A stretch of DNA of 53,879 bases from an uncultured Bdellovibrionales bacterium (GTDB taxonomy: Bacteria; Patescibacteriota; Minisyncoccia; Moranbacterales; DUUL01). The stretch covers positions 1-53,879 of the forward strand of contig CAZXUS010000003.1 of NCBI GenBank assembly GCA_964643985.1, written 5' to 3'. Shown one piece after another: positions 1 through 53,879 of this stretch (within the stretch, counting starts at the first letter, position 1; the number at the start of each line of letters is the position of its first letter). The notes beneath the pieces were generated by a model. The model made no database searches and was not told the origin of the DNA. It saw only the letters and a list, made by a program, of their open reading frames with translations. Position numbers and translations under genes: made by a program.

Positions 1-1231
1 TTAAAATTTCTTGAAATTCATCTCGAGACAATTCGTTATTTAAACGTTTTTCAATACTATTTTTGAAAATATTCATTTTGTATTCAGTTTTTTTAAGAGG
101 ATATCTTTTAACAAAAAATTTACATAAAGCTAAGGCTGATTTAAAAGGCTCCGAATAATCGATTAATTGAGCTTGTTCATTAAAGATTGTCACTTCTTTA
201 ACAAATTTTTCAGCCGTTCGCTTGTCCCAGCCGGCTCCACCTTTATCCATTGAATTATTGACTTGATCAAAAAACTGCTTCTCATTTGACATTCCCAAAA
301 GAAATTTTTTCATTGATTGTTGCGTTAAATCAGTTTGATAATTGGTAATTGGCAACATTAAATAAGAAAAAATTTGTTTGACCTTAAAAGGTGTAAGTAA
401 TTTACCAATATGCGAATTTGATAAATCCTTAAAGGAATTCATTAAAAGTCGTAAATCATTTGGAATTATTGTTTCCCTGGTAACAACCATCCTTTTTTTA
501 TTTTCTTTGTCAAATTTAGCTTTTTTATTCTTTTTAACAACCACCACTTTTTGAATCTTTCCATCTTTAACATAAACAATTCGATCAGCAAAAGCCAAAT
601 GCGCATGATCATGAGTCACCATTACAATTGTTTTTTTATCAAGCACGTTCAATTCCTTCAAAATAGCCATCACGTTATAGGTTGATTTTGAATCCAAATT
701 ACCAACCGGTTCATCCGCTAAAATTATTTCAGGCTTATTCATCAAAGCTCTAGCAATGGAAACTTTTTGTCGTTGTCCTCCGGAAATATCAGAAGGATAT
801 TTACTGCCTTGATCACCAATATTAAACCGATCCAAAAAACCTTGAGCCAATTCTCGCCTTTTTTTCAAATCAACCCCAAAAAAAACTTGAGGAAGACAAA
901 CATTATCAAGGACCTTTAAAGAGTTAATCAAATGAAAAGATTGAAAAATCATTCCGACAATATTTCGTCGATAATCAGCCTTTTCATTACTATCAAAACC
1001 GTTAATATTTTTACCCAAAACATTTATTGTTCCACTAGTCGGCGTTTCAAAACCAGCGATTGAATTCAATAAAGTTGATTTTCCACATCCAGACGGACCA
1101 AAAATTATGACCCATTCTTGTGGCTCAAATTCTAAATTAACGCTATCCAAGGCTCTGACTTGATTAGCTTCGCCTTTGTGATAAATAACGTTAAGGTCTT
1201 TAATTTCTACTATATTTTTTGTTTCTGACAT
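1..1231 (-). CDS. ABC transporter ATP-binding protein (MacB/LolD-like ATPase) with a long C-terminal extension; 3' end runs off the window
   Basis: ATG at 1231..1229. My translation is MSETKNIVEIKDLNVIYHKGEANQVRALDSVNLEFEPQEWVIIFGPSGCGKST (Walker A), ..YPSDISGGQRQKV.. (ABC signature), ..ILADEP.. (Walker B). The frame stays open to position 1, so it is missing from the ORF track. Confidence 0.8.
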   Translation of the reverse strand, partial: MSETKNIVEIKDLNVIYHKGEANQVRALDSVNLEFEPQEWVIIFGPSGCGKSTLLNSIAGFETPTSGTINVLGKNINGFDSNEKADYRRNIVGMIFQSFHLINSLKVLDNVCLPQVFFGVDLKKRRELAQGFLDRFNIGDQGSKYPSDISGGQRQKVSIARALMNKPEIILADEPVGNLDSKSTYNVMAILKELNVLDKKTIVMVTHDHAHLAFADRIVYVKDGKIQKVVVVKKNKKAKFDKENKKRMVVTRETIIPNDLRLLMNSFKDLSNSHIGKLLTPFKVKQIFSYLMLPITNYQTDLTQQSMKKFLLGMSNEKQFFDQVNNSMDKGGAGWDKRTAEKFVKEVTIFNEQAQLIDYSEPFKSALALCKFFVKRYPLKKTEYKMNIFKNSIEKRLNNELSRDEFQEIL

Positions 1232-1255
1232 TCTCCCTTTAATTTTAAATTAAAA

Positions 1256-3859
1256 TTAATTAGCTATGTTTTCTGGATTTTCTTCAAGTAAATTAAGTTC
1301 GGTTTCTTCTTCTGTGATTGGATTCTCGTTTATTATTGGAGATTCCTCAATAATTGGTTTTTCTTCAGTCAAAACCTCTGCCTCCTTTTGATTCAAATCA
1401 GAAAGAGCTTCCCTGCCACCTTTCAAATTATCAATAATAGTTTGCAATAATTCATTATCTTCATTGGTTTCTTGAATCTTTTCAAATTCTTTTATTGCTT
1501 CAGCTCTCTTTCCTTGTTTATCAAGAACTAAACCAAATAAATAACGGGCATTGGCATATTGAGGATTTAACTTGATAGCTTTTGAAAGATAAATTTCAGC
1601 TTGATTATAGTCCTCTTGTTGATAATAGATTCTGCCTAAATCCATTTGCAATTCCGCGGCGTTTGGATAAATCTCAATGTTCTCAATAGCTTTGTTTAGA
1701 GCTTTTTCTGTTTCACCTTTTTTCTCATAAAGTCCTACCAAAGAAATATTGGCACCCACGTGGTCAGGTTTTATTTTCAAAGCCTTTTTAAGATAATCTT
1801 CCGCCATTGCTAAATATTCTAAACTTTTTTGAGGAAGTTCGATTTTATCTCCCGCTTGTTTACCGGAATTGCTTTCTAGAGTTTCTAAATCAGCCAAAGT
1901 TATCTGAACGCTTGCCATTGATTGATATATCTCTGGATTTTTGGGATCTAATTCAATTGCTTTTTGATAATTCTCGATGGCTTTTTCGCCTGAACTTTTT
2001 TGAAGAATGATAAATTCCTTATAAAGGTTGGCGATTGAAACTAGATTCAAAGAATCAGCCGGATTTAAAGTTTTAGCTTGTTCTAAGGATTGTAGCGCAC
2101 TTTTAAACCGAGTGCTTATATAGTTAGATTCTTCCGGTGTTAGATTTTCCAAACCTTTTTCGGTAATTTTTTCCTTCGCTAACGCTAAATGAACTATTGA
2201 TAAATCCCGATAATAAACATCACGATTGGGATCAAGTGAAACCGCTTTTGAAATCTTTTCGGCGGTTTTATTGACGTCACCTTCTTGATTACCGGCTTTC
2301 AAAGCTTGATTGAAATAAATAGCAGCTATATATTTTTGACCATGAAGATAAACTACTGCCGTAAATCCGATTATCACCAAAACAAAACCAAATGAAAGAA
2401 AAAAGGAAGTTTTTGGACTATTGGAAGTTGTAGTAAGCTCATTGGCGGTTTGACTTTTATCCTTATTATTCAAGAAATAAGTAGTCAACAGCAAAGCAAA
2501 GAACAACCACCACAGCATCAAAATGGTGATATTAGAAAAATACAAGAACAAGAAAATAGTCAAAAACAGCCAACCAACGGCCATTGAAATAACCGAATAA
2601 TTATTAAAATTATTATTTTCAGCACTATTTATATTCTGAATTATTCGAATGGCCTCTTTAAACAAAATTGCAAAACCAGAAACGACTAGAAACAAAAATG
2701 AAATTATTCCTAAAAGCCCCGTGGTTGAAGCTAAAGTTAAAAAGAAACTAGTGGACTCGTTGAAATTAACCGCTGAAAACTCGCCCAAATCACTTGGTCG
2801 ATGTTGCTTATAAACATTAGAAAAAGTCGCTGGACCGCTTCCTAGCATTGGATTATCTTTGAGAGAACTTAGCGAAATTTTTGTAGCAATTTCATGTTTC
2901 AAAAAAACTTCTACCGGCAAATCAACATTATTCAGAAGAGGTTTTCCTCGAAGAAAAAACATCAAAGTAAGAATTAAAAAAATCATCGGCAAAACTCTAG
3001 CTTGCGAAGGCTTCTTATTTTCAATTAGAATAGCGATTCCCAAGATAATTGCCAACATAATAAGCAAAACTATCCAAATCATTTTGAAATTGACTACTGC
3101 CAATATAAAGAATGAACCCACTGACAAAACAATCAAAAATCCCTTAATCCACTTGGAAATATCAGAAAGAAACAACGTGACGGAAATTAGAAAAACTAAA
3201 GCTATATAAATTGCAAAAATATAAACCGAACCGATTGTAGTAAAAGAAGCAATTTTAGCGAACTCAAACGGTAATAAATAAATCCCTAAAAATTGCAATA
3301 CGCCAAAAAGCACTAAAATAAAACCGCCCAAAAGGAAGGCAAACATCAATTTAGCAACCCCGCTGTAATCACTGATATTATTAAAGATTAAAATGAAAAA
3401 TGTGACCAGAAAAAGCATTGTCACGAAAGCATTGCTCTCGCCTCCAAAATAGCCCCACATACTTTGTTCATAATAACTTGAATAGAAAGTGCTCAAAGCG
3501 TAAATCAATAAAAATGTTAAAACTGGAATTAGCACAAAACTTTTTCGAAATCGTATTTCATTTCTCCAGGCCATTTTTCCAATCCAAGCCAAGACACTGA
3601 TCCCGATTAGTCCAATCAATAAAGTTTGCTTATTAAGTTCCAACGGACTAGAAACATTAACGTAGAAAAAAATCGGTAAAAAAGCCGTCACTAAATATAA
3701 AGGAATTTTTATCAACAAATCCATTAATTTTGAATTTTTGAGACTTCTTTCTTTTTCGTTACTTTTTGTCACAACTTTATCAACACTTTTTTCCGCGATA
3801 ACTTGATTTTTAACTTCTTTTCTAACATTCAAGAAATTTTTTATTTCATCTTTTTTCAT
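1256..3859 (-). CDS. Polytopic membrane protein with an O-antigen-ligase-like (Wzy_C-type) domain and C-terminal TPR repeats
   Basis: 867-aa ORF. Many hydrophobic segments fill the first ~500 aa. TPR-like repeats follow (AIELDPKNPEIYQSMA, ALKIKPDHVGANISLVGLY, AIKLNPQYANARYLFGLVL). Confidence 0.6.
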   Translation of the reverse strand: MKKDEIKNFLNVRKEVKNQVIAEKSVDKVVTKSNEKERSLKNSKLMDLLIKIPLYLVTAFLPIFFYVNVSSPLELNKQTLLIGLIGISVLAWIGKMAWRNEIRFRKSFVLIPVLTFLLIYALSTFYSSYYEQSMWGYFGGESNAFVTMLFLVTFFILIFNNISDYSGVAKLMFAFLLGGFILVLFGVLQFLGIYLLPFEFAKIASFTTIGSVYIFAIYIALVFLISVTLFLSDISKWIKGFLIVLSVGSFFILAVVNFKMIWIVLLIMLAIILGIAILIENKKPSQARVLPMIFLILTLMFFLRGKPLLNNVDLPVEVFLKHEIATKISLSSLKDNPMLGSGPATFSNVYKQHRPSDLGEFSAVNFNESTSFFLTLASTTGLLGIISFLFLVVSGFAILFKEAIRIIQNINSAENNNFNNYSVISMAVGWLFLTIFLFLYFSNITILMLWWLFFALLLTTYFLNNKDKSQTANELTTTSNSPKTSFFLSFGFVLVIIGFTAVVYLHGQKYIAAIYFNQALKAGNQEGDVNKTAEKISKAVSLDPNRDVYYRDLSIVHLALAKEKITEKGLENLTPEESNYISTRFKSALQSLEQAKTLNPADSLNLVSIANLYKEFIILQKSSGEKAIENYQKAIELDPKNPEIYQSMASVQITLADLETLESNSGKQAGDKIELPQKSLEYLAMAEDYLKKALKIKPDHVGANISLVGLYEKKGETEKALNKAIENIEIYPNAAELQMDLGRIYYQQEDYNQAEIYLSKAIKLNPQYANARYLFGLVLDKQGKRAEAIKEFEKIQETNEDNELLQTIIDNLKGGREALSDLNQKEAEVLTEEKPIIEESPIINENPITEEETELNLLEENPENIAN

Positions 3860-4109
3860 TGGTGTTTTTGTTATTATTCATTAAAGTTTAAAACTAAACC
3901 GACCAAATTACTAATGGCTTAATTTCAATTATACTAATTTCTAAAAAATATGCAAATCGAATTTAAAACAAAATTTTTCAAAAAAATCCGTCCAAGTTTC
4001 TCCTTAGGTTCAACCCCAGCGAATACAGGGGTCGAACCCAAGGAAAAACTCAAAAAACCCTAGAAAATTTTTAACAAATACAATTCTAGACTTCATTTAT
4101 GACTATCTA

Positions 4110-4138
4110 TTGCCTTCCAGATAAAAATATGATAAAAT
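4110..4138 (+). promoter_or_regulatory. Putative sigma70-type promoter of rpmE (TTGCCT-17-TAAAAT)
   Basis: TTGCCT at 4110-4115, 17-nt spacer, TAAAAT at 4133-4138, about 50 nt upstream of the rpmE ATG. Confidence 0.35.
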
Positions 4139-4188
4139 CTCATTTGAAGTTGTTTGTTTTAAACTGTTTATAAGATTAAAGAAGATTT

Positions 4189-4470
4189 ATGAAAAAGAAA
4201 ATTCACCCAAAATATAATTCAGAAGTTGAGGCTAAATGCGCTTGCGGTAGCACTTTTAAAGTTGGTTCAACGGCCGAAGTTATCAATGTTGAAATTTGTA
4301 GTAAATGCCACCCTTTTTATACTGGAAAAGAAAAATTAGTCGACAGCACTGGACGAGTTGACCGATTTAAAAAACGAATGGAAAAAAGTCAAGAATTAAA
4401 AGTCAAAAAAACTAAAAGCCCTGAAAAAGAAGCTTCTGAAACTATCGAAAAAGCAGAAACTAAAAAATAG
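4189..4470 (+). CDS. rpmE: 50S ribosomal protein L31 (Zn-ribbon type)
   Basis: [34 protein letters not shown] is a typical L31 sequence. Confidence 0.9.
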
Positions 4471-4483
4471 CACTCTTTATAAA

Positions 4484-4525
4484 AATTCCCGCTACTATTT
4501 CCAAAAATAGGCGGGAATTTTTTTA
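4484..4525 (+). terminator. Intrinsic terminator after rpmE
   Basis: AATTCCCGC (4484-4492) pairs with GCGGGAATT (4511-4519), followed by a T-run. The arms match those of the ATTCCCGC/GCGGGAAT repeat family. Confidence 0.7.
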
Positions 4526-4529
4526 TATA

Positions 4530-4720
4530 GGGACTGTTTCCAAATACAGTTTTATAGCGAAAAATTAGAATTTTGAGGTAAATTTTTCAAACAATTTTTG
4601 AAGCTTTAGCGTTAGTTAAGGCAATAAAATTTTTGTAAAATTTAACCAAAATTATAATTTTGTCCGCCTCGGCAAGCCTCAGCGAGACGGGCAGTAAAAA
4701 GGGTGTTTGGAAACAATCCC
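4530..4720. mobile_element. MITE-like element, family D (TIR GGGACTGTTTCCAAA), copy 1, carrying a nested 29-bp palindromic insert at 4663-4691
   Basis: Left end is GGGACTGTTTCCAAATAC. The right end TTTGGAAACAATCCC is its inverted repeat. The internal long AT-rich hairpin is shared with copies at 34091, 34476 and 52467. Confidence 0.7.
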
Positions 4721-4789
4721 ATGTAAGAATTGTTTCTAATATATGCTATACTTTATTTAAATAAATTTTAAACACTTTCAAATAATTTA

Positions 4790-5860
4790 ATGAAGCAAGA
4801 AAGGCTCGATAAAATCAAAGAAAATTACGCTGAATTAAAAAAAGAGTTGGAAAATCCAGCTAATTTTTCTAATCCCGAAAAACTCAAAGGAATTAATAAG
4901 GAATTAAGCGAAAAAGAAGAACTAATTGACCAAATCAAAAAATTAGAAGAAACCCAGAGACAACTTCAAGAAAATAATAAATTTCTCAAAGAAGAACAGG
5001 ATGAAGATCTTTTAGAAATGGCCAAAGCCGAAAAAGAAGAACTGGAAAATAGTTTAGAAAACTTAGAAAATACGATTGAAAAACTTCTCCTACCCTCCGA
5101 CCCTCGGGATAAAAAAAATATTATCGTTGAAATTCGAGCCGGAGCTGGAGGCGACGAAGCCAGTCTTTTTGCCGCTGAATTATTCAAAATGTATTCTCGT
5201 TACGCTGAAAAAAATAATTGGCGAACTGAAATAAATAATTCAAATTCCAATGGTTTAGGTGGCTTCAAGGAAATAATTTTTGAAATTTCTGGAAAAAATG
5301 TTTACTCAAAACTCAAATTCGAATCTGGAGTTCATCGAGTGCAAAGAATTCCCGAAACTGAAAAACAAGGACGAGTCCATACTTCCACTGTCACAGTAGC
5401 GGTTCTTCCTCGAGCCGAAAAAACCGACTTAGAAATCAGACCGGACGAACTAAGAATTGACACCTTCGCCTCTTCTGGGCCCGGTGGACAATCTGTTAAT
5501 ACCACCAATTCCGCCGTTCGAATAACCCATCTTCCAACCGGAACGATGTCTTCTTGCCAAGATCAAAAGTCTCAACTGCAAAACAAAGAAAAAGCGATGC
5601 AAATTCTTCGCTCTAGACTTTTAGCTCAAAAAGAAGAAAAAGAGCAAGCTGAGGCTTCTTCAGCCCGAAAACAACAAATTGGAACAGGTGACCGAAGCGA
5701 AAAAATTAGAACCTATAATTTTCCTCAAGACCGAATTACTGATCATCGAATCAAAACTAGCTGGTCTAATATTGAAACAATTTTAAACGGTGAATTAGAC
5801 GACATCATTAATCAAATCACTCAAAAAGATTTAGAAATGAAACTTAATGATGAAAATTAA
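4790..5860 (+). CDS. prfA: Peptide chain release factor 1
   Basis: GGQ motif ([11 protein letters not shown]) and RF1-type PxT region ([14 protein letters not shown]). 356 aa. Confidence 0.95.
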
Positions 5861-6779
5861 AGAAATTCTTAAACAAGCCAACCGACAACTGCAAAAATAT
5901 TCTCCGACTGCCCCCCTTGATGCGGAAATTTTATTAAGTTCAGTTTTGAAAAAAAATCGAGAATTTTTGTTTTCCAATCCTGACTATCAACCTTCTTCTC
6001 AAAAAATAAAAACTTTCAAAGCTCTAATTCAAAAAAGAATTGAGCAAGAACCGATTGCCTATCTCATTAAAGAAAAAGATTTTTACGGCCGAACTTTCGA
6101 TGTTGATTGCTCGACCCTAATTCCTCGCCCCGAAACCGAACTTTTAGTTGAAAAAACCCTAGAATATTGTCATAAAGAATTTTATCCTTCCCAAAATATC
6201 GCTCTCATTGATATTGGAACTGGATCAGGTTGTATTTTAGTCTCACTTTTGAAAGAACTTCAAAAGAAGCGTTTTAGAGAATCTAAAATCAAAGCTTTCG
6301 GAATTGATATTTCAGCAAAAGCTTTAAGAATTGCTAAGAAAAATTCAGAAAGAATAGAGCTTCTTACTAAAATTAATTTTTTGAAAGGTAGTTTATTGGA
6401 ACCAATTTTTGGGAAAAATTTCTCTGTTTCTAATTTTAGCAACTGCTTTCCAGCAAATACGCAACTAGTAATTACCGCTAACCTGCCCTATTTATCAGCT
6501 GACATTTATGAAAACTGCCCTAAGTCAGTTCTTGATTTTGAACCCAAAAAAGCGCTCATCGCCAAAAAAGACGGCCTAGAATTCTATTTAAAGCTCTTAA
6601 ATCAGATCAAACGATTAAAACTACCTGATTTAGTTCAAAATCTTTATTTAATTTTTGAAATATCGCCGGAGCAAAAAAATCTTGCCGAAGAAGATTTTAA
6701 GAAGATTTTTCCTAACTTAAAAGTTAAATTCAGCAAAGACCTTGCCCAAAAATGGCGTTTTATTGAAATTTTCTTTTAA
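5847..6779 (+). CDS. prmC: Release-factor glutamine N5-methyltransferase (HemK/PrmC)
   Basis: Overlaps the prfA stop by 14 nt. SAM-binding motif IDIGTGSGC. The catalytic tetrapeptide reads NLPY (ITANLPYL) rather than NPPY. Confidence 0.85.
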
Positions 6780-6863
6780 ATGGTGTAAAATTAAAACAAG
6801 TCAATTCTTAAGATTGCAATTTAAAAATCAAAACTTTTTTCTTCTGTTCTTCCCTTTTCAGAC

Positions 6864-7003
6864 TGTCATTCCCGCTCACATCTTGTCATTTCCGCACTCA
6901 ACTTGTCATTCCCGCTTTAAACTTGTCATTCCCGCGGAGGCGGGAATCCAGAATTTTAAGATTATGACTTCTCCCCCTAGATTCCCGCCTCCGCGGGAAT
7001 GAC
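6864..7003. repeat. Family A array: four 20-bp units (TGTCATTCCCGC+N8), a terminal palindrome GTCATTCCCGCGGAGGCGGGAATCCAG (6925-6951), and an inverted copy (6981-7003)
   Basis: Units start at 6864, 6884, 6904 and 6924. The stem-loop is ATTCCCGC-GGAG-GCGGGAAT. The reverse-orientation copy is ATTCCCGCCTCCGCGGGAATGAC. Confidence 0.85.
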
Positions 7004-7104
7004 AAAGATGTTTTTACTTTTAATTTAGGCTCTTATCTTTTAACTTTTATATTATTGAAATTTTTTTATAAATACCCTATGTTTAAATAAATACCTTAAT
7101 CCTC

Positions 7105-7554
7105 ATGACTAAATTAGCAATTAACAAGAAGGCGCACTTTGATTATGAAATTCTCGAAACCTTCGAGGCTGGTTTAGTATTAAAAGGCTACGAAGTCAAA
7201 TCTGCCAAAAACGGTCATATTTCCCTCAAAGGTGCTTTTGTCACTTTTAGAAGAAACGAACTTTATCTAACCAACGCCCATATCAATCCCTATAAACAAG
7301 CTGGGATTATTGAAGGTTATGACCCCACCAACCCCCGGAAACTGTTAGTCAAAAAAAGTGAACTAAAAAAACTAATCGGAAAAGTTCGAGTTGATGGCTT
7401 GACATTAATACCCATTTCAATGTATAATAAAAAAGGTCTAGTCAAGTTAGAATTTGCGTTAGGCAAAGGAAAAAAACGAACCGATAAACGTCGAACCATT
7501 CAAGCTCGGGAAAATAAAGTTAAAATTTCACGAGCATTCAAAGAAAGAAGATAG
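7105..7554 (+). CDS. smpB: SsrA-binding protein SmpB
   Basis: KKAHFDYEILETFEAGLVLKGYEVKS.. is a typical SmpB N-terminus. 149 aa, next to the tmRNA gene. Confidence 0.95.
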   Translation: MTKLAINKKAHFDYEILETFEAGLVLKGYEVKSAKNGHISLKGAFVTFRRNELYLTNAHINPYKQAGIIEGYDPTNPRKLLVKKSELKKLIGKVRVDGLTLIPISMYNKKGLVKLEFALGKGKKRTDKRRTIQARENKVKISRAFKERR

Positions 7555-7567
7555 AATTTTGAATTTC

Positions 7568-7617
7568 AAATTTTGAATTTTGCTGTGCCTCGCCGTAGCT
7601 TTAGCGAAGGCGGGATT
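7568..7617. repeat. Left arm of a 50-bp inverted repeat flanking ssrA (contains the family B1 core CCTCGCCGTAGCTTTAGCGAAGGCGGG)
   Basis: AAATTTTGAATTTTGCTGTGCCTCGCCGTAGCTTTAGCGAAGGCGGGATT matches the reverse complement of 8404-8453 at 49 of 50 positions. Confidence 0.9.
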
Positions 7618-7791
7618 CAATGTCGAATGAACTAATTTCTTAATTTTTAAATAAAATTTATTTAGAGAATTAAGTCATTAAAAATTGATTAAAAATTCAA
7701 AATTGGAAATTTAAAATTAAGAAAAGCTAATCTTTTTTTAATTTTATTTCCTAAAGATTAACTTTTAATAAAACATTAAACGTGTACCCTC

Positions 7792-8265
7792 GGGGGTGTC
7801 AGGCTTCGACAGGTTAAGTATTTTGAAATTTGCAAGCTGAGTTATATGCCTCATTAAAAGCATATAGGGATTGGCTTTAAGTGTTATTTTGTTTTCAAAA
7901 TTGAAAAGAACATTTAAAGCCAATCCCGAAACCTTATAAGTGCAAACTTATATAACAAAGCAAAAAGTGCGTTAGCATCAGCTTTCACACCCAATTTTGC
8001 TGCTGCCATAGCTTAATATAACCTATGGTCCATCGATTGATCGACTCTCAATAGATCTTATTCGGTGTCAACATTGAGATATAATTAATTTGTTTTCTTT
8101 TGGCAAATTAGTTGAATTCTACAAAAGAGGATTTATTAATTATTTTGTTTGTTTAAAGATTTTTAAATTCTATGGAATTTTATTATTCCTAAAATAAACA
8201 CTCTAAGCTTGTAGACGATTTTAAAATTTTGACACTGGACATGGGTTCAATTCCCATCACCTCCA
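7792..8265 (+). ncRNA. ssrA: tmRNA (SsrA), about 474 nt
   Basis: The 5' end GGGGGUGUCAGGCUUCGACAGG pairs with the 3' end CACCUCC-A. It has a G3:U wobble (alanine identity) and a T-arm GGGUUCAAUUCCC. CCA is not fully encoded. The tag reading frame GCA(7942)..TAA(8016) encodes ANLYNKAKSALASAFTPNFAAAIA. Confidence 0.9.
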
Positions 8266-8403
8266 CAAATTATTTTACTCTCTTAGTAGAGAGTAAAAAA
8301 TTAATTTTTAATTTTTTAATTTTTAATGACTTAATTTTTAATTACGCAAGCTCTGCCTGCGTTCATTGAGACATTGTTTAAAAAATTAAGTAATTCAAAA
8401 TTA

Positions 8404-8453
8404 AATCCCGCCTTCGCTAAAGCTACGGCGAGGCACAACAAAATTCAAAATTT
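8404..8453. repeat. Right arm of the 50-bp inverted repeat flanking ssrA
   Basis: See 7568-7617. Further matching inverted blocks lie at 7671-7687 / 8318-8334 (TTAAGTCATTAAAAATT). Confidence 0.9.
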
Positions 8454-8547
8454 ATAATGCCCTTTGGGTGTAAAATTTCTTTCTGCCATTGCCAAAAACA
8501 TAACTTTTTGATATATTTAATAAAATTTAATAAACTAAACTAAAACC

Positions 8548-9093
8548 ATCAGAAGAGTATTTAAACCAGTCCCCCAAAAACCAAAAAATAAAGTCAACGA
8601 AGCCATTCACTACCCTACTGTTCGTGTTGTAGGCGAAAGAGGCGAGCAACACGGAATTTTAGAAATTCGTGATGCTTTGATTTTAGCCAGATCACAAGAT
8701 TTAGACTTAGTGGAGATTGCCCCCAAAGCCAAACCTCCTGTTTGCAAGATAATTGATTGGGGAAAATTCCAATATCTAGAGACTAAAAGAAAAGACGGCA
8801 ATAAAAAAACCCAGAAAAAAACCAAATTAAAAGGAATTCGCTTTCGACCCAGTACCGGCGAAGGAGATTTAATCTTCAAAGCCGAACAAGCTAAAAAGTT
8901 TTTAGCCAAAGAAAACAAAATCAAAATTCAAGTTGTTTTAAGAGGGCGAGAAAAAGCTTTTTCCGAACAAGCCAAGAAAAGATTGAAAGAATTCATTGAC
9001 AAAATCGATTTTCCAGTTAAAATAGAACAAGACATTAGACAACAAGGAAATGGTTTTAATGCCATCATAGCTCCTATTATCAAAGGAGACTAG
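8548..9093 (+). CDS. infC: Translation initiation factor IF-3, probably starting at a non-canonical ATC codon
   Basis: The frame is open from 8539. The conserved N-terminal domain (..KVNEAIHYPTVRVVGERGEQHGILEIRDALILARSQDLDLVEI) lies upstream of the track's TTG start at 8677. The only near-cognate in-frame start upstream is ATC at 8548. Confidence 0.75.
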   Translation: MRRVFKPVPQKPKNKVNEAIHYPTVRVVGERGEQHGILEIRDALILARSQDLDLVEIAPKAKPPVCKIIDWGKFQYLETKRKDGNKKTQKKTKLKGIRFRPSTGEGDLIFKAEQAKKFLAKENKIKIQVVLRGREKAFSEQAKKRLKEFIDKIDFPVKIEQDIRQQGNGFNAIIAPIIKGD

Positions 9094-9140
9094 TTTTAAT
9101 TTGCGATTAATAAAATATTTGAAAATAATTTCATCAAATT

Positions 9141-9338
9141 ATGCCAAAACTTAAATCAAGAAAAGCAGTGACAAAAAGGTTTAAAACAACCGCTACTGGA
9201 AAGGTTTCCAGAAGAAAGTCCAATCAAAATCATTTCAACGCTCGACAGACTTCTGACCAAAAAAGAGCCAAGCGAGGCAACCAAATAGTCACCCCCGGAA
9301 AAATTAGCCGGTCAATCAAAATGGATATTCATAGTTAG
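9141..9338 (+). CDS. rpmI: 50S ribosomal protein L35
   Basis: MPKLKSRKAVTKRFKTTATGKV.. is typical L35 and sits in the infC-rpmI-rplT order. Confidence 0.9.
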   Translation: MPKLKSRKAVTKRFKTTATGKVSRRKSNQNHFNARQTSDQKRAKRGNQIVTPGKISRSIKMDIHS

Positions 9339-9408
9339 TTGTTAAAAATAGAGTAGAAGTATAAATCAAGAAATAATTCGAATAATCAGAAGAAAATTTA
9401 TAGGTTTA

Positions 9409-9490
9409 AGTGTAGTTCGAGGCGGATTTGAGCAACGAACGAGACGCACTAAGTTGGTGCGTCGAGTGAGTAGCGGAAAATCCAACAAAG
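9409..9490 (+). repeat. Family C structured element (AGTGNAGTTCGAGG..GAGCAACG..hairpin..GAGTGAGTAGCGG), intergenic copy between rpmI and rplT
   Basis: Conserved blocks are shared with 39201-39278 (reverse strand), 42254-42345 and 52326-52466. Central hairpin is GACGCAC-TAAGTTG-GTGCGTC. Confidence 0.8.
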
Positions 9491-9523
9491 AAATACACCA
9501 AACATTTAATTTTCAATATATAC

Positions 9524-9877
9524 ATGCCAAGAATAAAACGAGGTGTCACCGCTTCAAAAAGACGATCGAATCTATTAAGCCGAGCCAAAGGTTTCAAATG
9601 GCGACGAAAAAGTAATTATCGAGCTGCCAAAGAAGCTTTGATTAAAGCTGGAAAATATTCCTACCGAGATCGAAAAAATAAAAAACGAACTTTCCGAGCA
9701 CTTTGGATTTTGCGATTGAACAATGCTCTAAGAGCCAACGATTGGAAATATTCAACTTTTATCAAATATCTACGAGACAACGTTATCGAATTAGATCGAA
9801 AAGTTCTTTCTGGCCTAGCCATGAACGAACCAGAAATCTTCAAACGAATGATTGATAAATTTAAAGCGACTAAATAA
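9524..9877 (+). CDS. rplT: 50S ribosomal protein L20
   Basis: MPRIKRGVTASKRRSNLLSRAKGF.. is typical L20. Confidence 0.95.
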   Translation: MPRIKRGVTASKRRSNLLSRAKGFKWRRKSNYRAAKEALIKAGKYSYRDRKNKKRTFRALWILRLNNALRANDWKYSTFIKYLRDNVIELDRKVLSGLAMNEPEIFKRMIDKFKATK

Positions 9878-9902
9878 ACCCTCAAAATCTTTTATATATT
9901 CA

Positions 9903-9931
9903 AAACGCCTCTCTCACCGAGGCGTTTTTTT
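9903..9931 (+). terminator. Intrinsic terminator after rplT
   Basis: AAACGCCTC-TCTCACC-GAGGCGTTT followed by a T-run. Confidence 0.85.
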
Positions 9932-10051
9932 ATTATAGCTTTTAGACCGTACCATAGAACGTTCTATCTATACCATAAATTATCCCTAAAAAAAGTTCTG
10001 GTACCCAAAAATCTTTTTTTCATCCCCGCTTTTACCCTATTTCCACGAAAA

Positions 10052-10100
10052 ATTCCGAGCGGTTCGACCTCTGTGCCTACAGCGGTCGAACCGCTGGAAT
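10052..10100. repeat. Family E palindrome (..GCGGTTCGACC..GGTCGAACCGC..)
   Basis: ATTCCGAGCGGTTCGACCTCTGTGCCTACAGCGGTCGAACCGCTGGAAT. Related hairpins lie at 4002-4043 and 10587-10635. Confidence 0.7.
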
Positions 10101-10165
10101 TTCAACTCTCCGCTTTGTCATCTACAATTCCCGCTTTCATCTTTGTTTTTACTGCTATCGTTTTT

Positions 10166-10190
10166 GTCATTCCCGCGGAGGCGGGAATCC
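10166..10190. repeat. Family A palindrome GTCATTCCCGCGGAGGCGGGAATCC, preceded by decayed CCCGCTTT units
   Basis: Exact match to the core at 6925-6949. Degenerate units are visible from about 10110. Confidence 0.85.
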
Positions 10191-10284
10191 AATTTATCAA
10201 ATAAAATTCAATCCCACCCAAAAAACCCAAAACAAAAAGGCACTGTTCCTCGAACACCACCTTCATAAAATATTTTTTTTAATT

Positions 10285-10593
10285 TCAATTCTCCAAAAAA
10301 GAACTTTCATACTCAAGCTTATCAATAAAATGGATAATCAATCCAACTATTAAATAAAGAAATTCCATTAACGCAACGAACAACCAATGAACTGGAAGAA
10401 AAAATCCAAGAATAGTGAAGAATAATAACACTATCCCAATTAAAAAAAGAAAAGTATTAGATAAATCATTTTTGGTGTCTATGAAACAAACCCACCCCAA
10501 CAATTTCAAATAAAAAATAACCTTTCTCCATTTTTTCATACTCCCCTCCCCTTTTAATTTATCTATGACTTTTTTATCTACTAATTTCCCCAC
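10285..10593 (-). CDS. Hypothetical small membrane protein
   Basis: 102-aa ORF with two or three hydrophobic segments and no recognisable motif. Start codon is uncertain (an internal MKKWRK start is possible). Confidence 0.35.
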   Translation of the reverse strand: MGKLVDKKVIDKLKGEGSMKKWRKVIFYLKLLGWVCFIDTKNDLSNTFLFLIGIVLLFFTILGFFLPVHWLFVALMEFLYLIVGLIIHFIDKLEYESSFLEN

Positions 10594-10768
10594 GGTTCAA
10601 CCCTGGTAAATTCCCATGGTTCAACCGCGGGGAAACTGTAAAAAAATTACTATCAAGAAACAACTCCGCTTAAAAAACTCCAAATCAACTCCAAACATCA
10701 TTATTATCCAAAAAACCCTTCCGAACAAGAGTATTTGACTATTTATTATTATTCCTATCTTCATTTTG

Positions 10769-10859
10769 TCATTCCTACTCGCACTCTCAATGAAGCAAAC
10801 ATTGATAACTTTGTCATTCCCGCTCACATTCTGTCATTCCCGCGGAAGCGGGAATCCAG
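10769..10859. repeat. Family A array (GTCATTCC units) ending in the palindrome GTCATTCCCGCGGAAGCGGGAATCCAG (10833-10859)
   Basis: Same architecture as 6864-6951. The track ORF 10621..10827 overlaps it and is probably spurious. Confidence 0.8.
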
Positions 10860-10873
10860 TTTAAAAAATACAA

Positions 10874-11258
10874 TCATAAATTACTCTCCAAAAAATCCTT
10901 AAGCGCTTTTAAATCTTTTTTATCTTTATCATAATAATAAGTCTTTATCCCAACAGACTGTGCACTTTCAACTGCCTCTTTATCATGTTCAAAATAAACA
11001 ACATCCTCTGCTTTCAAATTAAAAAATTCCAACATTTTCTGATAATATTCTAGATTAGTCTTTTCAGGACTATGTTTCAAGGTAAAAACTTCATAAGCCA
11101 ATTTATTTAAACCGAATTTTTCCATTTGTTCATCGTTTGCTCCAGTCAAAACAATTTTTTTATTTGGATACTCTTCCAACAATTCATACATACCCCCTAT
11201 GAATTCCACTTTCTTTAATGACGAAAGCATTAACCGCATCCACTAAAATTGTTTTCAT
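10874..11258 (-). pseudogene. HAD-superfamily hydrolase disrupted by a +1 frameshift in a G5 (C5 on + strand) run
   Basis: ATG at 11258 gives MKTILVDAVNAFVIKESGIHRGYV*. The track ORF (10874..11239) continues ..GGMYELLEEYPNKKIVLTGAND.. in another frame. Deleting one C from 11193-11197 joins them as ..GIHRGMYELLEEY.. Confidence 0.65.
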
Positions 11259-11371
11259 GATAAATATTTTAATACTTTAAACACAAATATTTTTATTTAG
11301 AGACCTCCATAGAAGTCTCTCTAATAACCACTAGAGATTTTCTACTCTCGCCTAAATTTAATGCTTCCAAT

Positions 11372-12349
11372 CTAATGCACAATAATTTTCAGTTCAACTT
11401 TTTTACCAACTTTTAATTTTGCAGTTCCACCAATCGGAAAAGTTATCAGAGGATTAGTGTGTCCAAAATCAACATTAGCAATAATTGGAATATCATTAAG
11501 TTCTTCCTTTGTTTTAATTATATATTTTAATTTATCCAAAGTCATTTCAGTTTCTTTTTGAAATCTCCCGATCACTATTCCTTTTACTTTCTCAAAATTT
11601 GGCTGATAGATTAAAGATTGCAAATCTCTATCAAAATCATGAGGCTTTGCTTTTCCATCATCTTCAAGAAATAAAATTGAATTTGAAATATCTGGCATAA
11701 ATTCAGTTCCCTGAAGTAAGTTAAAGGTACAAAGATTTCCGCCTAAAATTGCTCCTTCTACTTCACCTTTATTTATAACAATAAAACCCTCATTTTTAAT
11801 AATTTTTCTATTTTCTTGATCCCTAAACCAAATATCGTTCGACCAAGTTTCAGAAGCTTTGACTTCAAATTCACCCTCTTGAATCAAACATTTCTTAAAA
11901 TACTCAAGATTATATTCAAATTCTTTTTTCATTCCCCAGTTTGAAAAATGAAGACCAGAATACGTGACCAATCCTGTTTTAGCTGTAATTGCATTTGTCA
12001 AAACAGTAATATCTGAATATCCACAAATAATTTTAGGATTATTCTTAATTAAATCATAATCAAGATATTTCAAGATTTGATTTGAATTAAATCCTCCAAT
12101 TACCGTAAAAATTGCTTTTACGTTTTTATCTAAAAAAGCTTCATGTAAATCCGCTACTCTTGATTTGATTGAAGACGAAATGAATATATCTGTTTCTTTA
12201 CAATTCTTGGAAAAAGTAATTTTGAAACCCTGTTCTTCGAGCCTTCTCTATCGCTAACTGAATCAATTCTTCCAAAGCAAAGACAAACTTCTTGCCGGAG
12301 CAACAATTCTAATTTCATCGCCTAATTTTAATTTTGATGGAATTATCAT
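11372..12349 (-). pseudogene. LD-carboxypeptidase (peptidase S66, LdcA/MccF-like) with two frameshifts near the 5' end
   Basis: ATG at 12349 gives MIIPSKLKLGDEIRIVAPARSLS.., then stops. The conserved-looking ..FALEELIQLAIEKA.. is in a second frame. The first frame resumes with ..EEQGFKITFSKNCKE..GGFNSNQILKYLDYD.. and runs into the track ORF (CGYSDIT nucleophile motif, FGHT). Confidence 0.6.
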
Positions 12350-12470
12350 AAAATAAATTAATTTTTATATTAACAATTTAAAACTTTTTCTTTAATTATT
12401 TTTTCTCATTTTTTTGTTTTACCAAAATTTAATCTCATCGAAACTAAACAGATAATATTTTCAGATAATC

Positions 12471-12812
12471 TTATTTCATTTTTTTTATAATAATTCCTAT
12501 TATCGAACCGACCACAAAATAAAAGCCAAGGATAACAGTCATAAAAGGTATTAAATCATTTGCACTAATCCGAAAATCAATAATCGAGTTAAACAAAGCC
12601 ACGGGAATTGAAACTATCAAAAGTGAAGTTTGAAAACAAACTTTAAATGATTTTTCGCATACATCAAGCGAACAAAGCTCCGTGCATTGCCCTCCGGAAA
12701 AAAATGAAAAAATAAAACCAATTATTAATACCAATAAAATAGCGATACCAACCGAAATCAAACCGCCCTTTAACCAATAAAGATTCTCTCTAAACAATTT
12801 TGAAATAGTCAT
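12471..12812 (-). CDS. Hypothetical small membrane protein
   Basis: 113 aa, three hydrophobic segments, a cysteine-rich loop, no known motif. Confidence 0.35.
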   Translation of the reverse strand: MTISKLFRENLYWLKGGLISVGIAILLVLIIGFIFSFFSGGQCTELCSLDVCEKSFKVCFQTSLLIVSIPVALFNSIIDFRISANDLIPFMTVILGFYFVVGSIIGIIIKKMK

Positions 12813-12928
12813 CGTAAATTTAAAAATAAATTAATTATTTAACTTCCAAAAACAATACTTTTTAGTTTATATTATTTTTATTTTACCACTTTAAATGTTA
12901 AACACAAAAAACTTAAATAATATTGTTT

Positions 12929-13240
12929 TCAAATATTCAAAGTCTTATCTTTAATTATCTTTTCCAAAACCTCTCTATTATCCTCCTCTCTCACCCTAAT
13001 ATTCCGCTCTTCTCCACACTTTTCACATTTTTGAACCAAAATCCATTCTTGATTTTTCAAAAAAGCGTTCACCGGCTTCATTAATCCGCCACATTCATTA
13101 GCTCGATCTCCCGGATTTATATCAACATGCTTGGAATACAAACAGCTCGGACAATGGTTAGTATAACCATCCCCTTTCACCACCTTCCCACAATTCTCAC
13201 ACCTAAAATCTTCAATCCTCCGCTGAAATTTCTTCCCCAT
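12929..13240 (-). CDS. RNHCP domain-containing protein
   Basis: F-R-C-E-N-C-G..GYTNHCPSCLYSKHVD..GGLM matches the RNHCP signature as I recall it. Confidence 0.6.
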   Translation of the reverse strand: MGKKFQRRIEDFRCENCGKVVKGDGYTNHCPSCLYSKHVDINPGDRANECGGLMKPVNAFLKNQEWILVQKCEKCGEERNIRVREEDNREVLEKIIKDKTLNI

Positions 13241-13250
13241 AAAATCCTAT

Positions 13251-13280
13251 TAATTCTAATTCTAATTCTAATTCTAATTT
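13251..13280. repeat. Hexanucleotide microsatellite (TAATTC) x about 5
   Basis: TAATTC repeats at 13251, 13257, 13263, 13269 and 13275 (last copy TAATTT), 11 nt upstream of the RNHCP gene start on the - strand. Confidence 0.9.
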
Positions 13281-13284
13281 TTAC

Positions 13285-13312
13285 CTCTCCCATACACTGG
13301 AGTATGGGAGAG
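13285..13312. repeat. Family F palindrome CTCTCCCATAC-ACTGGA-GTATGGGAGAG
   Basis: 11-bp arms. The same sequence recurs inside miaB at 37125-37150. A degenerate relative lies at about 13755-13790. Confidence 0.85.
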
Positions 13313-13319
13313 ATACTTT

Positions 13320-13769
13320 TCATTTTTCATCCCTCTTATTTTTATAATTATCCAATAAATTAAATATTAGAAAATGAGCTGGAAATTTTTGCTTCATCGC
13401 TTCCCACTCATTGGTCGGCAAAATTTTTCTCCGTTGTTTTTGATTTTTTGCTTCTTTAAACTCATTCATATATCCACCAAAACCACTAAAAAGCCAACGA
13501 TTGACACTTCCAATTGTGCTATTTCCAACTTTCAGTTTCTTTTGTATGTCAGGATAAGAAAAACCCACCAATAACATTTTAGCAATCTCTATTCTATGCA
13601 TTATCATTATAATTTCCCCAGGAGTCAACAAGTCCCTCAAAAATTTTTCTGCATTTTGCTCTGTTTTTATTCTGGAAATCATTCCACAAAATTCCTTCAG
13701 CATTCTCTTCCTTTTTTGTGGATCAACATCATAAAATCTTTTTCTCATTTTTTCTTCACTACCATACAC
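13320..13769 (-). CDS. TrpR-like / YerC-YecD family DNA-binding protein
   Basis: ..FLRDLLTPGEIIMIMHRIEIAKMLLVGFSYPDIQKKLKVGNSTIGSVNRWL.. resembles the YerC/YecD (Trp repressor-related) family. Confidence 0.6.
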   Translation of the reverse strand: MYGSEEKMRKRFYDVDPQKRKRMLKEFCGMISRIKTEQNAEKFLRDLLTPGEIIMIMHRIEIAKMLLVGFSYPDIQKKLKVGNSTIGSVNRWLFSGFGGYMNEFKEAKNQKQRRKILPTNEWEAMKQKFPAHFLIFNLLDNYKNKRDEK

Positions 13770-13801
13770 TGTAGTATAGTAGTGTCTATTATTTTTATTA
13801 A

Positions 13802-14524
13802 CTAATTTTTATTAACTAAAACTTGGCTTAATTCTTGAACTTTGGTTTCTTTAACGTTTTCTTTGAATTGAGCGTAGCACATTGGACAGGGAGTAATTAG
13901 AGTTTCAGCTTTGGTTTTGGCAACTTGGTCAAAACGGTCTCCTGCAATTCGATTTGATAACTCAGGATTATTGGTTTTTACTCCCCCGCCTGCCCCGCAA
14001 CAATAACTTTTCTCCCGATTCAAATCCATTTCCTTAATTTTAAAACCCACTTTCTCGATGATTTCCCTAGGTTTTTCATAAATACCCAAACCTCGCCCCA
14101 AATGGCAAGGGTCATGATAGGTCGCTAAACCTTTATTTTGACTTTTAAATTTTTTCAAAGTTTTATCCGAGATAATCTCCGTCATATGCAAAACTTCAAT
14201 ATCCCAATCAGCTCCCAAAATTTCTTTGTAGTCTTTTCGCAAAACCAAAGCACAGGCTGGACAATTGGTAATAATTCGGTCGACACTGTGTTCCTTAAAT
14301 ATTTTCAAATTCTTTTCCGCCACTTCTTTAAAAAGTTTCTTCCCTCCGGCGTTTTTAACTGGAGAACCACAACACAACTCTTTATCCGAAAGTTTAATAA
14401 AATCAATCCCCTCTTGTCGCAAAATCTCTTCATAATTAGCTTGAATATCCTTCAACACAAACTTCGTCAAACACCCCGAATAATACAAAGTATTCCCTTT
14501 AAACATTTTTTTGAATATACTCAT
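13802..14524 (-). CDS. (Fe-S)-binding protein with two cysteine-rich CCG domains (LutA/GlcF/HdrB-like)
   Basis: Two CCG motifs are present (..ELCCGSPVKNAGG.. and ..SYCCGAGGGV..). 240 aa. Confidence 0.6.
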   Translation of the reverse strand: MSIFKKMFKGNTLYYSGCLTKFVLKDIQANYEEILRQEGIDFIKLSDKELCCGSPVKNAGGKKLFKEVAEKNLKIFKEHSVDRIITNCPACALVLRKDYKEILGADWDIEVLHMTEIISDKTLKKFKSQNKGLATYHDPCHLGRGLGIYEKPREIIEKVGFKIKEMDLNREKSYCCGAGGGVKTNNPELSNRIAGDRFDQVAKTKAETLITPCPMCYAQFKENVKETKVQELSQVLVNKN

Positions 14525-14591
14525 TTGATAAAATTAACTAATATATACTTTTTTAATTCTACCCCACCTCCTTTTCTTTATCAAATTAAAT

Positions 14592-14620
14592 TTGATTTTT
14601 AAAAATATTTTTGCTAATAT
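14592..14620 (+). promoter_or_regulatory. Near-consensus promoter TTGATT-17-TAATAT in front of the ORF-free region
   Basis: TTGATT at 14592-14597, 17-nt spacer, TAATAT at 14615-14620. Confidence 0.5.
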
Positions 14621-14626
14621 TTAAGT

Positions 14627-15117
14627 CCATGCCAAAGTGCATGCGGGTCTGAAGGATAATGCGAAACAATCCAGGAGTTCTGTGCTATCAACAACAATTA
14701 AGCCAGAAATCGCTCAAAACGCCCACTTACCCCAGAGAACTGAGACTCCAGTAGACAAATCACCAGTCGAGGATAGATATTTCAAGGAGAAATCCTAGAA
14801 ATCTAGTGCTGTATTCCCTCACGCTAACAAACCTGCGAAGATTTTAAATCTTGCTGGTGATTTCCTTTAAAGTCTTAGGCCTTTGAAGATTTAGATCTTT
14901 TTGTTATTATTAGAAAAAGCTTAGAAGCGATGTGGCGCGGATATTAATTTTTCCGCATAGGTTCAACTCCTATACCAATCGGCTAAAATAACAACGTATT
15001 GCGTAGGATAGCTGGAAGGCTTGTGATTTCCCAAGTCGCCCTTGAAATACCAGCCTTGCCTTGTTATAGTGGCGCTAAGCTTTTATGAGGGAGTTCTTAT
15101 CATAGGCTCCCTCTTTT
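14627..15117 (+). ncRNA. Candidate large structured non-coding RNA of unknown class (about 490 nt)
   Basis: No ORF of 60 aa or more in any frame. Visibly more G+C than the flanks. A promoter lies upstream and a terminator at the 3' end. Several long-range complementary 10-mers and nested helices are present (see findings). Confidence 0.5.
15087..15117 (+). terminator. Intrinsic terminator closing the candidate ncRNA
   Basis: GAGGGAG (15087-93), 13-nt loop, CTCCCTC (15107-13), TTTT. Confidence 0.65.
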
Positions 15118-15177
15118 ATTTTGCCAAAAATTACAAAATTTCTTGTCTTATTTTAAAAACTTTTCTAAGATTAGGCT

Positions 15178-16539
15178 ATGAAACTAAATCTTGAAAAAAT
15201 TGCAAAAACTTTACTTCTGACTTTGATTTTTGTTTTGCCTTTTAATTTTCACTATATTTTCAACTTCTCTGCCACTCAAGATCTTTTATTTTTTAAAGAA
15301 AATCTTCAATATTCACTTTATTTTTTTGACCTACTTTTTTTAATAATTTTTCCAATTTGGCTTTTCAAAAAACTTAAAACGCCGAACTTTTTAAAGTCGA
15401 ATTTACTTTTTATTGGGCTAATTGTTTACTTATTGGGAAATTCTTTTTTCATTTCTTCCGACTTCTCCACTTCCTTATATAATTCTTTGCGTCTAATCGA
15501 AGTTCTATTTTTCTTCCTGATTTTCATTGATTTAGCCAAAAACAAAAAGTTTTTCAACCAAACTGTTTATTTAATTTTTCTAGCCGAAGTAATCCAAGCA
15601 ATCCTCGCTCTTTTTCAATTCATTTTTCAAAAATCTCTCGGTTTAAAATTCCTCGGCGAAAGTATTTTGAATCCTCAAACCTTAGGAGTCGCCAAACTGG
15701 AACTTCACGGCGAAAAATTTATTAGAGGGTACGGAACATTTCCTCACCCCAATTTGCTGGGCGCCTTTCTATTTTTAGCTTTAATTTGCGGTCTATCTTT
15801 TATTTTAAAAAATAATTTTAAAATTCCCTTTTCGCTTCCAGACAAATTTAAAAAATTAAATTTAACTCCTAAAATTAAATTTTTAACTGGAAAAATTCAT
15901 TTTCAAGCTGGTTTATTTCTAATCTTAACTGGAATAATTATAACTTTTTCTCGAAGCGTTTGGCTCATAACAGCCTTGTTGGGAACTGCTCTTTTTTTTC
16001 AATTGCTCTTCACCAAGAAATATAGATTTAAATCAGTATTTAAATCAGTATTTCCAATTTTAATTATTTTAATGTTCCTTCTTTTCAGCTTCGCTAAATT
16101 CATTCCAGCCCGGCTCTGTTTCGAAAATTGTCAAGACCAATCTGCCACTCTTCGACAAAATTATTCCCAATTTTCTCAAAAAATTATCGACAATAACTTT
16201 TTGACTGGAATTGGCCCTGGGCAATTCGTTCCCATTTTCAAAAAAATCAATCCTCAAAATTTACCCGACTGGAATCTTCAACCAGTTCATAATATTTATC
16301 TTCTCGCTTGGAGCGAAATTGGATTAATCGGCTTTTTGCTTTTATTTTTCTTTATTCTAAAAAATTCAAGCTTTTCAAAAATCAATTCTCAAAATCAACT
16401 TTTTCTTTTTTTAATCATTGGCTTTTTGCTTCTCGGTTTCTTTGATCACTACTTTTGGACCCTCCCTCAAGGTCAATTCATCTTCTGGCTTTCTCTTGCC
16501 TTATTCACAACTTCGGGTAAAATTAGAGATAGTATGTAG
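15178..16539 (+). CDS. O-antigen ligase family (Wzy_C-like) polytopic membrane protein
   Basis: 453 aa, about 11 hydrophobic segments, ..ITFSRSVWL.. loop motif typical of the family. Confidence 0.6.
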   Translation: MKLNLEKIAKTLLLTLIFVLPFNFHYIFNFSATQDLLFFKENLQYSLYFFDLLFLIIFPIWLFKKLKTPNFLKSNLLFIGLIVYLLGNSFFISSDFSTSLYNSLRLIEVLFFFLIFIDLAKNKKFFNQTVYLIFLAEVIQAILALFQFIFQKSLGLKFLGESILNPQTLGVAKLELHGEKFIRGYGTFPHPNLLGAFLFLALICGLSFILKNNFKIPFSLPDKFKKLNLTPKIKFLTGKIHFQAGLFLILTGIIITFSRSVWLITALLGTALFFQLLFTKKYRFKSVFKSVFPILIILMFLLFSFAKFIPARLCFENCQDQSATLRQNYSQFSQKIIDNNFLTGIGPGQFVPIFKKINPQNLPDWNLQPVHNIYLLAWSEIGLIGFLLLFFFILKNSSFSKINSQNQLFLFLIIGFLLLGFFDHYFWTLPQGQFIFWLSLALFTTSGKIRDSM

Positions 16540-16605
16540 TATTGAGTATCTAATATATCGCTTTCGGCGAATTTACTTTCTTAAATTCTATAGTTTCCTC
16601 CATTT

Positions 16606-16755
16606 GTCATTCCCGACTTGTTCAGAAATCCAAAAAAGGAAGTCTTTAGTTTAAATTTTCTGGATTCCCGCCTCCGCGGGAATGACAGAATTAGAGGCAA
16701 AAATCAAGAAATTTAGAATAACAATATTGTCATTCCCGCGGAGGCGGGAATCCAG
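16606..16755. repeat. Family A cluster: a degenerate unit (16606-16633), an inverted palindrome (16660-16686) and a direct palindrome (16729-16755)
   Basis: CTGGATTCCCGCCTCCGCGGGAATGAC and GTCATTCCCGCGGAGGCGGGAATCCAG face each other 42 bp apart, just upstream of valS. Confidence 0.85.
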
Positions 16756-16775
16756 ACTTTTATTTTACAAACTTC

Positions 16776-19418
16776 ATGACAACCCTAGCTAAAGCCTACG
16801 AATCCAAAAAACACGAAAAAAAAATTTATGAATATTGGGAAAAATCAGGAAAGTTCAATCCGGATAATTTAGATTTGCCCGAAACTGCCAAACCCTACAC
16901 TATCATTCTTCCTCCTCCTAACATCACCGACAAACTTCATCTGGGACACTCTTCAATGCTAGCTATCGAAGATTTGCTAATTCGCTATCACCGAATGAAC
17001 GGTTTCAAAACTTTATGGCTTCCGGGAACTGATCACGCTGCCATTGCTACTCAAAATGTAGTTGAGAAAAAATTACTCAAAGAAAAAAATCAAACTCGTC
17101 ATGATTTAGGTCGAGAAAAGTTTATGGAAGAGGCTTGGGATTTTATGGAAACCACTCAAGCTACAATTCTTAATCAAACTCGCCGAATGGGAGCTAGTCT
17201 GGATTGGTCTCGTTTAGCCTTCACTTTTGATGAACAACGCCAAAAAGCCGTCGAAAAAATGTTTATTGATATGTATAAAGCCGGTGCGATTTATCGAGGC
17301 GAACGAATGGTAAACTGGTGTCCAAGGTGCCAATCCACCTTAGCCGATGACGAAGTTGAACACAAAGAAGAAAAAGCCAAACTTTACTGGTTGAAATATG
17401 GACCTTTTATCTTAGCTACATCCCGGCCAGAAACCAAATTGGGCGACACCGCTGTGGCTGTCCATCCCGATGATAAAAGATATCAAACGATGATTGGCAA
17501 AGATTATGAAATCAAAGGAGTTTTAGGAAAATTTACTATTAAAGTTGTCGCCGATAAAGTCGTTGATCCTTCCTTTGGTTCTGGCGCCATCAAAGTGACA
17601 CCGGCTCACAGCTTTGTTGATAGTGAAATTGCCCTTCGTCACGATTTACCTTCTAAGAAAATCATTAATGAAGCCGGTAAGATGATGAGTAACTGTGGAA
17701 AATACGCCGGAATGACCGTTCTAGAAGCCAGAGAAGCCATCGTAGCAGATATGCAAGAATTGGGATTAATTGATCATATCGACGAAAATTATCAACACAG
17801 CACTGCGATCTGTTATCGTTGCAATACTATCATTGAACCGCTCCCTTCCAAGCAATGGTTTATTTCTGTTGATAAAAAGCTAGACCGTCTCGACGGAAAA
17901 TCACTCAAAGAAAAAGCGCTGAAAGTTTCTCAAGAAAAACAAATTGAATTTATTCCAAAAAGATTTACCAAACGCTATGAAGACTGGATAGAGAATCTTC
18001 ATGATTGGTGTATCTCCCGTCAAATCTGGCTGGGACATCGAATTCCCGCTTGGCACAAAGATGGCGAAATAAAAGTTCAAACTGAAACTCCCGGTACAGA
18101 TTGGATTCAAGACCCTGATACTTTGGATACCTGGTTCTCTTCTGGAATGTGGACCTTTTCCACTCTCGGCTGGCCCAATAATTTTGAAAATGAAAATAAA
18201 TCTGGAGATTTAGCTGATTTTCATCCCACTCAAGTTTTAAACACTGGCTATGAAATTTTAACTCTTTGGGTTTCCCGAATGATTATGATGTCCCTATTTG
18301 CCGTTCAAGAAATTCCTTTTGAAAAAGTTCATTTACACGGAATGATTTTGGACCAAAATGGCAAAAAAATGAGCAAATCCAAAGGCAACGGAATCGACCC
18401 AATTGATATGATTGATAAATACGGCACTGACGCCGTTCGACTTTCCCTCCTAATTGGAAGCACTGCCGGCAATGATATGAAAATATCCGAAAGAAAAATC
18501 GAAGGTTATCGAAATTTTGTTAATAAAATTTGGAATATTGCTCGATTTGTTTTGAATCGACTAGAAACCGAGAAATTAAATTTTGACAAAAAAATAGCTG
18601 ATTTAAATTCAACCGACTTGACGCTGGCTGATAAATGGATTCTATCAAAAATGCACCGACTTAACTTTGAAATCAGAATTGACATTGAAAATCACGACTT
18701 CTCCACCGCCGGAGAAAAACTTCGGAAATTCACGCGAGAAGACTTTGCGGATTGGTATCTAGAAATTTGTAAGATTGAAAATAATCCTGCTAAACAAATT
18801 ATTTTGACTGAAATTCTGAAAGATTTATTAAAACTTTGGCATCCGTTAATTCCTTTTGTCACTGAAACTATTTGGCAAAAAATAGCCAGCTCAATGTTGA
18901 TGACTGAAACTTTCCCTGAAAAAAATAAATACGAAAAATATTCAGAAAAAGTTGAAGATTTTGACTTGATTAAAAAAATTATAACCATCATTCGAAATGC
19001 TCGAGCTCAATATCGATTAAATCCTCAAGATGAAATAGAAATCATAATCCAAGCCAAAAAGCATTCTGAAAAATTACAAAAAGACCAGATTTTATTAGAA
19101 AAACTAGGCACTTCAGCTAAAAAAATTGAAATAACCGAAACTGGTGAAAAAATTGCTAATGCTTTTTTTGGTCAGGTAAAAAATATTAAAATCTACATCC
19201 CCCTAGAAGGGATTGTCGACTTAAAAAAAGAAACAGAACGATTAAACAACGAAATTGAAAGATTAAAAAATATTTCAAATTCTTTAGAGAAAAAATTAGC
19301 TAATACAAAATTTGTTGATAACGCCCCTAAAGAAATTGTAGAAAAAGAACAAACCAAAAAAGAACAACTAAAAATAAAAATAAAAAATCTTGAAGAACAA
19401 CTCCGAGCAATTAGCTAA
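16776..19418 (+). CDS. valS: Valyl-tRNA synthetase
   Basis: Class I motifs PPPNITDKLHLGH and KMSKS, a CP1 editing region and a C-terminal coiled coil. 880 aa. Confidence 0.95.
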   Translation: MTTLAKAYESKKHEKKIYEYWEKSGKFNPDNLDLPETAKPYTIILPPPNITDKLHLGHSSMLAIEDLLIRYHRMNGFKTLWLPGTDHAAIATQNVVEKKLLKEKNQTRHDLGREKFMEEAWDFMETTQATILNQTRRMGASLDWSRLAFTFDEQRQKAVEKMFIDMYKAGAIYRGERMVNWCPRCQSTLADDEVEHKEEKAKLYWLKYGPFILATSRPETKLGDTAVAVHPDDKRYQTMIGKDYEIKGVLGKFTIKVVADKVVDPSFGSGAIKVTPAHSFVDSEIALRHDLPSKKIINEAGKMMSNCGKYAGMTVLEAREAIVADMQELGLIDHIDENYQHSTAICYRCNTIIEPLPSKQWFISVDKKLDRLDGKSLKEKALKVSQEKQIEFIPKRFTKRYEDWIENLHDWCISRQIWLGHRIPAWHKDGEIKVQTETPGTDWIQDPDTLDTWFSSGMWTFSTLGWPNNFENENKSGDLADFHPTQVLNTGYEILTLWVSRMIMMSLFAVQEIPFEKVHLHGMILDQNGKKMSKSKGNGIDPIDMIDKYGTDAVRLSLLIGSTAGNDMKISERKIEGYRNFVNKIWNIARFVLNRLETEKLNFDKKIADLNSTDLTLADKWILSKMHRLNFEIRIDIENHDFSTAGEKLRKFTREDFADWYLEICKIENNPAKQIILTEILKDLLKLWHPLIPFVTETIWQKIASSMLMTETFPEKNKYEKYSEKVEDFDLIKKIITIIRNARAQYRLNPQDEIEIIIQAKKHSEKLQKDQILLEKLGTSAKKIEITETGEKIANAFFGQVKNIKIYIPLEGIVDLKKETERLNNEIERLKNISNSLEKKLANTKFVDNAPKEIVEKEQTKKEQLKIKIKNLEEQLRAIS

Positions 19419-19905
19419 AAAAAATTCTCTGCCAATTTCAAAAATATTGATTTTTTTAATCAGTGGTTTTTTGGCAGGTTTTTTATCGCTAGGACTTTCA
19501 GTTCTAACAATTTCAATTTTTAACAATTTTTATTTTTTAACCAATACTATTTTAATCTCCAGCATAATATTGATTTCGGAAGAAGAATTAATTAAATTTA
19601 TTTTATTAAAATTCTTATTTCCTATTTTTTCAAAATCGAATTTAATTAACATTATTAACGGTTTTTTATTTGGATTGGGTTTCGGACTTTTTGAATTAAT
19701 TTTGATTAAATTAAATAATTTCTCTAATATTTTTAATTTATTACCAATTTTATTAATTCATTCTGCTACTTCAATAATAATTGTTTTAGCTATTTTAAGG
19801 CTTAAAAAAGACAAAAAATGTTTTTATTTATATTTTCTATTGGCAATTTTATTACATTTAATTTATAATCTAAGTATAATTTATTATCAACATTTACATT
19901 TTTGA
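19390..19905 (+). CDS. Membrane protein, possibly a PrsW/CAAX-like intramembrane protease
   Basis: 171 aa, all hydrophobic. SEEELIKF (EExxK-like) and HLIYN (HxxxN-like) motifs. TTG start overlaps the valS end, so the true start is uncertain. Confidence 0.35.
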   Translation: MKNNSEQLAKKNSLPISKILIFLISGFLAGFLSLGLSVLTISIFNNFYFLTNTILISSIILISEEELIKFILLKFLFPIFSKSNLINIINGFLFGLGFGLFELILIKLNNFSNIFNLLPILLIHSATSIIIVLAILRLKKDKKCFYLYFLLAILLHLIYNLSIIYYQHLHF

Positions 19906-19977
19906 AAATAGTTGTTAAAATTAAAATAAATATTTAGAGAGAGCCCCTCTCTAGAGAAACTAAGTAATCAAAAAATT

Positions 19978-20643
19978 ATGACAAAACAAAAAAAATCTTT
20001 CTTTGAAAAATTAACTGGAATTCAAAAAATTGATGACGAGAGTGAAATTGAAATAAATGATTCTTCTCTTCCCAAAAAAGAGCTAATAGAAGAAGATGCT
20101 TATGAATTTCCAGCCAAAAAAGAAATAGAGAAAGAAGTAAAAGAAGATAATGATTTTTTCTCAGAAAAAGAAGATGAACCAGAAGAAAGCGAAGAAAACA
20201 AAAAAGATAATGATGTCACCCCAAATTTTTCCGAAGAGCCTACTAAGCCTTTAAAAATAAAAGAAGAGAAAGAAGAACCCGATTCAAAAGAAGAAGAAAT
20301 TGAACCTGACTCTGAAGGACAACTAACAATCGACGTTTATCAAACCGATAGAGATATCGTCATAAAATCAACCATCGCCGGAGTTAAACCAGAAAATTTA
20401 GACGTAGACATCAACAGTGAAATGGTGACAGTCAAAGGAAAAAGAACTCAAGACGACGAAGTTGACTCTGAAAGCTATTATTATCAAGAATGTTATTGGG
20501 GACCTTTTTCTCGATCCATAATTCTTCCAGTTGAAATCGTCACTGAAAAAGCCGAGGCTACTATGAAAAATGGAATCTTGACTATTAAACTACCAAAAAT
20601 GGAAGTAGCCAGAACCAGAAAATTACAAGTTCGAGGCTTCTAA
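19978..20643 (+). CDS. Hsp20/alpha-crystallin family small heat-shock protein with an acidic N-terminal extension
   Basis: C-terminal alpha-crystallin domain (..LTIDVYQTDRDIVIKSTIAGVKPENLDVDI..NGILTIKLPK). Confidence 0.85.
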   Translation: MTKQKKSFFEKLTGIQKIDDESEIEINDSSLPKKELIEEDAYEFPAKKEIEKEVKEDNDFFSEKEDEPEESEENKKDNDVTPNFSEEPTKPLKIKEEKEEPDSKEEEIEPDSEGQLTIDVYQTDRDIVIKSTIAGVKPENLDVDINSEMVTVKGKRTQDDEVDSESYYYQECYWGPFSRSIILPVEIVTEKAEATMKNGILTIKLPKMEVARTRKLQVRGF

Positions 20644-20711
20644 ATTGACCTTTACCTTTTTTTATAAGATAATTAAGACCAGTCCGTGCTGGTTTTAATT
20701 TTTAAAATAAA

Positions 20712-22067
20712 ATGAAATTAATTAATTATCCCAAAATCCTTTTTTTATTTTTAGTCCTATTTATCTGCCTAGGTAGTTTTAAAGATGCCAAGGCTTTTGA
20801 AGAAAAAAACAAACTAGGCTTTTTTGACAATAAACCTTTACAAGAAATTCTCGAAAAACCTTTTTATTTATTTGGAGACAATCAAGACGATGCCATCCCT
20901 TTTTATCTTAAAGATTTTATTGAATGGGATTATCAAATCACCTATGACTCCAATTATCATTCGGAAATTGAAAATCCTTTTATCAATCAAGAAGAAGATT
21001 TTTCAAAAAACTATTACTTAGAATTAAGTCAACTTTACAAAGAAAAACTTCATTACAAAAAAACTTCTACAATTTTTCTGAAAGAAAATGAGACTAAAGA
21101 ATTCCTCGACTCCATTGCCAAGAACATCAATCAAGCTCCAATTGACGGAAAATTTAAAATAGATGAGAATAATCAATTATCAGTTTTAGAAAAAAGCCAA
21201 AAAGGAGCTATCTTAATGGTAGATACTAGTTATGAAAAAATAAAAAAAAGTTTATTAGAAAATCCCCAAGCCTTGTATATTTCCTTGGCTATTAAAGAAG
21301 AATCACCTGAAATTTCCACTAAAAATCCTGATAAATATCAGATAAAAGAATTGATTGGAACCGGAAAATCTGACTTTACTGGTTCTACTCAAACTAGAAT
21401 TTACAATATTGAAACAGCTGCCAAAAGATTTAATGGCTTGGTCATCAAACCGAATGAAGAATTCTCTTTCACTACAATTCTTGGGGAAGTAGATGAAACA
21501 ACTGGCTACAAAGAAGAACTAGTCATCAAAAAGAATCAAACCGTTCCAGAATTTGGCGGAGGAATTTGTCAACTATCCACCACAATGTTTCGAGCTGCTT
21601 TGAATACTGGACTTAAAGTAACCGAAAGGCACAATCATTCCTATCCCGTTCATTACTACAACCCACCTGGAACCGACGCCACTGTTTATGTTCCTAAGCC
21701 AGATTTAAAAATTAAAAATACCACTGACGATTACTTACTAATTCAAACCAGAATAGACAAAACCACTCGAAAATTCTACATCGATTTCTATTCTAGAGAA
21801 GATCTTTTCAACGTTGAACTAATTGGACCTGAAGTCGTCGAAAGAACCTCTGAAGGTAAATTAAGGACTACTCTGAAGCAAATAGTTAAGAACAAAGACG
21901 ATCAAGAAGTTTTTCAAGATATTTTTAAAAGTTTTTACGACAATCCCGCCAACTACCCCAGCCCTAATCAAATCATTACAGAAAAACCCAAGGATTGGTC
22001 CGGCCGACAATGGGATGAGTATTATGCAAAATTTGGAGGGATGATTGAAGAATTAAGGAAGGATTAA
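20712..22067 (+). CDS. VanW family protein with an N-terminal signal/anchor
   Basis: ..GGGICQLSTTMFRAALNTGLKVTERHNHSYPVHYY.. is the VanW core. Confidence 0.8.
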   Translation: MKLINYPKILFLFLVLFICLGSFKDAKAFEEKNKLGFFDNKPLQEILEKPFYLFGDNQDDAIPFYLKDFIEWDYQITYDSNYHSEIENPFINQEEDFSKNYYLELSQLYKEKLHYKKTSTIFLKENETKEFLDSIAKNINQAPIDGKFKIDENNQLSVLEKSQKGAILMVDTSYEKIKKSLLENPQALYISLAIKEESPEISTKNPDKYQIKELIGTGKSDFTGSTQTRIYNIETAAKRFNGLVIKPNEEFSFTTILGEVDETTGYKEELVIKKNQTVPEFGGGICQLSTTMFRAALNTGLKVTERHNHSYPVHYYNPPGTDATVYVPKPDLKIKNTTDDYLLIQTRIDKTTRKFYIDFYSREDLFNVELIGPEVVERTSEGKLRTTLKQIVKNKDDQEVFQDIFKSFYDNPANYPSPNQIITEKPKDWSGRQWDEYYAKFGGMIEELRKD

Positions 22068-22390
22068 AAAATTTCAAAATCTTCACCTCTGCGAACCTTT
22101 GGCGAGACAGACAAATTGTTTCAAATATCAAATCAAATTCTAATGTTAAATTCAAAATAGTAGTCTCTATAAAGGCTACTATAGTGTACACTATGATGTA
22201 CACTTTATAGATGTTAAATTTTAATTTAAAAAATGCATCATATATAAAAATTTTATTATCAATTTTTGTCTTTCGAGAAAAGTTAATTTATTCTCCATCG
22301 ACATACTGATTATGATTAAGGATTATTTTATTATATTAGTGGTGCTTTTAGTTTAGAATCTTTAATTTAAAAGCTAAGATTGTAAAAAAG

Positions 22391-23131
22391 ATGATTCTTT
22401 TATATAATATCTACATGAACATAATCTATTCTAAAAAATCAATTCTTCAGGATATTTTAAGAATTTGCTCAGTCATTTTGCATATTGCCGTTTATGTCAG
22501 CAGTTTTGCTTTTCTAAGTTTAACTTTATTTATATTTGCGAAATTTGTTAAATTTAATATAGAGTTTTTCCATATTATTGCTTTTTTATTATTATCTTTT
22601 ATTCTTTTTACAAAAATAAAAAATGAGAGAATTAAAAAATTTGGTTATTATTTAGGAAAGATTTTGACCATTTTTGTTAGTGTTTTTATCTTGTTTCTTT
22701 TTTTGAATTCATATTTAAAAATTTTCGATAATATAGATCAATTTTTTACAGTTTTTTTAAGAACTTTTGAAATCTTTGTTAATAGATTTGCTCTCGGAAT
22801 ATTATTCGCCATTGGGTCGATTTTACTATATATTTATTTCGCCTCTCTTTTGTTAAAATTTGTTTTAAACATAACGCAAAAAGTGACAAAGTTTGTAAAA
22901 ATAATTTTTGGTTTGATAGCTACATTTATTATACTTATTCCATTTTTATATTTTTTGAACAAATTTTCCATTGTAGTTTTAAATGATTTATTTTATTCTA
23001 ATTTTAGTTGGTTTTTTGGATTTTCGTTAATTTCTCTTCATTTAAATTACTTACTTAAGGAAATCAAAATAATAATAAATTCTAATACTACCCATGCCTC
23101 AAGTGCGGCGGTCGACACACTGAGCAACTAA
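22391..23131 (+). CDS. Hypothetical polytopic membrane protein
   Basis: 246 aa, very hydrophobic, no known motif. Confidence 0.35.
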   Translation: MILLYNIYMNIIYSKKSILQDILRICSVILHIAVYVSSFAFLSLTLFIFAKFVKFNIEFFHIIAFLLLSFILFTKIKNERIKKFGYYLGKILTIFVSVFILFLFLNSYLKIFDNIDQFFTVFLRTFEIFVNRFALGILFAIGSILLYIYFASLLLKFVLNITQKVTKFVKIIFGLIATFIILIPFLYFLNKFSIVVLNDLFYSNFSWFFGFSLISLHLNYLLKEIKIIINSNTTHASSAAVDTLSN

Positions 23132-23172
23132 GATAATGTTAAAATTTTTAAAAAATTAAAGTATTAATAAAT

Positions 23173-23511
23173 ATGGTCCAAATCTTATTAATAGGAATAG
23201 GTATATTAATTATAATAAAAGGAAACTTAAAAGTTTCAGATACCAAAGAAATAGTTAGACCACAATCAATTTATTGGGGATTAATTGTAATTATATACGG
23301 CATTGCCGTTTCTTTTTTACCAGATCAACTGATCTATAGTTTAATATTTTATTCTTCTTTTATATTAATATTGACTATTTTCCTGATTAAAGGAAGAACG
23401 ATTGCATCTAGCGAGGCCATCGCAAAATCTAAAGACACAAAAAGAAACTTAATTATACTATTGGTCTTTATTGCAATAGTGGTTACTGTTTTTTATTTCT
23501 TTCTGAAATAA
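23173..23511 (+). CDS. Hypothetical small membrane protein
   Basis: 112 aa with four hydrophobic segments. Confidence 0.35.
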   Translation: MVQILLIGIGILIIIKGNLKVSDTKEIVRPQSIYWGLIVIIYGIAVSFLPDQLIYSLIFYSSFILILTIFLIKGRTIASSEAIAKSKDTKRNLIILLVFIAIVVTVFYFFLK

Positions 23512-23535
23512 AAAACCACCCCGGAGGGTGGTTTT
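23511..23535. terminator. Bidirectional intrinsic terminator (A-run, CCACCC-CGGA-GGGTGG, T-run)
   Basis: Begins within the stop codon (23509-23511) of the 23173..23511 ORF. Confidence 0.8.
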
Positions 23536-23545
23536 GGATTGATAA

Positions 23546-23695
23546 GGGGAATCGTGCGCAAGTCACTAAACTTGTGCGTCGCCTTCGGCTTGCACTCGTT
23601 AAGTGCTTCCTGCCCGGACTCGGCCCACTCTCTATAATTCCTCGCTAGCTCGGAATATGGGGCCTCCGTCTGTCCGATTCCCTCTAGTCGCTCCA
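23546..23695 (+). ncRNA. Candidate G+C-rich structured RNA of unknown class (about 150 nt) ending in a copy of the tRNA-His 3' end
   Basis: Bounded by two terminator hairpins. Closing helix is 23546-54/23675-83. Internal hairpins lie at 23556-77, 23581-89, 23592-606, 23608-18 and 23622-64. G-U pairs are only valid on the + strand. Confidence 0.45.
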
Positions 23696-23702
23696 AAACA
23701 AT

Positions 23703-23730
23703 AAAACCACCCCGAGGGGTGGTTTTGTTT
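23703..23730. terminator. Bidirectional intrinsic terminator between the candidate RNA (+) and tRNA-His (-)
   Basis: AAAACCACCCCGAGGGGTGGTTTTGTTTT. Confidence 0.8.
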
Positions 23731-23732
23731 TG

Positions 23733-23804
23733 GGCGACTAGAGGGAATCGGACCCTCATAGCTGGTACCACAAACCAGTGTTCTACCACTGAACTATAGT
23801 CGCC
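23733..23804 (-). tRNA. tRNA-His (anticodon GTG) with genome-encoded G-1
   Basis: Reverse complement is G-GCGACTA-TA-GTTC-AGTGGTA-GAAC-A-CTGGT-TTGTGGT-ACCAG-CTATG-AGGGT-CCGATTC-CCTCT?-TAGTCGC-C. The cloverleaf folds with a G-1:C73 pair, GUG in the anticodon loop and T-loop UCCGAUU. CCA is not fully encoded. Confidence 0.9.
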
Positions 23805-24043
23805 ATGTAGTTAAGTATTTAGTATTTAATATTTGGTATTTAGTATGGAGTATTACTAAATTTTAACTTTCACTACTTTCGTAATACTTGATACAAAATA
23901 CTTTATACAAAATACCAAGTTATTCTAACATCTATTTGGAATAATTTCAAGAGGTATGTTATACTAAAATTAAATAAAAAATTAACTTGGTTTATTAACA
24001 AATATCTTTTTGCAAAATTTATTCGATAATAACCTTCAAAAAA

Positions 24044-24232
24044 ATGAACATAAAAATTAATGATGATGCTTGTATTGGATGCGGAAGATGCACTGAAATT
24101 TGTCCCAAAACTTTTAGATTAAACAATGACACAATGAAAGCAGAAGTTGTTTCTGATGATAATTCAGAATGCGTTTACAAAGCTGCTGATCAATGCCCTA
24201 CTGATGCTATTTTAGTTGATAATGAAAAATAA
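24044..24232 (+). CDS. Small [4Fe-4S] ferredoxin
   Basis: 62 aa. CIGCGRCTEICP plus a distal C..CP. Confidence 0.8.
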   Translation: MNIKINDDACIGCGRCTEICPKTFRLNNDTMKAEVVSDDNSECVYKAADQCPTDAILVDNEK

Positions 24233-24261
24233 TTTTAAATTTCTTCTCAAAAAACTAGGCT

Positions 24262-25881
24262 TTAATCCTGGTTTTTTTCTTCTTTAAAAAGTTCACCTTT
24301 AAACAAAGGAACTAGACTTTCCCCTGTCATTTTATCAGTTTTCTCAATTTCCAATAAATCCAAAATGGTTGGCGCAATGTCAGACAAAAAACCTCCTATT
24401 TCAAATTTTTCATTTTCTATTGAAAAACCTTCTTTTTGATGATTACTAGAATCAATCAACCAACAAGGAACTGGATTATTAGAATGTTCCGTGTCTTTAT
24501 CGCCCGTTGATAAATTTATCATTTCTTCAACATTGCCATGATCAGCCGTGACGATTAAAGTTCCATTCAACATCAAAGTTTTTTCGATTATTTGATTAAG
24601 GCACTTATCCGTAAACTCCACTGCCTTGACACCTGCATCAAAATCACCCGTATGCCCCACCATATCTGGATTGGCATAATTAACTAAAACAAAATCAGGA
24701 CAATTCTTTCCCCCCAATTTTTCAACTATTTTATCCGTCACTTCTTGAGCACTCATTTCAGGTAAATCAGCATAAGAAGAAATTTTCTTAGATAAAACAT
24801 GAACTTTTTCTTGATTCTTGTAATCAACCATTATGCCTCCATCAAAAAAATAGGTCACATGAGCAAATTTTTCAGTTTCCGCTATTCGTAATTGTTTTAA
24901 GCCGGCTTTTTCTATTGCTTCACCAACCCTAGAAGTAATTTTCTGAGACAAGAAAACAACATCCACTGACAAACCAGCTTCATATTCAACAAAACAAACC
25001 ACTTTTACCCCTTCAATCGGTTTAATATCTTTAAATTTATCAAAACCTGGTAAAGCAAAAGCTTTTATAATTTGCTTAGCTCGATCTTTTCTAAAATTAA
25101 AACAAATAAAAACGTCATTTTTTTCTATCTTTGCGATTGGTTCTCCATTTTCTTCAATTACTACCGGTTCTAAAAATTCGTCCGAAACGTCCTTTTTGTA
25201 TTGATCATCCACGGCTTTCAATAAATCAGTATTTTTTAAACCCACCCCGTAGACCATCGCGTCATAAGCCTTTTCAATTCGATCCCAATTTTGACTTCTA
25301 TCCATTGAATAATAACGACCGCCAATCGTAGCTACTTTTCCGACTCCAATTTGTTTAATTTTTTCTAATAAATCCCTTAAAAAAATCTGAGCACTTCGTG
25401 GCGCAGTATCCCGACCATCCGTCGCAGCATGAATAAAAACATCTTCAAATTCATGCTTTTTCATCACTTCCAACAAAGCAAATAAATGCTCAATGTGAGA
25501 ATGCACCCCACCGTCACTGACAAGCCCAAATAAATGAATTTTAGATTTATTTTTTTTTGCAAATTCAATATTTTTTACCAAAACCTCATTTTCAAAAAAA
25601 CTTTCATCTTGAATAGCCGTGTTAATAACAGGCAATTTTTGATAAATAATTTGCCCAGTTCCCATTGCTTGATGACCAACTTCAGAATTTCCCACTACGC
25701 CCCAAGGCAAACCCACTGCAATTCCAGAGGCTTGAAGATAGGTTTTAGGATAATATTTATCAAGTTTATCAATAGTTGGTAAATTTGCTTTTAAAATCGG
25801 ATTTCCCCGAGTTTCTCCGGTTTCACCCCAACCATCTAAAATACAAAGCACTACTGGCCCTTTTTTATTTTTTATCATCAT
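24262..25881 (-). CDS. gpmI: 2,3-bisphosphoglycerate-independent phosphoglycerate mutase
   Basis: 539 aa. ..VVLCILDGWG.., ..GNSEVGH.., ..TADHGN.. are iPGM motifs. Confidence 0.9.
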   Translation of the reverse strand: MMIKNKKGPVVLCILDGWGETGETRGNPILKANLPTIDKLDKYYPKTYLQASGIAVGLPWGVVGNSEVGHQAMGTGQIIYQKLPVINTAIQDESFFENEVLVKNIEFAKKNKSKIHLFGLVSDGGVHSHIEHLFALLEVMKKHEFEDVFIHAATDGRDTAPRSAQIFLRDLLEKIKQIGVGKVATIGGRYYSMDRSQNWDRIEKAYDAMVYGVGLKNTDLLKAVDDQYKKDVSDEFLEPVVIEENGEPIAKIEKNDVFICFNFRKDRAKQIIKAFALPGFDKFKDIKPIEGVKVVCFVEYEAGLSVDVVFLSQKITSRVGEAIEKAGLKQLRIAETEKFAHVTYFFDGGIMVDYKNQEKVHVLSKKISSYADLPEMSAQEVTDKIVEKLGGKNCPDFVLVNYANPDMVGHTGDFDAGVKAVEFTDKCLNQIIEKTLMLNGTLIVTADHGNVEEMINLSTGDKDTEHSNNPVPCWLIDSSNHQKEGFSIENEKFEIGGFLSDIAPTILDLLEIEKTDKMTGESLVPLFKGELFKEEKNQD

Positions 25882-26054
25882 TTTATATTTAATTGCAACA
25901 GATTCAAGAATCTATTTAAAATCTCACCGTAATTTTAAAAGTTGTCTCTTGTTTACTAAAAAAATTCTACCACATCAAACTTTCTTTTACAATAAAATTG
26001 AATAATGATATTATTGAGAAAAGATTAACAAACTTCATAATCCGTTTCGCTAAG

Positions 26055-26098
26055 GTCCGTCTCGCGTCGCTTGCCGAGGCGGACTTGCCGAGACAGGC
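26055..26098. repeat. Family B2 palindromic element (reverse orientation relative to 4663-4691)
   Basis: The reverse complement GTCCGCCTCGGCAAGCGACGCGAGACGGAC resembles GTCCGCCTCGGCAAGCCTCAGCGAGACGGGC at 4662-4692. Confidence 0.7.
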
Positions 26099-26104
26099 AA
26101 AATT

Positions 26105-29100
26105 GTGGCTGAAAAAAGCCCTATAAAAAATAATTCTCAAAAAGTGCATAAAAAGTTCACCCATTTACACGTTCATACTCATTACAGCCTGTTGGATGGC
26201 TTAGGAAAAATTGACGACTTATTGGAACGAGCTAAAGAATTTGGAATGGATTCAATGGCCATCACCGACCACGGAACAATGTATGGCGTTATTGAATTTT
26301 ATCAAAAAGCCAAAAAAGCGGGAATTAAACCAATTATTGGTTGCGAATTTTATTTAACTCCCAACAGTCTAGAAAGCAAAAAACCACGAATTGACGAAGA
26401 ACGTTTTCATTTAATTTTACTTGCTAAAAACAATCAGGGTTATCAAAATTTAATGAAACTCGTTACAATAGCTCATCTTGAAGGTTTTTATTACAAACCT
26501 AGAATTGACCTCAGAGTTTTGAGAAAATACGCCGAAGGTCTAATCGGTTGTAGTGGTTGCGTTCAAGGCCAAATATCACAACTGGTCATTGGAAATAAAA
26601 TGAAAGAAGCCACTGAAAAAGCCTTGGAATATCAAGAAATTCTTGGCAAAGGAAACTACTATTTAGAGCTTCAACATCTTCCTCAATTAGAAAAACAGAA
26701 CATCGCTAATAAGGGTCTAAAAGAAATTTCCAAAAAAACCGGTATTCCTTTAGTGGCCACCGCTGACGTTCACTATGTCAACGAAGATGATGCTCACGTT
26801 CAAGATATTTTAATGTGTCTTCAAACTGGAAAGAAAATTAACGACACCAATCGCTTTTCGATGAAAGAATTCAAGCTTTATTTACGAAGCCCAGAAGAAA
26901 TGCACGAACTTTTCAAAGACACCCCTGAAGCTTTGGAAAATACCCGAAAAATCGCAGAAAGGTGCAATGTTGAAATTGAATTTGGTAATCATAAATTACC
27001 TAATTATGAAGTTCCCAAAGGCTTTACTCCCCAATCTTATTTAAGAAAACTTTGCGAAGATGGTTTACCAGAACGTTATGGTAAAAAAATCACCAAAGAA
27101 CATCTAGAACGACTGGACTTTGAATTAGGAGTTATTAAAAAAATGGGCTTTGCTGGTTATTTTTTGATTGTTCAAGATTTTGTTAATTGGGCCAAAAATA
27201 ACGGAATTATTGTTGGACCTGGTCGAGGAAGTGCCGCTGGAAGTATTATCGCCTATTTAACTGGCATTACCAATATTGATCCCATTGAATTTAAACTATT
27301 ATTCGAGCGTTTTTTAAACCCCGACCGGATTTCTCTACCTGATATCGATTTGGATTTTCCGGATGACCGACGAGATGATGTTTTGGCTTACGTTCGAGAT
27401 ACTTTCGGTCACGATCACGTCGCCCAAATTATCACTTTCGGAACCATGGCAGCCAAAGCAGCCATTCGAGATGCCGGAAGAGTTTTAGATTTTGAATATT
27501 CTTATTGCGACAAACTTTCTAAAATGGTGCCAGCCTTCACTGGATTAAAAGACGCTCTTGAAAATACCGCCGAACTAAAAAATGAATACAAAAATAATGA
27601 AGACGCTCGTCAAATCCTAGACGCTGCCGTTCGTCTAGAAGGCGTTGCTCGCCACGCTTCAGTTCACGCCTGTGGAGTGGTTATCACCCCCGAACCAGTC
27701 GTTGAATACACACCCCTTCAATATATGACCGGCAAAGAAGATCAGGGCATGGTGACTCAATACAATGCTTCTTCCAGATCTTCTTATGTTGAAAAAATTG
27801 GTTTAGTTAAAATGGATTTTCTAGGACTAAAAAATCTAACTATTATTCAAAACGCACTCAGCATCATCAAAAAAACGACTGGAGACATTGTCGACATCGA
27901 TACTCTTCCGCTAACCGATAAAAAAACTTTTAAACTTTTACAAAACGGAGACACCACCGGTGTTTTTCAATTAGAATCTTCCGGGATGAAACGTTATCTA
28001 AAAAAACTCAAGCCCACTGTTTTTGAAGATATTATCGCAATGGTAGCCCTTTATCGACCGGGTCCGATGGAATGGATTCCAGATTTTATTGGAGGAAAAC
28101 ACGGAACTAAAAAAGTAGAATATCTTCATCCAAAATTAAAACCAATTCTAGAAAACACTTACGGAGTAGCGGTTTACCAAGAGCAAGTAATGCAAATTTC
28201 TCGAGAATTAGCCGGCTTTACTCCGGGCGAAGCAGATGTTCTGCGAAAAGCGATGGGTAAAAAAATTCACGAAATGATTCAAGAACAAAAAAAGAAATTT
28301 ATTGAAGGCTGTGTTGCAAATAAAATCAACGCCAAATTAGCCGAAAAAGTTTTTTCTTTCATTGAGCCTTTCGCTGGCTACGGATTTAATCGTTCTCACG
28401 CCGCTTGCTACGCTTTAATAGGTTATCAGACTGCTTACCTCAAAGCACACTACCCGGCTCAATTTATGGCCGCCCTGCTTAATTCTGATAAAGACGACAT
28501 TGACCGAATTGCAATTGAAATTGAAGAATCTCGTCAAATGGGAATTGAAGTTTTAGCGCCCAATATCAACGAAAGTTTTAATGCTTTCGCGGTGATTATG
28601 AACAACCTGGAAGAAGTGGAGAAAATCAGAGCCAAGGCCAAATCTAAGAAAAAAACTCTGCCTAAAATTCGCTTTGGATTAGAAGCCATCAAAGGTGTTG
28701 GCACCAACATTGCCACCGAAATTATTAAAGAACGTCAAAAAAATGGCCCTTTCAAAGATATAATAGAAATCGTCGAAAGAGTTCAATGTCGAGATTTAAA
28801 TAAAAAATCGCTAGAAGCTATGGGAAAATCAGGCGCTTTAGACGATTTAACCGAAAGAAATCACTTAATTCAAAATATGGAAGCAATCCTGAGCTATTCT
28901 AAGCAATATCAGAAAACCGTCGCTTCTGGACAAACTTCCCTATTTGGAATAGTTGGCGAAAATCAACCCGAATTAGAAATCCCCAAAATATCGCTTCAAA
29001 CTGTCGATCCGGCTTCCGACCGAGTCCGACTTTCCTGGGAAAAAGAACTTCTAGGCCTTTACATTTCCGATCATCCATTAAGAAATTATCAAGACTACTT

Positions 29101-29722
29101 CTCTGCTCACGCTATTCCCATTCGAAATCTTCATAACGGCTTAATCAACCAGACTATTGTTCTGGGAGGAATTATTACTAAAGTTCAAAAAATTTACACT
29201 CGAAAAAATAAATTAATGATGTTCAATACTATTGAAGATGGAATTGGAAAAATGGAAATTTTAGTTTTCCCCAAAACTCTAGAAAAAGATCCTGAAATTT
29301 GGCAAGAAGAAAAAATTGTTTTGATTAAAGGAAAATTATCCGATAAAGACGGCGAATACAAACTCTTGTGTGAAGAAGTTAATCTAGTAGACGAAGCCGA
29401 ACTTCAAACATTCAAAAAAGAAGGCAAGAAGGAAGGCTTTGGAGTTAATTCCTCATTTAATAATGAGATAGGGAATAATCAAATAAAAACTGAAAAAACT
29501 CACGACATCACCGTCCACATCACTAAAAATCAAGCTCAAGAAAAACTTAGTGCTATTTCTAAATTATTAAAAAATGTCACCAGCGGAAATAGCAAAATTT
29601 TTATTACCACCGAAGGCCGAGCCGGAAAATTAGAAATTCCGCAAAAAATAGGCTACAGTAAAGAAATAGTGGCCCAATTAACAAAAATTGTTGGAAAAGA
29701 AAATGTCAAAGTTTCTGATTAA
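26105..29722 (+). CDS. dnaE: DNA polymerase III alpha subunit
   Basis: PHP domain start HLHVHTHYSLLDG, polymerase core, OB fold. 1205 aa. GTG start per the track. Confidence 0.95.
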   Translation: MAEKSPIKNNSQKVHKKFTHLHVHTHYSLLDGLGKIDDLLERAKEFGMDSMAITDHGTMYGVIEFYQKAKKAGIKPIIGCEFYLTPNSLESKKPRIDEERFHLILLAKNNQGYQNLMKLVTIAHLEGFYYKPRIDLRVLRKYAEGLIGCSGCVQGQISQLVIGNKMKEATEKALEYQEILGKGNYYLELQHLPQLEKQNIANKGLKEISKKTGIPLVATADVHYVNEDDAHVQDILMCLQTGKKINDTNRFSMKEFKLYLRSPEEMHELFKDTPEALENTRKIAERCNVEIEFGNHKLPNYEVPKGFTPQSYLRKLCEDGLPERYGKKITKEHLERLDFELGVIKKMGFAGYFLIVQDFVNWAKNNGIIVGPGRGSAAGSIIAYLTGITNIDPIEFKLLFERFLNPDRISLPDIDLDFPDDRRDDVLAYVRDTFGHDHVAQIITFGTMAAKAAIRDAGRVLDFEYSYCDKLSKMVPAFTGLKDALENTAELKNEYKNNEDARQILDAAVRLEGVARHASVHACGVVITPEPVVEYTPLQYMTGKEDQGMVTQYNASSRSSYVEKIGLVKMDFLGLKNLTIIQNALSIIKKTTGDIVDIDTLPLTDKKTFKLLQNGDTTGVFQLESSGMKRYLKKLKPTVFEDIIAMVALYRPGPMEWIPDFIGGKHGTKKVEYLHPKLKPILENTYGVAVYQEQVMQISRELAGFTPGEADVLRKAMGKKIHEMIQEQKKKFIEGCVANKINAKLAEKVFSFIEPFAGYGFNRSHAACYALIGYQTAYLKAHYPAQFMAALLNSDKDDIDRIAIEIEESRQMGIEVLAPNINESFNAFAVIMNNLEEVEKIRAKAKSKKKTLPKIRFGLEAIKGVGTNIATEIIKERQKNGPFKDIIEIVERVQCRDLNKKSLEAMGKSGALDDLTERNHLIQNMEAILSYSKQYQKTVASGQTSLFGIVGENQPELEIPKISLQTVDPASDRVRLSWEKELLGLYISDHPLRNYQDYFSAHAIPIRNLHNGLINQTIVLGGIITKVQKIYTRKNKLMMFNTIEDGIGKMEILVFPKTLEKDPEIWQEEKIVLIKGKLSDKDGEYKLLCEEVNLVDEAELQTFKKEGKKEGFGVNSSFNNEIGNNQIKTEKTHDITVHITKNQAQEKLSAISKLLKNVTSGNSKIFITTEGRAGKLEIPQKIGYSKEIVAQLTKIVGKENVKVSD

Positions 29723-29759
29723 TGGAACTATTTCCAATCTCCATTTTTAAAAATAAATT

Positions 29760-30272
29760 ATGTCAGAAGAATTAAAAATCATCGACAACATTCGCAAGCA
29801 AGGCTTTCGCCCTCAAGTAGTAGGCTGTTTTATTTATAATAGTAAAATTTTATTTCTATACAAAAAAGAACATAATCTTTGGCAATTTCCTCAAGGCGGA
29901 ATCGAAAACGAAGAAACTATTCAACAAGCGCTCAAGAGAGAGATGACCGAAGAGTTAGGAAAAGATTTTATCAATAATTGTGATTTATCCAATCCCTTGA
30001 TTTTTAACGAGCAACAACTAAAATTCCCCTCTAGTTCCAAGGGTTTTCGAGAACTAAAAACAGATCTTGAAGAAAAAATTAAAATGAAAGGCAAACGTTA
30101 TTTCTTTATAAAAATCCCAACCAATAAAACCAAAATTAAAATCAACCAAACTGAATTTGACGACTATCAATGGCTAACTTTTGCCGAAGCTTCGTCAAAA
30201 GCTAAGGAGATTTACCAAAAAGGAAAAAGACAACTCACCCTAAAAGCTATTGAATCTTTAAAAAACAGCTAA
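29760..30272 (+). CDS. NUDIX hydrolase
   Basis: NUDIX box GGIENEETIQQALKREMTEELG. Confidence 0.85.
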   Translation: MSEELKIIDNIRKQGFRPQVVGCFIYNSKILFLYKKEHNLWQFPQGGIENEETIQQALKREMTEELGKDFINNCDLSNPLIFNEQQLKFPSSSKGFRELKTDLEEKIKMKGKRYFFIKIPTNKTKIKINQTEFDDYQWLTFAEASSKAKEIYQKGKRQLTLKAIESLKNS

Positions 30273-30295
30273 TCCAAAATTTATAAATCAAAAAA

Positions 30296-30329
30296 CCACG
30301 CTGATTAATAATCAGTACGTGGCATTTTA
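30296..30329. terminator. Hairpin terminator between convergent genes
   Basis: CCACG-CTGATTAATAATCAG-TA-CGTGG followed by CATTTTAATT. Confidence 0.55.
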
Positions 30330-30425
30330 ATTCTTTCGATAAAAAAATTAAATTGATAATTCCTCGGTAATAACTTCCACTAAAGAATTATTGACATCTT
30401 TATTGGACATTGAAATTTCAAAAAA

Positions 30426-30854
30426 TTATTCTTTACTAAAATTCCAAGCTTCCTGCTTTCCAGTTTCTTTCAAAATTGGTTTCTCTATAAGACCTCCTTG
30501 TTTCATCGCCAAAATCAATTCAACTGCTCTAGAATGAGTTCCCTGAGACCACTTAACTGAATCAGTCGCCAAATTAATTAAAGCTTTTTCAAATTGAATT
30601 TTCAAATTTGATTCCCAGACCATTATTGATTTAAGAAGAAAAGAAAAAATCTTGAGAATCACACCATCAAGAGAAATTTTATTTTTGCTATTATAATAGA
30701 AAGAATTCTCTTTGTTTTCGTTAAAAAAAAGAATACTTTTAAAATCTTCCTGCTGAGAATATAAGATAATGTCCAAACAAATATAAAATTCATTCTCCAA
30801 AAGTTTTTCAGTAAGTAAAAAAACTCGCTTCCTTAAATTTTCCCGATCCGCCAC
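30426..30854 (-). CDS. Hypothetical protein
   Basis: 142 aa. GTG start preceded by GGGAGG. No motif recognised. Confidence 0.4.
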   Translation of the reverse strand: MADRENLRKRVFLLTEKLLENEFYICLDIILYSQQEDFKSILFFNENKENSFYYNSKNKISLDGVILKIFSFLLKSIMVWESNLKIQFEKALINLATDSVKWSQGTHSRAVELILAMKQGGLIEKPILKETGKQEAWNFSKE

Positions 30855-30940
30855 TTTATACCTCCCAATATAAAATATTTAAAAACATCCTATCTATGAA
30901 TACCACAAAACAAGCCTTGAAGCAAGGTTTAATTGTTTTT

Positions 30941-31228
30941 TTAAAAACTAAAAAAGTTTAAAATAAAATATATAAAAGAAATATTTTGAATTATTAACAA
31001 CGGAATTCCAACAATAAAATACCATTTTTGCGTTTTGTGACGAAAAGCAAACATCCCCGCATAGACTCCAACACTCCCAAAAAAAGTTGCCATAAAAAAT
31101 AACAATCCCTCCGAAATTCTTTTATTATTCCTATTCCTTGAACGATTTTTATCCCAAAACATTATCAAAAACGCCATCAGATTAATCCCACCAAAAAATC
31201 CCAAAACAACATACGATCCTAATTCCAT
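30941..31228 (-). CDS. DUF1294 family membrane protein
   Basis: ..FWDKNRSRNRNNKRISEGLLFFMATFFGSVGVYAGMFAFRHKTQKWYF.. matches the DUF1294 pattern as I recall it. Confidence 0.6.
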   Translation of the reverse strand: MELGSYVVLGFFGGINLMAFLIMFWDKNRSRNRNNKRISEGLLFFMATFFGSVGVYAGMFAFRHKTQKWYFIVGIPLLIIQNISFIYFILNFFSF

Positions 31229-31391
31229 ATTAATTATTTATTTTTAAATTTTTTATAAACGCCTTTTTCAATCACGATTCATTATCACCCATCTAAATCT
31301 CACTGTCTATCCTCCGCAATTTATTTTTCCAAAAAATAATAGCCCCGCAGTGTTAGTCCGCAAGGCTATCAAATATTCTTTTACTAAAAAA

Positions 31392-32087
31392 TCATTCAAT
31401 CGAGACTTTTCCATTTATAGAAATTTTGATTGTCTGATCTTTAATTAGTATTTTAAAAGATTTCTTGAGAACAAAAGCTTCTTCCCTCCCCCCAACAACA
31501 AAAAAAGCTACCGTTTCTTTTTCACGGCTCCCATTGAACCCTATTCTCAAATCATAAATTTTCTTCAATCTAGCCAAAGGAAATTTTCCCGATTCAGAAT
31601 CAATTCGATAATTACAATTCATTTTTCGAGGTTCTTTGAGTTTTTTCATAAAACCCCTTACCGCAAATATCCTTCTACTCTGAGACATTATCGCGGAAAT
31701 ACTTTTTCTCAGTCTCGTCTCATCAACCTCCCCATTTAACCAGTAGGCTTTTCTTATTAATTCCGGAAAACGATTCTTGATGGCCTCTTTCAACCAACCG
31801 ACTTGAAAAAGCCACTTTCCATCCCGGAAAGCTTCTTCTTTGGAAATAACTCCTTTTTGAAAAAGCAATTCAGCATTTTTATGCCAATTGCAAAGAACAA
31901 TTAGAATAGCCTGAGTCAAAGAGGTTGGTTTTTCTTCAAAAGCAACAATCTCTTTCGAAATATCAGAAATTTCTTCCTCAATATTTGCTCCAAATATTTT
32001 CGGCTTTTTCATATTCCTGGTCAATTTTTTCAGCAAGTTCTTCATTTCTGGCGACATCCCGGTTTTAGCTCCGCTTGATTCCAACAT
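31392..32087 (-). CDS. Hypothetical protein (start moved to the internal ATG)
   Basis: The track ORF 31392..32192 overlaps the upstream 63-aa ORF by 92 nt. An internal ATG at 32087 (MLESSGAKTG..) follows GGGAG by 8 nt and lies 13 nt after the upstream stop. Confidence 0.4.
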   Translation of the reverse strand: MLESSGAKTGMSPEMKNLLKKLTRNMKKPKIFGANIEEEISDISKEIVAFEEKPTSLTQAILIVLCNWHKNAELLFQKGVISKEEAFRDGKWLFQVGWLKEAIKNRFPELIRKAYWLNGEVDETRLRKSISAIMSQSRRIFAVRGFMKKLKEPRKMNCNYRIDSESGKFPLARLKKIYDLRIGFNGSREKETVAFFVVGGREEAFVLKKSFKILIKDQTIKISINGKVSIE

Positions 32088-32100
32088 CGACTTTTCTCCC

Positions 32101-32292
32101 TTATTTTTTGTTAAAATTTCTTCTTCTCCTAATAACATTTTCAGAAACCTTAACATAATTCTCGGAAATATTAGTGTTAATCCTTCTTCCAATATTTTCA
32201 GTTCCGATCATTTGTCCCCAGAGTTTTTCCAATCTTTCTCTCTTTTCTCCGCTCAATTCAGTTCTGCTTCCAACTACATCCCAATTCGACAT
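32101..32292 (-). CDS. Hypothetical small protein (63 aa)
   Basis: Strong SD (GGGAGGAAG) lies 7 nt upstream of the ATG at 32292. Confidence 0.4.
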   Translation of the reverse strand: MSNWDVVGSRTELSGEKRERLEKLWGQMIGTENIGRRINTNISENYVKVSENVIRRRRNFNKK

Positions 32293-32492
32293 TCTACTTC
32301 CTCCCCTTTTTCTTTTTTAGATTTTCAAATAACTACTCCTCTGCTACAAAACACCAAAAAACTATACCACACAATTTTAAGTTTGTAAATACCACACTTA
32401 TAAAAAACAAAATTAACTATTTTTCACTTAAAAATTGAACTTTATTTAAAAATTACCCGCCTACCAGTAGAAAAGCAAAATTAAAAATTGTC

Positions 32493-33467
32493 TTATATCC
32501 ACCCAAAAAGCTTGCCAATATAAAAAACATAAAAAATCAACAGAAAAACTCCTTCCCATTTTTTGATCTTTTGGTCTCGTACTACGAATACATACATAAA
32601 AGTCGCGGCCACCATCATTGGAATTCCAAAAAATAAAATGTTTTCTGGAATTATCAAAGTGCCCACCATCGCTGAAATCCCCATTACGGCAAAAGCGTTG
32701 AAAACATTAGAACCCAAAATATTCCCTACTGCTATTTCAATATTACCTTTTCGAGCCGCTGCCAAACTAACTGCTAATTCTGGCAACGATGTCCCCAAAG
32801 CCACCACACTAGCCGCGATAATTTCTGTTCCAATCTGAATTAAATTTGAAAAATAAACCACCGATTCAATTGTGTACTTAGCCCCTAAAAAGATAAAAAT
32901 TGAACTACCGATTAAAACCAACAAGCTTCCGCCAGGAAATTTATTAATTTTTTCAACCTCCAAGTCTTCTTCAATATCAGATTTCATTTCTAATTTCTCT
33001 ATCCAATTCCCGTGTTTAGAAAAAACAGTATGATATAAAAATAAAAACAATCCCAAAACACATAAAACTCCTTCAAAAAAAGTAAACTCCCTGTCCATCA
33101 TGGCAATAATAATCAAAAGGGTTGATCCTAAAAGAGCCAATAAATCAGTCCCCACTACTTTTTGACTAAACTTTCTTTTAGTCGAAACAATCGCCACTAT
33201 TCCCAGAACCAAAAAAATATTCGTAATATTTGAACCAATCACATTCCCCGCTACAATCTCTGAATGATTTTTCAAAACTGCCAACACCGAAGAAACCAAT
33301 TCAGGCAAAGACGTTCCTAAAGCCACAATCGTCACGCCGATCACAAAAGCCGGCAATTTAAAAAACATTCCAATCTTTTCCGCTGATTCAGTAAAATAAT
33401 CCGAAGCTTTCATCAAAATCGCCAAACTAATCACAAAAATTCCACCCCACAAAACTATTTCCGACAT
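32493..33467 (-). CDS. Ca2+/Na+ antiporter (CaCA family, YrbG-like)
   Basis: Two alpha-repeats: GNVIGSNITNIFLVLG and GNILGSNVFNAFAVMG. Confidence 0.8.
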   Translation of the reverse strand: MSEIVLWGGIFVISLAILMKASDYFTESAEKIGMFFKLPAFVIGVTIVALGTSLPELVSSVLAVLKNHSEIVAGNVIGSNITNIFLVLGIVAIVSTKRKFSQKVVGTDLLALLGSTLLIIIAMMDREFTFFEGVLCVLGLFLFLYHTVFSKHGNWIEKLEMKSDIEEDLEVEKINKFPGGSLLVLIGSSIFIFLGAKYTIESVVYFSNLIQIGTEIIAASVVALGTSLPELAVSLAAARKGNIEIAVGNILGSNVFNAFAVMGISAMVGTLIIPENILFFGIPMMVAATFMYVFVVRDQKIKKWEGVFLLIFYVFYIGKLFGWI

Positions 33468-33482
33468 ACTTTTTATTAAAGT

Positions 33483-34064
33483 TTAGAAAAACCAAATTCT
33501 GGCTAAATAGTCGCCAAAATTGGTTATTATAATCGAATAAATGATAAATCCCAGCGAAGAAAAAAGAAAAAATTTCTTGATTTTAATATGTGATAAGCCA
33601 AAGGCCGCCGTAATTATATCAATCGGCAAAATCGGCAAAAAATAAAAAACCAACAAATAATTTTCGTGACGAGTAATGGCTTTACAATAACGCTCTAAAC
33701 GGTCTTTTCGAATAAACTTGGCCACCAAAAATTTCCCATATCTTCGAGCCAAGAAAAAAACGATCAAAGTCCCAATAATATTACCGATATAATTATAGAC
33801 AGAACCCCAAATCGGACCGAAAATAAAGCCGGCACTAATAGCCGGAACAAACCCTGGGATCGGCGCTACCACCACTTCCAAAACAATCACACCAATAATA
33901 ATAACCGGTCCCCAAACTCCAAAATTATTGATAAAAATCTGAAAAGATTCTTTATCGCCGAATAACCCTAACTGATCTTTTTCAACAAAAGCCCACAAAA
34001 TTGCCAAAAGCAAAACCATTCCCACTGCAAAATCATATCTATATTTATGAATTCTTTTTCTCAA
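33483..34064 (-). CDS. TVP38/TMEM64 (DedA-superfamily) membrane protein
   Basis: ..VVAPIPGFVPAISAGFIFGPIWGSVYNYIGNIIGTLIVFFLARRYG.. Confidence 0.7.
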   Translation of the reverse strand: MRKRIHKYRYDFAVGMVLLLAILWAFVEKDQLGLFGDKESFQIFINNFGVWGPVIIIGVIVLEVVVAPIPGFVPAISAGFIFGPIWGSVYNYIGNIIGTLIVFFLARRYGKFLVAKFIRKDRLERYCKAITRHENYLLVFYFLPILPIDIITAAFGLSHIKIKKFFLFSSLGFIIYSIIITNFGDYLARIWFF

Positions 34065-34090
34065 TTTTATATTATTTTAAGATTTATTAA

Positions 34091-34251
34091 GGGGCTATTT
34101 CCAATCACAATTTTGTTACGAAATTTTTCAATTTTGAGATAAATTATTTAAAAATTTTTGAAGCTTTAATGATAATTAAGGCAAAACAATTTTTAGATAA
34201 TTTATCTCAAAATTGAAAAATTGCAGTAAGAATGGTGACTGGAAACAGTCC
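34091..34251. mobile_element. MITE-like element, family D, copy 2
   Basis: GGGGCTATTTCCAATCAC ... GTGACTGGAAACAGTCC terminal inverted repeats. The internal hairpin is shared with the other copies. Confidence 0.7.
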
Positions 34252-34305
34252 TATTGAACTATTAAATTAATTCTAACACTATACCAAGTTGAAAACAATT
34301 AAGCC

Positions 34306-34333
34306 TTGACAATTTATCCATTCATTCTAAAAT
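34306..34333 (+). promoter_or_regulatory. Promoter of the thrS leader (TTGACA-16-TAAAAT)
   Basis: TTGACA at 34306-34311 and TAAAAT at 34328-34333. Confidence 0.6.
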
Positions 34334-34475
34334 ATCATTAGTACTTGTGGCGATTGGCGTATCCACCAAATACGCATCTTTTAAAAGATTGAGAGATTAT
34401 TCTCCGCTAAACCAAGCAAATTTTAAAGAGTCTTAGTTTTAAAAACTAGGGAATCTAAGTGGAACCGCGATAAAA

Positions 34476-34638
34476 GGGACTGTTTTCAAACATTGTTTTG
34501 TTGTGAAAAGCTAGAATTTTAAGATAAATTTTTCAAATAATTTTTGCAGGACTAGCAAATCGCTAATTCAAAAAAATTTTTGAAAAATTTAGCTAAAATT
34601 ATAGTTTTGCAACAAAAAGAATGTTTGGTAATAGTCCC
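34476..34638. mobile_element. MITE-like element, family D, copy 3, inside the T-box antiterminator loop
   Basis: GGGACTGTTTTCAAACATT ... AATGTTTGGTAATAGTCCC. Confidence 0.7.
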
Positions 34639-34642
34639 AAAT

Positions 34643-34697
34643 AAACCTCGTCTTAGAAATTGTTCAATTTTTGAACTATTTTTGAGATGAGGTTTTT
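34643..34697 (+). terminator. T-box leader terminator
   Basis: AAACCTCGTCTTAGAAA pairs with TTTGAGATGAGGTTT (three G-U pairs on the + strand only), with an inner GTTCAA/TTGAAC helix and a T-run. Confidence 0.8.
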
Positions 34698-34710
34698 ATG
34701 TTTAAAAAAA

Positions 34711-34790
34711 ATCATCGATCACCAGTCATCGGCTATCGGCAACTGTTTAGAATAGCGCTCGATAACCAATTACTGATTACTGATGACCAG
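34711..34790. repeat. Family G imperfect palindrome (..GATCACCAGTCATCGG .. ACTGATTACTGATGACCAG)
   Basis: Shares an exact 16-mer (GTCATCAGTAATCAGT, reverse complement of 34772-34787) with 47770-47785. Confidence 0.75.
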
Positions 34791-34826
34791 ATTTATAAAT
34801 AATTTTTAATAAATTAATATATCTTT

Positions 34827-36593
34827 ATGAAAAACGACAAAAAAAAGAAAAAGCTCCAATTATTACGTCACAGCACTGCTCACATTTTGGCCACCGCTGT
34901 TTTAAAATTTTTCCCAGAAGCCAAATTTGCAATTGGTCCATCCATCGAAAATGGTTTTTATTATGATTTTGAACTTCCCCGTCCTTTAATTCCAGAGGAC
35001 TTGCCGTTATTAGAAGCCGAAATGAAAAAAATCATCAAAGCCAATTTTGCCTTTGAACAAAAATTAGTTCCCAGCCAAGAAGCTTTGGCTAAATTCAAAA
35101 AACTCGACCAACGATTCAAAGTCGAATTAATTGAAGATTTGATTAAAGAAAAAAATTCAGAAGTTAGCCTCTACAAATTGGACGGTTTTATTGATTTATG
35201 TAGCGGACCTCACATTGAATCTTCCGGCGAAATTGACCCTCAAGCTTTCAAATTGACCACAATTTCCAGCGCTTATTGGCGCGGCGATGAAAAACGAGAA
35301 AGTTTACAAAGAATTTACGGAACAGTTTTTGAAAATAAAGCCAATCTCAAAAAACATTTATTCGAAATGGAAGAAGCCAAAAAACGAGACCACCGAAAAC
35401 TTGGAAAAGATCTTGATTTATTTTGTTTTTCCGATTTAGTTGGACCTGGACTTCCTCTCTACACTCCCAAGGGAACTATTATTAAAGAAGAATTGCAAAA
35501 ACACATTGAAAGTGTTTGCAAAAAATATGGATTTCAGAAAGTCTCTACTCCCTCTCTAGCCAAACCTGAACTTTTTGAGATTTCTGGACATGCTAAAAAA
35601 TTTGGTGATGAATTATTTCACGTCACTTCTGAAAAAAAACACGATCTTGTTTTAAAACCAGTTCAATGCCCTCATCAAACTCAAATCTATGCTTCAAAAA
35701 ATAGATCATATAAAGATCTCCCTATAAGATATATGGAATCTGACAAACAATATCGAGCAGAAAAAACAGGTGAAGTTGGAGGACTATCCAGAGTTTATGC
35801 GATTACCGTCGAAGATGGTCATTCATTTTGTCGAGTCGATCAGATAAAAGAAGAAATAGAAATAATGGTTAATATTATCAAAGATTTCTATGGCAATTTA
35901 GGTCTTTGGGGTAATCACTGGGTTTCTCTCTCAGTTAGAGATTATGATCATCCAGAAAAATACATTGGCGACACAAAAGATTGGGATAAGTGCGAATCAA
36001 TGTTGGAATTAATTTCTAAAGAAATGAAATTAGATGCAAAAAAATGTGAAGGAGAAGCAGCCTTATATGGTCCAAAATTAGACTTCATGTTTAAAGATGC
36101 CACCGGAAGAGAAATACAAATTCCAACTATTCAATTAGATTTTGCAACTCCCAAAAAATTCGGTTTATTTTATATAGACGAGACAGGAAAAAAAGTTCCT
36201 CCGGTAATGATTCATCGAGCAATCCTTGGTTCATACGAAAGATTGCTGGCTCTTTTGATAGAACATTTCGCAGGCGCTTTCCCTTCTTGGTTGGCACCAG
36301 TTCAAGTGGCCTTACTTCCAGTTTCTAAAAAATTCAATGATTATTCTCAAAAAATTGCAGAAGCATTAGAAAAAGCTGAGATTCGAATCGAAACTCCTGA
36401 TGCAAACAACTCTCTTGGAAAAAGAATCGCCGAAACTACCAAACTTAAAGTCCCTTACATTTTAATTATGGGAGAAAAAGAAGAGAAAGAAGATACCGTG
36501 ACGATTAGAAAAAGGGGTCAGAAAGAGCAAGAAACTCTAAAAATCGCTGCTTTTGTGAAGATGATTAAAAAAGAAATTACTAAAAAAATTTAG
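34827..36593 (+). CDS. thrS: Threonyl-tRNA synthetase (no N-terminal TGS domain)
   Basis: Starts at the editing-domain motif RHSTAHILA, with a class II catalytic core and an anticodon-binding domain. 588 aa. Confidence 0.95.
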   Translation: MKNDKKKKKLQLLRHSTAHILATAVLKFFPEAKFAIGPSIENGFYYDFELPRPLIPEDLPLLEAEMKKIIKANFAFEQKLVPSQEALAKFKKLDQRFKVELIEDLIKEKNSEVSLYKLDGFIDLCSGPHIESSGEIDPQAFKLTTISSAYWRGDEKRESLQRIYGTVFENKANLKKHLFEMEEAKKRDHRKLGKDLDLFCFSDLVGPGLPLYTPKGTIIKEELQKHIESVCKKYGFQKVSTPSLAKPELFEISGHAKKFGDELFHVTSEKKHDLVLKPVQCPHQTQIYASKNRSYKDLPIRYMESDKQYRAEKTGEVGGLSRVYAITVEDGHSFCRVDQIKEEIEIMVNIIKDFYGNLGLWGNHWVSLSVRDYDHPEKYIGDTKDWDKCESMLELISKEMKLDAKKCEGEAALYGPKLDFMFKDATGREIQIPTIQLDFATPKKFGLFYIDETGKKVPPVMIHRAILGSYERLLALLIEHFAGAFPSWLAPVQVALLPVSKKFNDYSQKIAEALEKAEIRIETPDANNSLGKRIAETTKLKVPYILIMGEKEEKEDTVTIRKRGQKEQETLKIAAFVKMIKKEITKKI

Positions 36594-36597
36594 TTTT

Positions 36598-36732
36598 CAA
36601 AAGCACCAAATCCAAAATTACAAATACCAAATAAGCACCAATTTTCAAAATTCAAATATCTAAACCTGACTTCGATAAAGTTTTGAATTTAAGAAATTGT
36701 AATTTGTGATTTATTTGGAATTTGGTGCTTTG
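36598..36732. repeat. Long AT-rich imperfect palindrome (about 135 bp) between thrS and miaB
   Basis: CAAAAGCACCAAATCCAAAATTACAAAT opposes ATTTGTGATTTATTTGGAATTTGGTGCTTTG. The inner pair is TCAAAATTCAAA / TTTTGAATTT. Confidence 0.7.
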
Positions 36733-36752
36733 AGTTTGTAATTTACGAAAAT

Positions 36753-37865
36753 ATGAAATATTTTATCCGCACTTTCGGTTGTCAAATGAATTTCTCCGAT
36801 TCCGAACGAATGGCAACTTTTTTTGAACAAAATAATTTTGAACCAGCCGACAAAATCGATCAGGCTGATTTAGTGATTTTCAACACTTGCGGAGTGCGCC
36901 AAATGTCCGAACACAAAGTCTACGGCCACGTTCACAATGTTTTTAAAAAAGACCCCCAAAGAAAAAAAATTGTAGTTGTCACCGGCTGTCTCGCTCACCG
37001 CGAAGAATTTCGAAAACGACTAGAAAATAAAGTCGATTTATTTTTACCCATCAAAGACTTCCCTAAAATATTAAAATTAATCGAAAAAAACAAAACTCTT
37101 TTAAAAAAATTAAAAGCAACTAAGCTCTCCCATACACTGGAGTATGGGAGTGAAGAAAATTGCTATCTTAAAATAAAGCCCAAGTACGAGAAAAAGGAAT
37201 CCGCTCTCGTGCCAATTATGACCGGATGTAATAATTTCTGCACTTATTGCATTGTTCCCTACGCCCGCGGACCTGAATGGTCTCGACCTTTTAAGGAAAT
37301 TCAAACAGAAATTAAAAAACTATGTCCTTACACGTGTAAGGACATATGTAAGGACATAACTCTGCTAGGACAAAATGTAAACTCTTACCGAGATAACGAA
37401 ATTTCCTTCCCGATCCTGCTAAACACTCTAGCCAAAGAATTTCCCAAAATAACTTTCAGATTTCTCACTTCTCATCCCAAAGATTATTCCGATGAACTTA
37501 TCAACGTCATTGCTCAAAACAAAAATATTTCCCGTCAAATTCATCTGCCAATTCAAGCCGGCAGTGACAAAATCCTCAAAGCGATGAACCGCCCTTACAC
37601 TCAAAAATATTATTTAAACCTCATTAAAAAAACTCGAGAAAAAATTCCGGAGGCTAAAATCTCCACCGACGTAATTGTCGGTTTCCCTGGAGAGTCCGCA
37701 GAAGATTTTCAAGAAACCGTCAAAGTTTTTAAAGAAGTTAAATTCTCCGAAGCCTTCCTTAATAAATATTCCCCCCGTCCCGGCACCGCCTCTTTCAATC
37801 TCAAAGACAACATTTCTTTGGATGAGAAAAAAAGAAGAGAACAAGAATTAAGAAAATATTTCTAA
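36753..37865 (+). CDS. MiaB/RimO-family radical-SAM methylthiotransferase lacking a TRAM domain
   Basis: N-terminal FGCQMNFSDSE..NTCGVR and radical-SAM CNNFCTYCIVPYARG. The ORF ends at ..EKKRREQELRKYF, right after the core. It contains two palindromic repeats (37125-37150 and 37322-37357). Confidence 0.8.
   Translation: MKYFIRTFGCQMNFSDSERMATFFEQNNFEPADKIDQADLVIFNTCGVRQMSEHKVYGHVHNVFKKDPQRKKIVVVTGCLAHREEFRKRLENKVDLFLPIKDFPKILKLIEKNKTLLKKLKATKLSHTLEYGSEENCYLKIKPKYEKKESALVPIMTGCNNFCTYCIVPYARGPEWSRPFKEIQTEIKKLCPYTCKDICKDITLLGQNVNSYRDNEISFPILLNTLAKEFPKITFRFLTSHPKDYSDELINVIAQNKNISRQIHLPIQAGSDKILKAMNRPYTQKYYLNLIKKTREKIPEAKISTDVIVGFPGESAEDFQETVKVFKEVKFSEAFLNKYSPRPGTASFNLKDNISLDEKKRREQELRKYF
37125..37150. 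repeat. Family F palindrome inside the miaB-like CDS
   Basis: CTCTCCCATACACTGGAGTATGGGAG is identical to 13285-13310 and is read in frame as ..LSHTLEYGS.. Confidence 0.85.
37322..37357. repeat. Perfect 24-bp palindrome ATGTCCTTACACGTGTAAGGACAT plus a 12-bp tandem copy, inside the miaB-like CDS
   Basis: Read in frame as ..LCPYTCKDICKDI.., at the position where family members usually carry a short helix before ..ITLLGQNVNSY. Confidence 0.8.
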
Positions 37866-37937
37866 ATTCAATTTACAATAAACCAATTTACAATTTATAA
37901 TAAATTTTCAATTATTTAATTTTCAATTTCCGCAAAG

Positions 37938-37973
37938 GCTCGCCTCGCCATAGCCTTAACGAAGGCGGGCGAG
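37938..37973. repeat. Family B1 element (GCTCGCCTCGCCATAGCCTTAACGAAGGCGGGCGAG)
   Basis: Related to 7585-7617 and 8404-8437. Confidence 0.7.
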
Positions 37974-38079
37974 AATCCAGATTAAAAAATAAAAATTAGC
38001 AAATAAACAGCTAAAAAGAGAAGTTCTCAGACTCCCCTTTTAAAATTGATCTGATTATTTAACCAGATATTTTTGAAAA

Positions 38080-38259
38080 TCAATGTTCACATTTATGAAA
38101 TTTTGTTCTTTCGCTTTTAGAAGAGTTCCCGGTTAGCCTTTTATTCAATTGGCTAAGCCAAGCATAAATTCTCAATCTCCATGAAAATTTTGGCTCAAAA
38201 TATTCAGATCCTTTTCCGCCCTGTTTTTTCAATTTCTCATACAATGATTCTTTTTTCAT
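38080..38259 (-). CDS. Hypothetical micro-protein (59 aa), below the ORF-track cutoff
   Basis: AAAGGAG lies 6 nt upstream of the ATG at 38259. My translation is MKKESLYEKLKKQGGKGSEYFEPKFSWRLRIYAWLSQLNKRLTGNSSKSERTKFHKCEH*. Confidence 0.45.
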   Translation of the reverse strand: MKKESLYEKLKKQGGKGSEYFEPKFSWRLRIYAWLSQLNKRLTGNSSKSERTKFHKCEH

Positions 38260-38357
38260 TACCCGCTCCTTTTACAAAGAATTTAATTATTTAAAATCAC
38301 ATTTTAGTTTCATTATCTCAATTCATTTTGACTATTATCAATTTTGGAATGATTTTT

Positions 38358-38393
38358 ATTGACCAAGGAAACTAATTAGTTTCCTTGGTCAAT
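38358..38393. repeat. Perfect 36-bp palindrome ATTGACCAAGGAAACTAA|TTAGTTTCCTTGGTCAAT
   Basis: 18-bp arms, no spacer, no flanking T-run. Sits between two micro-ORFs. Confidence 0.9.
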
Positions 38394-38408
38394 CTGGTCG
38401 AATGCTTT

Positions 38409-38537
38409 TTAAATAGTGAACCTCATCTCGCGTATTCTCCTAGGTAGCGGCCTTCTCTTGAGTAATTCAATCATTTTTTTTGCCTTTCTACATTTTTCAA
38501 CAAATTCTTTTCTTTTTTCTTTATCTTGCTTTAGCAT
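38409..38537 (-). CDS. Hypothetical very basic micro-protein (42 aa)
   Basis: AAGGAGG lies 6 nt upstream of the ATG at 38537. Translation is MLKQDKEKRKEFVEKCRKAKKMIELLKRRPLPRRIREMRFTI*. Confidence 0.45.
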   Translation of the reverse strand: MLKQDKEKRKEFVEKCRKAKKMIELLKRRPLPRRIREMRFTI

Positions 38538-38755
38538 TTTGCACCTCCTTAAATTTGAAAATCTAAAACAATGCCCTCTCTAAAATGTTTTCAGGTAACG
38601 CAGAAAAAAAATTTCCTGCAAGTAAAAATTTTTTATCCCAGAGATTGTTAACTATCAACCTTCAACGAGATTATTCCGCACAATACCAGAAATGAACCAA
38701 AGTAAACAAGTCTCTCTCCATTGACGGGTAATCCAATTGCAGTGTTTGGATTCGA

Positions 38756-38857
38756 CTAAACCGAACAAAATCCCACAATAATTGCCAAACCGCCGAATAT
38801 TAGAAGAGTGTTGAAGCGTCTATAAAACTTTCTCGAAAACGCTACTATTTTTTTCAC
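38756..38857 (-). CDS. Hypothetical hydrophobic micro-protein (33 aa); the frame stays open for 35 more codons after an in-frame TAG
   Basis: AAGGAGGG lies 7 nt upstream of the GTG at 38857. Translation is VKKIVAFSRKFYRRFNTLLIFGGLAIIVGFCSV*, then SNPNTAIGLPVNGERLVYFGSFLVLCGIISLKVDS* (to 38648). Confidence 0.4.
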   Translation of the reverse strand: MKKIVAFSRKFYRRFNTLLIFGGLAIIVGFCSV

Positions 38858-39032
38858 TTAAAATCCCTCCTTAATTAAGTTAATAAAAACCACCTAAAAA
38901 TATTTTCTCAATAAATCAAGTTATTGTCAATCTCTAGCAGCACAAACTCAAAACCTTTCTTCTTATCGGATTTCGATATTCGAAAGCCATTGAAAATTAA
39001 ATCATTGAAAATTGATTGTAAATTGAAAATTG

Positions 39033-39854
39033 TTAATTGTAAATTAGTACCACTATCTCTCCTTTGACTTTATCTGGATTTTCTTCGTAATATTTTTTAA
39101 TATCAGCGACTTCTCCGCGTTTTATTTCTTCAAATATCTTAGTTAATTCTCGCCCTAAAATTATTTTCTTGCCTGAACTACGAGTTTGGCACATTTCTTT
39201 GTCAAAACCTCCGCTACTCACTCCACGTACTTTCAAATACGCTTCTTTGCGTTGCTCGGCTTTTCCTCGAACTGCACTCAAATTCATATTTCCTGATTCT
39301 TGGGAATTTTCAAATTCTTCTTGTAATTTCTCTATTAATTCCAAATTTTTCATCAAACGATAAGGAGATTCATAATAAAGAGTTGGATAATTAGAAGCTA
39401 GAACTTCTCGGAAAAATTTCTCCCGACCTTTTTTGTTGGGTGGAAAACCCATAAAAGTGAAACGAGTCATATTAATTCCAGCCACGGAAACCAAAGCACT
39501 CAAAGCATTAGCTCCTGGGATGGGAGTTATTTTTATATCATTTCCAAAAAATTCCAAAGCACGTTCAATCAAAAGATTACCCGGATCAGAAATTCCTGGC
39601 GTTCCTGCATCGGTCACCAAAGCTACTTTCTCAACCTGCTTCATCTCCTCTAAAATCTTCCTAATCTGATTATCATTACTTTGCTGATGATAAGCTTTCA
39701 AGGGCTTAACAATTTCATACTTGTTTAGTAAGACTTTAGTTTTTCTAGTATCCTCGCAAAGAATAAAATCTGCCTCCTTAAGGGTTCGAACCGCTCGAAA
39801 GGTAATGTCCTCCAAATTGCCAATCGGCGTAGCAACAATCGAAAATTCTAACAT
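39033..39854 (-). CDS. rsmI: 16S rRNA (cytidine1402-2'-O)-methyltransferase RsmI with an internal insertion of about 45 aa
   Basis: ..VATPIGNLEDITFRAVRTLKEADFILCEDTR.., ..TDAGTPGISDPG.., ..GRELTKIFEE.. The insertion is ..ENSQESGNMNLSAVRGKAEQRKEAYLKVRGVSSGGFDKEMCQTRSSG.. Confidence 0.85.
   Translation of the reverse strand: MLEFSIVATPIGNLEDITFRAVRTLKEADFILCEDTRKTKVLLNKYEIVKPLKAYHQQSNDNQIRKILEEMKQVEKVALVTDAGTPGISDPGNLLIERALEFFGNDIKITPIPGANALSALVSVAGINMTRFTFMGFPPNKKGREKFFREVLASNYPTLYYESPYRLMKNLELIEKLQEEFENSQESGNMNLSAVRGKAEQRKEAYLKVRGVSSGGFDKEMCQTRSSGKKIILGRELTKIFEEIKRGEVADIKKYYEENPDKVKGEIVVLIYN
39201..39278 (-). repeat. Family C element inserted in frame in rsmI
   Basis: The - strand reads AGTGCAGTTCGAGGAAAAGCCGAGCAACGCAAAGAAGCGTATTTGAAAGTACGTGGAGTGAGTAGCGGAGGTTTTGAC. 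It has the same length and conserved blocks as 9412-9489. Confidence 0.8.
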
Positions 39855-39863
39855 TAAAGTAAT

Positions 39864-42104
39864 TTAATTTTTAATTTCTCCCTCTTCTTTGACCTGCGAC
39901 AAGCTCACTGAAAAAACCTTTGAATAACCACCAGAATCCATCGTAATTCCATATAAAATATCCGACATTCGCATCACTTCGCGAGAATGAGTGGCTAAAA
40001 TAAATTGGGTTTTGTGGGAAAGTCGTTTTAAAATTTTACTAAATTTATCGGCGTTGGCTTCGTCCAAATTAGCTTCAATTTCATCTAAAAAAGCAAATGG
40101 GGGTGGGTTGTAGGAAATCAAAGCAAACAGCAAGGCAATCGAGGTCAAAGTCCGCTCTCCGCCAGAAAGCATATTTAAATTATTAATTCGCTTTCCCGGA
40201 GGATTGACTTTAATCTCAATTCCATACTCAATTTGTTTTTCTGTTTCTTCTGAATCATCTTCTAAATCATCGGTTCCCTCAACCCCTTTTCTTTTTTCAA
40301 TTTTAATTTTTTCCAATTTAGCTGAACCTCCGGCAAATATTTGTTTAAAATAAATAGCAAATTCTTTATTAATAGAAAGAAAAGCTTGGCTTAAACGTTT
40401 TTTAATGGTCTTTTCCATTTCAACAATCACGCTGCTCAAATCACTCAAAGTCAATTTCAAATCTTGAGATTCTTTTTTTAAAAAATCATATTTTTCCTGA
40501 AGTTCTCGATGCTCCTCCACTACTGCTACATCGATTTCCTTAACTTGTTCTAACTGCCAATTAAGTTTTTCAATCTCCATTTTCAAATCTTCTGTACTCA
40601 ATCGACCAGAAATCGCTCGCAACTCTTTAATTTCACCTTTAAAATTAGTTTGAATATCTTTTTCAATTTCCCTTAATTCTTGCTCAAGCTTGTTTTTTTC
40701 TAGCCTTAAATGTTGAATATATCGTTCCGCTTTTTCCATTTCAAATTGCTCTCTACGAAGTTGATCCTTGTAATTCACTCTTAATTCCTGCTTTTTTTGA
40801 CTTTCCAGATTAATCACTTGAATTTTCTTATTTTTATCAACTATCTGCTGTTTGCAGTTTTCAATTTTAGCCAAATTCAAATCAGCCAAATCTTTAATTT
40901 TAACCAAATCTTTTTTCATTAAAGCTTTCTTTTGTTCAATTTCCTTGTTAGCTTTCTTTTTCACAGTCTTTCCCGCTTGAATTTCTTTTAATAAATCATT
41001 AATACTGGTCAGAATTTTGGTCACTAAAGATTTACTTTTTTGATTATTCAAATCTTCTTTAATCGCTTTTAATTTCAATAAAATATATTCTTTATCAACC
41101 AAAATAATCTCTTCTTTGTCTAGTTGCTCAATTTTTTCCCGAAGTGATTTTAACTCAATTTCTTTTTGAAAACCCACTCGCTCTAATTCATAGCGCTCAC
41201 TTTCTAATTGAGTTTTTTCTTTTTCTATTTTGGCAATTAACTGATTTTTGATTTGAACAGAATCGTCACTACTTTCTTGAAGTTTTTGATTAACTTCTAC
41301 TATTTTACTTTGACTATTTTCAATTTGGTTTTCAATTTTATTTAATTCAGAGCTGTTTTTTAGTTGATTTTTTTCGGCATTATTCAATTTAACTGCAAAA
41401 TATTGTTTTCTTTTTTCCGCCAATTCTTCTCGAGTTTTTTGACTTTTTTCAATTTTTCGACTTTGATTTTTCAAAACTCTTAATTCTGGTTCGATTTCTC
41501 GCATTAAAGAAATCGCTTTTTCAATATTAATTTTGGTTTTCTTAATTCTTCGAATACTTTTCTTTTTTTTCAGTTGAAATTCTTTTACTCCCGCCGCATC
41601 TTCTAAAAATTCCATTCGTTCCAACGGACTCGATAAAAGAATTTGATCCGTCATTCCTTGATTAACAATTGTATAATTGCCATGTCCAATTCCAGCTCGA
41701 GAAAGTAAATTCATCAAATCAAATAATTTAACTTTACTATTGTTGATCAAATAGTGATTTTCTCCATCTCGATAAATTTTTCGAGTAATCACCACTTGAT
41801 CATAATCAATATCAAAACGCTTACTAGAATTATCAAAAAAAACTGAAACCTGAGCGCAACCCAACTGAGCTTTAGTTGAAGAACCGGCAAAAATGATGTC
41901 TTCCCTTTTATTACCTCGAAGGTTTTTCGCTGATTTTTCCCCAATCACCCATCTTAAAGCGTCCGAAACATTTGATTTTCCACTACCGTTTGGTCCAACC
42001 ACACAGGTGACACCATTTTTTAAATTTTTTCCACCCGAAAAATCCAAGATTGTTTTCTTGGCAAAAGATTTAAATCCAGTAATTTCTATTTTCTGAACAA
42101 ACAC
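39864..42104 (-). CDS. smc: SMC-family ATPase, unusually short (746 aa) with no recognisable hinge
   Basis: N-terminal head ..ITGFKSFAKKT..VVGPNGSGKSNVSDALRWV.. and C-terminal head ..LSGGERTLTSIALLFAL..FLDEIEANLD. About 420 aa of charged coiled coil lie between them. Confidence 0.75.
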   Translation of the reverse strand: MFVQKIEITGFKSFAKKTILDFSGGKNLKNGVTCVVGPNGSGKSNVSDALRWVIGEKSAKNLRGNKREDIIFAGSSTKAQLGCAQVSVFFDNSSKRFDIDYDQVVITRKIYRDGENHYLINNSKVKLFDLMNLLSRAGIGHGNYTIVNQGMTDQILLSSPLERMEFLEDAAGVKEFQLKKKKSIRRIKKTKINIEKAISLMREIEPELRVLKNQSRKIEKSQKTREELAEKRKQYFAVKLNNAEKNQLKNSSELNKIENQIENSQSKIVEVNQKLQESSDDSVQIKNQLIAKIEKEKTQLESERYELERVGFQKEIELKSLREKIEQLDKEEIILVDKEYILLKLKAIKEDLNNQKSKSLVTKILTSINDLLKEIQAGKTVKKKANKEIEQKKALMKKDLVKIKDLADLNLAKIENCKQQIVDKNKKIQVINLESQKKQELRVNYKDQLRREQFEMEKAERYIQHLRLEKNKLEQELREIEKDIQTNFKGEIKELRAISGRLSTEDLKMEIEKLNWQLEQVKEIDVAVVEEHRELQEKYDFLKKESQDLKLTLSDLSSVIVEMEKTIKKRLSQAFLSINKEFAIYFKQIFAGGSAKLEKIKIEKRKGVEGTDDLEDDSEETEKQIEYGIEIKVNPPGKRINNLNMLSGGERTLTSIALLFALISYNPPPFAFLDEIEANLDEANADKFSKILKRLSHKTQFILATHSREVMRMSDILYGITMDSGGYSKVFSVSLSQVKEEGEIKN

Positions 42105-42253
42105 AATACAAAATTTTTAATTTTTAATTTTGTAATTTTATAAATAAATTTAAAATCTAAATTTTTAAACACTCTCAATCAAGACGTTTTAAATTAAAAA
42201 ATTAAGTTTTATTTAAAAATTATAAAATTATATTTTCAGAATTTAAAATTTTG

Positions 42254-42345
42254 AGTGCAATTCGAGGCGAAACTGAAGATTTCAATGAGACGCACTGACT
42301 GGTGCGGCGAACTGGAACCGGAAGTTTCAACGAAGAAGTGTGCCA
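42254..42345 (+). repeat. Family C element, intergenic copy between rnc and smc (antisense to both)
   Basis: AGTGCAATTCGAGGCGAAACTGAAG..GAGACGCACTGACTGGTGCGGCGAACTGGAACCGGAAGTTTCAAC. Confidence 0.7.
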
Positions 42346-42361
42346 AAATGCAAATTCATAT

Positions 42362-43057
42362 CTATTTCCATTTTTTGGCTAATAGACCATTCTCGGCGGC
42401 ACTGCGCTGAGCTTCCTGTTTTGAAGCTCCCTCTCCTTCCGCCACTTTCTCATCCTTCAAAAAAACCGCTATCAAAAAATTCTTATCGTGATCTGGTCCC
42501 CATTCTTTAACCAATTCATAATGCGGAGTGACTTGAGCAATTTCTTGAGCTTTTTCTTGGAAATAGCTTTTAGCATCCAAATAAGTTTTATTTTTAAGAA
42601 TTTCTGGAAGTTTGACGATAATATATTTATTGATGAATTTATCAACTTCCTCAAAACCTTTATCTAAATAAATACTTCCAATCAAAGCTTCCATAGCATT
42701 GGCTAAAATATAATTTCGCGCTTTTCCAGTGTCTTTTCTTTCTCCCTTGGACATTAAAAGAAAATCATCTAATTTGATTTCTTTAGCAACTATGGCCAAC
42801 ATCTCACCATTTACCAAAGCCGCTCGCCAGCTAGTTAAATCTCCCTCTTGATTTTTGTGATTTTTGAAAAGATAATCCGTGACGGATAATTCTAAAACTG
42901 CGTCTCCTAAAAATTCTAAACGTTCATTGTGAGGCAACTCATATTGTCGGTTTTCATTTAAATAAGACCGATGAGTCATTGCCTCTTGCAAGTGATTAAA
43001 ATTCTTAAAAGATAAGTTTATTTTTTTCGCCAAATCTTTTAATCCTTGATTTTCCAT
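42362..43057 (-). CDS. rnc: Ribonuclease III
   Basis: Signature ERLEFLGDAVLE and a C-terminal dsRBD (..EGEGASKQEAQRSAAENGL). Confidence 0.95.
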   Translation of the reverse strand: MENQGLKDLAKKINLSFKNFNHLQEAMTHRSYLNENRQYELPHNERLEFLGDAVLELSVTDYLFKNHKNQEGDLTSWRAALVNGEMLAIVAKEIKLDDFLLMSKGERKDTGKARNYILANAMEALIGSIYLDKGFEEVDKFINKYIIVKLPEILKNKTYLDAKSYFQEKAQEIAQVTPHYELVKEWGPDHDKNFLIAVFLKDEKVAEGEGASKQEAQRSAAENGLLAKKWK

Positions 43058-43201
43058 AAATTTAATTAATACATTAAAATTAGAACAAAAACTTTGCTCT
43101 AATCCAATCTTACCATAATTTTAATTATATGAAATGGTTTATTGACAAATAAAGCTTTTCTAGGCAGACTTTAAATAAAACAAAAAGACAAAGGAGGTTG
43201 T

Positions 43202-43597
43202 ATGGAAAATTCCAGCAGAATGCTTTTAGTCCAAACTAAAATTAAAAAAATAGGAGGATCTGAATATTATCAAGGATTTTTGGCTATACATGAAACTGTT
43301 TTTTCTTTTGAAATAAAATTTCCACTTTTTTTCAATTATATTAACCAATTTTTAGACCCTTCTTTTTTCTGGGATTTATCAAACATCACGCTTGAAAATT
43401 CAGAAAAAGAACGAATCGTTCTCGATAATGAAGAACGTAAACTTTTCCTATTAGCAGTAGGAGCCGCTACTGTGCCTATGGCTAAAAACAAAAAAGGTTA
43501 TTCGACTTCTTCAAGTAAACTTTTTATCAACGACGAAACAATTAAAAAATTAAACAAACCAAAGTTTGATTGTAAAATACCAATTAAATTATGTTAA
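43202..43597 (+). CDS. Hypothetical protein
   Basis: 131 aa. AAAGGAGG SD lies upstream of the ATG, and a hairpin follows the stop. No motif recognised. Confidence 0.4.
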   Translation: MENSSRMLLVQTKIKKIGGSEYYQGFLAIHETVFSFEIKFPLFFNYINQFLDPSFFWDLSNITLENSEKERIVLDNEERKLFLLAVGAATVPMAKNKKGYSTSSSKLFINDETIKKLNKPKFDCKIPIKLC

Positions 43598-43652
43598 CCA
43601 TCAAAAACCCCAGGCCAAATAGCCCAGGGTTAAAAATTATCAGAAATTCTTA

Positions 43653-43895
43653 TTAAGCTGCTATTTTAAACTCTTTTCGATCACAATATTCTGCAGTTTT
43701 ACCCACATTCCACTGTTTCACGGGAGTTATAAAACCTACAACTCTAGCATAAACTTCAGTCCCAATAAACTTATTTGCACAATTTTCACATCGGTAAACT
43801 CCTTCTTTTTTCCAAAAACTCACATTGGAATCCCCAACTTTAATTTCCTTTCCACAATCAACACATCTTGTGTTTTTTGATATTGATTTTGTCAT
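43653..43895 (-). CDS. Stand-alone NrdD C-terminal module: Zn-ribbon plus glycyl-radical domain (80 aa)
   Basis: CVDCG..CENC, then ..TEVYARVVGFITPVKQWNVGKTAEYCDRKEF, matching the class III RNR C-terminal pattern EVYSR(V/I)xGY..WNxGKxxE..R. Confidence 0.75.
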   Translation of the reverse strand: MTKSISKNTRCVDCGKEIKVGDSNVSFWKKEGVYRCENCANKFIGTEVYARVVGFITPVKQWNVGKTAEYCDRKEFKIAA

Positions 43896-44044
43896 TTTGT
43901 TTTGGGGCTTATTATGGAATAACTTTTACTCAATAATAAACTCAATTATTTTTTATGTATATTTAACCTTGATCCCCCTCCTTAAATTCAAGGATGATTT
44001 TAAAAAACTTCAATTATCAAATTTCATTATCAATTCAATCTAAT

Positions 44045-46141
44045 TCAACTGACTATCTCAGAATAAACCTCACATTGCTGTTCTATTAAACACTTAGGAC
44101 ATTGTTTATGTTCTCCACTCAAATAACCGTGAATTGGACAAACACTAAAAGTTGGAGAAAGAGTAAAGTAAGGCATTTTATAACCAATAGCAATCTTTTT
44201 AACAAAAGACTTAACTATCTCAATATCATTAATTTTTTCTCCTAAAAAAGTGTGAAAAACAGTTCCTCCCGTATATTTAGTTTGAAGTTGATCTTGCAAA
44301 TCTAAAGCTTCGAATGGATCATCTGAAAATCCAACTGGCAATTGAGAAGAGTTCGTGTAATAAGGAGTCTCTTCGATTTTATCTTTTTTGTTGCTATTGG
44401 CAAAAATCATTTTAGGAAATCGATTTTTATCCTTCAGAGCTAATCTATAGCTAGTTCCTTCAGCTGGAGTAGCTTCTAGATTATATAAACTACCCGTCTC
44501 TTTTTGAAAATCAATCATTCTATCTCTCATAAAATCTAAAATTTCCTCGGCTAATTTCACCCCTTTTTTCGTTGTAATATCTTCTCTGATAAAATTCAAA
44601 AGAGCTTCGTTCATCCCAATAATTCCAATAGTAGAAAAGTGGTTACCCCAATAAGTCCCTCTCCTTTTAAACATATCCTTTAAATAAAATTTCGAGTAAG
44701 GATATAATCCATTTTGAGTAAATCCTTCAATTGTTTTTCTTTTAATCTCCAAGCTTTCCTTAGCAATGTCCATTAGATTGCTTAAACGTTTTAAGAAATC
44801 AGCTTTATCTTTAGCTAAATAACCAATTCGAGGTAAATTAATAGTGACGACGCCGATAGACCCAGTTAACGGAGCTGATCCAAATAGACCACCCATTCTT
44901 TTGTGTAATTCTCGATTATCCAATCGCAATCGACAACACATTGATCGAGCGTCCTCAGGATCCATATCAGAATTTACAAAATTGGCAAAATATGGAATTC
45001 CATATTTAGCCGTCATTTGCCAAACTTTATCTAATTTTTTATCATCCCAATTAAAATTTTTAGTTATATTATAGGTTGGAATCGGAAAAGTGAAAACTCG
45101 TCCAGTAGCATCTCCCTCGCTCATTACTTCCGCAAAAGCTTGATTAATCATATTCATTTCTTCTTGAAAATCTCCATAAGTATCCTTTTGCGGTTTTCCT
45201 CCAACAATAATATTTTGGTCCTTATACATTTTAGGACAATTCAAGTCCATCGTAATATTAGTAAAAGGAGTTTGAAAACCAACCCGAGTTGGAACGTTTA
45301 AATTAAAAACAAACTCTTGCATCGCCTGTTTGACTCCTTTGTAATCTAATTTATCATATTTAACAAATGGAGCTAATAAAGTATCAAAGTTGGAAACAGC
45401 TTGAGCTCCAGCAGCTTCTCCTTGAGTTGTATAGAAAAAATTCACTAACTGCCCCAAAGCTGGTCGAAGATGTTTTGGCGGTTTACAAGAAACTTTTCCA
45501 GCCACCCCAGTAAAACCCTGCGTTAACAAATCCTGCAAATCCCAACCGCAACAATAGGCGGAAACCTTGTCTAAATCATGAACATGAAAATCACCTCCTT
45601 CGTGAGCACGCTTAATTGATTTTGGATAAACTCTTTCCATCCAATACTTTCCACTAACAATTGAGGAAATATAGTTATTCAAACCTTGCAAAGAATAAGC
45701 CATATTAGAATTTTCCTTGACTTGCCAATCAATTTCACCCAAATATTTATCGACTAAATTAACCGCTTCGTCTAAAGATTTTTCAGTATTCCGCAATGAA
45801 GAACGCTTATTTCGATAAAGAATATAGGCTTTAGCGGTTTTATCAAAATCCAAAATCATCAGAACCTGCTCGATTGTGTCTTGAACTTCTTCGATATTGG
45901 GAATATAGCCAGGTCGAGCTTTTTTTAACAACATTTGAACCGCTTTTTTGGTGACGTTATCCGCCGCCTTCAGGCTTCCTTCTCCAATCTCTTTAAAGGC
46001 TTTGTAAACTGCTTCTTTAATTTTACTTTTATCAAATTCAACGATTGAACCATCTCTCTTGATAATCTTTTCAATAGTTTTTTTCGCCTTAGCTTTTTTC
46101 ACTGGGCTTTTTTTCTTTTCCGCATTTTTTTGTTTTTTCAT
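44045..46141 (-). CDS. nrdD: Anaerobic ribonucleoside-triphosphate reductase large fragment, truncated just at the glycyl-radical motif
   Basis: ATP-cone (IIKRDGSIVEFDKSKI), class III core and Zn site (CPIHG..CPKC). Ends ..QQCEVYSEIVS*, where homologs continue EVYSRIxGY... Confidence 0.9.
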   Translation of the reverse strand: MKKQKNAEKKKSPVKKAKAKKTIEKIIKRDGSIVEFDKSKIKEAVYKAFKEIGEGSLKAADNVTKKAVQMLLKKARPGYIPNIEEVQDTIEQVLMILDFDKTAKAYILYRNKRSSLRNTEKSLDEAVNLVDKYLGEIDWQVKENSNMAYSLQGLNNYISSIVSGKYWMERVYPKSIKRAHEGGDFHVHDLDKVSAYCCGWDLQDLLTQGFTGVAGKVSCKPPKHLRPALGQLVNFFYTTQGEAAGAQAVSNFDTLLAPFVKYDKLDYKGVKQAMQEFVFNLNVPTRVGFQTPFTNITMDLNCPKMYKDQNIIVGGKPQKDTYGDFQEEMNMINQAFAEVMSEGDATGRVFTFPIPTYNITKNFNWDDKKLDKVWQMTAKYGIPYFANFVNSDMDPEDARSMCCRLRLDNRELHKRMGGLFGSAPLTGSIGVVTINLPRIGYLAKDKADFLKRLSNLMDIAKESLEIKRKTIEGFTQNGLYPYSKFYLKDMFKRRGTYWGNHFSTIGIIGMNEALLNFIREDITTKKGVKLAEEILDFMRDRMIDFQKETGSLYNLEATPAEGTSYRLALKDKNRFPKMIFANSNKKDKIEETPYYTNSSQLPVGFSDDPFEALDLQDQLQTKYTGGTVFHTFLGEKINDIEIVKSFVKKIAIGYKMPYFTLSPTFSVCPIHGYLSGEHKQCPKCLIEQQCEVYSEIVS

Positions 46142-46223
46142 TTTTTTCGGTCCCCTGCTTAATTTTTAATTAGTATCTATTTAAAATAGTTTTACCTTGG
46201 AAATGATCCCACATTAAATTAAT

Positions 46224-46676
46224 TTAATTGGTTTTTTTAATTTTGTGAAGTTCTTTTACAAATCTTTCTCCGCTTCCAAATGATTTAAAAACTGAAGCAA
46301 ATCTCAAATAAGCCACTTGATCTTTCTTTTTTAACTTTTCCAAAATAGCCGTTCCTATTTTTTTAGAAGTAATTTCGGCTGTTCCTTCACAATTTATTTC
46401 CGCTTCAATTTCATCAATCAATTGAATTAGACTCTCTCCCTGAATTCTTTTATTAGTAGCTTTCTTGATTCCTTCTTCAATTTTATTTCTTTGATAAGCT
46501 TCTTTCGTTCCGTCTCGTTTGACTACCGTTCGATTTAAAATTTCGACTTGTTCATAAGTAGAAAATCGAGCCTGACATTTTTCGCATTCTCTTCTTCTTC
46601 GAATGGTTTTATTGTCGTTAGTATCTCTGGAATCGATTACTTTTGTTTCGCTATGACCGCAAAAAGGACATTTCAT
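46224..46676 (-). CDS. nrdR: Transcriptional repressor NrdR (start moved to MKCPFCGH)
   Basis: Zn-ribbon CPFCGH..CEKC plus an ATP-cone. The 21 extra codons of the track ORF overlap the NrdR box and the predicted transcription start. Confidence 0.85.
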   Translation of the reverse strand: MKCPFCGHSETKVIDSRDTNDNKTIRRRRECEKCQARFSTYEQVEILNRTVVKRDGTKEAYQRNKIEEGIKKATNKRIQGESLIQLIDEIEAEINCEGTAEITSKKIGTAILEKLKKKDQVAYLRFASVFKSFGSGERFVKELHKIKKTN

Positions 46677-46710
46677 TTTTTTTATTAAATTTTTTATTTT
46701 TTCCCTAAAA

Positions 46711-46726
46711 ACACAACATCTTGTGC
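46711..46726 (-). promoter_or_regulatory. NrdR-box-like operator (GCACAAGATGTTGTGT on the - strand)
   Basis: Fits ACAC-N8-GTGT (recalled consensus acaCwAtATaTwGtgt) with one arm mismatch. Lies 35-50 nt upstream of the nrdR ATG. Confidence 0.55.
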
Positions 46727-46748
46727 TTTCAATCTTCATTACTCTACT

Positions 46749-46777
46749 ATTATAATTTCTATAGGGAACCTTGTCAA
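46749..46777 (-). promoter_or_regulatory. Consensus sigma70 promoter TTGACA-17-TATAAT for nrdR-nrdD
   Basis: On the - strand, TTGACA is at 46777-46772 and TATAAT at 46754-46749. Confidence 0.7.
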
Positions 46778-46809
46778 GGAAAAAATTGATTAATTTTTAT
46801 TCTGACCAT

Positions 46810-46883
46810 AGGACTGTTTCTAATCACTCTTTTTACTGTAATTTTCCAATTTTGGTAACAAAATTGCAATTAAAAACGGTCCC
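46810..46883. mobile_element. Short (74-bp) internally deleted relative of the family D MITE-like element
   Basis: AGGACTGTTTCTAATCAC ... AAAACGGTCCC retains both ends of the family. Confidence 0.5.
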
Positions 46884-46964
46884 ATTCTATCTATTGAAAT
46901 TAAGCCCTTGATAAGCTAAAATAAATTGCGAAGATTCCATTTAATTAATTTAAATTTAACAATT

Positions 46965-47762
46965 ATGTTGAATTTTATCGGCGTAGTTCCATTTTCACCA
47001 GCTATTATTCCGGAAATTAATAAAAAAAATCTCCTACTAACCAAAAAAACAATCTCTGAGCTAGAAAAATTTTCCGAAGAATTAGCCCATTTTAAGCCTG
47101 ATACAATCTTTTTTGTTTCTCCTCGCGGTCCAATGCGTTATGATAAATTTACCATAAACATCGAAAAAAATCTCAAAGGAAACTTTAATAAATTTGGGAT
47201 TGATAATCAAAAAGATTATTTTTATTCTGGAAATTATTCACTCGCTAAATCTATTTTAAAAAAATTACGTCAACAATATTTTCCAATTGAAGCTGTTCAA
47301 GAAGAAAACATCGATTACGGAACACTAGTTCCTTTATCTTTTTTCGATAAACATTTTAAGAAAAAACCCAAAATAGTCACCTTGACTTTTTCTTCTTTAA
47401 GCTGGGAAGATCATTTTCATTTAGGCGAAATTTTAAAAGAAGTTTTTGCTAAAACCGAGGAAAATATTGCTTTTATTGTCAATGGTGATTTATCCCAAAG
47501 AACTAGTGACGATTCTCCTGAAAAATTTTCTCCTTACAGCGTCAAATTCGACCAAACCTTGATTAAATTATTAAAAAATTCCGAAACTAACAAAATTTTG
47601 AAATTAAATCCTGAATTCTGCAAAGAAGCTGGGGAATTAGGCTTAAGATCAATTATTATTGCACTTGGAATTTTGAATAAAACTCGCAACAAATTCTCTA
47701 AAATATCTTATGAAGCTCCGTTTGGGGGAGGATATTTGATTGGAAGATGGACACTGAAGTAA
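46965..47762 (+). CDS. LigB / MEMO-like (class III extradiol dioxygenase fold) family protein, possibly with substituted metal ligands
   Basis: MLNFIGVVPFSPAIIPE.., ..IDYGTLVPLSF.., ..IVNGDLSQR.. resemble the family blocks GxxPHxP, DHGxxVPL and SGDLSH. The start was moved to the ATG at 46965. Confidence 0.45.
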   Translation: MLNFIGVVPFSPAIIPEINKKNLLLTKKTISELEKFSEELAHFKPDTIFFVSPRGPMRYDKFTINIEKNLKGNFNKFGIDNQKDYFYSGNYSLAKSILKKLRQQYFPIEAVQEENIDYGTLVPLSFFDKHFKKKPKIVTLTFSSLSWEDHFHLGEILKEVFAKTEENIAFIVNGDLSQRTSDDSPEKFSPYSVKFDQTLIKLLKNSETNKILKLNPEFCKEAGELGLRSIIIALGILNKTRNKFSKISYEAPFGGGYLIGRWTLK

Positions 47763-47769
47763 AACAACG

Positions 47770-47840
47770 TCATCAGTAATCAGTCACCGGTCATAAACAA
47801 AGTTTACTGCTTAATGACTGATGACTACTGACCAATGACA
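47770..47840. repeat. Family G imperfect palindrome
   Basis: GTCATCAGTAATCAGTCACCGGTCAT ... ATGACTGATGACTACTGACCAATGAC. Confidence 0.75.
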
Positions 47841-47881
47841 CTTATTCTACAATTATAAATCTTAAAAACCATATATTAAGA

Positions 47882-49873
47882 ATGATGTCTAAATGCTATT
47901 ATTATCGAATTATCCCTCTCACTCGGATTTCAATTGATCACGAGCCTCATTTTACCTACCAATCTGAAGAAAAAATTTCTTTCGGTTCTTTGGTTATTAT
48001 TCCTTTTGGCAGAAAAAAAGTCAAAGGAATAGTTTTAGACGAACAACCGAAGCCTTCTTTTCGAACTCGAAAAATATTGCAAATTAAAACAATTAATCTG
48101 GTAAATAAAAAACAAATAGCTTTGGCTAAAAAAATTTCAGAATATTATTTCACTCCATTGGGCGTAGTTTTAAAATTTTTTACCTTTAATATTACCAAAA
48201 AAATCGTTGAAATTGACAAAGAAAATTTTTCTGAAAAATCTAAGATTCAATTGACTGAAGCTCAAAAGAAAGTCTTAGGGGGAATATCTGCCATAGACAG
48301 ACCTTCGGGAAATAACCAAAAGAAATTTCTAGTTTTTGGCCCAGCTTCTTCCGGAAAAACAGAAATTGCCATGGCTTTAATTGAAAAAAATTTACAAGAA
48401 AAAAAGCAATCATTGGTGATTTTACCTGAAATATTTTTATCTTATCAAGAAATTTATCGCTATCAAAAAAGATTTTTTGACAAGAAAGTGGCGCTACTCC
48501 ATTCTCAACTAAAACCTTCTGAAATTTCTGCTATTTGGACGCAAATCAAAACCGGAGAAATAGATATCCTAATCACTACCAAAATCGGTTGTTTTATGCC
48601 ATTTAAAAATTTAGGGGCCATTATCGTTGACGAAGAGCAAGACATTTCTCATAAAAATTGGAATCAAAATCCAAAATATCACGTCGAAAAAGTGGCCAGC
48701 TGGCTAGCGCAAATCTATCAATCTCAACTAATTTTTCTTTCCGCTACCCCTTCTATAAAAAATTATTGGAAAAGTAAAAATAAAGAAAACAACTGGCGAT
48801 TATTAGAATTACCTCCGCTTGAAATCAATAAAATAAAAGTACTGGAACCAGAAATTAAAATCATCAATTTATGGGAAAAATCCTATCAAAGAAATGGCGA
48901 TATTTTATTCTCCAGAGAACTTTTAGCTGATTTTAAAAAAACGCTAGAAAAAAAGAAAATTTCTCTGATTCTAGTTCCCTACCATGGCAAAAGCCAAGCG
49001 GTTTTTTGCGAAAAATGTAAAACCACTTTAAAATGTCCCAAGTGTGAGACTTCTCTTGTCCACACTAAAGATATTTATCAATGTCTTCATTGCGATTACA
49101 AAATTTCCAGTTTAACTAGTTGTCCAACCTGCAAAAGCTACAAACTCAAAAACGTTGGTTTTGGAACCGAATCAGTCGCTTCCGAAATTAAAAAAAGATT
49201 TCCCTATTCTAACGTTAGTTTGGTAGAAAAAAGCAGTTTTGAAAAAAATAAGTCTCGAACTCTTTTGTTTAAAAAAATTAGAGAAAATAAAATTGATTTT
49301 TTAATTGGAAATCAAACTATTGCTAAAGGTTTCGATTTCCCCAACATCAATTTAGTCGCAATTCTCAACGCTCAAAGATGGACCGGAAAAGCTGATTATA
49401 AATTTGACGAACGTTGGTTAGGTGGTTTTTTCCAAGTTGGCGGACGCCTTAATCGACCTCATAGCGACCAGCAAGGAATATTTTATATTCAAAGTTTTAA
49501 ATCCAATCTTGAAATTTTAGATAATCTTAAAAAATGGGACTGGCATAAATTCATCGGAAAAGAGCTTATTAATCGAGAAGCACTCGGCTATCCACCTTTC
49601 AAAAAATTATATCGATTAACTTTCAAAGATTTTAATAAAGAAAAAGTTGAAAAAATTGTCAACAAAGTATATAATCAACTACAAGAGAAGTTCACTGAAG
49701 ATGAAATCATAATCTTTGAACCTTTTTATAGTTTTATTAAAAAAAAGGGAATTTTTTGGAATAAACATATTTTAATAAAAACCGAAAACAAGGAAAGTAA
49801 TAAATTTAAAAATCAATTAAAAAAACTTTCTGTCGCTTGGAGTATTGATCCCGATCCAGAAAATATCTTTTAA
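47882..49873 (+). CDS. priA: Primosomal protein N' (PriA helicase)
   Basis: Walker A GPASSGKTE, DEEQD (DEAH-box position) and a Cys-rich Zn region CEKCKTTLKCPKCE..CLHCD..CPTCKS. Confidence 0.9.
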   Translation: MMSKCYYYRIIPLTRISIDHEPHFTYQSEEKISFGSLVIIPFGRKKVKGIVLDEQPKPSFRTRKILQIKTINLVNKKQIALAKKISEYYFTPLGVVLKFFTFNITKKIVEIDKENFSEKSKIQLTEAQKKVLGGISAIDRPSGNNQKKFLVFGPASSGKTEIAMALIEKNLQEKKQSLVILPEIFLSYQEIYRYQKRFFDKKVALLHSQLKPSEISAIWTQIKTGEIDILITTKIGCFMPFKNLGAIIVDEEQDISHKNWNQNPKYHVEKVASWLAQIYQSQLIFLSATPSIKNYWKSKNKENNWRLLELPPLEINKIKVLEPEIKIINLWEKSYQRNGDILFSRELLADFKKTLEKKKISLILVPYHGKSQAVFCEKCKTTLKCPKCETSLVHTKDIYQCLHCDYKISSLTSCPTCKSYKLKNVGFGTESVASEIKKRFPYSNVSLVEKSSFEKNKSRTLLFKKIRENKIDFLIGNQTIAKGFDFPNINLVAILNAQRWTGKADYKFDERWLGGFFQVGGRLNRPHSDQQGIFYIQSFKSNLEILDNLKKWDWHKFIGKELINREALGYPPFKKLYRLTFKDFNKEKVEKIVNKVYNQLQEKFTEDEIIIFEPFYSFIKKKGIFWNKHILIKTENKESNKFKNQLKKLSVAWSIDPDPENIF

Positions 49874-49905
49874 TAAAAAAATTAATCAATTCTTAGCAAT
49901 CAATT

Positions 49906-50355
49906 ATGAAAATATTAGAATATCCCAACGAAATTTTAAGAAACAAATCCGAAGAAGTTAAAGATCCAACTAGCGTTGAAACCAAACAGTTAATCGCGGA
50001 GATGCTTCAAACTATGAGAGCCAACAATGGTTTAGGCCTAGCAGCCCCTCAAGTTGGAAAAAATTTGAGACTTTGTATGATTGAAATTGAACACGAACTT
50101 TTTGTGTTGATAAATCCAGAAATCAAAAATATTTCCAAAGAAGAAATTTTAGCTGAAGAAGGTTGCCTTTCTTTTCCTAATAAATTTCTAAAAATTTCAA
50201 GAGGTAAAAGAATAAAAATAAAAGCCACTGATTCAAATGGTAAAAAACAAATTATTAGAGCTCGGGGACTTTTAGCTCGAGCTATTCAACACGAAATTGA
50301 CCATCTGAACGGGGTTCTAATTGTTGACCGAGTTGAAGAAAACCAGAATGCTTAA
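49906..50355 (+). CDS. def: Peptide deformylase
   Basis: Motifs GLAAPQVG, EGCLSFP and HEIDHLNG. Confidence 0.95.
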   Translation: MKILEYPNEILRNKSEEVKDPTSVETKQLIAEMLQTMRANNGLGLAAPQVGKNLRLCMIEIEHELFVLINPEIKNISKEEILAEEGCLSFPNKFLKISRGKRIKIKATDSNGKKQIIRARGLLARAIQHEIDHLNGVLIVDRVEENQNA

Positions 50356-50388
50356 TAAACTATTTTTAAATAACTTTTCCAAAAATCA

Positions 50389-51342
50389 ATGAAATTGAAA
50401 GACGCTCGAATAATTTTTATGGGAACTTCTTTTTTTGCTAAAGAAATTTTAAAAAATTTGATTGAAAGCGAAATAAAAATTAACTTAGTTATAACCCAAC
50501 CCGATAAACCGGCTGGAAGAAAAAAAGAATTGAAATCATCCGAAATAAAAATATTCACTCAAAAAAATAATCTAAAGTTAGCTCAGTTTCCAAAATTAAA
50601 CGAAAACGCTATTTCCGAAATTGAAAAAATTAAACCTGATTTAATTTTAGTAGTTGCTTATGGACTGATAATTCCTCCGGAAATTATCAAACAACCTCCA
50701 TATGAATGTGTCAATATTCACCCTTCCCTACTGCCCAAACTTCGTGGTTCTTCCCCGATTCAAACTGCATTGCTCGAAGGATTTGAAAAAACTGGAACGA
50801 CTATAATGAAAATCGATTCTAGCATTGATTCCGGCGAAATAATCGCTCAAAAAACAATTCAAATAAAAGCTCAGGATATTTACCCTGCTCTAGAAAAAAA
50901 TTTATTAAAGATAACTAACAAAATTTTAATAAAAACTTTAGATGATTATCTTGAAAAAAAAATCACTCCCAAACCACAAAATCACGAACAGGCTTCTTTT
51001 ACTAAAATAATCAAGAAACAAGACGGTCAAATTGATTGGACTGAAACTTCTGAAAAAATTTACAACAAATTTAGAGCGTTTTATGATTGGCCTCAGATTT
51101 ACACTTTTTGGACAAATAAGGGAAAAACTAAAAAAATCACTTTAACCGAAATTGCGTTGACCAATCAAACCAAAAAAGATAAAAAAATCGGTGAAGTTTA
51201 TCAAGAAAATAATCAAGTTTTAGTTAATGCTAAACAAGGCTCACTGATTCTAGAAAAAATAAAATTAGAAGGCAAGAATAATTTAACCATTAAAGACTTC
51301 CTAAACGGCAATCCCGCTTTAATTGGAAGTATTTTAAAATAA
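50389..51342 (+). CDS. fmt: Methionyl-tRNA formyltransferase
   Basis: ..IIFMGTSFFA.., ..NIHPSLLPKLRGSSPIQ.. 317 aa, downstream of def. Confidence 0.95.
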   Translation: MKLKDARIIFMGTSFFAKEILKNLIESEIKINLVITQPDKPAGRKKELKSSEIKIFTQKNNLKLAQFPKLNENAISEIEKIKPDLILVVAYGLIIPPEIIKQPPYECVNIHPSLLPKLRGSSPIQTALLEGFEKTGTTIMKIDSSIDSGEIIAQKTIQIKAQDIYPALEKNLLKITNKILIKTLDDYLEKKITPKPQNHEQASFTKIIKKQDGQIDWTETSEKIYNKFRAFYDWPQIYTFWTNKGKTKKITLTEIALTNQTKKDKKIGEVYQENNQVLVNAKQGSLILEKIKLEGKNNLTIKDFLNGNPALIGSILK

Positions 51343-51347
51343 AAAAA

Positions 51348-52163
51348 ATGACAAAAAAAGACAATTCAACTTTAATTGCGTTTTCCACAATGATGATTTT
51401 ACTAATGGCGGTAATTATATATTTCGTAATAACCAAAAAGAATTCTTCCGATGAAAATTCTCTGCTGGAAACCGAAGAAGAAAAAATTGAAGAGCTCAAT
51501 TATAATCTTACTTTTATAACCCCTAAAAAAGTTTTCGAAGCTATCCGTAAAGAAAATTCTCTCATAATTGACACTAGAAATAATCCAGATTTCATTGAAA
51601 ATCACATTGAATCTTCGATAAATATTCCTTTGGAAAATTTTATCGAGAAAGAATTTCAATTAGATATAGAAAAAAATCTAATTTTCATAGAAAAAGAAGG
51701 AACTCAAGACGGAAAAAAAATAGCCAACCGACTCAAAGAAAATGGCTATAAATTAAATTACTTAAAAGGTGGACTCTACAGTTATCTTGGCGCTGGTTAT
51801 GACTTAATTTCCTACGGAGACGTCAATTCAGCTCAAGATAGAGCCAAGGTCAATTTAATCGATTTAGCAACTCTCGGAAGCAAACTCACTTCTGGGGAAA
51901 GATTTATCTATTTAGATGTTCGAAAAAAAAGTGATTTTGATAAAGATCATTTTGAAAATTCAGTCAATATCGCCTTAGAAGATTTAGAAAAAAATAAAAG
52001 CAATCTTCCAACTGGAAAACTTTTAATTATCGATGAAAATAACGCCCGCAGTTTTAAAGCTGCCGTTCGATTGTCCGATATGAATGTATTGACTGTTTAT
52101 TACTTAACCGATAAATATAGTGAATTTAAAAAAGCCATTCAAAATAAAACACTACTGAAGTAG
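51348..52163 (+). CDS. Membrane-anchored protein with two rhodanese-like domains
   Basis: N-terminal TM segment and two repeats of the rhodanese pattern (..IIDTRNNPDFIENHIESSINIP.. and ..YLDVRKKSDFDKDHFENSVNIA..). I saw no active-site Cys. Confidence 0.55.
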   Translation: MTKKDNSTLIAFSTMMILLMAVIIYFVITKKNSSDENSLLETEEEKIEELNYNLTFITPKKVFEAIRKENSLIIDTRNNPDFIENHIESSINIPLENFIEKEFQLDIEKNLIFIEKEGTQDGKKIANRLKENGYKLNYLKGGLYSYLGAGYDLISYGDVNSAQDRAKVNLIDLATLGSKLTSGERFIYLDVRKKSDFDKDHFENSVNIALEDLEKNKSNLPTGKLLIIDENNARSFKAAVRLSDMNVLTVYYLTDKYSEFKKAIQNKTLLK

Positions 52164-52325
52164 AGTTTTATTTTGAAATTTACAATAAACTTTTGATAAA
52201 TATTCAATACTCAACATTCAACATTCATTCAACAACTAAATACTTCAATACTCAATTATTGAATATTGATAAATTGGATATTGAATGAATATTGTTTATT
52301 GAATATTGAACATTTGCTCTTAATT

Positions 52326-52466
52326 AGTACGGCGAACGAAAAGTGCAGATTTCAACATAATAAACGCCTCCAAAGCTAGAGACTTAATAATTTAAGTAAA
52401 GTTTGAGGAGAATTTGAGCACCGAGTAAGACGTACTGAAAAGTACGGCGAACGAGTGGCGGAAATA
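52326..52466 (+). repeat. Family C element(s): a partial copy plus a full copy
   Basis: AGTACGGCGAACGA occurs twice (52326 and 52441). The full unit is ..GTTTGAGGAGAATTTGAGCACCGAGTAAGACGTACTGAAAAGTACGGCGAACGAGTGGCGGAAATA. Confidence 0.7.
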
Positions 52467-52627
52467 GGGACCAAGTTTGAATACAATTTCGTAATGAAAT
52501 TTTAAATTTTTGAGGTAAATTATTCAAATAATTTTTGAAGCACTGGCCATAGTCAATGTAATAAAATTTTTGTATAATTTAGCCAAAAATTTTAGATTGA
52601 ATAGAAAGAGTATTTAAATTTAGTCCC
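52467..52627. mobile_element. MITE-like element, family D, copy 4
   Basis: GGGACCAAGTTTGAATAC ... GTATTTAAATTTAGTCCC, with the shared internal hairpin (..TTTTGAGGTAAATTATTCAAATAATTTTTGAAGC..). Confidence 0.7.
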
Positions 52628-52661
52628 AAGACAAAAAAATTTACTAAATTTTTAAGTCTCA

Positions 52662-53879
52662 TCAGTACTCTCTTTGCTCGATTTCCATGATGCGATTGTA
52701 CTTGGCGGCTCTCTCAATCCTCGCCGGCGCCCCAAACTTCACATACTCCGCTTCCGTCGCAATCGCTAAATCAGCAATAAAATCATCCGCTGTTTCTCCA
52801 CTTCGATGCGATACCGCAATTTTAAAATCATTATCTCGAGCAACATTAATTGCCCTAATCGTCTCAGACAAAGATCCAATTTGATTAACTTTAATTAAAA
52901 CCGCGTTACAAGCATCCTTATTAACCGCTTCTTGAATTAATTTTTCATTAGTCACCAATAAATCATCTCCGATTATCGGTAATTTATGTTTATTTTCTTG
53001 ATTAAAAGCAATCCAACCCGTCCAATCAAATTCACTCATCGGATCTTCAATCACTTTCATATTATATTTTTCAATCCATTCTTGATACATTGATTGGATT
53101 TTTTTGCTATCCAATGAAACTTTTTCTAATTTCAAATTATATTTATTGGTTTTTTTATCATAAAAACTGTTAGCCGCCGCATCAATTCCAGTTCCCACTT
53201 CTTTTTTAGAATAACCAGCTTTCTTAATTGCTTTTTGGATAAACGCTAAAGCACTTTGATTATCTGGCAAGCGAGGAGCAAAACCGCCCTCATCACCCAC
53301 CGCTACTCGATAATCGTCCCCAATCAAAATATTTCGTAAATTATGATAAACTTCCGCTCCGGCTCTTATCCTATCGGTAAAATTTTCAAAACCAAATGGC
53401 ACCACCATAAATTCCTGAATATCCAATAAACTGTCAGAATGTTCTCCACCATTAACTAAATTCATCATTGGAATTGGAAATTTATAATCAACGCTTTCTT
53501 CCAAATCATAAACTTTTCGTAAATATTTCCACAATGGTAAACCTTTTTTAATCGCCGCCACTCTGGCCACCGCTAAAGAAACTGCCAAAATGGCATTGGC
53601 TCCCAACCTTGATTTGTTTTCAGTTCCATCCAATTCAATCATAATTTGATCGATTTCTTTTTGATCAAAAATTGACATATTTTTAATAGCAGGAAAAATT
53701 TCTTTTTCAATATTCTCACAAACCTGCTGAACTCCCTTGCCTAAAAATCTTTTCTTGTCACCATCCCGAAGCTCTAAGGCTTCTTTGGTTCCAGTAGAAG
53801 CTCCTGAAGGCACCGCTGCCTTAGCCGACGTTCCGTCCATCAATGTCACTCTAGCCTCCACTGTCGGATTAGCTCTCGA
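52662..53879 (-). CDS. eno: Enolase; the 5' end runs off the window
   Basis: ..SGASTGTKEALELRDGDKKRFLGKGV.., ..DDLLVTN.., ..SHRSGETAD.. The frame is open upstream of the track's Met (..PTVEARV..) to position 53879. Confidence 0.95.
   Translation of the reverse strand, partial: SRANPTVEARVTLMDGTSAKAAVPSGASTGTKEALELRDGDKKRFLGKGVQQVCENIEKEIFPAIKNMSIFDQKEIDQIMIELDGTENKSRLGANAILAVSLAVARVAAIKKGLPLWKYLRKVYDLEESVDYKFPIPMMNLVNGGEHSDSLLDIQEFMVVPFGFENFTDRIRAGAEVYHNLRNILIGDDYRVAVGDEGGFAPRLPDNQSALAFIQKAIKKAGYSKKEVGTGIDAAANSFYDKKTNKYNLKLEKVSLDSKKIQSMYQEWIEKYNMKVIEDPMSEFDWTGWIAFNQENKHKLPIIGDDLLVTNEKLIQEAVNKDACNAVLIKVNQIGSLSETIRAINVARDNDFKIAVSHRSGETADDFIADLAIATEAEYVKFGAPARIERAAKYNRIMEIEQREY

What the first reader, a model, noticed from the sequence alone, without database searches (positions are those of the whole stretch)
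43653..46141. Split anaerobic ribonucleotide reductase: NrdD ends at the glycyl-radical motif, and a separate 80-aa ORF supplies a Zn-ribbon plus glycyl-radical domain
The 698-aa nrdD ORF has the ATP-cone, the class III core and the C-terminal Zn site (CPIHG..CPKC). It terminates at ..QQCEVYSEIVS*. Homologs continue here with EVYSR(I/V)xGY....WNxGKxxE..R, the loop that bears the radical glycine. The last residues look like a decayed version of the motif (R to E, G to S, then stop).

About 150 bp downstream on the same strand is an 80-aa ORF. It encodes its own CxxC..CxxC ribbon followed by TEVYARVVGFITPVKQWNVGKTAEYCDRKEF, an intact glycyl-radical module.

The radical domain is therefore either supplied in trans or represents a duplicated and replaced C-terminus. 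The in-trans option is conceptually like GrcA/YfiD acting as a spare part for pyruvate formate-lyase.

The 150-bp spacer contains only a hairpin (TCCTTGA..TCAAGG around AAGGAGGGGGA). It is too short for a group I intron or a homing endonuclease gene. No nrdG activase is in the window.
Basis: partly seen in the sequence, partly recalled or inferred. Interest (0 to 1): 0.75.

Follow-up and report, generated by a model that had tools for sequence, protein, structure and literature searches.

The report
Two-piece anaerobic ribonucleotide reductase
This bacterium's oxygen-sensitive DNA-precursor enzyme (NrdD) has lost the short tail that carries its catalytic radical, and a separate conserved 80-residue protein next door carries that tail instead; this looks like the first "spare-part" radical protein seen for this enzyme class.

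Summary
On the minus strand, nrdD (46141..44045, 698 aa) matches the NrdD profile only to position 540 of 562 and stops at the radical glycine (..EVYSEIVS*). ORF80 (43895..43653) lies 149 bp downstream. It carries its own CxxC..CxxC ribbon and an intact glycyl-radical loop (profile 507-562).

It is not an artefact or a dead gene:
- Of the 120 closest NrdD clusters, 34 lack the radical domain but keep the Zn ribbon.
- About 22 loci fetched from other assemblies pair a truncated NrdD with such a small ORF. Another 13 pair an intact NrdD with it.
- Both genes are under strong purifying selection (dN/dS about 0.05 and 0.04-0.16).
- An NJ tree suggests about seven or more independent losses of the cis domain.
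- In other lineages the small gene sits between nrdD and the activase gene nrdG, inside Fur/PerR-like–desulfoferrodoxin oxidative-stress clusters, or on phage contigs.

Best reading: ORF80 is an NrdD-derived autonomous glycyl-radical protein. It works like GrcA/YfiD but is not homologous to it, and here it is the obligate radical subunit of a two-gene class III reductase. A 2026 review states that spare-part proteins are known only for formate lyases. All functional steps are inferred.

The parts
46749..46777 (-). Sigma-70-type promoter (TTGACA-17-TATAAT, 12/12) upstream of nrdR. It is the likely promoter of the nrdR-nrdD-ORF80 unit.
   Evidence: This is a consensus match only.
46712..46725 (-). 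Palindrome CACAAGATGTTGTG just downstream of the -10 box. It resembles an NrdR box, as judged against the consensus recalled from memory.
   Evidence: Read from the sequence. Not tested further.
46224..46739 (-). nrdR (Zn ribbon plus ATP-cone repressor). The likely true start is the ATG at 46676 (MKCPFCGH...).
   Evidence: Pfam PF22811 and PF03477. Homologues of 149-155 aa start at MKCP.
44045..46141 (-). nrdD lacking its glycyl-radical loop (698 aa). It has an ATP-cone (46069..45800), the finger-loop cysteines C402/C403 in SMCCRLRL (44938..44933) and the Zn ribbon CPIH..CPKC (44140..44090).
   Evidence: dN/dS is 0.04-0.06 against relatives.
44048..44071 (-). Decayed stub of the radical motif, EVYSEIVS followed by the stop. 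Relatives have EVYSRIVG(Y), so R became E and the radical G became S.
   Evidence: P0161 ends ..EVYSQIVS and L001 ends ..QVYSRIVD at the same position.
43896..44044 (-). 149-bp spacer with no ORF, no Rfam match and no intron.
   Evidence: Whether it holds relics of the lost radical-domain codons is inconclusive.
43967..43994 (-). Hairpin or inverted repeat TCCTTGA-N15-TCAAGG. It is also found upstream of the small ORF in L001, L002, L008 and L033, with compensatory arm changes (CCTTGA/TCAAGG, CTTCGAA/TTCGAAG, CCTCGA/TCGAGG). Its role is unknown: a weak attenuator or a binding site.
   Evidence: The folding energy is not better than shuffles (z 0.37).
43653..43895 (-). ORF80, an autonomous Zn-ribbon plus glycyl-radical protein. 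The ribbon C11/C14/C36/C39 is at 43865..43779. The radical loop EVYARVVG54F..QWNVGK..DRKEF is at 43760..43668, with the G54 codon at 43736..43734.
   Evidence: dN/dS is 0.04-0.16.
43603..43630 (-). Intrinsic terminator (10-bp stem followed by UUUUU) directly after ORF80. It suggests that ORF80 ends the nrd transcription unit.
   Evidence: -19.2 kcal/mol for the 57-nt segment, z -3.74.

Best explanation
ORF80 is an NrdD-derived autonomous glycyl-radical protein, made of a Zn ribbon and a radical loop. In this organism it is the obligate radical-bearing small subunit of a two-gene class III ribonucleotide reductase.

Inferred mechanism:
1. nrdR, nrdD and ORF80 are transcribed together.
2. The activase NrdG, encoded elsewhere in the genome, abstracts hydrogen from G54 of ORF80.
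3. The activated ORF80 docks on the 698-aa NrdD, whose barrel, finger-loop cysteines and own Zn ribbon are intact but whose radical loop is gone.
4. ORF80 inserts its Gly loop next to C402/C403, so that the thiyl radical can form and nucleotides are reduced.

Inferred history:
1. The C-terminal module of NrdD was duplicated into a stand-alone gene. It probably served as a spare part for oxygen-cleaved NrdD, as GrcA/YfiD does for pyruvate formate-lyase.
2. Once that protein could complement an NrdD cut at the radical glycine, loss of the cis loop became tolerable. It happened repeatedly, including in the lineage of this window.
For: Shown directly:
- Domain split and overlap.
- Seven small proteins of 78-81 aa (ORF80 itself and six homologues) are 68-100% identical to ORF80, with all four Cys and the whole radical motif invariant.
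- L001 is syntenic with the window and shares the same truncation point.
- Among about 61 loci with a stand-alone radical ORF, 22 were scored as having an upstream NrdD without the radical motif and 13 as having an intact NrdD. The truncated tails differ between lineages, and some are decayed motifs such as EQKTEMYFKVGEEG.
- 34 of the 120 closest NrdD clusters lack the radical domain but keep the Zn ribbon.
- An NJ tree of NrdD intersperses truncated and intact forms, which suggests about seven or more independent losses (no bootstrap).
- dN/dS is 0.04-0.06 for truncated NrdD, similar to intact pairs, and 0.04-0.16 for the small ORF.
- The catalytic motifs SMCCRL and NLEATPAEG are conserved.
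- In genomes with both copies, the cis and trans loops are 25-30 of 30 aa identical. In 10 of 11 such loci, 7-15 of the 25-30 identical-residue codons differ synonymously. The trans loop best matches (or ties with) its own genome's cis loop in 10 of 11.
- nrdG lies within a few hundred bp downstream of the small ORF, on the same strand, in many other lineages. Examples are L038, L041, L042, L058, L029, L083, L116, L118 and L119.
- Some GC-rich lineages overlap the nrdD stop with the small-ORF start (ATGCATAA, ATGGCTGA), which indicates translational coupling.
- In four organisms the small gene lies next to a Fur-family regulator, and in three of them also next to desulfoferrodoxin, with or without a rubrerythrin-like gene. 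This is an oxidative-stress context.
- Phage-like or viral contigs also carry it.
- An operon terminator follows ORF80.

Literature:
- Spare-part proteins are so far reported only for formate lyases (PMC13450708).
- Their existence for other glycyl radical enzymes was explicitly speculated (PMC8683613).
Against: - No biochemical or expression data exist. Docking, activation by NrdG and activity are inferred.
- nrdG was not found in this 54-kb window, so its presence in this genome is unverified.
- NrdD698 keeps its own Zn ribbon, so the complex would contain two ribbons, and the geometry could not be modelled. ORF80 alone gave a low-confidence model with mean pLDDT 56.
- dS is saturated (1.2 to above 3), so the dN/dS values are rough.
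- The oxidative-stress context comes from a more distant subfamily with a longer ribbon, not from this clade.
- The literature search covers open-access papers and bioRxiv only.
Confidence: 0.78

Rival explanations
1. ORF80 is not a catalytic partner. It is a regulator or decoy, for example a competitive substrate that titrates NrdG or a radical buffer. On this view the truncated NrdD is inactive or has another role.
For: The small ORF also occurs beside intact NrdD (13 loci), where it is not needed for catalysis. It also occurs unlinked to nrdD in stress clusters and phages.
Against: Truncated NrdD is as constrained as intact NrdD (dN/dS about 0.05) and keeps every catalytic motif. That is hard to explain if it can never acquire a radical. 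Cis-domain loss was seen only where a small ORF follows, within the fetched loci. The trans loop tracks the cis loop of its own genome.
Confidence: 0.08
2. The nrdD gene is decaying. The stop is a recent inactivating mutation, and ORF80 is a leftover of an older duplication.
For: The terminal residues look like a mutated motif (R to E, G to S, then stop). Codons just after the stop faintly resemble the lost loop (p from 0.005 to 0.6 depending on the reference).
Against: The same truncation point is shared by L001 and P0161, which are 87% identical, with dS of 2.0 in the window-L001 pair and dN/dS of about 0.05. The truncation is therefore old and the gene has been maintained since. 28% of near relatives are truncated.
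Confidence: 0.05
3. Recoding (ribosomal bypass, frameshift or read-through) or RNA/protein splicing joins the two ORFs into one NrdD chain.
For: RNR genes, including phage nrdD, are often interrupted by introns and inteins (PMC3653736). A conserved hairpin lies in the spacer.
Against: Rfam gave no match in 43400..46900. The spacer length varies from -50 to 279 bp among loci. ORF80 has its own ATG and an N-terminal ribbon that duplicates the one already in NrdD, so a fusion would contain two ribbons. The ORFs are in different frames, and three stops follow the nrdD stop.
Confidence: 0.03
4. It is an assembly or sequencing artefact in a continuous gene.
For: The sequence is a metagenome-type contig, and reads are not available here.
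Against: Truncated NrdD plus small ORF pairs occur in contigs from many different JGI, ENA, NCBI and Logan records. They are divergent at the DNA level and have different tail sequences.
Confidence: 0.01

Closest known systems
GrcA/YfiD of E. coli and Y06I of phage T4 (autonomous glycyl radical cofactors, spare parts for pyruvate formate-lyase)
   Same: [quoted passage not shown] Each is thought to be activated by the parent enzyme's activase and to complement a parent chain that ends at the radical glycine. Phage-encoded versions exist. Some homologues of ORF80 sit in an oxidative-stress gene context.
   Different: ORF80 derives from NrdD (Pfam NRDD) and has no PF01228 match. It carries its own Zn ribbon. 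In this window the parent enzyme is genetically truncated, so the small protein would be obligate rather than a repair part. It is encoded directly downstream of the parent gene.
Canonical single-chain class III RNR NrdD (phage T4 1H7A; T. maritima 4COI/4U3E; P. copri 8P23)
   Same: It shares the ATP-cone, the barrel core, the finger-loop cysteine(s), the Zn ribbon and the RVVG(Y/F) radical loop sequence.
   Different: The radical loop is on a separate polypeptide, and the Zn ribbon is present twice, once on each chain.
Genes-in-pieces or interrupted RNR genes (phage nrdD, nrdA and nrdJ split by group I introns, inteins or homing endonuclease genes; PMC3653736)
   Same: An RNR catalytic subunit is encoded by two adjacent ORFs.
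   Different: There is no intron, intein or endonuclease. The two ORFs overlap in homology, which indicates duplication rather than simple interruption. The breakpoint lies at the radical glycine. The arrangement is old, recurrent and mainly cellular (Patescibacteria and others).
Small accessory subunits of other glycyl radical enzymes (e.g. benzylsuccinate synthase beta/gamma; PMC12590467)
   Same: A glycyl radical enzyme works as a complex with small extra subunits.
   Different: Those subunits do not carry the radical glycine. ORF80 does.

Membership tests
Class III RNR catalytic subunit NrdD (PF13597 / TIGR02487 / NF006126) | Barrel core with the finger-loop cysteine and conserved NxEATPAE region | tested here: met
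   Pfam NRDD E 2.5e-184. NF006126 scored 1044 bits against a cut-off of 548. SMCCRLRL and NLEATPAEG are invariant in the alignment.
Class III RNR catalytic subunit NrdD (PF13597 / TIGR02487 / NF006126) | C-terminal Zn ribbon | tested here: met
   CPIH-x9-CPKC at aa 668-684, conserved in all relatives.
Class III RNR catalytic subunit NrdD (PF13597 / TIGR02487 / NF006126) | C-terminal glycyl-radical loop RxxG(Y/F) on the same chain | tested here: not met
   The profile match stops at 540 of 562 and at 658 of 684. The chain ends EVYSEIVS*. The loop is on ORF80 instead.
Class III RNR catalytic subunit NrdD (PF13597 / TIGR02487 / NF006126) | Cognate radical-SAM activase NrdG | tested here: inconclusive
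   None is in the 54-kb window. In many related loci nrdG lies closely downstream of the small ORF. The rest of this genome is not available.
GrcA/YfiD autonomous glycyl radical cofactor (IPR011140, Pfam PF01228 Gly_radical) | PFL-type glycyl-radical domain (PF01228) | tested here: not met
   ORF80 has no PF01228 hit at E up to 1. Its only significant family is NRDD.
GrcA/YfiD autonomous glycyl radical cofactor (IPR011140, Pfam PF01228 Gly_radical) | Small stand-alone protein consisting essentially of a radical domain, coexisting with an intact parent enzyme | tested here: met
   It is 80 aa, and 13 related loci have an intact NrdD plus the small ORF. In the window itself the parent is truncated.
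GrcA/YfiD autonomous glycyl radical cofactor (IPR011140, Pfam PF01228 Gly_radical) | Restores activity to the oxygen-cleaved parent enzyme after activation by the parent's activase | not testable with these tools
   This needs anaerobic biochemistry. The only indirect support is the Fur/desulfoferrodoxin gene context.
Intron-, intein- or homing-endonuclease-split RNR genes | An intervening self-splicing RNA, an intein domain or an endonuclease ORF between the two halves | tested here: not met
   Rfam E-value scan of 43400..46900 gave 0 matches. There is no ORF in the 149-bp spacer. No intein or LAGLIDADG domain was found in NrdD698.

The most novel reading that the evidence does not exclude
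ORF80 may belong to a widespread, so far undescribed family of NrdD-type autonomous glycyl-radical proteins.

- Their original role would be to repair oxygen-cleaved class III ribonucleotide reductase. This fits the copies placed in Fur/PerR-like–superoxide-reductase clusters and the copies carried by phages.
- Their presence would have let NrdD lose its own radical domain repeatedly.
- The result would be obligate two-subunit class III reductases in Patescibacteria, DPANN archaea and several GC-rich lineages.
Probability: 0.55. Interest if true: 0.85.

Novelty: new variant of a known kind. Interest (0 to 1): 0.78.

Why it matters
Glycyl radical enzymes are destroyed by oxygen, which cleaves the chain at the radical glycine. 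The only known repair is GrcA/YfiD for pyruvate formate-lyase. The field has asked openly whether other glycyl radical enzymes have spare parts (PMC8683613). A 2026 review still says that only formate lyases do (PMC13450708).

This locus and its relatives give a concrete and testable candidate for the essential anaerobic ribonucleotide reductase. They also provide natural experiments in which the cis domain has been deleted, so in-trans function can be assayed directly.

Other consequences:
- Class III RNR would not always be a single-chain enzyme.
- The finding bears on how tiny anaerobic symbionts (CPR and DPANN) cope with oxygen.
- It offers a minimal 80-residue substrate for studying NrdG activation.
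- It warns annotators that a "truncated" nrdD plus a small "NrdD fragment" gene is a functional unit, not a pseudogene.

Tried and rejected
- **Alternative genetic code (UGA as Gly):** rejected. Long ORFs are uninterrupted, and reading through the TGA gives ..SGIRLNG*, which is not the motif.
- **Intron or ribozyme in the spacer:** Rfam found nothing.
- **Spacer hairpin as a stable RNA structure:** the energy is no better than shuffles (z 0.37). Only arm covariation across five loci supports it. The MAFFT alignment of the five copies was out of register, so no pair statistics were run.
- **Relics of the lost radical-domain codons in the spacer:** inconclusive. Identity to intact relatives was 21-33 of 78, with p from 0.005 to 0.6.
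- **AlphaFold2 of ORF80 alone (7-sequence alignment):** mean pLDDT 56, with the radical loop below 50. This was too poor for a fold search.
- **PDB sequence search with the ORF80 profile:** only a marginal hit to the T. maritima NrdD C-terminus (E 0.037).
- **NCBIfam and PHROGs:** neither has a dedicated family. phrog_10675 (unknown function) was a weak hit at 1.8e-5.
- **Source names of cluster members:** uninformative.
- **Literature searches:** five searches for a described NrdD spare part or split radical domain found none.
Full report
**1. What is in the window**

The genes lie on the minus strand.
- nrdR runs from 46739 to 46224, with a likely true start at 46676.
- nrdD runs from 46141 to 44045 (698 aa, TGA stop).
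- A 149-bp spacer follows.
- ORF80 runs from 43895 to 43653.

Pfam gives the 698-aa protein an ATP-cone and NRDD profile positions 1-540 of 562. It gives ORF80 profile positions 507-562, with E 1.4e-10. NCBIfam gives the same picture: NF006126 positions 2-658 and 642-683 of 684.

NrdD698 keeps these features:
- the finger-loop cysteines (SMCCRLRL, C402/C403)
- the NLEATPAEG region
- the Zn ribbon CPIH..CPKC

It ends EVYSEIVS*, where relatives read EVYSRIVGY. ORF80 has C11/C14/C36/C39 and then TEVYARVVG54FITPVKQWNVGKTAEYCDRKEF.

The standard bacterial code applies. The only radical-SAM-like protein in the window looks MiaB-like by eye (36753..37865), so nrdG is absent.

Signals around the operon:
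- A 12/12 sigma-70 consensus promoter precedes nrdR (46777..46749).
- A good intrinsic terminator follows ORF80 (43630..43603, z -3.7).
- The three genes therefore probably form one transcription unit.
- Rfam finds nothing in the region.

**2. It is real and conserved**

A word-indexed search with ORF80 returned seven proteins of 78-81 aa: ORF80 itself and six homologues at 68-78% identity. All four cysteines and the whole radical motif are invariant.

Their contigs show three situations.
- **L001** is syntenic with the window (priA, ligB, nrdR, nrdD, small ORF, rnc, smc). Its NrdD ends QVYSRIVD*, the same position as here.
- **L002 and L003** have a full-length NrdD (..EIYSRIVGYIRPVQQWNVGKSAEFLDRKTFTV*) that is still followed by the small ORF.
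- **L004 and L005** carry the small ORF beside a DnaB-type helicase and an RNA ligase, with no nrdD. This is a phage-like context.

Scans of one-genome-per-species contigs, metagenome contigs and viral contigs added about 110 loci. A script classified the roughly 61 loci that have a stand-alone radical ORF.
- 22 had an upstream NrdD without the radical motif.
- 13 had an intact NrdD.
- 26 had no NrdD core motif in the sequence held. A tblastn check then found an NrdD C-terminal fragment upstream in six of these.

The truncated tails differ by lineage:
- ..IYSRVL*
- CPKCMAKARV*
- CPKCVAHLPEKYSKKSAEVK*
- EQKTEMYFKVGEEGLRVKNK.. (this one is a visibly decayed motif)

Among the 120 closest NrdD clusters, 34 lack the radical domain but keep the Zn ribbon. 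P0161 ends ..EVYSQIVS.

**3. Both genes are functional**

Pairwise NG86 estimates give dN/dS of 0.04-0.06 for truncated NrdD, compared with 0.02-0.03 for intact pairs. They give 0.04-0.16 for the small ORF. dS is 1.2 to above 3, which is saturated, so the values are rough but the direction is clear.

An NJ tree of NrdD places truncated forms inside clades of intact NrdD plus small ORF. Examples are L008 next to L006, L012 and L039 next to L014, and L038/41/42 sister to L044/46/49. This suggests about seven or more independent losses of the cis domain (NJ only, no bootstrap).

In the loci fetched here, every NrdD scored as lacking the radical motif had a small radical ORF next to it. The loci were collected through the small ORF, so this link is partly built in.

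**4. The cis and trans loops track each other**

In the 11 loci that have both copies, the 30-residue loops are 25-30 of 30 identical.
- In 10 of the 11 loci, 7-15 of the 25-30 identical-residue codons differ synonymously.
- One locus (L054) shows no synonymous differences, which suggests a recent conversion or duplication.
- The trans loop best matches (or ties with) the cis loop of its own genome in 10 of 11 (mean 27.5 against 24.8 of 30).
- Lineage-specific residues such as PVAQWNGGKQ and QQWHEGKQ are shared by both copies.

This is what is expected if both loops must fit the same barrel and the same activase, or if occasional gene conversion is tolerated because both are used.

**5. Wider contexts**

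- **Linkage to nrdG.** nrdG lies within a few hundred bp downstream of the small ORF, on the same strand, in many lineages. Three further look-ups gave nrdD(-radical domain) / small ORF / nrdG gene orders (L116, L118, L119).
- **Clean splits.** Some lineages have a small ORF without its own ribbon. These include L029 from a Woesearchaeota MAG and the GC-rich L070, L083, L094 and L109. In L070 and L094 the nrdD stop overlaps the small-ORF ATG, which indicates translational coupling.
- **Oxidative-stress clusters.** A subfamily with a longer ribbon (about 100-116 aa) lies directly after a Fur-family regulator gene in four organisms. In three of them it lies directly before desulfoferrodoxin, with or without a rubrerythrin-like gene.
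- **Viral contigs.** Contigs L113 and L115 carry 47-aa and 66-aa versions.
- **Overall diversity.** An exhaustive profile search of 1.84 billion cluster representatives gave 3143 hits. About 140 of the top 150 are M-started proteins of 42-136 aa with the NrdD loop and unrelated N-termini, apart from a few obvious fragments.
- **Annotation.** No NCBIfam or PHROG model exists for them, and the source names are uninformative.

**6. Mechanism**

The following steps are inferred. NrdG activates G54 of ORF80. ORF80 then docks on NrdD698 and places the radical next to C402/C403.

From background knowledge, not tested here:
- Oxygen cleaves NrdD at the radical glycine (T4 G580, E. coli G681).
- The Zn-ribbon cysteines are needed for radical generation.

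The genome-encoded NrdD of this window therefore ends where an oxygen-cleaved NrdD would end, and ORF81-like proteins are not needed to explain this: ORF80 itself contains the ribbon plus the loop as one unit. Once a spare part exists that rescues cleaved NrdD, loss of the cis loop becomes tolerable. That would explain the repeated losses.

I could not model the complex. ORF80 alone folds with low confidence (pLDDT 56). The model is a ribbon followed by a β-hairpin with G54 at its tip.

**7. Comparison with what is known**

The closest functional analogues are GrcA/YfiD and T4 Y06I. However, ORF80 has no PF01228 domain and derives from NrdD, so it is not a member of that family.

RNR genes split by introns, inteins or endonucleases are known in phages (PMC3653736), but nothing of that kind is present here.

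[quoted passage not shown] Andorfer et al. 2021 speculated that others might exist (PMC8683613). Large RNR phylogeny papers that I searched by keyword (terms such as "glycyl radical domain", "GRD", "lack" and "truncated") showed no mention of NrdD without its radical domain. The search covers open-access papers and bioRxiv only.

**8. Verdict**

- Confidence that this is a functional two-gene class III RNR with the radical supplied in trans is about 0.78.
- Confidence in a spare-part origin of the small gene is about 0.55.
- Novelty: a new variant of a known kind, namely an NrdD-type autonomous glycyl-radical protein.

Noticed in passing
window 46712..46777 (-): A perfect sigma-70 consensus promoter (TTGACA-17-TATAAT) lies upstream of nrdR. 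Just after the -10 box is the palindrome CACAAGATGTTGTG, which resembles an NrdR box and suggests autoregulation of the nrdR-nrdD-ORF80 unit. The ORF-finder start of nrdR (46739) is probably too far upstream; the true start is likely 46676 (MKCPFCGH).
   Followed up: partly
window 43967..43994 (-); L001:5941-5970, L002:2792-2822, L008:5927-5972, L033:3936-3970: An inverted repeat upstream of the small ORF is conserved in five loci with compensatory arm changes and a variable loop of 15-31 nt, always ending ..GGGG before the 3' arm and followed by a T/A-rich ATATA stretch. It is thermodynamically weak, and its role (attenuator, processing site or operator) is unknown.
   Followed up: partly
L051:2718-4409, L052:3601-4979, L062:1567-2248, L066:2064-3405: A Fur-family (PerR-like) gene is followed by the Zn-ribbon glycyl-radical mini-protein, and in three of the four organisms by desulfoferrodoxin, with or without a rubrerythrin/EncFtn-like gene. 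In L051 the desulfoferrodoxin reading frame runs into an Fpg-type DNA glycosylase.
   Followed up: partly
L118:1-5603: An NrdD carrying LAGLIDADG intein domains and lacking its radical domain is followed by a 52-aa radical mini-protein and then nrdG, dUTPase, dCMP deaminase and ThyX. This is a nucleotide-metabolism cluster, possibly from a large phage.
   Followed up: no
L009:6056-6289: Directly after the small ORF, a second out-of-frame fragment again encodes MEVYSRSVGYIYPV. This is a partial tandem re-duplication of the radical loop.
   Followed up: no
L070:1-200 and L094:1-330: In GC-rich lineages the large NrdD ends after a degenerate metal site (CPxH..CPxxH or CPH). The small radical ORF starts inside the nrdD stop (ATGGCTGA, ATGCATAA), which suggests translational coupling.
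   Followed up: partly
window 36753..37865 (+): This is the only CxxxCxxC radical-SAM-like protein in the window. Its N-terminus looks like a MiaB/RimO-type methylthiotransferase by eye, and it is not NrdG.
   Followed up: no
L002:2573-2851 and L003:478-849: The nrdD-small ORF spacers contain a GC-rich palindrome, CCTGCCTG(A/C)CGGCAGGCAGG, that stands out in these AT-rich genomes. It could be a terminator or a repeat element.
   Followed up: no
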